36,333 nt of DNA, taken from the IMG/VR virus record IMGVR_UViG_3300014168_000010, positions 1 through 36,333 of that record, one strand, 5' to 3'. Under the pieces are notes generated by a model. The model worked only from the letters and a program-made list of their open reading frames with translations. It searched no databases and had not been told where the DNA came from. The first letter of the stretch is position 1; each line of letters begins with the position of its first letter. The stretch is from a virus (Duplodnaviria > Caudoviricetes). This document shows, one piece after another, positions 1-36,333 of this stretch. Both the position numbers and the translations under genes were made by a program.

Positions 1-627
1 AAGGCTTTGGGGCTCACCATTAATCGCGTCATTTTCATCCACGTATAGATCAGTAATCATGACTCGGTCAACAGCAACCTTATTGTCGTGACCCTCATAG
101 ACCTTAAGACAGCCCGTGCCCATTACAAGGCAATCCCTAAGCATCTGGACGGCCTTATCGTAATACTTGGTCTGATAGAACTCGCCCATGATGAATTGGT
201 TGAGTCTTTGGGCAAGGTGACGTTGCTTGTAATCTCCGCCGTCAGTTAAGAACTTGGGCTCAGGACGATTCTGAGAAAGACGAGAAACAAGAGTGTCTGT
301 GCAAGCTTGAATAAGATTAAAGGTAGGCCGATCATCTGGAAGGGTTTTAGTCCTATCCATCTTGCTGACATTAGAACCAGCATAAGAATAAACAGAAAGT
401 CCGCAATACATCCGAATGTCAACAGCGCGCTGACGAATACGATAAGTTTGGTTGGTTTTTAAATAGGCAGCAGTCCCGCAAAGTTCTTGAGCAAGCTTAA
501 TCTCATCGTCAGCCTTCCACCACTCAGCTAAAATCGAAGCCCCGTCTAACTCAGAGTTAGACTTAGTTTTCATGATCTTTCGCTGAACAGCGTTTTCTTT
601 AGGCTTATATGGCTTGCTGATCTTCAT
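1..627 (-). CDS. Portal protein, N-terminal part (runs off the left edge)
   Basis: Not in the ORF track; translated by hand from ATG 627, which overlaps the stop of 624..878 (ATGA). Open frame MKISKPYKPK...DDRPTFNLIQACTDTLVSRLSQNRPEPKFLT...AVQMLRDCLVMGTGCLKVY resembles podoviral portal N-termini, and the gene lies downstream of terL. Confidence 0.8.
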   Translation of the reverse strand, partial: MKISKPYKPKENAVQRKIMKTKSNSELDGASILAEWWKADDEIKLAQELCGTAAYLKTNQTYRIRQRAVDIRMYCGLSVYSYAGSNVSKMDRTKTLPDDRPTFNLIQACTDTLVSRLSQNRPEPKFLTDGGDYKQRHLAQRLNQFIMGEFYQTKYYDKAVQMLRDCLVMGTGCLKVYEGHDNKVAVDRVMITDLYVDENDAINGEPQSL

Positions 628-878
628 TGTTTACCTACAAGCTCGGGATCATTTTCAGGAACGCCACCCATCGCATAGTGCATCGCTTGGGCTTCAGTCA
701 GCATCCCAGTTGGGAAGTTAGCGTATGGATCTTCTGGAATTTCATCCTCAACAACGGCTTGGCGCTCGACAGGTAAATCACCTAGCTTAAGCTCAATGCC
801 ACCCATCTTAAACTCTTGAACACCTTGCTTACGCAAGAGTTTCAATAGCTTTTGAAGTTCATTCAGATTGTTGATCAC
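624..878 (-). CDS. Hypothetical protein (84 aa)
   Basis: Tightly packed ORF between the 302-aa gene and the portal; its stop overlaps the portal start. Confidence 0.7.
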   Translation of the reverse strand: MINNLNELQKLLKLLRKQGVQEFKMGGIELKLGDLPVERQAVVEDEIPEDPYANFPTGMLTEAQAMHYAMGGVPENDPELVGKQ

Positions 879-883
879 AGGAA

Positions 884-1792
884 TTACTTCCCTTTGCCGT
901 AGCTCTTACCTTCGCCAGGAACGGCCATCTTATCGCGCTTAGCTCTGGACTTAAGAACTCGAGCGATAATGTCAGCGCGGTCATGGTCCTCTGCCGCATC
1001 GCCATCTTCATCGCCTTCATTTGCGCCAGTTGCTTTGAATTCAAGATCATCTCTGAGAGCTAAATCATCGAACTCATTTGGTTTATCTTTAGCCATCTCA
1101 TCAGGAACGCTAGCGGATTCACCTTGGTCTTCATTGGCGACTTTGCCGCCCTGGGAATAACCCTTAGCTCGGCCCATGACGATCTTCATGACCATTGGAT
1201 GAATCATATCCATATCGCCGGCGCCTTCATCTTCAGCGCCCATTTGGTTCATTACAGGATGTTCAACATGAGAATCTGGGGCATCCATGTGTGCAACATG
1301 TTCGGCTAGTTCCTGCTCGAGATGCGCTTCTGGCATCAAGTCGCCATCGATCTCAGGCTTATCTTTGGACTGATAAGAGCCGATGTAACCGCCTTCAGCC
1401 ATCCGATGAAACGCTTCCATTGCCCGTTCACGTTTAGACTTCATTTCTCCACCTTTCGCGAACCCAAGCGCTTTCTTCGCGTTTGATACCGCATCAGAGA
1501 CCGATACATCTCCGCTATTAAATCCCTGAGTAAATTGCTTAACCTTTTCTGGGTCAAGGACCGGACCTGAATCAGCCTTAGTGTCTCCGCCGTCGGCATA
1601 ACAGCCTTCCATACAGTGTTCGGGGCCACCGTGAGCACAATGTTCTACATGACCGCCATGTGCATGATGCTGGGCCTTACGCTTGGTTGCATAAGCAATT
1701 GCCAGCGCCTGCTTCTGTGGCTTTCCTGCACCAATCTCAGCCTTGATGTTGTGTTCGAACGCTTTATCAGATCGACCTTTGACCAATGGCAT
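884..1792 (-). CDS. Acidic, His-rich protein with repeated A-x-G-G motifs; possible internal head protein
   Basis: N-terminus MPLVKGRSDKAFEHNIKAEIGAGKPQKQALAIAY resembles a common small phage module (KQAxAIA, DUF6496-like from recall). Six motif copies: HAHGG, CAHGG, YADGG, FAKGG, MAEGG, YSQGG. Confidence 0.75.
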   Translation of the reverse strand: MPLVKGRSDKAFEHNIKAEIGAGKPQKQALAIAYATKRKAQHHAHGGHVEHCAHGGPEHCMEGCYADGGDTKADSGPVLDPEKVKQFTQGFNSGDVSVSDAVSNAKKALGFAKGGEMKSKRERAMEAFHRMAEGGYIGSYQSKDKPEIDGDLMPEAHLEQELAEHVAHMDAPDSHVEHPVMNQMGAEDEGAGDMDMIHPMVMKIVMGRAKGYSQGGKVANEDQGESASVPDEMAKDKPNEFDDLALRDDLEFKATGANEGDEDGDAAEDHDRADIIARVLKSRAKRDKMAVPGEGKSYGKGK

Positions 1793-1795
1793 GAT

Positions 1796-2161
1796 TTACC
1801 CCAGGGAAACTACGGCCGAAACCGCGTTTAAAACGTTATCTTCTGCAGCGGCTGAGCTAAGCGCTACCGTGAATGTATCTTGAGCCGCAGCACTAATCGG
1901 AACGTAAAACCCATCCGATCCTGCGGTGCTTGTGAAGATCGTGGTTCCATTTTGTTTAATCGTTGCGACCACAGCCGAAGGATAACTGAGATAGTTCGGA
2001 TCAGTAGGATCGGTTTGCGACAATCTTGGAAGCTTAATCTTGCCTTTCAAAACACAGTTAATAGCCAAAGGCATGACGATCGTCAGAGTCTCAAGGCCTG
2101 AGATGGCAAAGTTCTGACTGTAAACATTCGCACCATTCACTGGATAAGTTGGAATGCTCAT
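1796..2161 (-). CDS. Beta-rich putative virion protein; paralog of 2158..2925
   Basis: ATGA overlap with the upstream gene; aligns by eye with both ends of the 255-aa neighbour. Confidence 0.75.
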   Translation of the reverse strand: MSIPTYPVNGANVYSQNFAISGLETLTIVMPLAINCVLKGKIKLPRLSQTDPTDPNYLSYPSAVVATIKQNGTTIFTSTAGSDGFYVPISAAAQDTFTVALSSAAAEDNVLNAVSAVVSLG

Positions 2162-2925
2162 TGTTCACCCACCTCAATGCTTACGTTAGCTTTGATTACG
2201 TTCAGCGCATTATCTGCTGCGAGCGAACTCGAAAATACGATCGTAATTGAGTCGTTAGCGTTACAAAGAAGATTTGTATAAAACTGTGCGGTCTCCATTC
2301 GGCCTGCAATCGTCGGCATCGTGTAAACAGGAGTTCCATTTTGATTCACAACGATAGATAACGTCGATAGTATTCCAGCAAACGATGTTGGAGTGTTTGT
2401 GTAGGCGGGGGGCTGATTATACCCTGAGTTTGATGCTCCGAATCCTTGGCCAGTCGATCCATCTCCGAGACCACCGCCGCCTTGAGAAAACTCCGCAAGA
2501 GTTCCTCCACCAGCGCCTGCTCCGTAACCACTTCCGTTTCCCGACGCGTTATCATTAACGGCACCCGATGCTCCACCTCCAGAACCACCACCATCAAAAC
2601 CACCAAACGCACCACTCGGAACAGTGTCGCTGAATCCTAATCCAAGCGCACCATTACCCAATCCTTGTTGAGCGCCAGTCGTTTGATAACTCGGCAGATA
2701 AGCAGGAGATGTTCCAGTCACGCCAAAGCCTAGATCAGCACCTGAACCAGCTCCAGCCCCTTCTGATGTTTGGTGAGGAAAGCTCACTTGGCAGCGAACC
2801 TGAAACGGAATGTTGGATGTAGCAATTCCATTCGGTGGAATCGTTGCCGGAACAGTATAAGTCAAAGTCCCAAGCCCTGTTTGAACGTAGTTAGTCGCTA
2901 ATTGTAGCGTTCCATTTGTAGCCAT
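2158..2925 (-). CDS. Beta-rich putative virion protein with a large Gly-rich insertion
   Basis: Long ORF, TAATG coupling to the upstream gene, central G/S/A-rich tract. Confidence 0.75.
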   Translation of the reverse strand: MATNGTLQLATNYVQTGLGTLTYTVPATIPPNGIATSNIPFQVRCQVSFPHQTSEGAGAGSGADLGFGVTGTSPAYLPSYQTTGAQQGLGNGALGLGFSDTVPSGAFGGFDGGGSGGGASGAVNDNASGNGSGYGAGAGGGTLAEFSQGGGGLGDGSTGQGFGASNSGYNQPPAYTNTPTSFAGILSTLSIVVNQNGTPVYTMPTIAGRMETAQFYTNLLCNANDSITIVFSSSLAADNALNVIKANVSIEVGEQ

Positions 2926-3170
2926 TAAATATGCTCACCTTCTTCATGTGGTTCAGAATCCATGAGTTCGAATGCAGACCTAAAGATAGATGCCGCACCA
3001 CTGTAATCTTTTGCATTTAAAGCAGAGTGAAGCTCCTGCATTGCACCTTCGAGAGAATCAACGACATCATCGTCTTTCTCATCTTCTTCATCGGGCTTCC
3101 GCTCGACTTTATCCAGCTCTGGCTTCAAAGCCATGCCGCCTTCTTTTTTATCTTTTAGGAATGGAAGCAT
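2925..3170 (-). CDS. Acidic hypothetical protein (81 aa)
   Basis: AGGTGA RBS upstream; preceded by a copy of the conserved intergenic motif. Confidence 0.75.
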   Translation of the reverse strand: MLPFLKDKKEGGMALKPELDKVERKPDEEDEKDDDVVDSLEGAMQELHSALNAKDYSGAASIFRSAFELMDSEPHEEGEHI

Positions 3171-3192
3171 TGATCACCTGCAATCTACAGGC

Positions 3193-3206
3193 GTCTGGAA
3201 TGGGGC
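3193..3206 (-). promoter_or_regulatory. Putative late promoter motif, copy 1 (GCCCCATTCCAGAC)
   Basis: Matches GCMCCR-N5-GACR, seen in five intergenic gaps on the same strand. Confidence 0.6.
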
Positions 3207-3213
3207 ATTTGAA

Positions 3214-3287
3214 TGGCTGGCGAGGTAGTAATCGAAACTACTTCTTCCGGTTAACAGCCGGACGCAGGACCTTCCTGCTACTCGCCA
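3214..3287 (-). tRNA. trnN: tRNA-Asn(GTT)
   Basis: Folded by hand: acceptor TGGCGAG/CTCGCCA, D arm GCAG-GAAGGTC-CTGC, anticodon arm TCCGG-CT GTT AA-CCGGA, T arm GTAGT-TTCGATT-ACTAC, discriminator G, encoded CCA; 74 nt. Confidence 0.9.
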
Positions 3288-3290
3288 ACT

Positions 3291-3500
3291 TTACTGCTTA
3301 AACTTTCTTTGCATCTTAGCCCAGAATGCCTTGGTCTGAATCGTGGGCTTACCATTCTTTAATACCCAACCCAAGTCAGGATCCCAAACATTTACTGAAT
3401 CTAAGTCATAAGGCTTAGGTGCTTCGGCCTCATGATCGGTAGAGACTCTCAAGGACAGATTCTTACGTCTAGCTAAAATCCCTTTAGTTCCCATTACCAA
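3291..3500 (-). CDS. Hypothetical protein (start probably ATG 3494)
   Basis: Coupled to the terL stop (TAATG) and fills the gap before the tRNA. Confidence 0.6.
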   Translation of the reverse strand: MVMGTKGILARRKNLSLRVSTDHEAEAPKPYDLDSVNVWDPDLGWVLKNGKPTIQTKAFWAKMQRKFKQ

Positions 3501-4951
3501 CCTATGGGTTCATCCTGAAATCCAGGCATCTCAGGCCAACCGCCTTGTTCCTGCTCTTGTTGCTTCTTAAAGTGTTCAATCGCCTGATCAAAATGATTCT
3601 CGTTCACTTTCTTATACCAACCCGGAGATCCTACAGCGTGCTTGATCACAATAGGATCGCTGATCGTTGGCCTGCTCATCAAAGCATAGCGCGTTTCATC
3701 ATATGCGTCATCTCCTGATAATGGATCACCTTCCGTGGCATCAACCTTAAGAACATCCTCAACATGATCAGGATCATGAATCATCCGAGACAGCGTATCG
3801 AACGTGATCGGACACGTATCGAAGATGAAGAACCTAGGCTTACCCGAAGCCTTACCTCTCCAAGCTAAGTAATCCCTAAGCTGAGCTGCGCCTTGAATCC
3901 GGTCTATGACCGCTGGGACAAGATTAATGCCATGCGTTCTAAATTGCTCTGCCACTGTTGGAGGTTGTTTGTCATCTCTGAGTGTGCTCTTTTGAGTCCA
4001 ACAATCTCTGCCAGCAACAATCGGATAGAGCTGTGCTGTGTCGCTGAAAGCGTTAAGTTTTTGCGCGAAGACATCAACTCGCACTCCTGCTTCGATAAGT
4101 TCTCGATACTTGTAAGTGTTTCCATCTTCATCCGTTGCGTACCATCCAAAAGCTGCTGGATGATTGAATCCATAGTCATAGGCTCCGAAACGGTTCCAGT
4201 GGTTTGGGATGGGGAAGGATCTGATGAAATGGACTTCTTTCGTGATCTCTTGGAAGAATTGCCCTGCGAAGATGTTCCAGTCTCCATATCTATATGCCTT
4301 TCTAAGTGCTTCGTTTGGTTCAGATTCTAAGCGGGTGACATAAGCCGGATCAGCCGCCATAAGCGCTGTGTTATCGTCCACCAGAGCTTGAATAAATGTA
4401 TAATCGTTGGGGTTTTCTCTCTCATTGAAGCGTCTTTCAATGAATAACCGCTTGAGCCATCCGTGGCCCACACCACCCGGATTGCCTGTAAGGATTGCCC
4501 TGGCCAAAATGCCGGTTCGGGATGACCGATTGGAACCAAGCAATCGTCTAAACATAGCTTCTGGCCATTGACCAGCCTCATCAATTGCCAAGTCATGAAA
4601 CTCTCGGCCTTGATAAAGATCAACGTCCGTTTCATTATTACAATGACAGAACTGAAGAGTTGAACCATTTGGAAGTGTTAACAGCTTTTTCGCTTCATTC
4701 CAATATTCTCTGAGGGCTGGGAAAGCCTGAAAGAGTGGTCGAATGTGATTTCCCTCGAGCTCAGGATAAGTGCGCCTAAATATGGCCCCAGTACTTCCAG
4801 CGTAGCGGAAGCGCCGCAGGAGCATGATAAGCTGCAAACCTTTCGATTTTCCTCCACCTTTGGCTCCACCGTAAAAAGTAATGGGCGTTTCTTCGATCGC
4901 TTTAAGGAACGCCTTTTGTTTCGGCTGGAGCGCGATTCGGAACTCAATCAT
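3494..4951 (-). CDS. terL: Terminase large subunit
   Basis: Adenine-binding LQPKQ, Walker A YGGAKGGGKS, Walker B LAIDEA, motif III LTGNPGG, RNase H-like nuclease AYDYGFNHP and DDAYDETRY. Confidence 0.96.
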   Translation of the reverse strand: MIEFRIALQPKQKAFLKAIEETPITFYGGAKGGGKSKGLQLIMLLRRFRYAGSTGAIFRRTYPELEGNHIRPLFQAFPALREYWNEAKKLLTLPNGSTLQFCHCNNETDVDLYQGREFHDLAIDEAGQWPEAMFRRLLGSNRSSRTGILARAILTGNPGGVGHGWLKRLFIERRFNERENPNDYTFIQALVDDNTALMAADPAYVTRLESEPNEALRKAYRYGDWNIFAGQFFQEITKEVHFIRSFPIPNHWNRFGAYDYGFNHPAAFGWYATDEDGNTYKYRELIEAGVRVDVFAQKLNAFSDTAQLYPIVAGRDCWTQKSTLRDDKQPPTVAEQFRTHGINLVPAVIDRIQGAAQLRDYLAWRGKASGKPRFFIFDTCPITFDTLSRMIHDPDHVEDVLKVDATEGDPLSGDDAYDETRYALMSRPTISDPIVIKHAVGSPGWYKKVNENHFDQAIEHFKKQQEQEQGGWPEMPGFQDEPIGW

Positions 4952-5233
4952 TCACCCTTCTTCTTTCTTTAAGAAGTCTTCCACAACAATCTTAATGCCC
5001 ATCTCAGCATTCACTTCAACATTCTTCTGCTTGGCATAAATGTATTCCATGAACTTCAGCCACATCTCTGCTCGCTGCATTGCCGGCAGCTGCATCATAT
5101 CGTTGAAGAAAAGCTTAATCACATCAACAGGATCTCCATTCTCTGTTTGAATCTGGTCTAAAGACTCAAAGATCGTATGGCGTTTATTCTTAGAGCCTTT
5201 CGGCCTTCCTGGATTACCTTTTTCGAATGGCAT
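4952..5233 (-). CDS. terS: Terminase small subunit (putative)
   Basis: Abuts terL; N-terminal FEKGNPGRPKGSKNK motif typical of TerS-like proteins; C-terminal beta tail GIKIVVED. Confidence 0.75.
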   Translation of the reverse strand: MPFEKGNPGRPKGSKNKRHTIFESLDQIQTENGDPVDVIKLFFNDMMQLPAMQRAEMWLKFMEYIYAKQKNVEVNAEMGIKIVVEDFLKKEEG

Positions 5234-5261
5234 ACCGTGTATTTTTTACCGTGTATTTTTT
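5234..5261. repeat. Perfect tandem repeat, 2 x 14 bp ACCGTGTATTTTTT, directly upstream of terS
   Basis: Copies at 5234-5247 and 5248-5261. Confidence 0.9.
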
Positions 5262-5284
5262 ACGTAGTTTACGTTCACATCTGC

Positions 5285-5298
5285 GTCAAAACTGGGGC
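5285..5298 (-). promoter_or_regulatory. Putative late promoter motif, copy 2 (GCCCCAGTTTTGAC)
   Basis: Same consensus and spacing; upstream of terS. Confidence 0.6.
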
Positions 5299-5627
5299 TA
5301 AAATTTACGAGGAGAACTACGCCCTTTTTCCTCTTTCCCTGATAACGCAATGCTTATGGCCTCTTGTCTTGCTGCTAATGCTGCTGCAACAGCTGGGGTT
5401 TGGGCGATTTGAGAAACGCTTGGCTCTTGTGCCATCTCATCCAAGATCCGTTGTGTGCTTGGGCTCTGTGCATTCCTTGGCGGTCTTGGTTGCCATTGCG
5501 GTTGCGTAATCGTGGGTTGATGGGCGAGAGTCTCAATCTCTTTAATGCGGCCTGTTATCGCCTCTTTAGTTGCCTTGGGAAGCTTATGGTTGAGTAATAG
5601 GTCTAACAAGAATGAGAGTTCGGTCAT
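5298..5627 (-). CDS. Hypothetical protein (109 aa)
   Basis: ATG overlapping the upstream stop; part of a packed leftward operon. Confidence 0.7.
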   Translation of the reverse strand: MTELSFLLDLLLNHKLPKATKEAITGRIKEIETLAHQPTITQPQWQPRPPRNAQSPSTQRILDEMAQEPSVSQIAQTPAVAAALAARQEAISIALSGKEEKGRSSPRKF

Positions 5628-6253
5628 TTGCGTTTAAACCAGTTCTTTAGTTCTAGAAAGTGTCCATGGGTCCAAAAGGTCTTATCGCTTGGCTTCGGAG
5701 GGGGCGGTGCAGTTACCACCATGGGCTGTGTCTCATATGCTTTTGGCTTTGAAACTCTTTTAAGTTCCTCTTCACTAAGAACAGCAGGTGGACTGCATAA
5801 GTATGTATGGACCGCAGCTTCTTTGCGCTCCTCGCCCGTCGCAGACTTTTCGCTTTGGCCAATCGAGTTCTTGGGTCTGCGTCTAATGGCCTCAACATGT
5901 GATACTTCCTCAATAGTTACAGGACGTTCACCTACATCGATATTGCCGTCTTTGTCTCTAATCTGACAATCAACTAGGGGCCTAAAGAAGTGTTCCTCAT
6001 CCTTCTCTTTTGGTCTGGCTAGAATGGCCTGCGTTGATGGGGCCTGTGCCGTTGGGTCAATCCCATGGCGTTGTTTCCTAATCTCAGCAAGCTTTCTGTT
6101 TTCCTCTCGCTGGGCTTCGCTATACGCCAGCATTTTAGCCATGTAATGCGCATAGCCTGCGGACTCTGCGTCACGAGCGGCCAAGACCTTGGCATTCATG
6201 GTGCCAATCTTTTCGGCGTAATCAGGAATGATTTGAACTAGGTCTTTAGCCAT
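5624..6253 (-). CDS. Hypothetical protein (209 aa)
   Basis: Long ORF with TAATG coupling. Confidence 0.75.
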   Translation of the reverse strand: MAKDLVQIIPDYAEKIGTMNAKVLAARDAESAGYAHYMAKMLAYSEAQREENRKLAEIRKQRHGIDPTAQAPSTQAILARPKEKDEEHFFRPLVDCQIRDKDGNIDVGERPVTIEEVSHVEAIRRRPKNSIGQSEKSATGEERKEAAVHTYLCSPPAVLSEEELKRVSKPKAYETQPMVVTAPPPPKPSDKTFWTHGHFLELKNWFKRK

Positions 6254-6549
6254 TAGTTATGAATCTTACCCGGACCATTGGCGAACACGCGGTCTTGTGG
6301 AGTTGATACCTGGGCCTTGACAGCGCCCCTTGGCGCCGCCACCGACACTGTCTTTTCTTCAGTCCATGGTTCATAAGCAGCAACGTTAGTGCTCGGAATG
6401 TATTGGGTTTTTCCTTTGTAGCTCACTTTAAGCTCTTTTTCAGCGCGGTTATATTCCAGTTCAAGTCCTTCACGATTAAATAACTTCTCTCCGTGATTCT
6501 TGCCGCCTAAGAACAGTGGGTGGTGTAGTTGCGCATAACTGACTTTCAT
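6253..6549 (-). CDS. Hypothetical protein (98 aa)
   Basis: AAGGA RBS; packed operon. Confidence 0.75.
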   Translation of the reverse strand: MKVSYAQLHHPLFLGGKNHGEKLFNREGLELEYNRAEKELKVSYKGKTQYIPSTNVAAYEPWTEEKTVSVAAPRGAVKAQVSTPQDRVFANGPGKIHN

Positions 6550-6559
6550 ATAGATCCTT

Positions 6560-7024
6560 TCAAAAGAACGGGTTGAATTTACAATCTTTATATTTCTTAT
6601 TCCAGATGGTCATCCCGGTATTAGTTAGGTGCGTGATGTATTTGAACGGGAACTGAACTAAGGCGTTGCCGATACCGATCTTGCGGTTGTCCTTGTGCAC
6701 CCAGACAAAGTGAAGCGCTTCGGGCTCACTGACTGAGAATCCTAAGCACACATCCTGATCGTCCGATAAGACCGCAAGCCTTACGATGCATTGGGGCTTC
6801 GATAGTACATTTTTGATATATTGTTGATATGCGGCGAAATAACTATTGCTATCGATAAGTCTGAAGAAGTCGTTGCCAAAGCGTAATGTTCTTAGCCACT
6901 TAGCTAACACCATGTTTCGATAGTTTTCTGGGAGTGCTGATCCGAGATGAGGAACAACTAAGTAGCTGGCTTTTTCTTCCAGCGGTATCTCAGCTGCTCT
7001 GGTGTCCAATTCTTGATCCCCCAC
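6560..7024 (-). CDS. GNAT-family N-acetyltransferase
   Basis: Acetyl-CoA-binding motif A LHFVWVHKDNRKIGIGNALV (R-x-x-G-x-G). Confidence 0.75.
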   Translation of the reverse strand: MGDQELDTRAAEIPLEEKASYLVVPHLGSALPENYRNMVLAKWLRTLRFGNDFFRLIDSNSYFAAYQQYIKNVLSKPQCIVRLAVLSDDQDVCLGFSVSEPEALHFVWVHKDNRKIGIGNALVQFPFKYITHLTNTGMTIWNKKYKDCKFNPFF

Positions 7025-7398
7025 CTATCCTCATATTTCCTGATAATCAGGCGAACCGTCCTTCGGTATCGCTTCATGCCTAACTTCTCGAGCGCTACAC
7101 AGATTTCAACAATCTTAGCGCCCTCAGCTTTTAAAACCATTACTACGCGATCGACAGAACAATCAAAACAAGCAGCGTGTAGACACCCATTAAGTTCTCG
7201 GAAGTATTGCTCTTTAGCTTCCCGTCTCACTGGATCCATCTGCCGGTAAACATTGGGTGAGTTTTGCTTAAGAACTCTTTTCTTTCCGATAGACTTTTCT
7301 ATGTCAGCAAGTCCCGCCTCTTTAAGTATTTCTTCCCACTCATCGGACAGTTCTTTGAACTCATCCGTTTGATAGTACTTCTTTTGCATCAGTGGCAC
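6958..7398 (-). CDS. Putative transcriptional regulator with a C-terminal sigma-region-4-like HTH
   Basis: DRVVMVLKAEGAKIVEICVALEKLGMKRYRRTVRLII resembles the DRxIxxLxxxGxSxxEIAxxL...xxTV pattern. Function is inferred. Confidence 0.5.
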   Translation of the reverse strand: MPLMQKKYYQTDEFKELSDEWEEILKEAGLADIEKSIGKKRVLKQNSPNVYRQMDPVRREAKEQYFRELNGCLHAACFDCSVDRVVMVLKAEGAKIVEICVALEKLGMKRYRRTVRLIIRKYEDRWGIKNWTPEQLRYRWKKKPAT

Positions 7399-7795
7399 CC
7401 TGGGTAGGTAGGGCCGTCACTTCGGCAAGTTTGGTTTTTTCGGCTTCCTCAGCGGCAAGTCTAGCTTTCGCCGCATCCCGAATCTCATGCCGAATAGAAT
7501 CTGCTACTTGGTTGATAGCAAATTTACGCACGCACTTAATGAAATAAAGATCAGTTTCGAAATCAACGGTGGGACCAAGATGCAATAGCTGGTCAGCAAG
7601 AGCGAACTTAATGCTTTCAGGAGTCGCACCAGGAATGCATGCGCCCGAGATAATGCGGTCACTCCAAGTCTCAAACTCTTTTTTGCCCAGCGGTAGCGGT
7701 CGTTTCTCATTAAGTTGGTCTTTGATAACTACAGCCGGGGTGTGGATGGTGTTTCGGCCAGTCAATCGTGCCAGCCAATGCCAAATGATTTTCAT
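7361..7795 (-). CDS. Hypothetical protein (144 aa)
   Basis: ATGA overlap with the upstream gene. Confidence 0.7.
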   Translation of the reverse strand: MKIIWHWLARLTGRNTIHTPAVVIKDQLNEKRPLPLGKKEFETWSDRIISGACIPGATPESIKFALADQLLHLGPTVDFETDLYFIKCVRKFAINQVADSIRHEIRDAAKARLAAEEAEKTKLAEVTALPTQGATDAKEVLSNG

Positions 7796-8049
7796 GCGGT
7801 GGTCGGTCCTTCTTCGGTGATATCAAGCTTAGGTGCCGCCGGTTCGGCGGGAAGCTTAGAGGCCTCTTGCCTTAAAGCAAGCATCGCCTTGAGATGGTCG
7901 TCTTGGCTCTTTAAAAAGCGCTCAACATGCTCATTGGCTTCGGCAACCATACAGGCATCATGGCCATACATAACAGCATGTTGATTATATTCTTGGTTAA
8001 TTTGTTCTTTGGTGCGCGGTTTTGGCGCGAATCCAAGCGTCTTGCTCAT
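7792..8049 (-). CDS. Hypothetical coiled-coil protein (85 aa)
   Basis: AAGGGGGA RBS; first gene of the leftward middle operon. Confidence 0.7.
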   Translation of the reverse strand: MSKTLGFAPKPRTKEQINQEYNQHAVMYGHDACMVAEANEHVERFLKSQDDHLKAMLALRQEASKLPAEPAAPKLDITEEGPTTA

Positions 8050-8136
8050 CTGATCCCCCTTAAGCTGCTTGCTTTTTTGTAGATGCTACGTAAACTTTTG
8101 AGAGTTGCAACAATATTCCTTAAGGAGGATGAATTT

Positions 8137-8298
8137 ATGGCATGGTTGCTAGCAAATTGGGTGCATTTGATTGTGGCGGTTTTGGCAGTAGCAGAAATCG
8201 CTTCTATGTTTCTTCCAGGCGCAAGCGGAACTCTTGCGGGCGTGATCGGCGCTCTTGCATCGCTTCCGGGCGTTAAAGACCCACAAATCGGTAAATAA
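8137..8298 (+). CDS. Holin-like small membrane protein (53 aa; start revised to ATG 8137)
   Basis: AAGGAGG RBS; hydrophobic MAWLLANWVHLIVAVLAVAEIASMFL...; first gene of the lysis cassette. Confidence 0.6.
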   Translation: MAWLLANWVHLIVAVLAVAEIASMFLPGASGTLAGVIGALASLPGVKDPQIGK

Positions 8299-8474
8299 TG
8301 AGTCTCTCGGCCATTATCACGTTAATCACGGGTGTGCTTCAGTTTCCGCAGGCTGTGACTCAATTAATTCAAACATTGAGACAGACCCCTGAGGAGCAAC
8401 AAGCCGCTTTGATTGCGACAATGATGGCCGAGGCTCAAAACTTCCAAAAGACCGGGCGACCGACTTGGAACTAA
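8298..8474 (+). CDS. Small membrane-anchored protein, i-spanin candidate (58 aa; not in ORF track)
   Basis: TAATG coupling; MSLSAIITLITGVLQFPQAVTQLIQTLRQTPEEQQAALIATMMAEAQNFQKTGRPTWN; overlaps the lipoprotein gene. Confidence 0.55.
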   Translation: MSLSAIITLITGVLQFPQAVTQLIQTLRQTPEEQQAALIATMMAEAQNFQKTGRPTWN

Positions 8475-8770
8475 GTAAACACTTTATTGCGGGTCTTGGA
8501 CTCGGGCTATTACTAGCGGCGTGTGCTGGCGCTTCATTCCCATATCACTACTACGGCATTGACCTATCAGACTCTCTTCTTAGGGGCCCGACAACTCAAG
8601 ATGATTTAAGCTTATCAGCTACGTGTATGCCAACGTCTGGCGACGCATCCCCATGCACCGGGATCCTAACCAGTGAGTTTCTTGCTCTTAAACAGGATTA
8701 CATCAACACAAAGAACGAATTAAATAGCTGTCAACAAAAATTGGTGGCCTATGAATCTAAAGTTAATTAG
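8465..8770 (+). CDS. Lipoprotein, o-spanin candidate
   Basis: Signal peptide with lipobox LAAC; C-terminal coiled coil ending ELNSCQQK; lies in the lysis cassette. Confidence 0.6.
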   Translation: MELSKHFIAGLGLGLLLAACAGASFPYHYYGIDLSDSLLRGPTTQDDLSLSATCMPTSGDASPCTGILTSEFLALKQDYINTKNELNSCQQKLVAYESKVN

Positions 8771-9149
8771 ACAGACTTTTGCGCTTTATGGGATTGAAGG
8801 CGAGTTGTTTGACGATAAAGGGCTTCATGTTTGTTTCACGCTCGAGCATGCCTATCAACAGGCCGATGGCTCTTATCAGCCCAAGGTCCCACCAGGCATC
8901 TATATCTGTCAGCGTGGTCAGCACCGGCTAGAAGGCATGAACAATAGCTTTGAGACATTTGAAATCACGAATGTGCCCGGACACACCAATATTTTGGTCC
9001 ATAAGGGTAATTATAATAATGATTCCGAAGGGTGCGTTTTAGTCGGCGCAGCGCTCGGCGTTGGATGCATTTTAGAGAGTGCAATAGCGTTTGGGTCATT
9101 TTTACAACTCCAAGAGGGATTGGATTCGTTTACCTTGACGATTCAATAG
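8751..9149 (+). CDS. DUF5675-like protein; endolysin candidate with an L,D-transpeptidase-like His/Cys motif
   Basis: GIEGELF..CFTLE..VPPGIY..VPGHTNILVHKGN..DSEGCVLVG matches the recalled family pattern; adjacent to holin- and spanin-like genes. Confidence 0.75.
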   Translation: MNLKLIRQTFALYGIEGELFDDKGLHVCFTLEHAYQQADGSYQPKVPPGIYICQRGQHRLEGMNNSFETFEITNVPGHTNILVHKGNYNNDSEGCVLVGAALGVGCILESAIAFGSFLQLQEGLDSFTLTIQ

Positions 9150-9465
9150 TGAATTCGACCATTCGATAGCAGATAAAACCACAGCCATATTTATCACAGC
9201 CGGGCTGGCAATCGGTTCTAAGCGGCTTACTCGAAATGTTATGGTCCATGCAGTCATTGGATAGGCTACAAAGCTGTAAGAACTCCTTGCCGGCGTTCCT
9301 GAGGGCTTTGCGGCGTGCTACAGGCTCGGTCTTAGCCAATCCAATACCACAAGCCTTTACGATGTTATCCGTGCGTTGACTGGATTCATCGGTACAAAAC
9401 CAATGATCGGCCTGAGCTACTGAAGAACAAAACAATAAGACAAAGGCTGTGGTGTATTTAAACAT
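9130..9465 (-). CDS. Secreted Cys-rich protein
   Basis: GAGGGGG RBS; signal peptide MFKYTTAFVLLFCSSVAQA; 8 Cys in the mature part. Confidence 0.7.
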   Translation of the reverse strand: MFKYTTAFVLLFCSSVAQADHWFCTDESSQRTDNIVKACGIGLAKTEPVARRKALRNAGKEFLQLCSLSNDCMDHNISSKPLRTDCQPGCDKYGCGFICYRMVEFTIESSR

Positions 9466-9476
9466 AAACAACCCCC

Positions 9477-9722
9477 TCAGAAGCAGCTGGTTTGACCGCT
9501 AACGGTGGTGCAGCTCATTGGGCGAGTGGTGTTATGCCCCATTCCAGCCCAAGGGTTGCCGCGCGCTTGCCGTGCAGCTATCTCTAGACTACTTTCAGTG
9601 TAGCACTCGTTATCGCTTGAGAAGTGTTCAGCATGGTCAACGCACCAGTCATGAACCGTTTGATGTGCGCAGCCAGAGGTTAGTAATAGACCCACTAAGA
9701 TTGCCAGATTGAGTGTTTTCAT
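9477..9722 (-). CDS. Small lipoprotein
   Basis: MKTLNLAILVGLLLTSGC lipobox; four further Cys. Confidence 0.7.
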   Translation of the reverse strand: MKTLNLAILVGLLLTSGCAHQTVHDWCVDHAEHFSSDNECYTESSLEIAARQARGNPWAGMGHNTTRPMSCTTVSGQTSCF

Positions 9723-9778
9723 GCTTCCAGTATGAAGCACTTTTTACACTCTGAGAATGTGTATAGTTTTACACTGTG

Positions 9779-9877
9779 TCACCAAAAACAATAACAAAGG
9801 CTAAATGCAATACAGGATAAGGCTAGACAGAACACGAACGCTGGGATCGCATCTTCTTCTAAACTAAAATACTTCAT
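9779..9877 (-). CDS. 32-aa hydrophobic micro-protein (not in ORF track)
   Basis: MKYFSLEEDAIPAFVFCLALSCIAFSLCYCFW; ATGA-coupled to the upstream micro-ORF. Confidence 0.45.
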   Translation of the reverse strand: MKYFSLEEDAIPAFVFCLALSCIAFSLCYCFW

Positions 9878-9933
9878 TTTTTCTTCTTTCCGCAGCTACA
9901 GATAAATCCAAGACAACTCCACTTATGTTTCAT
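9874..9933 (-). CDS. 19-aa basic Cys-containing micro-protein (not in ORF track)
   Basis: MKHKWSCLGFICSCGKKKK; ATGA overlaps at both ends. Confidence 0.4.
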   Translation of the reverse strand: MKHKWSCLGFICSCGKKKK

Positions 9934-10277
9934 TTCTTATCCTTAGGTATAATCACATCCACAAGCTTGGGCCTAGCATAAGTCCCGCCCCATATCTCAA
10001 GCTTGCCTGGTCCATAATGCGCCCAGAGGCGTTTTAAGAGGTTCCATCGTTCGGTAGCCATTCCCTTGGCCTCACAGTAGATCGTCGAACCTGAGCCAAC
10101 GTCGACAAAGCTGAAGTCTATTTTAGTTGCTATCGCAGCATCGGTCAGTTCACATCTCACCTGACGCTGAATATCTGATATCTCGCCGGCCTTCTGCCTC
10201 AAGTAAAGAAGTTGATAAACGGCGGCCTCTAATCGGCTTGGAAAGTCTCCCGTGCGCTGAGCTTTATATTTATTCAT
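9930..10277 (-). CDS. DUF1064-like PD-(D/E)xK nuclease (possible resolvase)
   Basis: MNKYKAQRT..FPSRLEA..Y..L....AGEISDIQRQV..IDF..EAKG pattern. Confidence 0.75.
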   Translation of the reverse strand: MNKYKAQRTGDFPSRLEAAVYQLLYLRQKAGEISDIQRQVRCELTDAAIATKIDFSFVDVGSGSTIYCEAKGMATERWNLLKRLWAHYGPGKLEIWGGTYARPKLVDVIIPKDKK

Positions 10278-10485
10278 TTCCCCACTCCGGCTTATAGAAC
10301 TCTTCTAGCCGCCTTGACCACCGAAGGAAAGACTTTCTTTGGTCCCCCGCAGGACAAGCACAGGCAAAAGCGTATTGACTTCCGGGTGAACCAATTCGTT
10401 CTGCCCAGAAGTATCCAAGCCCCTTGCAGCACGAACACGACTTGGCCCTAATTAGATCAAAAGGCAAAACGTTTGAATCAGGCAT
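10270..10485 (-). CDS. Small Zn-binding protein
   Basis: CSCCKGLG...FACAC motif; directly follows the replication gene. Confidence 0.65.
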   Translation of the reverse strand: MPDSNVLPFDLIRAKSCSCCKGLGYFWAERIGSPGSQYAFACACPAGDQRKSFLRWSRRLEEFYKPEWGNE

Positions 10486-11233
10486 CTTCCACCAGGGTCA
10501 GACCCTCTTTCTCATAAGCATCCGCAACCAAAGAATCGTAATATGCATCCGTTTCTTCCATCCCAATATCAGCGAAAGCTTTCTCAATTTCCCTCTTATC
10601 TACTCTAATCTCTTCTTCTCTAATCTTCTCTTCTCTAATCTTCTCTTCTCTTATCTTCTCTTCTCTAGCGCCCGTGCACGTGTTTTGCGCGCCCGTGCGC
10701 GCCCGTGCATACTCCGTGAGCCTGGGTTTTCCAGCATGTCGAGCGCCATGGCATATCTTACATAACCACAATATTTCTAAAGGCTTATCGTAATCTTGGT
10801 GGTGGGCGTCCAAGAGGAAACACTCCTTCTTGCACCCATCACAACTATTTGGCTTTAGTATTTTGCCGCGTCGTACGGCGTCTTTTACACGTCGGCGCGC
10901 GCGTTGACGCCGCATCCCCTCTGCTAAAATCGCCTGAGCGCCGTCGTCTTTCGTTCCCACTATTTTTAATCGCCTCAATTTTGAAATAGCAGATTCAAGA
11001 ACTTCTTTTTTTAGGCGTCCGATTCGTTCCGCGTGACTGAAGTTTATGGCTATGGCATTGGAGCTGCTTTTGCTGGCCAAGCAGAGAAGATACAGCCACG
11101 CCAGCATTTCGTCTGACGTAAAATCGTAAAAATCGGGATCTTCAAAAAAGTTGTGTTTGAATTTAAACCAACTGGGATTGCTCACGTCTTTGCGCGGATT
11201 AATCTTATCCCATCCAAGAACTGTAATAAACAT
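10478..11233 (-). CDS. Replication initiator (lambda-O/replisome-organiser-like) with an internal HNH-like Zn module; start revised to ATG 11233
   Basis: N-terminal WFKFKHNFFEDP..WLYLLCLAS winged-helix-type pattern; CDGC..DAHHQDYDKPLEILWLCKICH; REEKI repeat linker typical of phage initiators. Confidence 0.7.
   Translation of the reverse strand: MFITVLGWDKINPRKDVSNPSWFKFKHNFFEDPDFYDFTSDEMLAWLYLLCLASKSSSNAIAINFSHAERIGRLKKEVLESAISKLRRLKIVGTKDDGAQAILAEGMRRQRARRRVKDAVRRGKILKPNSCDGCKKECFLLDAHHQDYDKPLEILWLCKICHGARHAGKPRLTEYARARTGAQNTCTGAREEKIREEKIREEKIREEEIRVDKREIEKAFADIGMEETDAYYDSLVADAYEKEGLTLVEDA
10592..10708. repeat. Candidate replication origin inside the initiator gene
   Basis: Three GCGCCCGTGC copies (10668, 10689, 10699) next to a pyrimidine-rich ~15-bp tandem repeat (TTCTCTTCTCTAATC-like). 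Confidence 0.6.
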
Positions 11234-11266
11234 TAACCCCCCAGCCAATGCGAACCCCTCTTCTTC

Positions 11267-11301
11267 AAAAGATGCCCCGAGCCGTTGAAGCAACCCGGGG
11301 C
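11267..11301 (-). terminator. Terminator/attenuator-like hairpin in the leader of the replication gene
   Basis: On the - strand a GCCCCGGG/CTCGGGGC stem is followed by ATCTTTT. Confidence 0.4.
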
Positions 11302-11339
11302 GCTGGGATTCCGTGTGAAGCGGCCAAGCTATTAAAACT

Positions 11340-11500
11340 TTTGCATGATTGCAATGTTATTTTGTAGTGGATTTTTTGACGCTTATTTAGTATTCTGAGT
11401 CTGTATCCGGCAAATAATACACAATACAAGTTTAGGGCGATGTTTTCTTGCCGGATATCATCGCTCTGGGTGCCCCCGGGGGAAACTCTGGGGGCCATCA
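11340..11500. promoter_or_regulatory. Divergent early control region with a structured rightward leader
   Basis: AT-rich gap between divergent operons; inverted repeats 11404-11413/11448-11457 and 11434-11442/11459-11467; GAAA-capped GC hairpin at 11472-11496. Confidence 0.55.
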
Positions 11501-11512
11501 AAAGGAGTAGTT

Positions 11513-11686
11513 ATGCCTTTTCAATTCGATGCATTGGCCGAACCCAAGCAAGAACCAGAAGAACATAAATGCACAGTCTATGAACCCGATTGCGATATAT
11601 GCCAGGACTGTAAAGAACATGCTGAGTTCTGTGAAGAATGCGGTTCTAACTGCTGTGGCGCCCCGCCAGTCGATTTTGGAGGATGA
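11513..11686 (+). CDS. Cys-rich acidic Zn-finger micro-protein (57 aa; not in ORF track)
   Basis: AAGGAG RBS; MPFQFDALAEPKQEPEEHKCTVYEPDCDICQDCKEHAEFCEECGSNCCGAPPVDFGG. Confidence 0.75.
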   Translation: MPFQFDALAEPKQEPEEHKCTVYEPDCDICQDCKEHAEFCEECGSNCCGAPPVDFGG

Positions 11687-11690
11687 GTAT

Positions 11691-11948
11691 ATGATATCCC
11701 CGCAAGCCCTTGCAAATGCCCTTGCAACCGATCCTGAAGCGCATAACGCCCTTTATGACTTAGCTTATGCACTCCGAGCGATTGAAATTGAGCCTGTAAA
11801 TAAAGACGATATCGAAAAACTAGAAAACCTGTGCTGGGAGACCTTCACAGATCGGATTGCTTATTTAATCACAAAGAACCGTAGGCAAGTCCTACTTGAA
11901 CAAGACAGGCCAGTAACTTCAGAAATGATCCCTGAGGATATGTTATGA
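11691..11948 (+). CDS. Hypothetical protein (start revised to ATG 11691)
   Basis: GGAGGA RBS; stop overlaps the next ATG. Confidence 0.7.
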   Translation: MISPQALANALATDPEAHNALYDLAYALRAIEIEPVNKDDIEKLENLCWETFTDRIAYLITKNRRQVLLEQDRPVTSEMIPEDML

Positions 11949-12562
11949 AAACAATCAAACTCAAGTCTGGCACCGAACTCCCCTTAAGGAATCTTAAAGG
12001 CAAAGATTACCTCGACGTGTGTTATCGCGTTGTCTGGTTTCGCGAGGAACATCCCGATTGGTCTATTACAACTGAATTCGTTTATCAGAATGATCAGTCA
12101 GCGCTTGCTAAGGCGACGATTTATACACCGAATGGTCAGATTATGGCCACGTCTCATAAAGAGGAGTCTCTTAAAGACTTTCCAGCGGGCTTTAGAGAAA
12201 AAGCAGAAACTGGAGCCATCGGACGTGCACTTGCTCTTTGCGGCTATGGTACACAGTTTGAGCCAGATTTTGATGAGGGTCAGCGAGTCGTCGATTCACC
12301 CATGCAACCCAAGGGCGCGGTTATGCCTGAGCAACCAGATCCAGGCGATGGATATCAACTCGAAGGGGTGAAGATTCCTTATGGAAAACTTGCTGGTCAA
12401 TACGTCCATATGGCCGATCCCGTAGCACTTAGGGATTATATTCTTGAGCTTGAGGAGTCTTGGAAAAAACGCGGATTAAAAGAACCGCCCAACTGGGCTA
12501 AAGCCATGGTTCAAGCCGCCGAGCCAATTATTGCAAAGTTTGAAACAGACGTTCCGTTTTGA
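11945..12562 (+). CDS. Single-strand annealing recombinase, Rad52/Sak-like
   Basis: KGKDYLDV..RV.WFR..HP..I.TE and EKAETGAIGRALA..GYG motifs; SSB-like C-terminus DVPF. Confidence 0.7.
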   Translation: MKTIKLKSGTELPLRNLKGKDYLDVCYRVVWFREEHPDWSITTEFVYQNDQSALAKATIYTPNGQIMATSHKEESLKDFPAGFREKAETGAIGRALALCGYGTQFEPDFDEGQRVVDSPMQPKGAVMPEQPDPGDGYQLEGVKIPYGKLAGQYVHMADPVALRDYILELEESWKKRGLKEPPNWAKAMVQAAEPIIAKFETDVPF

Positions 12563-12581
12563 TTTTCCTCGTCGTGGGGAA

Positions 12582-12636
12582 GGGCACGGGAAACTAAACA
12601 TTGCTAGTGTTGAACAACCCGTGCCTAGTTTTATTT
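12582..12636 (+). terminator. Putative intrinsic terminator
   Basis: GGCACGGG (12583-12590)/CCCGTGCC (12618-12625) stem with an inner AACAT/GTGTT helix, followed by TAGTTTTATTT. Confidence 0.45.
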
Positions 12637-12645
12637 GGAATATTT

Positions 12646-12801
12646 ATGAAACAATTATTCAAAGCAGTGCTTGGTTATCTCGTAACTTATCCAATCGGAC
12701 TTCTCGATAAAACGGAGCGAGACAAAAAAGAGACGCAAGAGGTGCTGAATTCGTTACTCAAAAACTTCCCCAAAGAAGGAGGCCGTGTCTATGAAGGTTA
12801 A
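12646..12801 (+). CDS. Hypothetical protein (51 aa)
   Basis: ATG 12646; overlaps the next gene. Confidence 0.5.
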   Translation: MKQLFKAVLGYLVTYPIGLLDKTERDKKETQEVLNSLLKNFPKEGGRVYEG

Positions 12802-12958
12802 ACCGATATGCCCAGGCTGCAAGACCGAGGGAAACATGGACGGAACGATGGACGGACCTATATTCTGCGGTACTTGCGGCTGGTGCGGAACATCTGAACA
12901 GATTTGGAAGTTTATGCAAGACACGGCTGCTGCTGGGGCATCGACGAAAACTGAATAA
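12791..12958 (+). CDS. Zn-ribbon micro-protein (55 aa; not in ORF track)
   Basis: AGGAGG RBS; CPGC...CGTCGW motif. Confidence 0.65.
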   Translation: MKVKPICPGCKTEGNMDGTMDGPIFCGTCGWCGTSEQIWKFMQDTAAAGASTKTE

Positions 12959-13007
12959 ATTTCACACCATATGCGCTGATGCATAGGTGAATTAGAGGAG
13001 AAGGAAA

Positions 13008-13328
13008 ATGAAAGCAAAGAAAAATGGAATCATCGGAAAACCCGTAATCGTCCGCGCAAATGTGGCGGGCGTTCATGCCGGTATCGTGGAGGCGTTTGAC
13101 CCTGCCGCGTATACAGTCACTTTGAGCGGCGCATACCGTCTGTGGAGATTCTACACCCGTGACAAGTCCGGCTCTGTCAGCGATGTAGCCGCGAATGGAC
13201 TTAAGCCGAACGGCGGACACTCAATCGGAGCGAAACTTCCATTCGTCACGATTACCAATCCGAACGGTCTTGAGATCGCCGGTATGACAGACGAAGCCTA
13301 TAAATCCGTTCAAGAATGGAAAAACTGA
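13008..13328 (+). CDS. DUF6948-like protein
   Basis: IGKPVIVRANVAGVHAG..VTL..A.RLW pattern, recalled as a family that neighbours Gly-Tyr/Asp repeat genes; GAGGAG/AAGGA RBS. Confidence 0.65.
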   Translation: MKAKKNGIIGKPVIVRANVAGVHAGIVEAFDPAAYTVTLSGAYRLWRFYTRDKSGSVSDVAANGLKPNGGHSIGAKLPFVTITNPNGLEIAGMTDEAYKSVQEWKN

Positions 13329-13338
13329 AGGCTAGGCC

Positions 13339-13809
13339 ATGAAAACAGCCGAAGAAAGATTTTGGGCAAAAGTAGATAAGAGTGGACCGCTGATTTTAAA
13401 AACTCGTTGTTGGGTTTGGACTGCTTATAAGTGCAATAGAGGCTATGGGCAATTTAAGAATTATGGGAAAATGGAAAAAGCCCATCGTTGCGCATATGCG
13501 TTCAAAAATGGAACACTTTTTCAAGAACTGTGTGTTTGTCACAAATGTGACAATCCTTCTTGCGTAAATCCAGAACATCTTTTCCTTGGTACAAAACTAG
13601 ATAATAAATTGGATTGCATACGAAAAGGACGATTGTCTCCCACGCGCGGTGAATCACATCCAAATGTAAAGCTTACTGTTCGAGAGGTTTTAGACATTAG
13701 ATCACGGCCATCTTATTTCGGGATAAACACACATCTCGCAAAAGAATTTGGCGTTAAAAAATCGGCCATTTCTAAGATCAGAACTGGAAGAACATGGAAA
13801 AACCTATGA
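13339..13809 (+). CDS. HNH homing endonuclease
   Basis: ERFWAKV..CWVW..GYG..AHR..VCHKCDNPSCVNPEHL..GT..DN; C-terminal HTH. Confidence 0.92.
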   Translation: MKTAEERFWAKVDKSGPLILKTRCWVWTAYKCNRGYGQFKNYGKMEKAHRCAYAFKNGTLFQELCVCHKCDNPSCVNPEHLFLGTKLDNKLDCIRKGRLSPTRGESHPNVKLTVREVLDIRSRPSYFGINTHLAKEFGVKKSAISKIRTGRTWKNL

Positions 13810-14251
13810 AAACCCGCAAGTTCTATAGAGATGGACTTGAGGAGACAATTGTCGGCCAAATTCGAGTCAGAGTAACTTCAGAAGGACACGTGGTCGAAAT
13901 ATATAAAACATCAGACGGTACAAAGAAATTCTTCGCCACAATAGCCGGAAGCCATTTTTGTGCGCATGGATTTTCTCTTGCTGATGCAATTGGATCGGCC
14001 CTTTGGAAAGATCCAGAACGGCGTCCGTCCATGCAATCACTCGTCGAATCTGTGAAGGATAATAAAAAACACAAGTTCACTCTGAACGAGTTTCGGCTCA
14101 TCACGGGGGCTTGCTTGACGGGATGCCGAGCCGCACTCGCTCAAGCGGGACGCGACGAGTCTCCGATGACCGCTTTCGATATCAGAGACATCGTTTCGCG
14201 CGAGTGGGGAAACAAGCTGATTTCTGTGCTCGGCTGGGAAGGGGAAAAATC

Positions 14252-14255
<4 letters not shown>
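13806..14255 (+). CDS. Conserved phage protein with AHG and TGAC..G motifs
   Basis: CAHGFSLADA...FRLITGACLTGC; ATGA overlaps on both sides. Confidence 0.7.
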
Positions 14256-14452
<197 letters not shown>

Positions 14453-14547
14453 CCTGGAAGAAACAATTGAGCATGAGTCAGCGCCATGGAAGGCGCGACA
14501 CTTATTCGGTGAATGCAACGGATAACGCAGTAAGCAAGGAGAAGAAA

Positions 14548-14796
14548 ATGACTAAAAATATTGGCAAGTGTTTGAGTTTGGAACTTGAGTTTGATGTTTT
14601 CGCGGACTTTACGCCAGCCGAGAAGGGGGATCCACAAACAATGGATGGCCCCGGATCGCCTGACTATCCGGCGCAACTTGATATTACTTCGGTTCAATTC
14701 CAAGGCGTCGAAATCAAACACCTGTTGAAACGCAAACAACTCGGAGCACTTTATGATTCGTTCGTTTCCGAATTGGAAAACGAGGATCCGTCATGA
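14548..14796 (+). CDS. Hypothetical acidic protein (start revised to ATG 14548)
   Basis: AAGGAG RBS; ATGA overlap with the next gene. Confidence 0.7.
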   Translation: MTKNIGKCLSLELEFDVFADFTPAEKGDPQTMDGPGSPDYPAQLDITSVQFQGVEIKHLLKRKQLGALYDSFVSELENEDPS

Positions 14797-15044
14797 AGTC
14801 ATGCTCCAACTGTTTCAAAATCCTTCCGGCAACGACTGAATTTTTCTACCGTAAGCTGAGCGGACTTCAGTCGCGCTGCAAGGCATGCAACGCCGAAGTG
14901 GTCCGGGGATATCTTCGCAGAAAAAGGCATCCATGGGGACAGACCGAAAGACGAAAGCGGAAGGCATCAGTTCCGGCGGTTTATGAATTTACTGCTGCCA
15001 ACAAGGTAAATGTTGATCAAGACACTACAGATTCGAGGCATTAA
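14793..15044 (+). CDS. Zn-finger protein
   Basis: CSNC..EFFY..GLQSRCKAC, resembling the N-terminal finger of phage endonucleases, with no nuclease domain following. Confidence 0.65.
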   Translation: MKSCSNCFKILPATTEFFYRKLSGLQSRCKACNAEVVRGYLRRKRHPWGQTERRKRKASVPAVYEFTAANKVNVDQDTTDSRH

Positions 15045-15425
15045 GTGAGTACGAGTTTAGAAACGAAGAGAATCATCAAACAGATTCAGGCCATGGACAA
15101 TGCCTCCGAGGATTTCTGGGAGGTGTTTCAGGTCGCAAACGAAAAATACTTCACCGTCGAAGGCGAGAAAGACGACTTCCAGCAAGCCGCAATTGCCCTG
15201 AACGCTGTTCTTCATCGCGGAGATGAGTGGATGGTTCAGGTCTGCGCGAAAATCGCAATGGAGCTGTTCAACGTAGTTCAGGAAGGAAACTCTGCCGCGC
15301 ACGGTTCCTTCGCGCTCGAACAAGGAATGTATTTCTTCGACATCTACAAAGACAAGGACGCGCTCGAATCAATTCACAAGATGTTCAAGAACGCAGTCGT
15401 GATGAAGGCGAATTCGGCCATCTAA
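15045..15425 (+). CDS. Hypothetical protein (126 aa)
   Basis: GTG start directly after the upstream stop; GAGG RBS. Confidence 0.65.
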   Translation: MSTSLETKRIIKQIQAMDNASEDFWEVFQVANEKYFTVEGEKDDFQQAAIALNAVLHRGDEWMVQVCAKIAMELFNVVQEGNSAAHGSFALEQGMYFFDIYKDKDALESIHKMFKNAVVMKANSAI

Positions 15426-15440
15426 ATAACGGAGTAAAAA

Positions 15441-15914
15441 ATGAACCTTAGAAAAGAAGCGAAAAGGGCTGCATCGTTAATTTGCGAATCTTCATGTCCG
15501 ACCGAGTCTCAAATTGATTTCATGGAGACGGTCTTGAGAGAGATTCATAACGAAGCGATAGAAGCAGCATCACAAGTTGTGTATCGGCACAGTGGTAACT
15601 GCGATGAGTTTTACGAGATACGGAAGTCATCACTGCACCGAGAGCATGAAGGAATTATGAAGAAAAGAGTCAGTTCAAGCAATTTGGCGCTGCGGTTTTA
15701 CAAGGGCGATGGCTGGACTCGTGAGTGCCTTGAGAAGTATCTCACGCGCGGGAAGCTTCTAGACACCGCAGAAACTCACGGCGACAAACCCGAGAATGCC
15801 TATTTCATTCTCGATGTCGGTGCCGCTTTGGACATGCCGAAGCTTTACGCGGAGCAAGTCAGCGAGGTTCATCGTGCCTTTAACGATCACCCGCAAATGA
15901 GTGATGTTCAGTGA
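15441..15914 (+). CDS. Hypothetical protein (157 aa)
   Basis: GGAG RBS; in line with the operon. Confidence 0.65.
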   Translation: MNLRKEAKRAASLICESSCPTESQIDFMETVLREIHNEAIEAASQVVYRHSGNCDEFYEIRKSSLHREHEGIMKKRVSSSNLALRFYKGDGWTRECLEKYLTRGKLLDTAETHGDKPENAYFILDVGAALDMPKLYAEQVSEVHRAFNDHPQMSDVQ

Positions 15915-15962
15915 CGTATGCGCAGCGGGCAACCGTCCCCGAACTGTGATAGGAAGGGTTTC

Positions 15963-16265
15963 ATGGAAGAAAAAGAGTTTAAGCGACTTTACCAAGGTGA
16001 TTGGGTAGACCATCGCCCGATCCTCATTGTTGCCGGAAGGCAGACTGAGTTCATTCACTACATGGAGACTCTGGCGAAGGACGCCAAGGCGGTCGTTCGT
16101 AAAGGCGGGGAGTGGGAACTCGATGGGCAGCCCTACTATTTCGTCAATCGCATGGAACAGATGCGTGGCATCAGAGCAAAGGATGTCCAATTCATCGGGA
16201 CTTTCTACGAGCTTCGGAACGTGTCCGATATGGAAATATACGCGAAGGTTTGTACGCAATACTGA
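15963..16265 (+). CDS. Hypothetical protein (start probably ATG 15963)
   Basis: GGAAGGG RBS; last ORF of the rightward operon. Confidence 0.6.
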   Translation: MEEKEFKRLYQGDWVDHRPILIVAGRQTEFIHYMETLAKDAKAVVRKGGEWELDGQPYYFVNRMEQMRGIRAKDVQFIGTFYELRNVSDMEIYAKVCTQY

Positions 16266-16286
16266 TGCGTGAGAGGCAAATGTAAG

Positions 16287-16597
16287 TTTCTTCTAGGTGC
16301 ATGCAGCACGGGGAGGTACGCAGGCTCACTGCATGAAGGAGAGAACCTGCTTGTTATGCGAAAGGATGGCTGGAAACAGCGAAGGCCTTTGTAGACGCCG
16401 GATGGGAGCCCGGTCTAGAAGAAAACAAGGCATGGGTGCCCCGGGCGTCGCCGAAAGGCTCGTCTGAGAGGGTAAACGGATTACCGGCCCATACCATTGC
16501 TACGGGATTATACGTAAATCCTGGAGCACCATCATCCGTGACGATGCCCCAGGCGACAGTTGAGAGAAATGAGGCGGTAACCTCATTAATAGTTTCT
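16287..16597 (+). ncRNA. Candidate structured non-coding RNA(s), family unassigned
   Basis: 10-bp closing helix 16287-16296/16415-16424, nested helices, two GAAA tetraloops, a pseudoknot pairing and repeated TGAGAG. Strand inferred from GNRA loops and G-U pairs. Confidence 0.6.
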
Positions 16598-16645
16598 ATG
16601 TAATTTATCTGAGTGTCAAATCTTGCGCTTCTTACGCTTCAAATC

Positions 16646-17182
16646 TTAAAGCTGACTTCCGTAAGTCAACTCATACCAGCATATTTCAATCGCAACCGGC
16701 ACTGTTCCGGTTGATTCAGTTACGCTGATCATCATGGCATTACCAGGATCAATCACCTGAACAACAGTCGAAACCTGTGTGCTGCTTGCATTTGCTGCCG
16801 CAAGGTCTGCCAAGAACGTCCCGCTCGAGGACACAGAGGGCGCCTGATACGCCTTTACGACGCTTGAGATTGCTGCTGAATTCATGCGCAAATTGTTAAT
16901 CCCAAGGGCTGAGCCATTGGCCGTAACGGTTGGATTTTGATAAAACCGAAACGTAGCATACGCGGCCGTATTGGTCGCGACCGACATTTTCTTTATGTAA
17001 ATAAAAATGCTTTTCCCACTCGAGGCAGGATTTGAAATTAAAAAGTATGGAGTCTCGGATGTGGACCCAATCGATCCAAGCTGTGTTCCGGAGATGAAGC
17101 AGTTTCCAAGATAGGCCTGTCTACCGTTCAAATCTAGGATTGAGTTATCAGGCGTTTGATGGCTATTAACTGGTAAACTCAT
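16646..17182 (-). CDS. Beta-rich putative virion-associated protein (178 aa)
   Basis: AGGAG RBS; S/T/A-rich; last gene of the virion block. Confidence 0.7.
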   Translation of the reverse strand: MSLPVNSHQTPDNSILDLNGRQAYLGNCFISGTQLGSIGSTSETPYFLISNPASSGKSIFIYIKKMSVATNTAAYATFRFYQNPTVTANGSALGINNLRMNSAAISSVVKAYQAPSVSSSGTFLADLAAANASSTQVSTVVQVIDPGNAMMISVTESTGTVPVAIEICWYELTYGSQL

Positions 17183-17220
17183 TTTTATCTCCTATGATCC
17201 ATTATAAGATGCCAATACAT

Positions 17221-17409
17221 CTAGCGCCTAATAATCTCTATCAATACCGCAAAGCTTCCGCCGACAATTGCAGAAATAACCACGTTGGCCCCGTAAATTT
17301 TCCAGCGCCAAGATAGCAACTGCTTAACATCGCTCTTTAACTCGCCGATTTCTTTTGCCATCCATCGGCCCTGCTCAATCAAGATGCCTATTTGTTTTTG
17401 ATCGTCCAT
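17221..17409 (-). CDS. Small coiled-coil protein with a C-terminal transmembrane helix (holin/XhlA-like architecture)
   Basis: EIGELKSDVKQLL followed by IYGANVVISAIVGGSFAVLIEII. Confidence 0.6.
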   Translation of the reverse strand: MDDQKQIGILIEQGRWMAKEIGELKSDVKQLLSWRWKIYGANVVISAIVGGSFAVLIEIIRR

Positions 17410-17411
17410 GA

Positions 17412-17672
17412 TCAAGCCTCGTTAATATCCTGCGCACCAAAAGGAACCATTTCCATCGGCATCCACAAATGTTCAGTCTTGTGAATTTTCCCGACGACAA
17501 TTGATCCTTTTGGCATCGTCATTTCACGCATATAAATTCCTGGCGCGAAGTAATGTTTCGGCTCGATGTGAAGCTTTTGGTCTTCCGGAAGTTCCTTCAT
17601 AACGGATTCGAGCTGTACGATTCTTCCGCGTATTTCCGTTTGGTTTTTTTGTTCTTTGATTGCATTATTCAT
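17412..17672 (-). CDS. Cupin-like phage protein, apparently truncated
   Basis: HYFAPGIYMREMTMPKGSIVVGKIHKTEH matches the first half of a phage cupin family; the ORF ends 18 residues later. Confidence 0.55.
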   Translation of the reverse strand: MNNAIKEQKNQTEIRGRIVQLESVMKELPEDQKLHIEPKHYFAPGIYMREMTMPKGSIVVGKIHKTEHLWMPMEMVPFGAQDINEA

Positions 17673-17673
17673 T

Positions 17674-20166
17674 TTAATTGCTCACCTGTGTGATCGTAAT
17701 CATTGACGTCGATGACGTGGAATTTGCGCCACCATCTGTTTGAGCCCAGACAACATCACTAACGTTCAGTAGTCCTGTCCAAGTAACAGAGCCGGTATAT
17801 CCGCCAGAGGCTGACCCCGTTGTAGTTACTTGACGTTGACCTTGTGCGTATGTAATTGGGACAGCAGTGGTTGGAACGGTTCCGTTCACTACAATCGCGA
17901 TCTGAGATCCGCCAGCGCCAGAGTCAGTGTCGCTATAGGTAATGGAATAAATACCCTGCGTATTAATTGTCCACGATCCTCCAAGAGTTGCTGAGTCCGC
18001 GTAGGTGTAACAACTGCCAGACGCAACACGAGAATTAGTCCAGCGCCGAACTTTAGTGTTTGTCGATCCGTAGCCATTGCCAGAATCGTATGTGGATTGG
18101 CAGCGTGGCTGTGCAGCTGCACCGTTTCCGCTTGCGAGCGTCAGAGCAATGTAAGCTTGATACGGAGACGGTCCGCCGTTAAAAGACGCGGACGTGCTCG
18201 GTCGAATGTCAATGTAATCTCCGGCGTTCAGTGTAATCGAAAACGGCATTGGAACGAAAGAAACGCCCGAATTGTACTCGCCGACGTAGGAATAAAGCGA
18301 TCCGTTTTTGTACAAGTTAAGATTTCCAGCCGTTCCGCTGGAATAGTTCATTAAAAATAGTCCGTTATAAACTCCAGTTACAGGTGCCGTTGCCTTCCAT
18401 GCGCCTGCACCTGTGGTGACGATACAAGTCCCGCCCAAACAGCCAGAGTCATCAATTTTTGTGTCAAAATTGATTTGCGTGTTCGCGCCAGGCGATCCGC
18501 TGCTTGACATGTAGTAATGCGCATAAACCGCGCCCTGACTTCCTCCGATTGTGTTCGATGACCAGCCGACGATTGGGACACGAGCGAAGAAAGAAATCGC
18601 CACACCGTTATTGACCACGTTACCAGTGCTTGCGGTTAGTCCGTTAGCCGACGAAGTCTGCGTGCTGAAATTAAGATAATTATTTCCGCCCTCTGCAATT
18701 ATCTCGGTGCTGAAATAAGTGCTTGAAGACGTGCCCTGAACTGCGTGTCCGACAAGAATATAAGACGACGATGAAAGTTTAGTTGAGTCAATCGTGAGCG
18801 TGCCGCTCACGCCGCCAAAACAAGTCTGCATCTGTGCGGTGGAAGAAGTTGATGCTGATGGCGTAAATGTTCCCATCATTTCGAGAGAGTCACCAACCCT
18901 GCGCGACCAAAAGTTCGTGCTAGAGGTGGTGAGTGCGGTAAAGCCTGGCGTACACTGTGCCCAATCCGTTGAAATCCCAATTGCAGAGATTGATTGCCAC
19001 GTTGGGAGTGCGCTTGATCCCTGATAGGTGAGCACTTGTCCAACGGTTGTGCCCGCCGCGATTTGCTGAACACTCGATGTGCTAGTAGTTCCGCCGGCCA
19101 ACAAGGAATTTGCCGTTAAAGCAAGCAGTCCCGTTCCACCATACGGAACCGTAATGTCAGAGCCATTCCATGTCCCGCTTGAGATTGTTCCTACGGAAGT
19201 TAAAGATGAACCAGTCACGTTTGAAGCGAGAGTAGAACCAGTCAAAGAGCCAGCCGGTGCAGTAATCGTCGTATTACCAGCCGCAGTCACCAAGCCCTTA
19301 CCATTCACGGTAAAGGTCGGAATCATGCTTTGAGAGCCCCAAGAGCCAGTGTTCGAGTTCACTGTTGCGAGCGTGGCTGTGGTTGAACCCGGTCCAATTG
19401 CGGTTACGTCACCAGTAAGTTGTGTAATAGCACTACCGCTACCCGATGCTTGCCAAGTAGGAAGCGCACCCGCTCCATTCGAGGTAAGAACTTGTCCTGA
19501 TGTTCCAACGCCTGAAATTTGTTGAAAGTTACCGTTAGCAACGGTTCCACCCGCAAATAACTCATAGGCAACGTTAGAGTTAAGCCCGCTTCCACCATAT
19601 ACAGGCCCAATTACAGAACCGTTCCATGTGCCGCTCGAAATGGTTCCGATCGATGTAAGTGAAGAACTCACCACATTGGAAGCAAGCGTCGTTCCAGTCA
19701 AAGATCCAGCCGGTGCGGTGATAGTCGTATTACCAGCCGCAGTCACTAAGCCCTTGCCGTTTACAGTAAAAGTAGAAATCTGACTTTGTGATCCAAACGA
19801 ACCTACGTTGCTATTTACTGTGGCAAGCGTGGCCGTTGTCGAACCAGGCCCAATAGCTGTCACGTCCCCGGTCAATTGCGTAATTGCGTTGCCAGAGCCA
19901 GTCGTCGCCCAAGATGCGGTGGTCCCATTCGTCGTGAGAAACTTACCCGAATTGCCAGTCTGAGATGGCCAGAAATTGGTGATATCAGTGTTGAGAAGGA
20001 CGCCATTGATGTTGTCCCACATCTTGGACGTATTCAGAATTTGGCTTGTGGTGCCCCCATCTGAAATCACTTCATCCGAGGACTTAACGTCTTCATTCTG
20101 AATCCAGCCTGCATAGGCGGTCAGATAAGTCAGAAGTAAAAGTGCAAAGAGGCTAAGACGCCGCAT
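17674..20166 (-). CDS. Fibre/adhesin-like protein 2 with an N-terminal signal peptide (start revised to ATG 20166)
   Basis: G/S/T-rich fibre repeats (GQVLTSNG, GTWNGS, ITQLTGDV); C-terminal beta-sandwich-like domains; N-terminus MRRLSLFALLLLTYLTAYA. Confidence 0.8.
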   Translation of the reverse strand: MRRLSLFALLLLTYLTAYAGWIQNEDVKSSDEVISDGGTTSQILNTSKMWDNINGVLLNTDITNFWPSQTGNSGKFLTTNGTTASWATTGSGNAITQLTGDVTAIGPGSTTATLATVNSNVGSFGSQSQISTFTVNGKGLVTAAGNTTITAPAGSLTGTTLASNVVSSSLTSIGTISSGTWNGSVIGPVYGGSGLNSNVAYELFAGGTVANGNFQQISGVGTSGQVLTSNGAGALPTWQASGSGSAITQLTGDVTAIGPGSTTATLATVNSNTGSWGSQSMIPTFTVNGKGLVTAAGNTTITAPAGSLTGSTLASNVTGSSLTSVGTISSGTWNGSDITVPYGGTGLLALTANSLLAGGTTSTSSVQQIAAGTTVGQVLTYQGSSALPTWQSISAIGISTDWAQCTPGFTALTTSSTNFWSRRVGDSLEMMGTFTPSASTSSTAQMQTCFGGVSGTLTIDSTKLSSSSYILVGHAVQGTSSSTYFSTEIIAEGGNNYLNFSTQTSSANGLTASTGNVVNNGVAISFFARVPIVGWSSNTIGGSQGAVYAHYYMSSSGSPGANTQINFDTKIDDSGCLGGTCIVTTGAGAWKATAPVTGVYNGLFLMNYSSGTAGNLNLYKNGSLYSYVGEYNSGVSFVPMPFSITLNAGDYIDIRPSTSASFNGGPSPYQAYIALTLASGNGAAAQPRCQSTYDSGNGYGSTNTKVRRWTNSRVASGSCYTYADSATLGGSWTINTQGIYSITYSDTDSGAGGSQIAIVVNGTVPTTAVPITYAQGQRQVTTTGSASGGYTGSVTWTGLLNVSDVVWAQTDGGANSTSSTSMITITQVSN

Positions 20167-20335
20167 AAAAGTTCGTCCCATCATAGGTACATCCAATTTG
20201 AATCACGCTTCCATCCGCACATAAAAGACCGGCAATATCAACCCACGTAAAAGCCGGGTCCATATAATCAACCGCTGGATTGATAACTTGGGTATTCACA
20301 ACCACGCCCGATTGAATCTTTGCGTATGTGTCCAT
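20153..20335 (-). CDS. Small fibre-associated or assembly protein (60 aa; start revised to ATG 20335)
   Basis: YAKIQSGVVVN...IGCTYDGTNF pattern commonly follows Gly-rich fibre genes; TAATG coupling. Confidence 0.65.
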   Translation of the reverse strand: MDTYAKIQSGVVVNTQVINPAVDYMDPAFTWVDIAGLLCADGSVIQIGCTYDGTNFYAAS

Positions 20336-22287
20336 TAGTTCCAATACTCCACAATGATTGCGCCTTGGGTTGCCGCACCACCAGTCAATGCCACAGGCGA
20401 TGTACCGGAGTTTCCTGCGCCACCGCCTCCGCCACCATAACCAGTTGCAGCAGCGCCGGATGTTCCACCAGTAGCAGGAAACCAAGCCGCTTGACCGCCA
20501 GGACCCATGGGAGAGCTACCCCCGGAGTTGGCCGGAAAACCGGCAGTACTCGACGGAACTGAATTTGACGATTGCCCCGTAACGGCGAAAGTTAGATTAG
20601 AAGTACCACCGCCCGAAACACCGGCCGCGCCGTTTGCGAAAGGACCAATTGTCCCACCTGTTCCACCAAATGCTGTGTATGTAGTTGCGCCAACAGTGAG
20701 TGTGGTATTCCCGCCATTTCCGCCCGCCGCTCCAGACGCAGTAGAGCCACCGGCGCCTATCGCGATCGTATATCCAGTAGAAGGAGAGAGCCCCGTTAAC
20801 CAGACGCTACCAAAACCGCCGGCACCACCACCTGCAGAGCTTCCGCGCGCAGCAGTACATCCACCGCCACCACCACCGCCACCAATAAGAGTAAACTTAA
20901 ATGTAGTACTCGTAGTAATTGTCGAAGGAGTCGTATAGGTAGTTCCACTGGTCAAAGTTGTGGCGCCAACCTCAATACCTAAATTAGTCCTCGCACCAGA
21001 AACAGTAGAACCATTCGTTCCGCCGTTGGCAACCGGAAGAATGCCAGTAACGCCCGTGGTGAGACCAAGGCCCGTTGCATTGGTCAGAGTTAATGAAGTC
21101 GGAGTATCAAGACTTGGACTAATGAGAGAAGGACTATTGGACAAGACAACGGAACCCGATCCCGTCGATGTGGTAGCTCCTGTGCCTCCGTTAATCACAT
21201 TCACGACGCCGGTTATTCCACTTGCCGGAGCCGCGATGCTCGATTGTGATGCAGCTGTAATCAACCCCTTGCCATTCACAGTGAACGTAGGGCTCATACT
21301 CGCAGATCCAAATGAACCCACATTTGAATTCACGGTAGACAGAGTTAAGGTCGTATTTCCAGGTCCGATCGCCGATCCATCTCCGGTCAGCTGAGTAATG
21401 TAATTACCTGATGCTGCTTTACTGTTGAATGTGTTCCAATCGGTAGAAGATAGATAACCACTGGTGGTCGCTCCAGCTTGGATAATGCTGATGTTTGGAG
21501 TTGAGCCACCTGAGCTTAAAATCGGAGTGGTTGCAGTCACGGAGCTAACAATGGATGCAGCGGTGGTTCCAACAGGATAAACGAAATAGACAAGCTGACC
21601 CTCAGCCGGGGCCGTATTGAAAGTTACAGTTGTTCCCGACAAGCTCCAGCCATAAACAGCATTATTAGAAGCGACCTGAAGCCCATCGATAGAAACAATC
21701 AAAGCGCTTTGAGAAACTGGAGTATGGCTTGTGGTAAACGTAACATTCGAACCATTAGAAACGCCCGTTACAGGGCTTTCTGCATACCAAGTAATGCCGT
21801 TACTCGAAATCGAAGTAATCCGGCCATCAGCACCGACCGTCAGAAGAGGGGAAAGATATGTGCCAGCCGTTACGCCAGTGTTGGAAAGAGTCGCAGTAGT
21901 TGAGCCGGGCCCAATTGCCATTACCGCGCCAGTTAGCTGAGTAATCGCTCCGGTTCCTGGATTTGCTTTGAAGCTCGGATCAACGCCAGGGCCATTATCT
22001 GTGAGCACATCGCCAGATGCGACCGGACAGACCAAGTGCACATTGGCAGTAGATTCGCCAACTACTACGCAGTTTGAACCAAGATTCGCAAGCCCAGTGC
22101 CACCACCAGCAACAGAGTCAACACCCAGGGAGACAGTGACTCCGCTATGCGTTCCGGTGAAGTTCGGGAAGTCGTAGAAAAAGGTCGTGACATTATTGGT
22201 GTCAGTAGACAGCTTAGACGTAGTCGGGGGAAGCCCCGCCTGCGCTATCGCAGTCAAAAGAAGAAGTAAACCAAGCCATTTCTTCAT
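20335..22287 (-). CDS. Fibre/adhesin-like protein 1 with an N-terminal signal peptide and Gly-rich tip
   Basis: MKKWLGLLLLLTAIAQA; GYLSSTDWNTFNSK and LPVANGGT shaft motifs; IGGGGGGG...GAIIVEY C-terminal domain. Confidence 0.85.
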   Translation of the reverse strand: MKKWLGLLLLLTAIAQAGLPPTTSKLSTDTNNVTTFFYDFPNFTGTHSGVTVSLGVDSVAGGGTGLANLGSNCVVVGESTANVHLVCPVASGDVLTDNGPGVDPSFKANPGTGAITQLTGAVMAIGPGSTTATLSNTGVTAGTYLSPLLTVGADGRITSISSNGITWYAESPVTGVSNGSNVTFTTSHTPVSQSALIVSIDGLQVASNNAVYGWSLSGTTVTFNTAPAEGQLVYFVYPVGTTAASIVSSVTATTPILSSGGSTPNISIIQAGATTSGYLSSTDWNTFNSKAASGNYITQLTGDGSAIGPGNTTLTLSTVNSNVGSFGSASMSPTFTVNGKGLITAASQSSIAAPASGITGVVNVINGGTGATTSTGSGSVVLSNSPSLISPSLDTPTSLTLTNATGLGLTTGVTGILPVANGGTNGSTVSGARTNLGIEVGATTLTSGTTYTTPSTITTSTTFKFTLIGGGGGGGGCTAARGSSAGGGAGGFGSVWLTGLSPSTGYTIAIGAGGSTASGAAGGNGGNTTLTVGATTYTAFGGTGGTIGPFANGAAGVSGGGTSNLTFAVTGQSSNSVPSSTAGFPANSGGSSPMGPGGQAAWFPATGGTSGAAATGYGGGGGGAGNSGTSPVALTGGAATQGAIIVEYWN

Positions 22288-22745
22288 GAGCTAAGCACCC
22301 ATTGAATCGTATACATTTGAGTCCCACTATTTGGACAAATCGAAAGATTATGGCTCATCGGCATGAATCCGGTGTCTCTACCTGGTTCCATCTTCATCCC
22401 GTTTGTCGCGCTAGCCGTAGAATTCGAATCACACCAGCGCATGAAATCAGTATTTGAAGAATCGGCCTCAAGCAAGAAGCCAACCGCATTGGCGGGCTTA
22501 GTGATGGTGGTGGCAGAAGAAATTGAGCCCTGAGAAAAGCTGCCATTGAGATTGACCGGCGCACTACCGCCCGACGTATCAACCAGTAGGGCACCAGAGG
22601 CATCCGTCTGCAGAGGCTGAAGATTTCCGCTTGGATTTTCACCCGCAACGAGTGTGGCATCCGCTGGAATTGGACTCCCATTAGGGCCAACGCTCGCATT
22701 TGAACCGCCAATTACGCCCGGATATGATGCAAAAAAGTTTGGCAT
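22284..22745 (-). CDS. Putative virion protein (153 aa)
   Basis: Packed in the tail block; beta-rich. Confidence 0.7.
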   Translation of the reverse strand: MPNFFASYPGVIGGSNASVGPNGSPIPADATLVAGENPSGNLQPLQTDASGALLVDTSGGSAPVNLNGSFSQGSISSATTITKPANAVGFLLEADSSNTDFMRWCDSNSTASATNGMKMEPGRDTGFMPMSHNLSICPNSGTQMYTIQWVLSS

Positions 22746-23138
22746 TTAGGTTACCTTCGCCTCTAGAAGCGCCTGCAAAGTCCCGGTTCCAGATGTGAAA
22801 GTGTAGATCGGTCGGACCGCATAGCCACCAAGAGAATCCACATCAATAAATCCGTTCCCCGTGTTTCCAGATAATGGAACAGCCGTCACCGAGCTCCCGT
22901 TATAGACTACTGGGATAGTGTTCCATATTCCAGCATTCAAAACGCCGCCTACCGCGTTTTCCGCGTAATCATTTGAAACTTGAATGGAAACTGTGCCAAC
23001 AGGAGATGTGCCGGACCAAGTGAAGGCATAACTAAACATTGGAATTCTTAAGATAATACTTGGAAGGCCCACGATGTTTCCGGACATATTTCCGTTCACA
23101 ATCGAGCCGTACTGTTTGATTAAAGGCCTTTCACTCAT
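22746..23138 (-). CDS. Putative virion protein (130 aa)
   Basis: AAGGGG RBS; GTVSIQVSND-type beta-sandwich pattern. Confidence 0.7.
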   Translation of the reverse strand: MSERPLIKQYGSIVNGNMSGNIVGLPSIILRIPMFSYAFTWSGTSPVGTVSIQVSNDYAENAVGGVLNAGIWNTIPVVYNGSSVTAVPLSGNTGNGFIDVDSLGGYAVRPIYTFTSGTGTLQALLEAKVT

Positions 23139-23184
23139 TTTAACCCCTTATCGGTTCAGGCTCATGGCCCTAGTGTTCAATACT

Positions 23185-23198
23185 GTCTAGTTCGGTGC
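23185..23198 (-). promoter_or_regulatory. Putative late promoter motif, copy 3 (GCACCGAACTAGAC)
   Basis: Same consensus and spacing; heads the fibre block. Confidence 0.6.
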
Positions 23199-25801
23199 TA
23201 ATCCCATGCGGCCTGCCTCTGGGCCGCCGCCTGATCTTGTGTGTAATGATTCTCTGCAATCTTACCCATTTTGCTAGTATTTTTTGCTTGCCTTTTTGGA
23301 GCCCCAGTCGGAGGCATCGCGGGCTTGGGTGCATAGATCGCCTGAATGGATTGAATTGCCTGTGGCGTCATCGTCGAATCAAGAGGTTGACCCAAGAACA
23401 TACTCAATCCTTGTCTCACTCGATAACTCGGTTTTTCCTCATCCACCCCGGCTTGCATGATTTTTTGAGTAAGTTTCTTAGACATGTGATCATGAATCTC
23501 GGGCCAAAGAGATTTGAAATGATTCAGAGTTTCTGGCGTAAGGGTTCCTGCTTTAATGTGATTGAGAATGCCAAGGGGCTGAATCGCAAGATCAAGAGCT
23601 TTTTGATAAGAGCGATGTTGATCCGTGTTTTCTCGAGAAGTGTCAAATGCAAGCTTGGGTAATGGTTTTTGAGGCCGGACGGAGTTCAAATAATTAGCCA
23701 CCCTGACCTTGGCACCAGCAAGCATTGCCGCATGATCTGGTAGAGCCTTCCCCAGCTTTTCAAAGCCCCTTAAAGCGGGCTGGACAGGCTCATCGGGCAT
23801 AGCAACAGGCTCTGGCTTTATGACTTCACCGCCGTGCGCGAACTTTTGAGATGGAGTGGGCGACGGAGCAGGTTGTTGAATCTGAGACTGAAATTGCCGG
23901 TCCAACTCCCCATTCTCTAAATACTTATCAATTTTTTCTTTATCTTTATCGGATGTGATTGCATCAACGGCCCGCGCTCCGCCGGCCTTAAATAAAGAAT
24001 TAATCCCATCAGAAAGCTTTCCAGCACCCTTCGCAGCAGATTCTGCATAACCCAGGACTTTTCCAGCCGAATGGGGTGCATTACCACTCAGCGCTTTGAC
24101 TACAAACGGCAGAACTGATTGCTTAACTTTTCTTCCAATGGCTTCCTCAAAGTGAGGAACAATAGCGCCAGTTAAAGCACCCGCAACGCCGCCACCAATT
24201 GCGCCAGGAATCCCATATTGCTTATACCCCTCTTGCTCACCAATAGCGGCTCCAGCAACTCCATGTGCCGCGCGGTTAGCAAATCCAGGAACACCAAATT
24301 GGTAAAGAGAATCCGCAAATTTAGCGCCAGCACTCTTTTCACCATAAGAGTCTTTGATGAGTTCGGTTGGCGGCGTGAAAAGGGGCGATTCAAGTCCATA
24401 TTCAGAGTGAAGCGCATTGATTTCTTGCTGCATGTTTTCTGAACCGTTCACCCAGCGCTGAACAAAGCGAGCCTTGTCGGATCCGGCAAGCTTCCCCTTT
24501 TGTTGCTGGTTCAGATAAGTCTCAACAGTACCGGATTTGATAACCTTATTTCCCTCATCCTCAAGAGGAGTTGGAGAAAAGCTTTCAGAAAACTTTCTTA
24601 AAAAGTCCTTATTAGCTGGCATGAAATTAGAGACAGATGCATTCAGCCTCTTTTGAAAGTCTCCGGCGTCATTCCATACGTCTGAATCTTCTAGAGTAGT
24701 GCCAAGATCATGATAAAGAGCGCCGGCCCTCTTATTAGTTAAGTCTCTTTCTCGTTTTTGAAACTCAGCTAACTCATCTCCAACGCGCCTTTTCATCGAA
24801 TCCGTAGCTTGAAACACATCAGCCGGAGTCGGCGGCCTTCCAATCGGTTGCAGAGTAATTGGATCGATTTTTGGAGTTACTGAATCTTTCCACTCTCTTA
24901 CAATGTCCTGAAGTCCTGAGTTGTTTTGCAAGTCACCGGATAATGATGAAAGTTTTTTAGCCACATCATTGACGTGCTGATCTACCTGGTCTTGAGTTAC
25001 ATCTTGAGTAAGTCTTGCAATGTTTGAGGCCTTACCTTGGCCAGAGCCATACATGTAATCTCTTGCCGCATCGTTTGATGCCAAAAGATTGCCCATTTGC
25101 TCGGCGGTAGACTCAGTTACATTAGGGTTTTCATTCCAAAATTTAAGGCGACTTCCGGCGTCACTCAAAAACTGTGACAGCTTAGTGCCAATATTTGATT
25201 CACCAATTGCCCTTAGAGCCGGAGTAGCAACCCGCTCCATTGCGGCACCGCCAACGCCCCCCAACAGAGAAACAGCCCCATCAGCCATCAAAGAAGACGG
25301 AGCAGCCTCATGTGGATCTAGCCCCTCTTGCATTGCTCGAGACGCCTTGTCTACGCCAAGAAAAAGACTTGTTTCAAGAGTGTTCTTAATTACAGAGGAT
25401 GCGAAATTGCCTACTTCTGCGGCCTTTGCCGCCGCTCCCGCTGCGGTTCCAGCAGCTGAAATTCCAGCACCAATTGGACCTGCGACTAATCCAGCAAGTT
25501 CTCCGGCTCCAGCGACGAAAGGGTGCGCTTCCGCTCTTTGAGCTTCGGCCTTTTGTTCCTCAGCCGCAGCTGTATCTGGTAAATATTTTTCCTCAAGGCC
25601 AGCGAGTGGCCCCAAAACACCACGCCTCACGGCCTCAACGCCAGTTTTCCAGGTATCAAGTAAACCAGAACCCTGGTCTGGAGCCGAAGGTAGATCTTCA
25701 GGCGGAACCTCTTGCCCTGAAAGATTAGGCTGAGCGGGTTGACTGGCGGACTCTGGAAGATCCTCGGGAGGAACCTCCTGACCGCTTACTGGTAATACCA
25801 C
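23198..25801 (-). CDS. Internal virion/ejection protein 3 (867 aa)
   Basis: Third of three A/G/Q-rich helical genes after nozzle and GNAT; Gly/Ala-rich membrane-like segments; SGQEVPPEDLP twice at the N-terminus. Confidence 0.7.
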   Translation of the reverse strand: MVLPVSGQEVPPEDLPESASQPAQPNLSGQEVPPEDLPSAPDQGSGLLDTWKTGVEAVRRGVLGPLAGLEEKYLPDTAAAEEQKAEAQRAEAHPFVAGAGELAGLVAGPIGAGISAAGTAAGAAAKAAEVGNFASSVIKNTLETSLFLGVDKASRAMQEGLDPHEAAPSSLMADGAVSLLGGVGGAAMERVATPALRAIGESNIGTKLSQFLSDAGSRLKFWNENPNVTESTAEQMGNLLASNDAARDYMYGSGQGKASNIARLTQDVTQDQVDQHVNDVAKKLSSLSGDLQNNSGLQDIVREWKDSVTPKIDPITLQPIGRPPTPADVFQATDSMKRRVGDELAEFQKRERDLTNKRAGALYHDLGTTLEDSDVWNDAGDFQKRLNASVSNFMPANKDFLRKFSESFSPTPLEDEGNKVIKSGTVETYLNQQQKGKLAGSDKARFVQRWVNGSENMQQEINALHSEYGLESPLFTPPTELIKDSYGEKSAGAKFADSLYQFGVPGFANRAAHGVAGAAIGEQEGYKQYGIPGAIGGGVAGALTGAIVPHFEEAIGRKVKQSVLPFVVKALSGNAPHSAGKVLGYAESAAKGAGKLSDGINSLFKAGGARAVDAITSDKDKEKIDKYLENGELDRQFQSQIQQPAPSPTPSQKFAHGGEVIKPEPVAMPDEPVQPALRGFEKLGKALPDHAAMLAGAKVRVANYLNSVRPQKPLPKLAFDTSRENTDQHRSYQKALDLAIQPLGILNHIKAGTLTPETLNHFKSLWPEIHDHMSKKLTQKIMQAGVDEEKPSYRVRQGLSMFLGQPLDSTMTPQAIQSIQAIYAPKPAMPPTGAPKRQAKNTSKMGKIAENHYTQDQAAAQRQAAWD

Positions 25802-27456
25802 TTGCCGTCCTTTTGAACCATTTTCTTGCCACTTTTTGATACATCACCCTGTGGTGCGGCCTGAGAAGGAGCTTTTCCGCCGCCACGCTTAACGCCATAA
25901 GCATCAAGGGTTGTATTAAGTCTAGACTCATTACTTCTAATCATCTCTTGGAATTTGGCAGTACTGCCCATGACTTGGGGAATAATATCAAGGGGATTTT
26001 TAGCAAATTGCTCGTCATACCAGCCAAGCCGTCCCTGTGTAAGCGCTCCTCCGTGGATTGAATCATTATAGAAGTTCTTCATTTCTTCTACTTTTTGTTG
26101 AGCAACGGCCCTGTCGCTTGGATCCCATCGATTAAAATCAAGTCCCTTATGTCCTTGAATAAATGACATAAGATCTTTTCCTTTAGCGTCCAAAATATTT
26201 TGAGCATTAACCTGATCGCGAACACTTTGAGGAATTGCCACAGACGCATCCCCAATTCCGGGAAGGTGTCTTTCCGATTGATAATCGCTTAATGTTTTTC
26301 CTTCGGCTCCGAGTCCAGCCAAAGCCATGTTCTGATTTTTCCAATTGTTCTCAATTTGCTGACCAGTTAATGCATTTTGATTTGCAGCATGAGAATCAGC
26401 CGCCGATTGAAGCATTTGATGAGCGGCCGCCATATTTTGTTTCATTGGACCCGGAGGCTGTTTATTGACTTGATCGCCGGCCTGTTGGAGCACGCTCATG
26501 AACATGGCCTGTTTTGCATAGTTCATTTTGGCTAGATCGGCATTGGCGTTATTTATGCCAATTTCAGACAATATCTTTTGCGCTTCAACTGGCTGATTTT
26601 TAGTTAATGCCTCTTGATATTTACCTTGAAGGTCTCTCAGTTTTAATTCAGACAAAGCAGTTACATGCTGATTTGCCATATTCCAGGCACTGAATTGATT
26701 TGCTTTGGTTGCCTTTTGAGCTTCAATGTCATTATCAATCTGTTTTTGCATGGCTTGCATAATGACGTTCGGCTGATGAGTAAGGCCTGAACCCATGCCA
26801 GCGGCAAGCATGCTGAAAAACATCCCAATCTTACTTGGAACTCCGCGATCCGATCCGTCTGGATTTTTAGCCCAGAAATCATGCATGGTCTTTGGCGTTA
26901 TGGTTCCATTTCCAACAAGAGTCTTGAGCTCGTTGTAATGATCATTTAGTTGATTTGCGATCGTATTAGCGTCTAGAGGACTAGAAACGATGTTTGTTGG
27001 GCTTGGCGCTTGGGCTTTGGCCTGTTTTTGAGCAACAGGCGGTTGTTGTTCTTCATCATCCTTATCACTAAATGAAGTTTTATCTTCATCAGTTTCAGGT
27101 TGGGGTTGTGGCTGTTGTCCAGCGTTTGGATTTACGCCAGTTGTCGCCTCGGGGCCTGGATCAGACACGCCCGGAGTATATTCTGCTGGAACCGCAGGAG
27201 TCTGTGGTTGATCTGTAGCCCCATCGGGAGATGGATTCGGCTCGGGAGATGGATTCGGCTCAGGATTGGGCCCCCCGCCATTAGCCATCTTTTGAGCTTT
27301 TTGGCCATGCAATGGGATTTTATCAAGCTCTGCACGCATTTTGGGGGATAACTTACTGTGAGCAATCTTAATCTCATGACCCATGTCATGCTTAAAGACC
27401 GTCATATTATTGTCTGAAGAAACTTTTTTAAGTTTTCTAAGATCTAGGCCTTTCAT
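25786..27456 (-). CDS. Internal virion/ejection protein 2 (556 aa)
   Basis: Gene position; Q/A-rich coiled coils; hydrophobic IGMFFSMLAAGMGSGL segment. Confidence 0.7.
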   Translation of the reverse strand: MKGLDLRKLKKVSSDNNMTVFKHDMGHEIKIAHSKLSPKMRAELDKIPLHGQKAQKMANGGGPNPEPNPSPEPNPSPDGATDQPQTPAVPAEYTPGVSDPGPEATTGVNPNAGQQPQPQPETDEDKTSFSDKDDEEQQPPVAQKQAKAQAPSPTNIVSSPLDANTIANQLNDHYNELKTLVGNGTITPKTMHDFWAKNPDGSDRGVPSKIGMFFSMLAAGMGSGLTHQPNVIMQAMQKQIDNDIEAQKATKANQFSAWNMANQHVTALSELKLRDLQGKYQEALTKNQPVEAQKILSEIGINNANADLAKMNYAKQAMFMSVLQQAGDQVNKQPPGPMKQNMAAAHQMLQSAADSHAANQNALTGQQIENNWKNQNMALAGLGAEGKTLSDYQSERHLPGIGDASVAIPQSVRDQVNAQNILDAKGKDLMSFIQGHKGLDFNRWDPSDRAVAQQKVEEMKNFYNDSIHGGALTQGRLGWYDEQFAKNPLDIIPQVMGSTAKFQEMIRSNESRLNTTLDAYGVKRGGGKAPSQAAPQGDVSKSGKKMVQKDGKWYYQ

Positions 27457-28754
27457 TTTCGAGCCCTTCTTTTGGCCAGAATATTATCTACAAAATCGGC
27501 ACTATTCTTCTCTGGATTTTTACTCTTAGTCTCGCTGCGGGGCACAACTATGCCACCTTCTTGTAGATTCTTTTTAACGGTATCATTGGCATAGGAATTT
27601 TTAGCACCACCTACTTTTGGCTTACCACCAATTTTCTCACCAACTTTCATTGGATCGGCGCCATTTCTAACGGCCTCGACAGCCCTGGGAGATAAATAAA
27701 CTTCTCCGGGCGACAAAAGAGCTGGAACCTTTCCGCCTTTAGCAAAGGTAGAGGTAACTCCCATGTTTTGAGCCGATGTGGCTTGTCCACCAACAGGATT
27801 GGTTACAGGAGCGCTGGATTGAACGTCCATTGCATTGGTGCCTTGATCTTGTCCAACTGGTTTTTGAGCAGGCTTTTGAGGAGTTCCCGCACCGAAGCCA
27901 CTCGATGTAGCCGGATACGGAACATTTTCGGCCTGAGAGGGCGGCATGGAAGTATTTTGAACCAAGAATTGACCAAATGAGGGGGAACCACCGCTACCAC
28001 CGAAGGGTTGGCCACCGGAATATCCGCCATCAGCCATCTTTTGTGGAACCTCACCGCCGGCGGCCATGCTAAATCCAGCAAGTCCAGCCGATCCAAGAGC
28101 TCCACCGATAAGACCCTGTTGACCCTGTAACATTGTGCCAGCAAGTCCGGCGTTCGCATTATTGATGTTGGATTGCATCGCAACTTGGTTCGTATTGTAG
28201 CCCTGAAGCGCGTTAAGAAGCTGTCCCTGCTCCGATTGCTGAGCCTGCACATTGGCATTGGTTTGGCCAATTTGCTGACCTGCTTGAGTCGTAGCAAGTT
28301 GACCTGCACCCTGAATTGCCGCGACTTGATTCTGTGCTTGTTGAGCTGCCTCTTGTCCAACGGCTTGTTGCTGAGTCGCAGCGCCTTGTTGCGCGGCTTG
28401 ACGGGCGATTAATCCCACATTGGAACCAGCACCGCGTTGACCGGCCATAAGCGCAGCTTGGTTAGCTACGTTTGCGGCAGTGTTTTGATTAAATTGAGCT
28501 TGAGCAGGATTTACAGCACCGCTTGCGATGCCCTGAAGTTGACCATAAACCTGAGATTGATTCTGAACGCCCTGTTGAGCCTGCAGGGCCTGTAAAAGCT
28601 GTTGCTGAGAGGTTAGACCGCCCTGAACCCCGGTGTAGGCTTGTTGAACTTGCTGTGAGTTTGTAGGAGCTATAATATTAGCGGATTGGGGGCCTGCAAA
28701 GCCAGTCCCGCCGGCTCCACCGCCCAATCCTGCAAGTCCAGGTAACGAACCCAT
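27453..28754 (-). CDS. Internal virion/ejection (pilot-like) protein 1 (433 aa)
   Basis: Very Q/G/A-rich; position equivalent to P22 gp7 / T7 gp14. Confidence 0.7.
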   Translation of the reverse strand: MGSLPGLAGLGGGAGGTGFAGPQSANIIAPTNSQQVQQAYTGVQGGLTSQQQLLQALQAQQGVQNQSQVYGQLQGIASGAVNPAQAQFNQNTAANVANQAALMAGQRGAGSNVGLIARQAAQQGAATQQQAVGQEAAQQAQNQVAAIQGAGQLATTQAGQQIGQTNANVQAQQSEQGQLLNALQGYNTNQVAMQSNINNANAGLAGTMLQGQQGLIGGALGSAGLAGFSMAAGGEVPQKMADGGYSGGQPFGGSGGSPSFGQFLVQNTSMPPSQAENVPYPATSSGFGAGTPQKPAQKPVGQDQGTNAMDVQSSAPVTNPVGGQATSAQNMGVTSTFAKGGKVPALLSPGEVYLSPRAVEAVRNGADPMKVGEKIGGKPKVGGAKNSYANDTVKKNLQEGGIVVPRSETKSKNPEKNSADFVDNILAKRRARK

Positions 28755-29086
28755 CAGATTTCCCTTTCAAATAATACGAAATCAACACCAGCGGACGCAA
28801 GCTTCATCCCGTAAGAGAGAGGAAGTCTTAAACTTTCGGTACTGTTTTTAGCACTCGGGACAACACAGCCCATCAACTTGGCACAGCCCTCTTTTTTGGC
28901 TATTTTTGAGATCTCATCGAGCATCTGTGTCGCTGTTCCAGCTTTTCTAAAGTCAGACTCAACAAAAATGTCGATAATGTAGACTGCCTTCTGCTCCGGG
29001 ATAATCCGATAAGTCGCAAACCCATGCCCGGTCTCTAAGATCCGGTCGTTAGTGCGTTCGGTCAAATATTTAGCATAAAGAGACAT
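28754..29086 (-). CDS. GNAT-family acetyltransferase-like protein in the virion module
   Basis: VYIIDIFVESDFRKAGTATQMLDEISKIAKKEGC motif A. Confidence 0.8.
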   Translation of the reverse strand: MSLYAKYLTERTNDRILETGHGFATYRIIPEQKAVYIIDIFVESDFRKAGTATQMLDEISKIAKKEGCAKLMGCVVPSAKNSTESLRLPLSYGMKLASAGVDFVLFEREI

Positions 29087-29132
29087 AGGTGTGCCCCAAG
29101 TTTTGAGCCGGTATCAGCAGACGCTCGCATAT

Positions 29133-29146
29133 GTCGGAAATGGGGC
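29133..29146 (-). promoter_or_regulatory. Putative late promoter motif, copy 4 (GCCCCATTTCCGAC)
   Basis: Same consensus and spacing; heads the GNAT/ejection block. Confidence 0.6.
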
Positions 29147-32100
29147 TAAGAAGGTGAGCCGTAAGACGTTGCGGCAGGCTGAGGACGCCAGCCTTTCTTC
29201 ACCGCGACCACAAGATTTAGACCAGACAGCGTAAGTCCAGCGCCAGCCCCAATCCCAAATGATGGATCATAGAGTTCGCTCACGCTGACCTGAAAAGAAG
29301 TGCAGCGCATCTTATTTAAGAACACCCGGCCTTGCTCAACAGCAGCAGGGGCGCCAGTATCACTGGATCCGCCGCCATAGGGACTTAACTGACCATAAAC
29401 CGGCATCTCAGGCGAACCATAAAGAGGTCCGTAATTAGTGGGGCTCACTAATGTGGCCTGAACTGGGCTCGGATTGTAGTCATAGGCAATCTGCATGTTG
29501 AGCTTATGCGGACTATAGTATTGACCCAAGAGATAAACCCAGTAAGCACGCTGGTAACCTTGCAGGCCGCCCAGCTGAATCCAGGACGTAGTGAAGTTCA
29601 TAAGAACTGGGCTCGAACCGTCTAGATAAACGCCTGGTGTTTCCTGAAAAACAGAGCCCTCAGCGTTCAAAAATGTGTGAAGATCTTGATAAATACAGCT
29701 AGAGACAGCCGGGACATTAACAAATGTGCCCCATTGACCATAATAGTAATCGTACATCAGGGTTTGGCCCGTGCTCAGAGTGAATCTTACCTGGTTGGTT
29801 GCCGGCACAAGAACCGCGCTATTAACGAGACTTGAGTTAAATTGTTCGACGGGTGCGCCGATGTAATTCGTGGATAAATCACGCCCAATGATCCAGATAC
29901 CTTTATCACTTTGAAACATGACACCTTGAGGCGTAATAACGATGCTGTTTTGATTTGTACACCCAACAGCGGACGTAATGAAAATGGGCTGACTGTACTG
30001 ACTGTTTGCGCCCGTGTTGTCTGGCCCGGTGCCATTGATGTAATAGATGGCTCCAGACGCTTTCCAAATGAGAAGCTTGTCGTCCATTGGAGCAAGCGCG
30101 GTAACTGGTCCGGTGTTGCCCTGCGATCCAGTAGAAGGAGCGATGTAAAACGTCAAAAGATCGCTCATCTCAACAGGCGTTGCTTCAATGACTTGCTTGG
30201 AATACCAGAGAAGGTTTTGATCTTCGGCATCCACCATCCAGAGCCTATCGTCAAAAAGGGCTAAGATGTTGCTAGCCGGACCATTCACGTTTTCGATCAC
30301 GCCACCAGTCGTATAAATAATGTTGTTTCCAACGATTGAGGCGTCTGCGAGCGTATCCACATAAGTTAAATAATCAGTTGTCGTGGAATTAAGCTGCGCA
30401 TGTGTAATGGAAGTCACCTGATAATACGTCTGATGCTCAACACTCCATCGGTAAATCACGATCTTTAAGGGATTAGCGATTTTATAAGTTAATCTAAGAT
30501 ATGGAATATAAAGGGTTACGCTTCCGGCTGTTCCTGTCCCAGTTGTCGTGACTGCGACGGGTATAGATGGAGCTGAGCGGTAAATGTTTCCCTGATTATC
30601 AGCCCACTCATAGGTGACTTGATAATAGTAAGCATCAGTGTTGGTTGCACCATCGGGCTGAGCCGCCATGCTTCCGCCAGTAGCGCTCCACGTCGCCTCA
30701 ACACTATCGGGCCAAAGAAAAAAGTCGTTTTCAACGGGCAAATACCCATCGTAATTCCATAAGAACCCGCCCGCCATTTGAAGATTAGATCCAATTTCTG
30801 CCGTATCCACTTTTTGAGAGCTAAAAATGAGCGAAACAAGATTGATACCTGTCTGACTATAAATTCCGCCCGTCGTGGTCTGTTGAGTATTACTGTTGGT
30901 CGATAAAGCCTCAACCAAGTCCTTATACAGATAAGCAATCTGTGCTTCATCTCCATCCACGTTAACCGACGGAAGTCCTAGCGTGAGATATCCCCCACCG
31001 TTTTCATATGCAAGCTTAGCCACAACAATGGGCATCGCTTCAGTACTCGCTCCATTCATCAGAAAATATGTGTTTTGATAAGGACTTTGATAGGCGGCTA
31101 AGAAATATTCAATCCCATTAACAATGAAAGCCTTCGACGCAAGACCTACGCTTCGAACGGCCGTAACGGTTGGGCCAACTACACCGACATCACTGACAGT
31201 GACGGAATTCACATAATGCGTTGGAATAGATGGATCATATCCATACCCATTGGCTACTTCATAATAAACCGTACACACCCCATTTTGAGCGGCTGAGGCG
31301 ATGTTAACCACGGTTCCTGATGTAATCATTTCTACAGGCGCGAAGATCTGCGCCATCATGTAGGTAATTGCAAACGTGTATCCAGCTGAAGATCCAGAGC
31401 CGTAAAAGCTCACGTAAATCGTGGTATTCGCATAATCTATAGTCATCGACAGAATGCTTGCTTGATGGCCAGTAAATGTAGCGGCGCTTGAAACAGCCAG
31501 AAAGTTCGTAATGAACTTTACTTGAACCGATGTTCCTCCGCTTGTTGTTCCATATGCGATGTACAGATTTTTATTTGCTACAGCGCCATCCCAGGAAAGG
31601 GCATTTGTTGGATCGTAGTTCACAGCAACATCATTTGCAGGGGTTACAAGGGTGGGGTTGTTTATGGAAATTGCGATGAACTGAAGATGATAAGAGCCAC
31701 CAAAGTCATTGGTGAAAACTACAATGAAATAAACCCCAAGCACAAACACTCTTGGGCTTCCCGATACAACGCCGCCATTAGCAGGCAGCAAAGTCGGAGC
31801 AATAATATTTTGGCCAGTAACGGAGTCTGCAACTGCATACTTATATTCGGTAATGCCGTTGTTGATTTCAGAATATGCAGTACAGACAAGACCGTTGCTA
31901 GCAATTGCCGCATCGGCCTGGATTTGATTGATGCTGTTTCTAATTAGAGGAAGAGTCGATAGCTGAATGGGCGAAACATTTCCGCGAGAAACCCACGTCT
32001 CATTACCCTCGTTGTATGCATAAATAGACTGGCCAACCGCAGTCAGATTGCCATTGAAAGTGGTTAGATAAGTTGAGGACGCATTAGGAAGAGATGCAAG

Positions 32101-32253
32101 CTCTTGATAGCCATTTCTTTTTTGAAGCAGGCCGCCCTTAGTAAAAATCGAGTTTTCAAGTACCAAAAACTTACCCAAAGTGACTTGCTTTGGATCGGTC
32201 TTGGTATCGAGACCCTGAGCGAAATTAATCGGAACGGCCTGCTTCTGCAGCAT
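29146..32253 (-). CDS. Tail nozzle / tubular protein B-like (P22 gp10 / T7 gp12 equivalent), 1035 aa
   Basis: N-terminal FAQGLDTKTDP..LENSIF..GGLLQKRNG; propeller-like repeats (FDDRLW..LWYSK, GVMFQSDKGIW); lies between adaptor and ejection genes. Confidence 0.75.
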   Translation of the reverse strand: MLQKQAVPINFAQGLDTKTDPKQVTLGKFLVLENSIFTKGGLLQKRNGYQELASLPNASSTYLTTFNGNLTAVGQSIYAYNEGNETWVSRGNVSPIQLSTLPLIRNSINQIQADAAIASNGLVCTAYSEINNGITEYKYAVADSVTGQNIIAPTLLPANGGVVSGSPRVFVLGVYFIVVFTNDFGGSYHLQFIAISINNPTLVTPANDVAVNYDPTNALSWDGAVANKNLYIAYGTTSGGTSVQVKFITNFLAVSSAATFTGHQASILSMTIDYANTTIYVSFYGSGSSAGYTFAITYMMAQIFAPVEMITSGTVVNIASAAQNGVCTVYYEVANGYGYDPSIPTHYVNSVTVSDVGVVGPTVTAVRSVGLASKAFIVNGIEYFLAAYQSPYQNTYFLMNGASTEAMPIVVAKLAYENGGGYLTLGLPSVNVDGDEAQIAYLYKDLVEALSTNSNTQQTTTGGIYSQTGINLVSLIFSSQKVDTAEIGSNLQMAGGFLWNYDGYLPVENDFFLWPDSVEATWSATGGSMAAQPDGATNTDAYYYQVTYEWADNQGNIYRSAPSIPVAVTTTGTGTAGSVTLYIPYLRLTYKIANPLKIVIYRWSVEHQTYYQVTSITHAQLNSTTTDYLTYVDTLADASIVGNNIIYTTGGVIENVNGPASNILALFDDRLWMVDAEDQNLLWYSKQVIEATPVEMSDLLTFYIAPSTGSQGNTGPVTALAPMDDKLLIWKASGAIYYINGTGPDNTGANSQYSQPIFITSAVGCTNQNSIVITPQGVMFQSDKGIWIIGRDLSTNYIGAPVEQFNSSLVNSAVLVPATNQVRFTLSTGQTLMYDYYYGQWGTFVNVPAVSSCIYQDLHTFLNAEGSVFQETPGVYLDGSSPVLMNFTTSWIQLGGLQGYQRAYWVYLLGQYYSPHKLNMQIAYDYNPSPVQATLVSPTNYGPLYGSPEMPVYGQLSPYGGGSSDTGAPAAVEQGRVFLNKMRCTSFQVSVSELYDPSFGIGAGAGLTLSGLNLVVAVKKGWRPQPAATSYGSPS

Positions 32254-32264
32254 TACTTGTATTC

Positions 32265-32540
32265 TTAGGTATTCTGAAACAGAGCGTAAACAATTACGCT
32301 AGTGCTAGGTTGATTGTTGCTCACAGGAGTGTTTGGTGGCACATAGACGGTTCCGCCAGTTAAACTGGTAATGCCAGCGCCACCACCACCGCCAATATTG
32401 ATGTTTCCGCTCACGTAGCTAATGACTGCAAATTGATTGGAGGCGGTAGTGAAAATGGCGGCGCTAACGCCAGCAGATGTTGTTCCTGCAAAGCCGCCCA
32501 CCACATTAGTGCTTGATTTAGTATTTACTGGAGTTGACAT
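32265..32540 (-). CDS. Small putative virion protein (91 aa)
   Basis: GAGG RBS; packed in the tail block. Confidence 0.65.
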   Translation of the reverse strand: MSTPVNTKSSTNVVGGFAGTTSAGVSAAIFTTASNQFAVISYVSGNINIGGGGGAGITSLTGGTVYVPPNTPVSNNQPSTSVIVYALFQNT

Positions 32541-32542
32541 GA

Positions 32543-33646
32543 TTACCTCGGTATAAAGTGCACAATGGCTCCGCAGTCATTTGCTCCGGTCATTGCGCTT
32601 AATACGTCAAACCTGATGGCTTGACCTGCGTTAATATTAGTCGTGGCTACAACTGGCTTTACAACACCAGTCTGTGCCCCTACCGCCGAATTCGAATCGG
32701 TCCAAACGCCAGCGGCGGCGGTTGAATCAATGCTACCAACTGTGCTTAGAATCGACGTAAACGATCCGCCGGAACCACCAACCTTGATATCAAACTGGGT
32801 TGTACCAGCCGATCCAGCCACATCGTTATAAATCCAAACCGCAATGATAGTTGCATTGAAATCAAACATACCATAGCCATCAATTTCGGTAAGAGGAAAA
32901 CTGGGGACAGTTACGGAGTAAGGACCATTCAATTTGAATTCATATACTTGATAATTATTATTAATCTGAACAATCCCGGCAGGATTCACGGACAATTGAT
33001 TGCTTGAAATGATGATAGAGGTTCCATCAACAGTCCATGGCGCGGCCATATTTCCAAACTGATCCAGAGTCATGAATGACTGCTGCGCAGGAAGCAAAGG
33101 CAGGCTCAGTTGATAGTTTAACGAAAGGATGCCGGTCGGGGCCAGCGTAACAAATTTACTGTTGGCAACATTATTCCCGATTAGAATTGATCCGCCTTCA
33201 ATATTTCCGGGGGTGTTCGCAGCTTGATCTACAACAAGAGTACCGGCAACGAATCCTGCGGTTGCCGTCCCGCTTGAAATGCTTGAGCTTGTGGCGTTGA
33301 TTCCACCATTTTTGGAAATCTGAACTTGGTTACCGTTTCCGTCGTTATACCAAAGATCAACACCGACAACATAAAGACAATCAAGATCTTGAGCGCCAGA
33401 TAGATTCAGCGATTGAGATTGAAATCTTACACTTCTGAGTTCGGTTGCATTGTTGTCATTGAATGCAAGATCAACATTGATATTCATCCCATCTGGAGTA
33501 ATTTGGACACCCTCACCAGATGAGTGATTGTGTTGATCGATTACAGTCAGACTCGCATTGATATTGTTGGCCCAATCCGGACTTGGATCTGTGCCCACTG
33601 AAGGGATAGACAGACCCATATTTGGGCTAGTCGTGTAATCAGCCAT
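32543..33646 (-). CDS. Putative tail fibre/spike or fibre-anchor protein (367 aa)
   Basis: N-terminal TTSPNMGLSIP..DWANNINASLTVIDQHNH resembles fibre-anchor N-termini; beta-rich. Confidence 0.65.
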   Translation of the reverse strand: MADYTTSPNMGLSIPSVGTDPSPDWANNINASLTVIDQHNHSSGEGVQITPDGMNINVDLAFNDNNATELRSVRFQSQSLNLSGAQDLDCLYVVGVDLWYNDGNGNQVQISKNGGINATSSSISSGTATAGFVAGTLVVDQAANTPGNIEGGSILIGNNVANSKFVTLAPTGILSLNYQLSLPLLPAQQSFMTLDQFGNMAAPWTVDGTSIIISSNQLSVNPAGIVQINNNYQVYEFKLNGPYSVTVPSFPLTEIDGYGMFDFNATIIAVWIYNDVAGSAGTTQFDIKVGGSGGSFTSILSTVGSIDSTAAAGVWTDSNSAVGAQTGVVKPVVATTNINAGQAIRFDVLSAMTGANDCGAIVHFIPR

Positions 33647-33939
33647 TAGAAGACCTCCAGCGACACCATGCAGGGCGCAGAACTGTTCAACAAAAGAGTA
33701 AGTGAAGGAGTCGTATTTTGGCTCTGCTCATCGTAAATTGTGGAAGCAGCATCGATTCTAATAGTCCGCCAACCGATCAGAGCGCGTCCCAATCCAGTAT
33801 TGACTACATTGAGTCCAGCAACCAACTTTACGCCCGGTAGAATGTTGGATTGAAGTGACTTGTTTGCAAGAAACGGATTGATGATAGAAGCCCATTTCGT
33901 CTGCATCTGAGATAGGCTCAAGCCCCAAGGAAGCTGCAT
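33646..33939 (-). CDS. Putative virion protein (~97 aa)
   Basis: Coupled at both ends; NVVNTGLGRALIGW pattern. Confidence 0.65.
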   Translation of the reverse strand: MQLPWGLSLSQMQTKWASIINPFLANKSLQSNILPGVKLVAGLNVVNTGLGRALIGWRTIRIDAASTIYDEQSQNTTPSLTLLLNSSAPCMVSLEVF

Positions 33940-35006
33940 CACCAACCACCGTTCGCCGAGCCACCAGCAAACCCAGTGCCCCCATAAACAGGATCTTGGC
34001 GTGTCTCAGAAATAGTATCTGGGATACCAGCATCACGATTGCTTGCGGCTTGTTCAATCCTTGTTTTAAGAAACAAAAGCTCTTGATCCAGCTTGTCCGT
34101 GTTTGCGCCCTCTTGCTCTTTGTCGATCGCGTATTTGGCGGCTCTAACTATTGGATAGCGTAACCATCCAGAAGTACCGAGCGTGGTTAAATCCGTGTCT
34201 TTCAACAAGCCTGGAAGCTTAGGAGAGTACCAGAGAATGAGTGTCTGTGATCCGGCAGGAGTGGGAATGATATTGATATTATTCCCCATAAGACGATAAC
34301 GCATGTTGTACACACCATAAATTGTGCTGGTGCTGTTGGGATAAACATATTGATTCCTTTTAATGAAATCAAATCTAAGAAGACTTACCCGAGATGGAGT
34401 AACTGTACTTGTATTTACGTTAAGATCGACACCAGCTAACTTGTAAAATGCTTGTGCAGGAACGCCAGAAATACCACTATAGTTGCCGCCCAAATAATTT
34501 GTAACCCCATCAGGCAAAGGATAATTTGCCGTGGTTCCATTGGTTTGAATTGCGACATAATTCTGAGCAAAGTAATCTTCATACGTGGTCATGAGCAAAT
34601 CATAAAGCTCATACATTGCCAAACGAATGAACGCATTCCACTCACTGTTTGTAACGAAACCGGAATTCACACGGTCTGCAGTTTGTTGTGAACGAAGCCT
34701 TAATTCAAAAAGACTCATTTCACTGGGGGGAGCAGCGACCATCTGTGTGACTGAGCTGTAAGGCCCAGTTCCAGACAGATTAACGCCCGCCACCTGGTAG
34801 TAGTACATAATACCTACTCCAGGCAGCGAGTCGACAAACTGTGTAGTAACTCCAGTGGTTGCGTAGTCAACGAAATTAACTCCATCCGTGGATCGCTGAA
34901 TCTGATAAGACGTAGCGCCCAGGCTTCCTTGCCAGGTAAGCAAGATGTTTCCATCAGCTTGCTCAGCAACTAAATTCTGAGGCTGATAAGGAAGTACGGT
35001 AGGCAT
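33939..35006 (-). CDS. Head-tail adaptor / tubular protein A-like with an N-terminal fibronectin type III domain
   Basis: Residues ~8-92 fit Fn3 (PQNL..LTW..ATSYQIQRS..YYYQVAGVN..G.GPYS); the rest (LFELRLRSQQTAD..EWNAFI..ELYDLL..IIPTP) resembles podoviral adaptors. Confidence 0.75.
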   Translation of the reverse strand: MPTVLPYQPQNLVAEQADGNILLTWQGSLGATSYQIQRSTDGVNFVDYATTGVTTQFVDSLPGVGIMYYYQVAGVNLSGTGPYSSVTQMVAAPPSEMSLFELRLRSQQTADRVNSGFVTNSEWNAFIRLAMYELYDLLMTTYEDYFAQNYVAIQTNGTTANYPLPDGVTNYLGGNYSGISGVPAQAFYKLAGVDLNVNTSTVTPSRVSLLRFDFIKRNQYVYPNSTSTIYGVYNMRYRLMGNNINIIPTPAGSQTLILWYSPKLPGLLKDTDLTTLGTSGWLRYPIVRAAKYAIDKEQEGANTDKLDQELLFLKTRIEQAASNRDAGIPDTISETRQDPVYGGTGFAGGSANGGW

Positions 35007-35028
35007 AAAACCAACCCCTTATTTAAGA

Positions 35029-35763
35029 TCAGTTAACGCTGCTAGGGTCTCCAGCAACCATGATCGGATCAGCAGAGCTTTGATCAAAGTAGAAGGTCAT
35101 TCCGACTACCGAGTTGTTAGCAGGAGCCGTTGCAACAAGAGTAGTAACGCTCGAGCTGGTAGCAGCAAGGAATCGAACCAGAACATAAGCGCCACCATTA
35201 GCAGCAATACTGGCGTTATTGATTTCTTGGTTCGGATCGCCGATCACGTCAACAACTTGAATTCCAGATCCTGCAGCAGCAGGAGCCTGAACAACGCCAG
35301 TGCCAACCCCCGCAGCGGAACTAGTAGCGATAAAACTTTGTCCTACAGTCGGGACTAGACCCATCGGAAGGCCAACGGCTTGCCAGTTAGCAGCGCTCGA
35401 GGTTCCAACCGAAGTAATCACATAAGGATTGCCTACAGTAAGACCAGAGCTGATGTTGATGTTACTTCCAGAGAGTTGGCTAACAAAACCAGAGAAACCA
35501 CCAAGATAGATATTAAAATTTTGCTTGAATTGAATCAGGGCATAGCCAGCAGCAGGATTAGGATTCAATGCGCCGTTATTGCTTCCGGGTGTTGCAGAAG
35601 TGTGCATGAATACGTTGCGAATCCAACCATTGGACTTCAAAGATCGAATGCCAAGACCATTGCCATTAGAACTATCGACAACAAAGTTGCAGTTAATGAG
35701 GATTGGCTGAGTAAGGTTAGAATAGTGAAGACCTTTGTTCTTACCACCGCGAAAAACAGACAT
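35029..35763 (-). CDS. Putative capsid-associated (decoration) protein (244 aa)
   Basis: First gene after the capsid terminator; AAGGA RBS; G/S/A/V-rich. Confidence 0.6.
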   Translation of the reverse strand: MSVFRGGKNKGLHYSNLTQPILINCNFVVDSSNGNGLGIRSLKSNGWIRNVFMHTSATPGSNNGALNPNPAAGYALIQFKQNFNIYLGGFSGFVSQLSGSNINISSGLTVGNPYVITSVGTSSAANWQAVGLPMGLVPTVGQSFIATSSAAGVGTGVVQAPAAAGSGIQVVDVIGDPNQEINNASIAANGGAYVLVRFLAATSSSVTTLVATAPANNSVVGMTFYFDQSSADPIMVAGDPSSVN

Positions 35764-35852
35764 GAGTTATTCCTTTAGGCCCGGTAATTGCTCTCGATCC
35801 GGCACCGGGCACCTGGACCGCTAGTACGCAAGCTTGGGCTTGCCTCGTATGT

Positions 35853-35866
35853 GTCTGTTTTGGTGC
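35853..35866 (-). promoter_or_regulatory. Putative late promoter motif, copy 5 (GCACCAAAACAGAC)
   Basis: Same consensus and spacing; immediately after the capsid terminator. Confidence 0.6.
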
Positions 35867-35868
35867 TA

Positions 35869-35904
35869 ATAAAAAGGGGTGGGGCCGATCAGGAGCCCCA
35901 CCCC
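35869..35904 (-). terminator. Rho-independent terminator after the major capsid gene
   Basis: 10-bp stem GGGGTGGGGC/GCCCCACCCC, 9-nt loop, then TTTTTAT on the - strand. Confidence 0.88.
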
Positions 35905-35921
35905 CAACAATTCAGTACGTT

Positions 35922-36333
35922 TTAAGCACTGAGCTGAACATTCATGTTGTAACCAGGAGCCGAGCAAATCACATTGCCGTAATAAGCAATGCGGATTTCC
36001 AGGGCGTCAGCGTTACCAACACGCAGACCTTCAAGGCCTTCCATACCGTAAGTAAGGATATGGGGAGCCTTGCCAAGCGTGCGAAGCTTGAACGTATCAA
36101 CAGTCAATACGTTTGCAGATTGAGCCGGTTGCGAGCGATCAGCCAGCACCGGAATCTTGCCATAAGCGCTGTGGAAATGAATTGCTTCAAATGCCACCGG
36201 CACTTCGTCATGCTCAAGTTGAACGTATTGGACTTTAGCGCCCAATTCATTGATCAGCGTAGCGTAGCTAACAAAGTCAATGATGATCAAGTCAGGAGCA
36301 GCACCTTCTCGGTTTGCCAATGCAAGAGCAGAA
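35922..36333 (-). CDS. Major capsid protein, C-terminal part (runs off the right edge)
   Basis: PDLIII..YATLINEL..GKIPVLAD..DALEIRIAYYGNVICSAPGYN is consistent with an HK97-fold C-terminus; followed by a strong terminator; highly-expressed-type codon usage. Confidence 0.8.
   Translation of the reverse strand, partial: SALALANREGAAPDLIIIDFVSYATLINELGAKVQYVQLEHDEVPVAFEAIHFHSAYGKIPVLADRSQPAQSANVLTVDTFKLRTLGKAPHILTYGMEGLEGLRVGNADALEIRIAYYGNVICSAPGYNMNVQLSA

Follow-up and report, generated by a model that had tools for sequence, protein, structure and literature searches.

In the textbook view, every virion part of a tailed phage is built in the cytoplasm. The locus described here raises the question of whether fibre proteins can leave that compartment and still serve the phage particle. 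In the window, by which we mean the whole 36,333-nucleotide stretch analysed (positions 1 to 36,333 of the Caudoviricetes record IMGVR_UViG_3300014168_000010), two fibre-like proteins of 650 and 830 aa, here called A and B, both begin with a leader of the export type (Table 1).

Table 1. Features of the fibre locus, in window positions
Feature	Position	Strand	Remark or basis
Fibre A gene	20335-22287	(-)	650 aa; start = MKKWLGLLLLLTAIAQA/G
Fibre A leader, aa 1-17	22237..22287	(-)	predicted Sec/SPase I signal peptide ending A-Q-A; heuristic and relatives' leaders
Fibre A GLPPT N-terminal domain, aa 18-64	22096..22236	(-)	putative docking/trimerisation module; sequence family
Fibre A shaft	20971..22095	(-)	repeats also present in B, in fibres of other phages and in surface proteins of Bdellovibrio/Bacteroidota; module aa 247-360
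Fibre A tip, aa 440-650	20335..20970	(-)	TNF-like and glycine-rich receptor-binding-type domain; PF21722, Pam3 fold match
60-aa tip-associated protein	20153..20335	(-)	phrog_14370; no leader; travels with glycine-rich tip
Fibre B gene	17674-20166	(-)	830 aa; start = MRRLSLFALLLLTYLTAYA/G
Fibre B leader, aa 1-19	20110..20166	(-)	predicted Sec/SPase I signal peptide ending A-Y-A; heuristic
Fibre B mature N-terminus and two ~152-aa shaft repeats	18976..20109	(-)	sequence comparison
Fibre B C-terminal modules, aa 398-550, 551-684, 685-830	17674..18975	(-)	one cysteine pair each
153-aa partner, putative adaptor	22284..22745	(-)	no leader; C-terminal jelly-roll aa 62-153; stop overlaps the ATG of A
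367-aa core fibre-like gene	32543-33646	(-)	leaderless, inside tail module; leader present on orthologues from two other lineages

Export-type leaders of fibres A and B

The preliminary description had assigned Sec-type signal peptides to both proteins, and this was borne out by an n/h/c heuristic and by the family alignment: A and B have a basic n-region, a hydrophobic h-region and small residues at -3 and -1. The heuristic, which was purpose-made and is not SignalP, gives some false positives among short proteins and misses leaders without K or R. It accepted four of the 48 ORFs of the window (A, B, 9130-9471 and 9477-9740), and its pass rates among the controls were 0.7% and 1.0% for whole-protein shuffles and 0.4% and 0% for internal windows. 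Such leaders are uncommon on ordinary fibres, being present in 2 of the 75 other viral loci reached via the repeats of A and on 1 of 118 unrelated fibres reached via the repeat of B.

Mis-called starts, with the true start lying 3' of the hydrophobic segment, were ruled out by a survey of alternative starts. The sole alternative in the first 70 codons of A is a TTG at codon 11 without a Shine-Dalgarno-like sequence, the next downstream starts of B are codons 33 and 49, and the in-frame starts upstream of that of B (TTG 20196, ATG 20184, ATG 20181) would only lengthen its n-region. No lipobox cysteine, Tat motif or later transmembrane segment was found in A or B, and a lipoprotein or Tat leader is ruled out by the absence of the motif. 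Judged from their sequences, A and B are likely to be exported by Sec, and leaders of this type make folding outside the cytoplasm likely.

The GLPPT domain and its partner

Cleavage at the predicted site would leave A starting with the GLPPT domain, a conserved module of 47 residues with invariant columns, which has relatives in 250 clusters at E<=1e-3 and no secondary structure in a low-confidence monomer model. It had been stated earlier that tailed-phage fibres normally begin with a virion-anchoring domain; A, once cleaved, would indeed start with a conserved domain resembling an attachment module. Whether related fibres keep the signal, a question also raised there, is decided case by case: 120 of 156 scored relatives carry a divergent leader that ends just before the domain, 34 start with Met-GLPP and 2 are unclear. 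As Met directly precedes the same domain in those 34, one mature N-terminus is reached by either route. The family leaders are 30% identical to that of A and the next 46 residues 69% identical. The leader sequences diverge, but their length, hydrophobicity and -3/-1 rule are kept in exact register, with Ala at -1 in 105/122 and Gly at +1 in 110/122 members.

On the GLPP tree, which was built from 50 columns by a quick search and omits 11 rows missed by the pattern (6 of them leader-free), the leader-free members are scattered and require 11 changes, although strong branches force only 1; the rows nearest to A are leader-free. Since this tree is poorly resolved, repeated leader loss in the family is only suggested by it.

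Real export would be expected to favour even cysteine counts in leader-bearing members. Such counts were found in 57 of 77 leader-bearing and 7 of 21 leaderless GLPP proteins of at least 300 aa having any Cys (Fisher p=0.0014, a statistic that ignores relatedness). The cysteine fraction did not differ between the two groups (p=0.25; p=0.13), three domain-level cysteine tests were not significant (p=0.09, 0.43, 0.25), and A itself has 3 cysteines, an odd number. The export proposed in the preliminary description has thereby gained indirect support, from leaders conserved at a fixed cleavage register and from cysteine parity.

The gene upstream of A encodes the 153-aa partner, whose first 60 aa resemble the N-termini of leaderless fibres. 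Of 38 distinct loci identified by pattern, 33 have a GLPP gene after the partner gene, the leader being on the fibre alone in 23 of these 33 pairs, and a partner lies directly upstream of all 16 strictly matched GLPP genes that have upstream DNA. The partner and the GLPPT domain are probably a docking pair, as this linkage suggests; no correlation of their distances, as a sign of co-evolution, was seen (rho 0.10, 303/2000 permutations). A fold search with the partner gave generic jelly-rolls, with no T4gp10-like row among the 50 matches listed. Its resemblance to PRD1 P5 (0.89) is a lead only.

Neighbouring genes of the structural operon overlap by 1-14 bases, and the phage carries terminase, tail module and holin-like genes. 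The leaderless 367-aa protein of the tail module probably serves as the primary fibre and is assembled in the usual manner. Two of 34 orthologues of this core fibre have a leader, in separate lineages (AU p 2e-22); by sequence comparison, the leaderless core tail fibre of the clade gained a leader twice independently. Given that the core fibre and the partner are leaderless, the exported fibres are not the only fibres of this phage.

Receptor-binding tips and known fibre systems

The C-terminal domain of TNF-like plus glycine-rich type is present on A (PF21722, 25.8 bits against a cut-off of 24.3). A fold search matched the tip to the Pam3 fibre 7YPX (Z 9.3, rmsd 3.9, 175 aligned, 27% identity), using a monomer model of mean pLDDT 52 of which the tip is the better part. 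A close relative has a leaderless fibre whose tip is 66% identical to that of A, near-identical phages differ in the tip of A alone (83 changes, all within aa 435-647), and a third form of it occurs in run X5. The C-terminal modules of B are common to leaderless fibres; these include a core fibre and, at E 5e-26, a myovirus fibre of baseplate type (phrog_11303). The earlier view that A and B are fibres is thus strengthened by the Pam3-like tip, the shared tip modules and tip swapping. For the same modules of B, a C1q/TNF-like character is a lead only (Atlas C1q match, 0.84). The mature N-terminus of B showed no relatives beyond its own phage in a search dominated by a short repeat. Among the sequences of solved structures, A matched nothing beyond Pam3 rows at E 0.52, and B, the partner and the 60-aa protein had no match.

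Cyanophage Pam3 gp24 is like A in its TNF-like and glycine-rich tip followed by a small gene; as described, a helical bundle at its N-terminus attaches it to the baseplate, and its chaperone, gp25, has 162 aa (PMC9608196). Unlike gp24, A has a leader, the GLPPT domain and a 60-aa neighbour, for which homology with the Pam3 chaperone was not established. This neighbour may act as a helper for the glycine-rich tip.

The preliminary description had also invoked the exported MAT (mosaic adhesive trimer) fibres of Bdellovibrio bacteriovorus, a comparison that holds as an analogy only. As described, these fibres likewise have a signal peptide, a conserved N-terminal domain, a mosaic shaft and variable tips including TNF-like ones (PMC10769870), and a short shaft module is common to both sides in sequence. 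In contrast to MAT fibres, A and B lie in a virion operon, have leader-free relatives, and lack the MAT N-terminal domain and S74. The beta-rich post-leader domain of ~130 aa gave no profile match at the N-terminus of A or B, with a profile built from 9 Bdellovibrionota MAT-like N-termini of fetched loci and not from the 21 published MATs; its best match in B was E 0.94 at aa 553-582. Pfam S74 peptidase did not match A or B either, although a non-S74 MAT subgroup would also lack it. Membership of the MAT family is ruled out on the N-terminal domain.

The podophages KP32, K11 and KP34 of Klebsiella have branched systems in which an anchored docking-domain protein is followed by a second fibre starting with a short conserved peptide, and export is no part of them as described (PMC13352976; PMC6872550). 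We propose by analogy that the same branched-RBP logic may apply to the partner and A, whose gene order and linkage fit it; in contrast to the Klebsiella systems, neither sequence nor fold could be tied to the T4gp10-like branching domain, and the partner domain is a jelly-roll. Filamentous phages make virion proteins with Sec signal peptides, pIII and pVIII, including the receptor-binding protein, but inovirus particles form at the membrane and leave by extrusion, and their proteins keep a membrane anchor. The phage studied here differs from them in having a terminase, holin-like genes and a tail module, and its A and B lack such an anchor.

The GLPPT domain, the partner and the 1035-aa tail protein have no cultured relatives among 50,697 phage records, and the terminase reaches at most 38.5% among the 20 matches to cultured phages listed. 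In Bdellovibrionales, the terminase has matches in 3 of 384 genomes (31-34%) and the 1035-aa family distant ones in 2 of 384; among prophages of that family, the fibre in G302 lacks a leader and G660 showed none. None of the 401 genomes sampled from the Bdellovibrio phylum was matched by the partner profile.

Fate of the exported fibres

We consider it somewhat probable that A and B are exported accessory fibres that dock on virions at lysis. They would be receptor-binding fibres, with genes in the late structural operon of this podovirus-like phage, exported by Sec, and cleaved to mature N-termini GLPPT... and GWIQ.... Folding would take place in the periplasm, with disulfides at least in B. 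Lysis would mix the compartments and let both dock on finished particles, A probably through binding of its GLPPT domain to the jelly-roll of the cytoplasmic partner. Several observations count against this explanation, among them the odd cysteine number of A, the cysteine tests that were not significant, the lack of a distance correlation between partner and GLPPT domain, the leaders on both genes of the myovirus-type pairs, and the absence of a known partner for the N-terminus of B. A leaderless fibre is already present, so A or B on the particle may not be needed. Additionally, the 60-aa gene between A and B has no leader, as noted earlier, and this tension is real; in Pam3 the folding of the same kind of tip needs a downstream chaperone, as described (PMC9608196). 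The same tension is met again in at least one further phage.

The main rival reading, which we consider unlikely, is that A and B are exported and act off the virion, as adhesins on the surface of an infected or lysogenic cell, where a predatory host could profit from them, or as soluble decoys that cover receptors on the cell or its debris and so spare the progeny. The shaft modules are common to exported chromosomal fibres, among cellular sequences A matches Bdellovibrio proteins best, and of the 78 chromosomal ORFs with a match 46 have leaders. The partner-GLPP pair is carried by an integrated prophage of a Bdellovibrio-like chromosome and is found in podovirus-like and myovirus-like genomes, the latter with leaders on both genes and thus no visible cytoplasmic anchor; and signal-peptide genes of Porphyromonas phages were interpreted, in the account consulted, as host-membrane modifiers (PMC10367356). 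Against a role off the virion, the MAT domain, a lipobox and a membrane anchor were all not found, leaderless family members exist and the partner is usually leaderless, and a leader is also found on the core tail fibre gene. The genes are coupled within the virion operon, where no sigma-70-like promoter was found on their strand, and in RNA-library contigs from two studies the capsid and tail genes are covered just as the fibre genes are, not fibres alone, with DNA carry-over possible. Of the two destinations named in the preliminary description, virion and host surface, the evidence leans to the virion and does not settle the matter.

Two further readings concern the leader itself. Export may be leaky or dispensable, with virion copies coming from a cytoplasmic fraction (precursor or internal start) and leaders taken from exported host fibres and tolerated. 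The scatter of leader-free members on the tree and around A, the cytoplasmic helper and partner, and the internal Met retained in the anchor motif of leader-bearing core fibres all fit this, but we regard it as improbable: divergent leaders keep their register, cysteine parity follows the leader, and no usable start lies between the leader of A and the conserved domain. Still more doubtful is that the leaders stay uncleaved, or are cut slowly, and act as inner-membrane anchors which tether fibre assembly, the particles collecting fibres before lysis. Tethering would hold the fibre beside its cytoplasmic partner and helper, and a helix spans residues 2-14 of A in the AlphaFold model; however, the h-regions are short (the best 19-residue hydropathy window of A lies outside the leader), the basic n-region and canonical A-x-A site are kept across the family, and such a topology predicts a periplasmic mature part.

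Returning to export followed by docking at lysis, we found no description of fibres being exported and then joining at cell burst for tailed phages in the literature searched. Our confidence is evenly poised on the broader proposal of a widespread tailed-phage group, with predatory Bdellovibrionota as hosts at least in part, whose Sec-exported, disulfide-folded fibres would be snapped on at lysis via a portable two-gene module of jelly-roll and GLPPT domain, and would switch between cytoplasmic and exported forms by repeated gain and loss of the leader. If A and B instead act off the virion, the hosts, probably predatory bacteria, would receive adhesins or decoys from these phages, and this too has no description in the literature searched. 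The same attachment domain with or without a signal peptide is a natural experiment on whether periplasmic parts can complete a virion. If they can, oxidative folding would be open to phage host-recognition proteins, fibre attachment would be a late step that follows the mixing of compartments, and secreted proteins could be shown on particles by using the 47-residue domain and its partner as a portable clip.

Leaders of fibres A and B

The starts of both large fibres agree with the preliminary description, fibre A and fibre B each carrying a Sec-type leader, and a search for a true start downstream of the hydrophobic segment found none able to bypass the leader of fibre A. A lipobox, a Tat motif and a later membrane segment are absent from both fibres. 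Leaders were scored by our own n/h/c heuristic, not by SignalP; 4 of the 48 ORFs in the window pass it, and shuffled sequences pass in at most 1% of cases. Such leaders are uncommon on fibres generally, being present in 2 of the 75 other viral loci reached via the fibre A repeats and in 1 of 118 unrelated fibres reached via the fibre B repeat. Outside the structural operon two small proteins likewise pass, one of a cysteine-rich secreted type and one of a lipoprotein type. Two other loci (L204:5825-13448 and L214:6008-10286) have multiple adjacent genes with leaders, including a 132-aa small protein and more fibre-like genes.

Features of the phage discussed in the text
Feature	Position	Strand	Remark
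Proteins with a short repeated 'A/Y-x-GG' motif	884-1792, 25786-27456, 27453-28754	minus	motif follows an aromatic or Met residue; also in orthologues
Terminase large subunit	3494-4951		
Small leader-passing proteins	9130-9471, 9477-9740	minus	
Structural operon	36333 down to ~16650	minus	roles from gene order and composition
86-aa gene	17412-17672	minus	downstream of fibre B
Fibre B (830 aa)	17674-20166	minus	
60-aa gene	20153-20335	minus	
Fibre A (650 aa)	20335-22287	minus	
153-aa partner gene	22284-22745	minus	stop overlaps ATG of fibre A
GNAT acetyltransferase	28754-29086	minus	between 1035-aa tail gene and internal-protein-like genes; position conserved in many relatives
367-aa fibre-like gene	32543-33646	minus	

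Residues 18-64 of fibre A form a conserved domain beginning with GLPPT and represented by 250 clusters. Most homologous fibres carry a leader: in 120 of 156 scored GLPPT proteins a hydrophobic leader abuts the domain, 34 start with a Met immediately ahead of it and 2 are unclear (four of the 160 proteins were skipped, two with a visible leader and two not belonging to the family). One leader-free protein (L193) was confirmed in its DNA context. In this family one attachment domain exists in leader-bearing and leader-free forms. In a stricter pattern set of 149 proteins with 122 leaders, position -1 is Ala in 105 leaders and position +1 is Gly in 110, and identity to fibre A is 30% in the leaders versus 69% in the domain. 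Turnover of leader sequence at a fixed register is what is expected of a working signal peptide; the leaders are genuine and under selection. Relatives of the mature N-terminus of fibre B were not found outside this phage; therefore, the argument for its leader comes from the sequence itself.

Among GLPPT family members of at least 300 aa with any cysteine, the cysteine count is even in 57 of 77 proteins with a leader versus 7 of 21 without (p=0.0014, in a test that ignores relatedness and is one among several). The cysteine fraction did not differ significantly between the two groups (p=0.25 and 0.13), and neither did three domain-level tests reach significance (p=0.09, 0.43, 0.25). Fibre A has 3 cysteines and fibre B has 6.

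Structural operon and the core tail fibre

The operon of this single 36,333-base virus record begins within a probable capsid gene, of which only the end is present (weak SU10 match, E 0.24), and continues through a 355-aa tail protein, the 367-aa fibre-like gene and a 1035-aa tail protein. Next come three large proteins positioned like internal virion proteins, a 130-aa gene, the 153-aa gene, fibre A, the 60-aa gene and fibre B, with a holin-like gene last. Scanning viral contigs with the 1035-aa protein recovered 27 loci, of which 25 are from other phages (45-74% identity over the best segment); among 50,697 phage records, no cultured phage matched the protein. The fibre region is best covered by runs from wetland and peat metagenomes; contigs from the RNA libraries of two studies contain parts of the capsid, tail and both fibre genes, possibly through DNA carry-over. 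The match of the 86-aa gene to PHROG families labelled short tail fibre or adhesin is confined to the first 70 of their 160-169 positions, and the gene looks truncated given relatives of 154-291 aa.

In the window the 367-aa gene, with a tail gene on either side, is leaderless; leaders unrelated to each other occur in 2 of its 34 distinct orthologues (L171 and L254). The leader-bearing gene keeps its usual position where checked (L171/L172). Each of the two is nested among leaderless relatives, and grouping them together was rejected (AU p 2e-22). If this gene encodes a virion part, which its position implies, then a virion fibre is able to acquire a leader. The lineage with the leader-bearing core fibre also has a 976-aa leader-bearing fibre (L172:19725-22655) whose N-terminus differs and which lacks a GLPPT domain.

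Fibre tips and neighbouring genes

Fibres A and B are receptor-binding-type fibres. In a comparison based on a predicted model (mean pLDDT 52), residues 433-650 of fibre A align first with the Pam3 tail fibre (Z 9.3, rmsd 3.9, 175 aligned) and next with the Bxb1 tail tip (Z 7.5). All 83 positions at which a near-identical phage differs from fibre A lie within residues 435-647, a contig from run X5 has a different sequence in place of 20330-20860, and three tip forms are found on the one shaft. A close relative (L192) has a leaderless 552-aa fibre with a fibre A-type tip and the same 60-aa gene. The three C-terminal modules of fibre B recur in leaderless fibres, examples being the L227 myovirus tail fibre (phrog_11303), a core fibre in L174 and a Bdellovibrionales prophage fibre (L243). 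The last belongs to a podovirus-like prophage region (L243, L244) on a 218-kb Bdellovibrionales contig (G302:C27), where a leaderless 892-aa fibre carries two fibre B tip modules.

The 153-aa partner gene ends in a conserved 90-residue domain modelled as a jelly-roll (pLDDT above 95), with generic structural matches (cupins Z 9.1, PM2 spike 8.5, HFTV1 turret 7.4). A GLPP gene, encoding a GLPPT domain, follows 33 of 38 distinct partner copies by pattern, and those of L189 and L219 by eye; conversely, the partner lies directly upstream of 16/16 strictly matched GLPP genes, one at a contig end having been dropped. The leader is on the fibre only in 23 of the 33 pairs, on both proteins in 7 and on neither in 1, the partner being cut off in 2. 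Pairs occur in podovirus-like and in baseplate-bearing genomes. Partner residues 1-60 match the start of leaderless fibres from two members of the clade, L158 and L162, whose fetched loci have no pair. By analogy with Klebsiella podophages, which have a branching domain and a conserved peptide (available part of PMC13352976), the partner and the GLPPT domain may bind each other; their distances are not correlated (rho 0.10).

Destination of the fibres

We favour, with modest confidence, the reading that fibres A and B would be exported and would then dock on virions at lysis. Of the two destinations proposed in the preliminary description, the virion now ranks first and action off the virion second, mainly because a leader appears on the core tail fibre gene. 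That the fibres act off the virion we consider unlikely, though worth keeping in view; signal-peptide genes of Porphyromonas phages were interpreted as host-membrane modifiers in the available part of PMC10367356. The literature listings covered, on exported or signal-peptide-bearing virion fibres and on Bdellovibrio phages and largely from outside the subscription journals, include no paper that describes this route.

Leaky export, by which the virion-bound copies would come from a cytoplasmic fraction, is improbable for leaders with so fixed a register. The tension noted earlier persists: the 60-aa gene has no leader beside leader-bearing fibres, and it likewise follows leader-bearing fibres in L227 and, as a weak case, in L207. 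In Pam3 a downstream chaperone is required for folding of the TNF-like/glycine-rich tip type (available part of PMC9608196). A leaderless helper would imply binding after lysis, no role as folding chaperone, or incomplete export. In one near-identical contig (L001) 107 bases (window 20125-20231) are missing, so that the 60-aa gene loses its end and fibre B its start; with the contig end 227 bases away, the gap could be an assembly error. Membrane tethering is the least probable reading.

MATs, the mosaic adhesive trimer fibres of Bdellovibrio, are defined by a ~130-aa conserved domain after the signal peptide (available part of PMC10769870); a profile of nine MAT-type N-termini matches neither start, and fibres A and B are therefore not MATs, despite a shaft module in common.

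One partner-GLPP pair lies in a genome titled Pseudobdellovibrionaceae (contig G001:C389), where an integrase-like gene borders it on one flank and miaB, guaB, guaA and dnaE lie on the opposite flank; the DnaE of this contig shares 77-78% identity with two Bdellovibrio genomes, against 46-52% with the best matches in the three others tested. Of 384 Bdellovibrionales genomes, 2 contain distant prophages that encode a related tail protein. Speculatively, if the fibres are exported and dock at lysis, a predatory host lysing within its prey cell would hold them together with the particles.
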